From IMG/VR virus record IMGVR_UViG_2706794689_000012: a stretch of DNA of 6,234 bases; one strand, given 5' to 3'. Below are positions 1-6,234 of the stretch, one piece after another. The notes below the pieces were generated by a model, which was not told where the DNA came from, ran no database searches, and saw only the letters and a program-made list of their open reading frames with translations. A program made the translations under genes and the position numbers. How positions within the stretch are numbered: position 1 is the stretch's first letter; each line of letters opens with the position of its first letter. Origin of the DNA: a virus (Duplodnaviria > Heunggongvirae > Uroviricota > Caudoviricetes).

Positions 1-305
1 GGGTGATCGGCGTGTCATATTTCACTTCCGTACCCAGCACCGTCTCGGAGCCGGAGGATTCAAATCCCTCCGGCGGTGACTGCTCCTGCTCACCTGCCCG
101 GAACACCACCGTGACGCCGGAGATGTTGGTATTCCCCTCACTGTCCAGCACCGGCGTACTGTTCAGCAGCACGCTTTTTAATCCATCCACCGGACCTTCA
201 ACCGGCCCTTCGCTGATGGCATCGATCACACTCAGCAGCTGCGTGGACTTCAGGTTGTCCTTCGCTTCGCGCGGGGTATGCCCCTTACTGCTGCCTTTAC
301 CCATT
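1..305 (-). CDS. J: Tail tip fibre / host-specificity protein J, N-terminal 101 codons; gene continues past the window start
   Basis: Not in the ORF track because it runs off the window edge. Minus-strand ATG is the reverse complement of 303-305, with GGAG about 9 nt upstream. Translation reads MGKGSSKGHTPREAKDNLKSTQLLSVIDAISEGPVEGPVDGLKSVLLNSTPVLDSEGNTNISGVTVVFRAGEQEQSPPEGFESSGSETVLGTEVKYDTPIT with no stop to position 1. I recognise this as the lambda gpJ N-terminus from memory. Confidence 0.88.
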
Positions 306-364
306 CGTCATGCTCCATAAACGATAAAACCGCCCGGAGGCGATTTCACATAAAACATTTTGCA

Positions 365-1036
365 TCAGCGACCAATCACCACAACCTGACCACCGTCCCC
401 TTCGTCTGCCGTGCTGATCTCCTGAGATACCACACGTGACCCCACGCGCATTTCACCATACAGAACAGGCATAACATTGCCCTGGGCAACCATGTTATCC
501 AGTGAGGAGAAATAGGTGTTCTGCTTACCGTTATCCGTTGTCTGTGTGCGGGGAGTTCTGGCTTTCGGTGCCAGCATCTGAGCCACACCGCCGAGCACCA
601 TACTGGCACCGAGAGAAAACAGAATGCCGGTCATACCACCGGCACCAATGGCAGCCCCCCATGCTGCAAGGGTGGCTCCGGCGGTAAAGAATGATCCGGC
701 AATGGCGGCTGCTCCCAGGACAATCTGGAATACACCACCTGACTTGGCCCCGGCGACTCTGGGAACAATATGAATCACAGCGCCGTCAGGCAGAGCCTCA
801 TGTAACTGTGCCGTTAATCCGGACGTGCTAACATCCTGCCCGGCAATACGCACCTGATACCAGCCGTCGCTCAGCTTCTGACGAAACGCAGGGAGCTGTG
901 TGGCCATCGCCCGGATGGCTTCGGCACCCGTTTTCACACGAAGGTCGATGCGGCGGCCAAATCGTTGCAAATCCCCGTAAAGGCAGATGCGTGCCATGCC
1001 CGGTGACGCCAGAGGGAGTGTGTGCGTCGCTGCCAT
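365..1036 (-). CDS. I: Tail assembly protein I (223 aa): N-terminal ubiquitin-like beta-grasp region, Gly/Ala-rich hydrophobic C-terminal half
   Basis: Track ORF 365..1036 (-). Near-identical to lambda gpI as I recall it (MAATHTLPLASPGMARICLYGDLQRFGRRIDLRVKTGAEAIRA...). The C-terminal half carries glycine-zipper-like hydrophobic stretches (GAAAIAGSFFTAGATLAAWGAAIGAGGMTGILFSLGASMVLGG). The start lies 103 nt inside the 3' end of K in another frame. Confidence 0.92.
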   Translation of the reverse strand: MAATHTLPLASPGMARICLYGDLQRFGRRIDLRVKTGAEAIRAMATQLPAFRQKLSDGWYQVRIAGQDVSTSGLTAQLHEALPDGAVIHIVPRVAGAKSGGVFQIVLGAAAIAGSFFTAGATLAAWGAAIGAGGMTGILFSLGASMVLGGVAQMLAPKARTPRTQTTDNGKQNTYFSSLDNMVAQGNVMPVLYGEMRVGSRVVSQEISTADEGDGGQVVVIGR

Positions 1037-1596
1037 TTGTCGGTGTACCTCTCTCGTTTGCTCAGTTGTTCAGGAATATGGTGCAGCAGCTCGCCGTCAC
1101 CACAGTAAATGGCGGCATGATTCGGCACCGATGAACCAAAGCAGCACAGCAGCACATCGCCCGGCTGCGCCGCTGACAACGGCACCTGATACAGCCCTGT
1201 GGCCTCCAGATTATCCAGATAGAGATTCTGACCGTGACGCCACCAGTCATCCTCACGATGAAAATCCGGCATCTCAATCCCCGCCAGATGGTAAGCATCC
1301 CGGAACAGCGTGTAACAGTCCGTCACCCCGTGCTCAAAGCGCCGCCCGGTAAGATGTGGCACACAGCGGAACTTGTGAATCGCCCCCCGGCAGACCAGCC
1401 ACCACGGCAAATCACTCTGCACCTGCAGCTGCAGCCAGTCTTCCGGCGACATACGGAAATACGCCTCCGGCTCACCGGAGATATTCACGCAGGGGAAATA
1501 TCTTTCCCCCTCCGGCGTTCTTACCACGAAGCCGCACGACTCCGCTGGAGCACATCGCCGGGCGTGCGCCAGAATCGCTGATTCTGTCTCTGTCAT
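934..1596 (-). CDS. K: Tail tip assembly protein K homolog: NlpC/P60 C-terminal domain retained, MPN/JAB-type N-terminal region without a JAMM motif
   Basis: Track ORF 934..1596 (-), 220 aa. NlpC/P60 signature residues are present: Cys in GVTDCYTLFRDAY, His in VPNHAAIYCGDG, and the LLHHIP histidines. The N-terminal part has the conserved Glu (APAESCGFVV) but no H-x-H-x(n)-S-x-x-D motif anywhere. The first ATG (1594-1596) is 5 nt downstream of the L stop. An internal Met at 1450-1452 (MSPEDW...), which I believe is the classical lambda start, has GGAGG about 11 nt upstream. Confidence 0.85.
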   Translation of the reverse strand: MTETESAILAHARRCAPAESCGFVVRTPEGERYFPCVNISGEPEAYFRMSPEDWLQLQVQSDLPWWLVCRGAIHKFRCVPHLTGRRFEHGVTDCYTLFRDAYHLAGIEMPDFHREDDWWRHGQNLYLDNLEATGLYQVPLSAAQPGDVLLCCFGSSVPNHAAIYCGDGELLHHIPEQLSKRERYTDKWQRRTHSLWRHRAWHASAFTGICNDLAAASTFV

Positions 1597-1601
1597 GGGA
1601 T

Positions 1602-2300
1602 TTACTGCGAAAGTTTGTTAATGGAAAGGAAGCCGCCAAAGTTGCCGACGTTATGCGGAAACTTACAGCCACTCAGGCATTTGCTGCATTTATCCTTCGT
1701 GATGTCGGACGTTGGCTGGTCATATTCATCCGCGACCGCCGGACCGTGATAACCGCACTCATCGCCGCGATAGGTCCAGGTGCAGGTGTTGGCCAGCATG
1801 ATACGTCCCGGAAAAACAGCGCCATCTGTTTCCGTCGGCGTGGACAGTACAAAAGAGGCACTCACCGCGCTCAGTTCGCTGCACTGCTCAATGCGCCAGC
1901 GGCTGATCACCTCCTGCTCCGGATCGGCGTCACTGTTTCCGTTGACGAAGTTCACCGCATCCAGAAAACGGGCGTAAACCTTACGCCGGACCACCGTTCC
2001 GCCGACCAGACTCTGTAGATCTTCCGCCATCCCGGTGACCATACCGTACAGGTTAGAAACCGTCAGCGTGGGGCGCGTACTGGTGCCTTTGCCATTCAGT
2101 TCAAAACCACTCCCCTGAATGGGATACGGCTGATACTGTCGCCCCTGCCAGGTGACCGGCTCACCTTTTTCGTTCTGCTCATTACAGAAAAAATAACGTT
2201 CTCCACCGACCTCTGTCAGATCGATTTCCCAGAGCACCACGCTGGCCGACTGCTCCGCACGGGTGCATTCATTCAGTGTTTCCTGCCGGATATCCTGCAT
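1602..2300 (-). CDS. L: Minor tail (tail tip) protein L, 232 aa, lambda-type; Cys-rich C-terminus consistent with the Fe-S-binding gpL family
   Basis: Track ORF 1602..2300 (-). Near-identical to lambda gpL as I recall it (MQDIRQETLNECTRAEQSASVVLWEIDLTEVGGERYFFCNEQNEKGEPVTWQGRQYQPYPIQGSGFELNGKG...). Its ATG overlaps the stop of the upstream M fragment in a TGATG arrangement. Cysteines are in CTWTYRGDEC and DKCSKCLSGCK. Confidence 0.93.
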   Translation of the reverse strand: MQDIRQETLNECTRAEQSASVVLWEIDLTEVGGERYFFCNEQNEKGEPVTWQGRQYQPYPIQGSGFELNGKGTSTRPTLTVSNLYGMVTGMAEDLQSLVGGTVVRRKVYARFLDAVNFVNGNSDADPEQEVISRWRIEQCSELSAVSASFVLSTPTETDGAVFPGRIMLANTCTWTYRGDECGYHGPAVADEYDQPTSDITKDKCSKCLSGCKFPHNVGNFGGFLSINKLSQ

Positions 2301-2352
2301 CAGTTCACCACCTGTTCAAACTCTGCGCTGAACTCAACACGCAGCATACTGA
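2300..2352 (-). CDS. M: Minor tail protein M, lambda-type, last 17 codons only; the rest is in the masked block and probably 5'-truncated
   Basis: The reverse complement of 2300-2352 translates to SMLRVEFSAEFEQVVN followed by stop (TGA = reverse complement of 2300-2302). This matches the lambda gpM C-terminus as recalled. The stop shares one base with the L start codon. Confidence 0.6.
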
Positions 2353-2609
2353 NNNNNNNNNNNNNNNNNNNNNNNNNNNNNNNNNNNNNNNNNNNNNNNN
2401 NNNNNNNNNNNNNNNNNNNNNNNNNNNNNNNNNNNNNNNNNNNNNNNNNNNNNNNNNNNNNNNNNNNNNNNNNNNNNNNNNNNNNNNNNNNNNNNNNNNN
2501 NNNNNNNNNNNNNNNNNNNNNNNNNNNNNNNNNNNNNNNNNNNNNNNNNNNNNNNNNNNNNNNNNNNNNNNNNNNNNNNNNNNNNNNNNNNNNNNNNNNN
2601 NNNNNNNNN

Positions 2610-3249
2610 ACTTACAACCGCTCAGGCATTTGCTGCATTTATCCTTCGTGATATCGGACGTTGGCTGGTCATATTCATCCGCGACCGCCGGACCGCTATA
2701 ACCGCACTCATCACCGCGATAGGTCCAGGTGCAGGTATTAGCAAGCATGATGCGCCCCGGAAAAACAGCGCCGTCCGTTTCCGTCGGCGTGGACAGTACA
2801 AAGGAGGCACTGACCGCGCTCAGTTCGCTGCACTGCTCAATACGCCAGCGGCTGATCACCTCCTGCTCCGGATCGGCGTCACTGTTTCCGTTGACGAAGT
2901 TCACCGCATCCAGAAAACGGGCGTAAACCTTACGCCTGACCACCGTTCCGCCGACCAGACTCTGCAGGTCTTCCGCCATCCCGGTGACCATGCCGTGCAG
3001 ATTAGAGACTTTCAGCGTTGGCCTTGCACTGGCACCTTTGCCGTTCATCTCAAATCCACTCCCCTGAATGGGATAGGCCTGATACTGCCGACTCTGCCAG
3101 GTGACAGACTCTCCTTTCTCGTTCTGCTCATTGCAGAAAAAGTAGCGATCCCCGCCTACCTCGGTCAGGTCGATTTCCCAGAGCACCACGCTGGCCGACT
3201 GCTCCGCACGAATGCATTCATTCAGCGTTTCCTGTTGTATGTCCTGCAT
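2610..3249 (-). CDS. L: Second, diverged copy of minor tail protein L (L'); the 3' end, about 20 codons, lies in masked block 2353-2609
   Basis: The start of track ORF 2305..3249 (-) is real (ATG = reverse complement of 3247-3249). The 212 visible residues align without gaps to the L copy at 1602-2300 with 12 substitutions: R5Q, T13I, E34D, P48S, G53S, P58A, L67M, T72A, T74A, T79K, Y84H, H179S. The track's C-terminal residues after the X-run are an artefact of reading through Ns into the M fragment. Confidence 0.88.
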
Positions 3250-3376
3250 CAGATCACCACTTCGTCAAACTGACACGAAAAATCGGTATAGGTGATATGT
3301 TCTGTCGCTGACCACGTTCGACACACCACTCTGATTTTTCTGTTAATACCCGGCGGGCGCCAAAAAAAAGATTTAT
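3249..3376 (-). CDS. M: Divergent minor tail protein M homolog (M'), C-terminal 41 codons visible; the start lies in masked block 3377-3627
   Basis: The reverse complement of 3249-3376 translates to KSFFWRPPGINRKIRVVCRTWSATEHITYTDFSCQFDEVVI then stop. This aligns to the lambda gpM C-terminus (KSFLWTPPYEWRQIKVTCAKWSSRVSMLRVEFSAEFEQVVN as recalled) at roughly 45% identity. Its stop and the L' start overlap in TGATG, the same arrangement as M/L downstream. Confidence 0.68.
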
Positions 3377-3627
3377 NNNNNNNNNNNNNNNNNNNNNNNN
3401 NNNNNNNNNNNNNNNNNNNNNNNNNNNNNNNNNNNNNNNNNNNNNNNNNNNNNNNNNNNNNNNNNNNNNNNNNNNNNNNNNNNNNNNNNNNNNNNNNNNN
3501 NNNNNNNNNNNNNNNNNNNNNNNNNNNNNNNNNNNNNNNNNNNNNNNNNNNNNNNNNNNNNNNNNNNNNNNNNNNNNNNNNNNNNNNNNNNNNNNNNNNN
3601 NNNNNNNNNNNNNNNNNNNNNNNNNNN

Positions 3628-5908
3628 CCGCTGATCAACCATCCCCATAAGTGCTTTTATTGCCTGAGGGCCAATCTCTCCATTCTGGCCGTCATTTTGA
3701 ATAGTGATTTGGTATACAGGGGCATAGGTAATATCTCCGCCTCCATTACCACTTTTACTATTAATAGCTCTGACACCAAGAGAACCATCGGAAGTTCGTG
3801 TTAATGGCATAATGGCTTCCGGTCCAGCCTCACCAAAAACACCAGCCCCTTTTGCAAAAGCAAAAAATTGCGGGGAATCATAAATACCGTTCGAATACGT
3901 GCTCAATGACGGAGACTCATAAACACCGCCCTTTGCATTCGGAATAAATTTACTAATAGCACTCCCGATAGTTCCTAAAATCCCCCCAGAAGAACTGTTA
4001 CTAATGCTGTCGAAAATCCCAGTAATTGAAGCCTTTAATGCTATTCGACTAAGATCCGAAATCACGGAAGTAGCGAAAGAACGAAAATTTGCCTTGCCTG
4101 TCGTGACAAAATCACCCAGCGCATCGGTCATCCCATCAAACATCTGAGTCGTGGTTGATTTTATCTGCTCACTGATATCCTTAGTGTCATCCAGCCAGTT
4201 ATTGAATCCCTGGGAGGCACCACTAACCCAGTCTCCTGCCTGAATATCGAGCTGCTCGTTTTTCTGTCTGACAATTTCTTTTTCCCGTTCCAGAGCATCA
4301 TTCAGAGCCTGCATTTTCTCTTGAAAAACATGATCTGACATTCCACGGGATTTATCTGCATAGTCACGTTCAAGTTGCAGACGCTGATTGTTATATCCAT
4401 GTTCAATCCGCAGTAATTCCTGCTGGCGTTGCTGATTTTTATCGCCAACCCCATAACCAGCAATCTGAATATCATACCCCTGCTGACGATTATCAATCGA
4501 AGCCTGCAATGAATCACGCCATGCTGTTATTTCGGCGGATTCCTTGATTAGCCTGTTATTTTTTTCAATCGCAACATTTTTCTCCATCAACGTGGTTATT
4601 TCTTCCCGGTGTAAGAGAAGCGATTTCTGATCCTGGGTTAATTTCGATGATGGTCGTGACTCTAGGTCGGCAATCCGCTGACGCCACTTAACCAGTTCCT
4701 GTTCAGAGGAACTTAATTTAACGGTCAACTCAGCTTGTGAACTTAGTAACGCATTCTGTTGATTCAGATGATCAATCATTCGTTGGGCTGCATCATCAGA
4801 ATAACCTTTCGCCTTTGGTTGCTTTGGATCTTTATAACGCTCATTTATTTGAGCGATAAGATTATTATATTCTTCCTTTGAATACTGATTCTTTAGCTTT
4901 TCCAGTTTTGCAAGTTCACTAGCTCTCTGCTGCTCCCGGGTCTGATATTGTTTTNNNNNNNNNNNNNNNNNNNNNNNNNNNNNNNNNNNNNNNNNNNNNN
5001 NNNNNNNNNNNNNNNNNNNNNNNNNNNNNNNNNNNNNNNNNNNNNNNNNNNNNNNNNNNNNNNNNNNNNNNNNNNNNNNNNNNNNNNNNNNNNNNNNNNN
5101 NNNNNNNNNNNNNNNNNNNNNNNNNNNNNNNNNNNNNNNNNNNNNNNNNNNNNNNNNNNNNNNNNNNNNNNNNNNNNNNNNNNNNNNNNNNNNNNNNNNN
5201 NNNNNNNNTTTTGATCAAGGGAGGCCTCACGGCCAATATCCAGCATGGAATCCCATGCCCATTTTGCGGAGTCTGCGACAGCTTTCCATGCAGTCTCAAG
5301 ATAACCAAGATTTTCTTTAATCTGGTTGGTGCGCTGGATCATTGAGGATGAGTATTCTTCTGTCGCAATGCGGGCGGCCTCCTGCTGGTTCCCTTCATCC
5401 TGTAGCGCCTTAATCTGGTTATAAGTCGCAAGTGTCAGAAAATGGTACTGATCATTAAGTTTTGATATGGCACTGACAGGATCCTTTGCAATTTCATTGA
5501 AGTCATTAACCAGTTGTTCGGTTGATATTCCTGTTACTTCGCTCGTTTTTACTATCGCTGTCGTCACTTGCTCCAGCGAACTGCTCGCTACCTTTCCCGA
5601 ACGCACAANNNNNNNNNNNNNNNNNNNNNNNNNNNNNNNNNNNNNNNNNNNNNNNNNNNNNNNNNNNNNNNNNNNNNNNNNNNNNNNNNNNNNNNNNNNN
5701 NNNNNNNNNNNNNNNNNNNNNNNNNNNNNNNNNNNNNNNNNNNNNNNNNNNNNNNNNNNNNNNNNNNNNNNNNNNNNNNNNNNNNNNNNNNNNNNNNNNN
5801 NNNNNNNNNNNNNNNNNNNNNNNNNNNNNNNNNNNNNNNNNNNNNNNNNNNNNNNNNNNNNNNNNNNNNNNNNNNNTAACACCATAAATGGCGACTGACC
5901 AGTGGACA
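3628..5908 (-). CDS. H: Tail length tape-measure protein (H-like), divergent from lambda gpH; interrupted by masked blocks, with start and stop both masked
   Basis: Three visible segments are homologous to lambda gpH in colinear order. 5877-5908 gives STGQSPFMVL (lambda AGGQSPWLIL, near the N-terminus). 5209-5608 gives ...QIKENLGYLETAWKAVADSAKWAWDSMLDIGREASLDQ (lambda LKENMGTLETWADRTARAFKSMWDAVLDIGRP). 3628-4954 is a coiled-coil-rich central and C-terminal region ending ...GQNGEIGPQAIKALMGMVDQR (lambda ...GTNGQIGPAALKAVYDMARKG). Base composition is visibly AT-richer than the L-K-I-J block. The reading frame of 3628-4954 differs from that of 5209-5908. Confidence 0.82.
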
Positions 5909-6161
5909 NNNNNNNNNNNNNNNNNNNNNNNNNNNNNNNNNNNNNNNNNNNNNNNNNNNNNNNNNNNNNNNNNNNNNNNNNNNNNNNNNNNNNNNNNNNN
6001 NNNNNNNNNNNNNNNNNNNNNNNNNNNNNNNNNNNNNNNNNNNNNNNNNNNNNNNNNNNNNNNNNNNNNNNNNNNNNNNNNNNNNNNNNNNNNNNNNNNN
6101 NNNNNNNNNNNNNNNNNNNNNNNNNNNNNNNNNNNNNNNNNNNNNNNNNNNNNNNNNNNNN

Positions 6162-6234
6162 GAGCAATCAGACGTTGCAAAGCAACAACCTGTTCATCAT
6201 GCGCTTTTGCTGCTTCTCGCTCTGCCTGAGCCTC
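6162..6234 (-). CDS. Partial open frame upstream of the H-like gene: either the C-terminus of the preceding tail-assembly gene (G/GT position in lambda) or an N-terminal extension of H
   Basis: The reverse complement of 6162-6234 reads EAQAEREAAKAHDEQVVALQRLIA with no stop, in a different frame from the H-like segment at 5877-5908. By spacing relative to lambda gpH the H start should fall near here or just inside masked block 5909-6161. Only 24 codons are visible and I do not recognise them. Confidence 0.25.

Follow-up and report, generated by a model that had tools for sequence, protein, structure and literature searches.

The DNA analysed here, referred to throughout as the window, is 6,234 nt long and is the complete record CWUI01000206.1 from the Shigella sonnei draft assembly GCA_001249935.1; its proteins are named as S. 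sonnei by NCBI. The record is a scaffold of six pieces (2352, 767, 1327, 400, 32 and 73 nt) and five runs of N of 251-268 nt, the Ns being present in the public record as well. All genes lie on the minus strand, in the order J (of which only the start is included, running from about position 304 towards position 1), I, K, L, the final 52 nt of M (2301-2352), an N gap, another copy of the M end and L, M', and a tape measure gene. Two of the pieces, of 32 nt (5877-5908) and 73 nt (6162-6234), are islands of sequence among the N runs in the tape-measure region, and show that the assembly is fragmented here. What looked like a broken tape-measure gene at 4780-4893 proved to be an effect of how open reading frames had been listed, the frame being open back to the N gap, and we rejected it as a lesion.

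The I gene (365..1036, minus strand) codes for tail assembly protein I, with its N-terminal ubiquitin-like domain, and is intact by its match to Pfam Lambda_tail_I; the 190-aa form of the protein is identical to S. sonnei protein P0165, which is found on at least 1000 contigs. The neighbouring K gene (934..1596, minus strand), coding for tail tip assembly protein K, is an open reading frame of 220 aa with a Pfam NLPC_P60 match and a truncated Prok-JAB match, and equals a 247-aa S. sonnei prophage K from which residues 57-83 are missing. K and I overlap by 103 nt (934-1036), exactly the overlap present in phage lambda (14773-14875) and the one that the original prediction, made from the window's sequence, had expected. 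Beyond K, the L gene (1602..2300, minus strand) codes for 232 aa and, on comparison with its parent and with other alleles, carries a private change to which we return below.

Alignment of the K reading frame to lambda (NC_001416) gives a single clean gap of 81 nt, or 27 codons, present in lambda K and absent from the window. The gap falls exactly between two CTGCAG hexamers, where an in-frame loss of 27 codons had been predicted, and the missing residues are AEMQGEIVALVHSHPGGLPWLSEADRR; lambda does have a block containing HSHP...S..D between two LQ dipeptides at this point, as that prediction had supposed. On the minus strand, window positions 1417-1452 read ATGTCGCCGGAAGACTGGCTGCAGCTGCAGGTGCAG, translated as MSPEDWLQLQVQ, with CTGCAG at 1423 and at 1429, so that the junction CTGCAG|CTGCAG occupies 1423..1434 and the parental 81 nt are absent between 1428 and 1429. 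The letters at the junction are CTGCAGCTGCAG, and a longer stretch across it is GACTGGCTGCAGCTGCAGGTGCAG. In the S. sonnei parent the same site reads GACTGGCTGCAG, followed by the 81 nt deleted in the window (GCAGAG...GACCGGCGG) and then by CTGCAGGTGCAG; given that CGGCGG precedes the right-hand hexamer in this parent, exact microhomology at the junction amounts to 1 nt (G). The deletion is established by comparison with relatives and involves no statistical pattern, so a test against chance does not apply. That comparison is consistent across collections: all 30 of the matches listed from phage relatives (265 records matched) align to window K in two pieces that span 744 nt, against 663 nt in the window, and the same two-piece alignment over 744 nt is seen in all 40 of the matches listed from complete E. 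coli genomes (4,374 of 5,426 genomes matched).

The consequence for the protein is the loss of most of a metalloprotease motif. As given in the report on the AfJAMM structure (PMC300881), the JAMM motif is E-x(n)-H-S/T-H-x7-S-x-x-D, with the His and Asp residues serving as zinc ligands. Window K lacks H68-S-H70 and S78-x-x-D81 (in parental numbering, the latter being S78-E-A-D81 in the parent), no HxH occurs anywhere in its 220 residues, and its sole S..D is SPED at residue 50, which is unrelated to the motif. The Prok-JAB profile (PF14464) matches window K over positions 4-59 of 114 only, with 25.6 bits against a cut-off of 25, where the intact parent matches over positions 4-103 with 52.6 bits. 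The predicted absence of the motif is thus borne out, and so is the survival of the other parts that had been named with it. The N-terminal JAB/MPN remnant (1429..1596, minus strand; residues 1-56) keeps the invariant Glu19 in AESCGF (1528-1545). A C-terminal JAB remnant with the linker (LQVQSDLPWWLVCRGAIHKFRCVPHLT; 1348..1428, minus strand) corresponds by alignment to the last two predicted JAB strands of an intact model, at residues 92-96 and 99-103. The NlpC/P60 (C40) peptidase domain (1006..1347, minus strand; residues 84-197) is complete, matching Pfam PF00877 over profile positions 1-105 of 105 (E=4.5e-13) and keeping D93-C94, H160 and H172, all of which are invariant alignment columns. 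Considered as a JAMM/MPN+ protein, therefore, window K has the catalytic Glu (E19) but neither H-S/T-H, nor S-x-x-D, nor a full-length domain with its predicted fold; as an NlpC/P60 protein it retains the whole domain, conserved Cys and His included; and as a TAPK protein it has the gene position, between L and I and upstream of J, and the K/I overlap but not the two-domain architecture of JAB plus NlpC/P60. Judged on sequence and position, we take the gene to be a K gene by descent, but a damaged copy of one.

Homologues and structure prediction indicate how serious the damage may be. We aligned 20 full-length homologues, the most distant at about 68% identity; HSHP and S..D do not vary among them, nor does E19, and this invariance in 20 of 20 sequences argues that the HSHP...S..D block is under constraint wherever K is functional. 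An AlphaFold2 model of an intact 247-aa homologue (P0011) has block pLDDT values of 68-94 over residues 1-104, most blocks reaching 85-94 and two blocks over residues 71-90 standing at 68. Its secondary structure runs from a helix (3-15) through strands (21-27 and 30-35), a helix (51-60), a strand (62-70) and a helix (79-88) to two strands (92-96 and 99-103). Foldseek matches the N-domain of this model to JAMM deubiquitinases (Pyrococcus JAMM1, Rpn11 and CSN5) and its C-domain to the NlpC/P60 enzymes MepS and Acd33800. Mapped onto the model, loss of residues 57-83 would remove the end of a helix, the whole of the central beta-strand with H68-x-H70, the loop that follows and the start of the helix bearing S78-x-x-D81. 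With these go the three zinc ligands of the JAMM site together with its Ser; NlpC/P60 is left unaffected, and so is I downstream of it. The model of window K, generated from the same alignment, has pLDDT values of only 29-52 over its first 80 residues. The fall from 85-94 in the intact protein to 29-52 in the deleted one suggests that the JAB domain of window K is most likely unable to fold, and that we are dealing with a broken domain rather than with a folded but catalytically dead JAB.

The parental allele can be identified with precision. It is the 247-aa K of an S. sonnei prophage (P0150, named 'C40 family peptidase [Shigella sonnei]', for example in CP104423.1 1301817-1310389, locus L006:3261-4004), with which window K shares all 220 retained residues, the gene order L-K-I-J and an identical I protein, and from which the window differs by the absence of residues 57-83 (81 nt), by three synonymous SNPs and by a +C/-A pair in L. 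An exact look-up of the window I protein places the same prophage in complete chromosomes of about 4.82 Mb (L006-L008), and window positions 1-2352 equal L006 2505-4937 except for the 81-nt deletion, the three SNPs and the cluster at 1655-1657. The three SNPs (at 2062, 1141 and 1045) were considered as signs of error; two lie in K and leave its protein unchanged, the one in L goes unseen in the L protein comparison, and since they are synonymous and the same bases occur in other alleles they are uninformative. In one of the complete chromosomes (L007, GCA_040188945.1, 4634-8130) the J gene is split into open reading frames of 183 aa and 982 aa, from which it follows that the parent prophage is decaying elsewhere in S. 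sonnei.

The parental K is common and the window allele is not. The 247-aa protein is recorded from at least 1000 contigs of S. sonnei, and the 220-aa protein from a single contig among some 15 billion proteins. The 81-nt junction has no exact match in GTDB representative genomes, IMG/VR or JGI metagenomes, and a short junction-centred megablast, in which only carriers could seed a match, found no carrier among 5,426 complete E. coli genomes. In the L gene, on the minus strand at 1655-1657, the window has AAGTTTCCGCATAAC against AAGTTTCGCAATAAC in the parent, in lambda and in all other alleles inspected, turning FRNNV into FPHNV; this +C/-A pair is absent from all 5,426 complete E. coli genomes, and the exact window L protein is a singleton, with the parental L on at least 1000 contigs. 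Only 225 nt separate the pair from the K deletion junction.

The remainder of the scaffold is of a different origin. A gap of 257 N (2353..2609) joins the piece carrying the parental-type M end, L, K, I and J to a piece from a different prophage, beginning with a second, divergent copy of the M end and most of L (2610..3271, minus strand), which is 90% identical to 1602-2322. In the upstream half of the scaffold stand L', M' and a tape measure unlike that of lambda, and nothing in this half matches the H-M genes of the parent. Given two copies of M-end/L at 90% identity, and an upstream half that departs from the parental H-M region, the scaffold is chimeric and joins two different prophages.

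Is the window allele alone in having lost this part of K? A protein search turns up a number of K proteins that are 216-219 aa long, with identities of 94-98%. Five cluster representatives (P0006, P0007, P0008, P0010 and P0017) are K proteins of 218 aa with a deletion of 87 nt (29 codons) that read ...EDWLQ|VQSD..., and two of these alleles show GACTGGCTGCAGGTGCAG in their DNA, as expected if slippage had occurred between two direct repeats of 9 bp, GGCTGCAGG, that stand 87 nt apart. These E. coli prophage alleles resemble window K in that the same JAMM segment is lost in frame at the same CTGCAG repeats, in that the Glu and the NlpC/P60 domain are kept, and in that the Prok-JAB match is likewise shortened, here to profile positions 3-59. 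They differ in having lost 29 codons exactly between the GGCTGCAGG repeats, with one copy left (WLQ|VQSD), where the window has lost 27 codons and kept both hexamers (WLQ|LQVQSD). They differ also in occurrence, since some of them are found in 2-4 assemblies (the P0007 allele is common to 4), whereas the window allele is unique. We located two carriers of the 87-nt deletion in E. coli drafts (L004 10001-10657 in GCA_012124935.1 and L005 10001-10657 in GCA_033747535.1). The head genes of the two carrier prophages differ, one set being the lambda-like E/D/FI/FII and the other a ClpP-fusion capsid type, and in both the head and tail clusters are apparently complete. As the 87-nt deletions are borne by distinct K alleles, and the prophages around them differ in their head genes, they arose independently. 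A junction-centred megablast found no 87-nt junction among the 5,426 complete E. coli genomes.

Deletions in K are not confined to this pair of repeats. Other in-frame deletions remove the motif in P0014, P0019, P0052 and P0073, the last being a 178-aa protein on a 56-kb Shigella sonnei contig in which a different internal deletion, GEPD|GGLPWLSEADRR, takes out the HSHP strand. In-frame deletions also affect the NlpC/P60 half of the protein, in P0059, P0095, P0105, P0085 and P0111. Going by these sequences, the picture is one of scattered and rare decay alleles with a mutational hot spot at the repeats, not of a JAB-less class maintained by selection. A more ambitious reading of the same alleles is that the JAMM segment of lambdoid K is a module lost recurrently and independently (by 81, 84 and 87 nt among others, giving proteins of 220, 219 and 218 aa), at the CTGCAG repeats or close to them, in prophages that otherwise look intact, the JAB isopeptidase being dispensable or its loss favoured in resident prophages and the NlpC/P60 half carrying the essential part in tail assembly. 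We think this very improbable; if it were true, the prediction that the JAB domain of K processes the ubiquitin-like domain of I could be tested directly with these alleles.

What, then, produced the window allele? To our minds there is about an even chance that one S. sonnei isolate carries a private in-frame deletion of 81 bp in K, produced by illegitimate recombination or slippage and likely to abolish function. In the K gene of a widespread lambdoid prophage of S. sonnei, CTGCAG/GGCTGCAGG repeats flank a stretch prone to deletion, and illegitimate recombination or slippage there would have cost K its 81 bp in a single isolate. The resulting allele would most likely have lost its function, one more step in the decay of a resident prophage, and would not be a K that works without its JAB. 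Loss of function is likely because lambda K is needed for tail assembly and because the motif is invariant in functional relatives. Several observations are in keeping with a real deletion: the junction lies inside the 2,352-nt piece, which is free of N, and not at a gap; the same stretch is prone to deletion in real genomes, as the 87-nt alleles on varied allelic and phage backgrounds attest; and the parent prophage is decaying elsewhere in the species, as seen in the split J of L007. Against it stand an allele recorded once in a highly clonal species, a chimeric six-piece scaffold with a second private change close by in L, and a microhomology of only 1 nt where a 9-bp repeat, the one exploited by the recurrent 87-nt deletions, was at hand.

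The principal competing explanation is that the isolate has a normal 247-aa K and that the 81 nt were lost in the assembly, scaffolding and gap-filling of short reads from several near-identical lambdoid prophages. We put the chance of this a little below even. The scaffold is short (6,234 bp), with five N runs and with islands of 32 and 73 nt, and it is chimeric, having the M-end/L stretch twice at 90% identity. Moreover, a second private change, L's +C/-A pair, is seen at a distance of 225 nt, and poor local assembly would account for both changes more easily than two independent mutations; the window K and L proteins are both singletons with parents on at least 1000 contigs each, and the 81-nt junction is absent from every collection scanned. 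Yet De Bruijn assemblers rarely invent junctions that have no supporting reads, and had overlapping sequences simply been merged on the 9-bp repeat, the loss would have been 87 nt, not 81. Nor does the junction adjoin an N gap, and comparable in-frame deletions in K are inherited in other genomes. The comparisons show the deletion, its uniqueness, the parental allele and the loss of the motif; beyond this we infer, as the slightly likelier case, an event in the cell rather than in the assembler, with probable loss of K function.

The original prediction had gone further, proposing a JAMM-dead variant in which the predicted relationship between the JAB domain of K and the ubiquitin-like domain of I would be uncoupled. 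Put in functional terms, tail-tip assembly would need NlpC/P60 only, K could do without the JAMM segment or even be favoured for lacking it, and K would be released from processing the ubiquitin-like domain of I. The reading frame is kept, the NlpC/P60 domain and I are intact, 87-nt losses of the JAMM segment have arisen independently more than once, in prophages with seemingly complete sets of head and tail genes, and in the lambda tail literature we found no experimental test of the JAB site of gpK. However, the HSHP...S..D block is invariant in all of the aligned full-length homologues, neither junction occurs in the 5,426 complete E. coli genomes (14,703 K matches), and neither deletion is seen among the phage matches listed, all of which align in two pieces over 744 nt. 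In other singletons the NlpC/P60 part is also hit by in-frame deletions, which gives the set a general look of decay; the remnant N-domain is predicted to be unfolded; and a one-in-three chance of staying in frame requires no selection. We regard a functional, selected JAB-less K as very unlikely, and a biologically meaningful variant with K and I uncoupled is not supported, the allele being a singleton from a clonal species, on a chimeric scaffold with five gaps, with an invariant motif lost and a fold predicted to be broken. We conclude that the 81 nt were lost either by a private deletion that destroys function in a decaying prophage or through an assembly artefact, and that window K is not an evolved JAB-less form.

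Other routes to the junction fare worse. A two-step origin, with an 87-nt slippage deletion (WLQ|VQSD) followed by tandem duplication of CTGCAG (WLQLQVQSD), is attractive in that the 87-nt allele is repeatedly present and the window differs from it by just one extra CTGCAG, but it calls for two rare events in one singleton lineage where a single 81-nt event is more parsimonious, and no 87-nt-deleted K on an S. sonnei background is found among the matches; it seems to us scarcely believable. Restriction and religation at PstI sites (CTGCAG being the PstI site) was rejected, as it would take out 87 nt rather than 81, with a single site remaining, and so was simple slippage between the 9-bp repeats, which yields the 87-nt deletion of other genomes. 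A parent carrying CGGCAGCTGCAG, as in E. coli E200086, would have offered a 4-nt microhomology (GCAG), but the true S. sonnei parent has CGGCGG.

Whether deleted in a cell or mis-assembled, window K itself matters little: the prophage gene is very common, and this is one damaged or wrongly assembled copy. It does, however, carry a caution for short scaffolds and repeat-rich prophage regions in draft Shigella and E. coli genomes, where private oddities need to be checked against reads before new protein variants are called. There is also a modest lead, in that natural in-frame deletions that excise the JAMM core, above all the recurrent 87-nt deletion, could serve as reagents for asking if the JAB activity of gpK is needed in lambda tail assembly.

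The closest characterised system is lambda itself, whose gpK (NP_040598; JAB plus NlpC/P60) is needed for tail assembly and is undetected in virions (PMC12617516, PMC10721106). The window shares with lambda 96-98% nucleotide identity over L-K-I, the 103-nt K/I overlap and the order of domains, but lambda K keeps the HSHP...SEAD block that window K has lost. Lambda gpK is annotated as 199 aa from MSPEDW, and from the equivalent Met49 to the stop window K has 172 aa, both figures being those that the original prediction had compared. The lambda reference (J02459/NC_001416, and also OR474059 and OR974322) lacks one G (GGAGGC-TATTTCC) that is present in the window and in the other aligned K genes (lambda 14247-14288, equivalent to window 1450-1475), and the form without this G occurs in none of the 5,426 complete E. 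coli genomes. The missing G puts the first 48 codons of K, including that for the JAMM Glu, out of frame, and this accounts for the 199-aa annotation; the gene is not genuinely shorter. The missing G itself, at lambda 14,266, is either a sequencing error of 1982 or a frameshift of the laboratory strain.

A second comparison is with the K proteins surveyed by Iyer, Burroughs and Aravind in 2006 (PMC1779556), who predicted that the JAB domain of K releases the ubiquitin-like domain of I, and who suggested that versions of K with NlpC/P60 only are degenerate variants typical of integrated prophages. Window K has in common with these NlpC/P60-only TAPK versions (PMC1779556) that a K-like protein without a working JAB stands beside TAPI. 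They differ in extent: the NlpC/P60-only versions are without the whole JAB domain, while window K retains about three-quarters of the JAB sequence, with the catalytic core excised. Degenerate, JAB-less prophage K proteins have thus been known since 2006, and window K is a damaged copy of a known gene.

Follow-up and report, generated by a model that had tools for sequence, protein, structure and literature searches.

The second M-L tail-tip module that appears to stand in tandem with the first in a draft contig labelled Shigella sonnei is probably a product of scaffolding, by which paralogous prophage fragments were put in series, and the tandem L duplication as a feature is most likely not real. 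The window, i.e., the whole stretch of DNA analyzed here, is this 6,234-bp contig in full (CWUI01000206.1; GCA_001249935.1), and its coding pieces lie throughout on the minus strand, both L copies included. The N runs that separate these pieces are inexact in length, the two copies come from two distinct lineages, the gene order is canonical elsewhere, and like false tandems stand at the joins of other drafts. From these observations we infer both the falsity of the join between the upstream copy (L′) and the M tail of the downstream one (M_A), and the exact scaffolding error that would have produced it.

Five N runs of 251-268 nt each, oddly uniform in size, make up 20.6% of the window. The one at 2353-2609 (257 N), which we take for a scaffold gap of estimated size, is the sole link between the downstream L (L_A) and L′, and the copy of the public record in the assembly index has the same N run. 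The other four could be compared with references whose flanks are 98-100% identical and which are concordant with each other (L005, L003, L199, L178, L185, L097 and L215). Where the references carry 257 nt, comprising the 5′ part of M′ and the 3′ end of the tape-measure gene, the window has 251 N (3377-3627, between pieces B and C). Between pieces C and D it has 254 N in place of 240 nt, and between D and F it has 553 positions (N runs of 268 and 253 around a small piece) in place of 570 (295 and 243 in the references). The size errors of these four runs amount to -6, +14, -27 and +10 nt, and the tape-measure reading frame is broken if the N lengths are taken as written. Furthermore, the submitter's list of coding sequences comprises I, K and L as well as a 92-aa antisense ORF, leaves out L′, M′ and H, and contains no coding sequence that crosses any N run; it is the expected output of a gene caller barred from crossing such runs. 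The antisense ORF is the submitter's own annotation on this record, which upholds the argument that L′ could not be called, although nested antisense calls elsewhere in the index had weakened it. Since the N lengths deviate from near-identical references and no coding sequence was annotated for L′, M′ or the tape measure, no sequence joins the two copies; very probably, the N blocks mark true gaps of the scaffold and not hidden sequence.

The sequence-only reading had described 2353-2609 as masked, and this block is most likely an N run of the public record with an estimated length. As a consequence, the spacing of about 950 bp between the copies, the position of the L′ stop (predicted at 2551-2553) and the 255 nt said to be left for M all depend on that estimate, and none of them could be confirmed. 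Its coordinates for the genes themselves hold, as described below for each copy.

Copy A lies in piece A, at 1-2352. Its L gene (L_A, 1602-2300) is complete and encodes a lambda-type minor tail protein of 232 aa, which matches PF05100 over profile positions 1-206 with 330 bits (E=4.6e-99) and belongs to this family by its curated cutoff. Upstream of it, at 2300-2352, the 3′ end of a lambda-type M can be read from the letters, with 2 nt of codon 93, codons 94-109 and the stop. These 16 residues, SMLRVEFSAEFEQVVN, followed by a TGA (2300-2302) that overlaps the ATG of L by 1 nt, are too short for a profile score and are identical to the tail of lambda-type M and to the M of two related loci (L004 and L006). 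L_A equals the L of L006 except for 3 nt at 1655-1657 and one SNP. It carries an oddity (+1 C and -1 A, resulting in R215P/N216H) that had no match among 8,185 L copies in complete genomes; this oddity coincides exactly with the TTT/TTC site by which A-type and B-type alleles can be told apart, and piece B breaks off 4 nt away. The exact L_A protein was found on no other contig of the gene index.

The order and features of the lambda tail-tip block H-M-L-K-I-J, in which gpM is the distal tail protein and gpL the hub protein, are preserved, including the stop/start overlap of M and L (TGATG) and the Pfam families. The K tail gene (934-1596, 220 aa), aligned to the 247-aa K of L006, has an in-frame 81-bp deletion and, in contrast to the lambda block, lacks 27 aa that include the JAMM motif HSHPGGLPWLSEAD, its Prok-JAB match being shortened to profile positions 4-59; the exact K protein was likewise on no other contig of the gene index. 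The tail assembly gene I is a 223-aa ORF at 365-1036 (PF06805, E=3.4e-27), annotated by the submitter as 190 aa at 365-937, and the exact 190-aa protein is widespread, its context being the canonical H-M-L-K-I-J in every case. Finally, the 5′ end of J, the tail-tip/host-specificity gene, occupies 2-304 with its first 101 codons (MGKGSSKGHTPRE...) and runs off the contig end. This short N-terminal piece gave no match in a Pfam search, and it aligns to the annotated gpJ starts in L004 and L006.

Copy B consists of L′ and the tail of M′. L′ (2610-3249, codons 1-213) is an L of a Rac-like lineage that matches PF05100 over profile positions 1-186 with 305 bits (E=1.8e-91), being cut by the N run, so that its visible end lies one residue past Cys212. 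It is 99.6% identical to the L of three related loci (L003, L005 and L225), and from that of L005 it differs at 2686, 2696 and 2697 only. This 3-nt patch (2686-2697) is more likely the result of natural gene conversion than of an artefactual swap with L_A, because the latter would require two path switches within 15 nt, and the swap was therefore dropped. A unique erroneous base at 2617, near the end of piece B, was also considered and rejected, as L005 carries the same base. The 3′ end of M′ (3249-3376, 41 codons and the stop) belongs to a distal tail protein of the same Rac-like lineage (PF05939, E=3e-6). This 41-aa piece, being a fragment, scores 27.9 bits and stays below the 39-bit cutoff of the family; in L005 the full-length homologue has 112 aa, scores 109.8 bits against PF05939 and is 41% identical to lambda-type M.

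Farther upstream, four pieces of a tape-measure gene of the 1077-aa type (3628-4954, 5209-5608, 5877-5908 and 6162-6234; Pfam TMP_2, TMP_4 and Tape_meas_lam_C) have N runs of 254, 268 and 253 between them, for which the references have 240, 295 and 243 nt. Their 1,832 visible nt are 100% identical, with zero mismatches, to L005, L199 and L178. Pieces B-F are altogether collinear with one Rac-like prophage, at 99.6-100% identity. In the Rac-like prophage of E. coli E7 and EC2, to which 2610-6234 is identical to the same degree, H (1077 aa), M′ (112 aa) and L stand in this order beside ydaY. The assignment of copy B to Rac rests on this ydaY neighbour and on annotation, without a direct alignment to K-12 ynaA.

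The two L copies are clearly distinct. They differ in 12 of 213 residues, in 40 synonymous codons and in 61 of 639 nt, and the differences are spread over the gene, in agreement with the 12 residue changes and the gene-wide synonymous changes reported before. They are too different for a recent duplication or for a collapse of identical repeats, both of which had been discounted from the letters, and both copies retain Cys173, 182, 205 and 212, the residues that coordinate the [4Fe-4S] cluster of lambda gpL (PMC10721106). Their homologous offset is 949 nt with the N run as written, and their mutual nucleotide identity is 90.5%. Each has a much closer relative elsewhere, namely a lambda-like prophage (L006) at about 99.8% identity for copy A and the Rac-like prophage L005 at 99.6% for copy B, which bears out the earlier suggestion of different prophage lineages. 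Alignment of piece A to the lambda-like prophage in CP104423.1 leaves 3 mismatches over 1,432 nt and 4 real differences over 941 nt, versus only 89-91% identity to the Rac-like prophage. The copies are thus not mutual closest relatives, as those of a tandem duplication would be (90.5% vs 99.6% and about 99.8%). No continuous sequence connects them, the 257-N run alone doing so, and the blocks are separated by assembly gaps as in a false duplication, with N runs on both sides of piece B.

We therefore favor a scaffolding artefact, which would have arisen as follows. The window would be a short-read scaffold made up of small contigs, which come from two or more lambdoid prophages residing together in one Shigella sonnei isolate. 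Positions 2610-6234 would derive from the Rac-like prophage, with its tape measure of 1077 aa followed by M′ and L′, and positions 1-2352 from a canonical lambda-like prophage, with H (853 aa), M (109), L (232) and then K-I-J. Both contigs would end where the sequence turns repetitive within the genome, and the scaffolder would have set the two paralogous fragments in series over the 257-N gap, giving the appearance of a second M-L module. M and L would then be single in each prophage, and no single operon would yield two gpL variants. The earlier claim of a tandem M-L on one molecule that expresses two such variants finds no support, as it depends wholly on the 257-N join in a 6.2-kb draft scaffold; a chimeric contig was also among the options listed with it, and this part of the proposal matches the reading favored here, while the headline of a tandem module rests on that join.

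The anomalies of L_A and K, unmatched elsewhere and one of them right next to the point where copy B breaks off, also count for an artefact. Two points speak against it. A positive gap of 257 N normally requires several bridging read pairs, and, given that the other four gaps connect their pieces in the right order and miss the reference sizes by only 6-27 nt, the scaffolder did use real pairs. Moreover, no specific error could be reconstructed that would link the 3′ region of L′ to the M_A tail.

Base rates in related loci favor the scaffolding artefact. Both lineages have a single M and a single L wherever seen. The same holds for lambda and for every related locus of continuous sequence, unlike the window with its extra partial M′-L′ upstream over an N gap. 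In every related genome seen, the L′ of the Rac-like prophage is followed by K-I-J; in E7, EC2 and the IMG/VR loci it leads directly into them, again unlike the window. Two L copies were present in 2 of 223 related loci (L125 and L178), and in both the second copy starts at a single-N scaffold join. The terminal 98 nt of the left contig of L125 recur without change inside the right contig. The end of piece B is unlike this, having no long run identical to piece A and differing from it 7 and 10 nt from the end.

A documented type of assembly error is the false duplication whose copies stand on either side of a gap (PMC9516828), and the window resembles such cases in having two diverged copies of the same orientation, a gap between them and gaps flanking the extra copy; L125 and L178 follow the same pattern at their single-N joins. 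Those documented are mostly heterozygous haplotypes in vertebrate assemblies (PMC9516828), whereas here the “alleles” would be paralogous prophages in a haploid bacterium, and the gap is an estimate of 257 N instead of a minimal N.

Complete genomes point in the same direction. The best 30 complete-genome matches have one M-L each, one of them with an IS110 insertion, and in the best E. coli records both query copies fall on one L among the matches listed. Such modules occur at a median of 2-3 places per E. coli genome and at up to 14. In the complete-genome collection of 5,426 E. coli genomes, which does not include Shigella, nothing exceeded 99.6% identity for copy B or about 98.8% for the L_A/M_A part. 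The junction was also sought by its spacing: that of the shortened motifs in the window is 377 nt, and the corrected gapped pattern, which does match the window, had no other instance in metagenome or viral contigs, while a shorter control pattern matched at least 120 viral contigs. Gapped scans of genome_contigs covered gaps of 345-375 and 425-455 nt, i.e., the neighbouring and “full M” spacings only.

A real junction is a possible, if rather doubtful, alternative. It would join a Rac-like H-M′-L′ remnant, through illegitimate (non-homologous) or IS-mediated recombination, to a 5′-truncated M followed by L-K-I-J from another lambda-like prophage. In that case the gap would contain the last 59 nt of L′ and, starting near codon 27, about 198 nt of M, sequences that would be repeated elsewhere in the genome and hence unassembled, and the locus would be a decaying composite with no working tail-tip operon. 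The positive gap, of the same order as the four correctly ordered joins, suggests bridging read pairs. Decay is apparent in both lineages: K has lost its JAMM motif here, IS1 interrupts the Rac-like tape measure in EC2 and the tail tube is frameshifted in E7, and the Rac of K-12, reduced to ydaY-ynaA-lomR with ydaY and a tape-measure remnant kept, is without M-L-K-I-J altogether. S. sonnei genomes are, in addition, IS-rich and strongly rearranged. Nevertheless, no sequence covers the junction, no further instance of it occurs in viral or metagenome contigs or in the closest complete genomes, and both tandem-L cases among the 223 loci are at scaffold joins. Furthermore, a passage from the L/K region into the middle of M would be non-homologous, with no homology to drive it.

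It is very unlikely that the N blocks are deliberate base-for-base masks laid on a contiguous assembly, with the contig running through a true junction. The uniformity of the runs (251-268 nt, 20.6% of the window) and the term “masked” used for them before would fit this idea, but it would imply indels of -6, +14, -27 and +10 nt located exactly beneath the masks, despite zero mismatches in 1,832 visible nt. The public coding-sequence coordinates also fit the window as given, and an antisense ORF is annotated where L′ lies.

Even less probable are two complete adjacent segments, a full-length L′ followed by a complete M and L, in which the true gap would be about 335 nt and the N run too short. 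Gap sizes are indeed estimated and demonstrably inexact. Nonetheless, the 59 nt of the L′ end and the 277 nt of M codons 1-93 add up to about 336 nt, so that the 257 N would be short by about 78 nt, compared with errors of -27 to +14 nt at the other four gaps. The scan of genome_contigs with gaps of 425-455 nt, which includes the “full M” spacing, gave no match, and the non-homologous junction would still be unexplained.

A tandem duplication of M-L inside one prophage, followed by divergence, would accord with the same orientation and the homologous offset of the copies, but it is practically untenable, being refuted by copies that are 99.6-99.8% identical to different widespread lineages and 90.5% to each other, with M tails at about 41% (protein): being nearer to separate lineages than to one another, the copies diverged before any juxtaposition.

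A real join would offer a small but concrete case of non-homologous recombination between co-resident prophages. One transcription unit would then contain two gpL genes that look intact and belong to different lineages, which would be modestly interesting for tail-tip assembly and phage mosaicism. If, as seems probable, the join is a scaffolding artefact, the window calls for caution in two respects. An N run in a draft scaffold stands for something unknown whose length is uncertain, and not for masked sequence, and paralogous prophage modules placed serially over gaps mimic gene duplication, as in the two further examples among IMG/VR contigs.

The remaining coding sequence of the submitter, an antisense 92-aa ORF on the plus strand (2995-3273; CSG23915.1, “Uncharacterised protein”), lies inside L′. 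It forms a one-member cluster without a Pfam family and is almost certainly spurious. Nested antisense calls are present in other records of the index as well.

The genes of the window, all on the minus strand, are ordinary lambda-type tail-tip genes, whether the junction between them is real or not. A tape-measure gene in four pieces (6234-3628; Pfam TMP_2, TMP_4 and Tape_meas_lam_C) is followed by the final 41 codons of a divergent M, here M' (3376-3249), and by codons 1-213 of an L gene, L' (3249-2610; PF05100, E=1.8e-91). After a run of 257 N (2609-2353), a lambda-type M is represented by its final 16 codons (SMLRVEFSAEFEQVVN), ending at the start of a second L, where its TGA shares one base with the following ATG. 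This second copy, L_A, is complete (2300-1602, 232 aa; PF05100, E=4.6e-99), and is followed by K (1596-934), by I (1036-365) and by J, present up to codon 101 (304-2). A sequence-only reading had taken 2300-3376 for a tandem, diverged second M-L module. The sequences are present as text, but with only an N gap between them they do not establish a tandem arrangement on one molecule. We consider it most likely, and probable, that the window is a scaffolding artefact, in which fragments of two ordinary prophages would have been lined up in series.

By sequence comparison, L' and everything to its right belong to one widespread prophage type, whose tape measure has 1077 aa and whose M', of 112 aa, is followed by L', and which adjoins ydaY in Escherichia coli E7 and EC2. 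The K-12 Rac cryptic prophage has kept ydaY and a tape-measure remnant (ynaA), and so we call this lineage Rac-like, a name given without direct alignment to ynaA. Of the 5,426 complete E. coli genomes, 1,088 carry this tape measure, mostly once in each. Decay differs by strain: in EC2 an IS1 sits in the tape measure (6727-7493 of its locus), in E7 the tail tube is frameshifted (8664-9625), and in K-12 Rac the entire M-L-K-I-J block is gone, leaving ydaY-ynaA-lomR. In turn, L_A and everything to its left belong to a canonical lambda-like prophage, in which H, M, L and K measure 853, 109, 232 and 247 aa and I and J follow. This piece (1-2352) shows 3 mismatches over 1,432 nt against a lambda-like prophage in CP104423.1, and, setting aside an 81-bp deletion, a single SNP and a 3-nt change as the only real differences over the other 941 nt; its identity to the Rac-like K-I-J of E7 is only 89-91%.

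One M and one L were found in every related locus with continuous sequence, this comparison including the best 30 complete-genome matches to the whole region, the loci encoding the exact I protein and all Rac-like loci. E. coli genomes contain such modules at a median of 2-3 places, with a maximum of 14, co-resident paralogues thus being the rule. Among 223 assembled L-gene loci, chiefly IMG/VR prophage contigs of draft isolate genomes, none had two L copies in uninterrupted sequence. Two did present a second copy, starting both times at a single-N scaffold join. The first (IMGVR_UViG_2698536312_000003, join at 5497) reads H-M-L-K(5' part), N, H(3' end)-M-L-K-I-J, and the final 98 nt of its left contig recur unchanged inside the right one, marking an assembly-graph fork written in series. 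In the second, a Rac-like locus (L178, IMGVR_UViG_2700989365_000006, joins at 8833 and 9992), 844 nt of L-K are repeated across the N at 98.2% identity, and a further repeat, of K-I, follows at the next N. False duplication, with an assembly gap between the copies, has been described as a type of assembly error (PMC9516828), and contigs of this kind, with their false-looking M-L-K, L-K and K-I repeats, would lead viral catalogues to count too many genes. Furthermore, a gapped pattern specific to the arrangement of the window, which did match the window itself, had no match in metagenome or viral contigs; a control L pattern matched at least 120 viral contigs.

Piece 1-2352 carries anomalies of its own. 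At codons 215-216, just past the last Fe-S cysteine, L_A reads CKFPHNVG vs CKFRNNVG in all relatives, the result of a +1 C and a -1 A at a distance of four bases that together restore the frame (1653-1659), a change present in 0 of 8,185 L copies from complete E. coli genomes. It begins exactly at the TTT/TTC site separating the common lambda-like from the Rac-like alleles, 4 nt from the site that by homology corresponds to the last base of L' before the N run. This suggests that reads of more than one L copy meet there in the assembly, which fits a collapsed shared segment downstream and would also fit a real tandem, in which the two 3' ends of L form a short repeat. The 220-aa K has an in-frame 81-bp deletion at 1416-1430, between GGCTGCAGG direct repeats, that removes 27 aa (AEMQGEIVALVHSHPGGLPWLSEADRR) including the JAMM metalloprotease motif (HSHPGGLPWLSEAD) and correspondingly shortens the Prok-JAB match; an assembly error or else an inactivating deletion specific to the strain would account for it. 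No other contig of the gene index encodes these exact L_A and K proteins.

A real composite, two prophage remnants truly fused, is possible but less likely than the artefact. Segment 2610-3376 is 99.6% identical to the E7 prophage, and 3628-4954, 5209-5608, 5877-5908 and 6162-6234 are each 100% identical to it, all collinear. The intervening N runs measure 251 nt (3377-3627), 254 (4955-5208), 268 (5609-5876) and 253 (5909-6161), vs 257, 240, 295 and 243 nt in E7. These four joins are in correct order, with sizes 6-27 nt off, indicating that the scaffolder worked from real read pairs. A positive gap of 257 N from L' to the M tail would normally need bridging pairs too; we could derive no specific error that makes such pairs from two separate prophages, and the end of L' shares no long identical run with piece 1-2352. 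Both lineages are, moreover, visibly decaying (the EC2 and E7 lesions, the damaged K here). Shigella sonnei is known for IS-driven rearrangement. On these grounds together, a true fusion of remnants could have occurred.

Lengths, annotation and coordinates all point to the N runs being gaps that would hide no sequence. The reference spacings of 257, 240 and 570 nt (the last from 5209-5608 to 6162-6234) recur in the related loci L003, L199, L178, L185, L097 and L215, and the N-run lengths as written would break the tape-measure frame, a gene with 0 mismatches over its visible 1,832 nt. The N runs interrupt this usually single-copy gene every few hundred bases. Exact-protein look-ups matched a single record, CWUI01000206.1 (GCA_001249935.1), whose entire 6,234-bp contig is the window; the submitter proteins are labelled Shigella sonnei (CSG23901.1, K; CSG23907.1, L; CSG23915.1, "Uncharacterised protein"). 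The five N runs are equally present in the copy of the record examined, and the public CDS coordinates match the window unchanged, including that of an ORF past the first N run. The submitter CDS list holds I, K, L and this ORF (CSG23915.1, 92 aa, plus strand, 2995-3273), antisense inside L', and lacks L', M' and the tape-measure gene. These absences are expected if the gene caller met N runs that it could not cross, and the missing L' would be unexpected had its 640-nt open frame run on into sequence. CSG23915.1, the sole member of its cluster and without a Pfam family, is almost certainly a spurious prediction that arose because an N run cuts off L'. Deliberate masking, for which the oddly uniform runs could speak (five of 251-268 nt, together 20.6% of the window), is very improbable, since base-for-base N would conceal four indels, most not multiples of three, exactly beneath the runs.

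If the runs are gaps, no base sequence joins the L copies, and the 949-nt offset as written between their homologous positions rests on an estimate. So do the L' stop placed near 2555 and the 5' truncation of M for lack of space, both argued from the sequence alone. Read literally, the gap of 257 nt would accommodate the final 59 nt of L' and 198 nt of M, starting at about codon 27; a complete M would require about 336 nt, a gap error of -78 nt against -27 to +14 nt in the other four.

Duplication followed by divergence is excluded, as the copies belong to different prophage lineages, a possibility that the same reading had proposed to check. Its counts also hold: L_A and L' differ at 12 of 213 residues and in 40 further synonymous codons (61 of 639 nt), distributed over the gene. 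The full-length M' of the Rac-like lineage shares 41% identity with the lambda-type M. In the tail tip, gpL is a trimer whose [4Fe-4S] cluster is held by Cys173, 182, 205 and 212 (PMC10721106). These are kept in both L_A and L', so that neither copy is obviously dead, though the K beside L_A is damaged; a functional two-gpL system is unsupported. The G+C content is 43-47% in the tape measure and M' tail (3250-6234), rising to 52% in the 73-nt end piece, vs 55-59% in L', L_A, K, I and J (1-3249), which suggests that the Rac-like lineage is a mosaic too, its boundary lying close to where M' meets L'. Within the otherwise Rac-like L', a 3-nt patch at 2686-2697 (H185S, "GYSGP") is the allele of other L lineages, the commonest lambda-type L among them, and resembles a short tract of gene conversion between co-resident prophages, unless the genome has a third copy of L.
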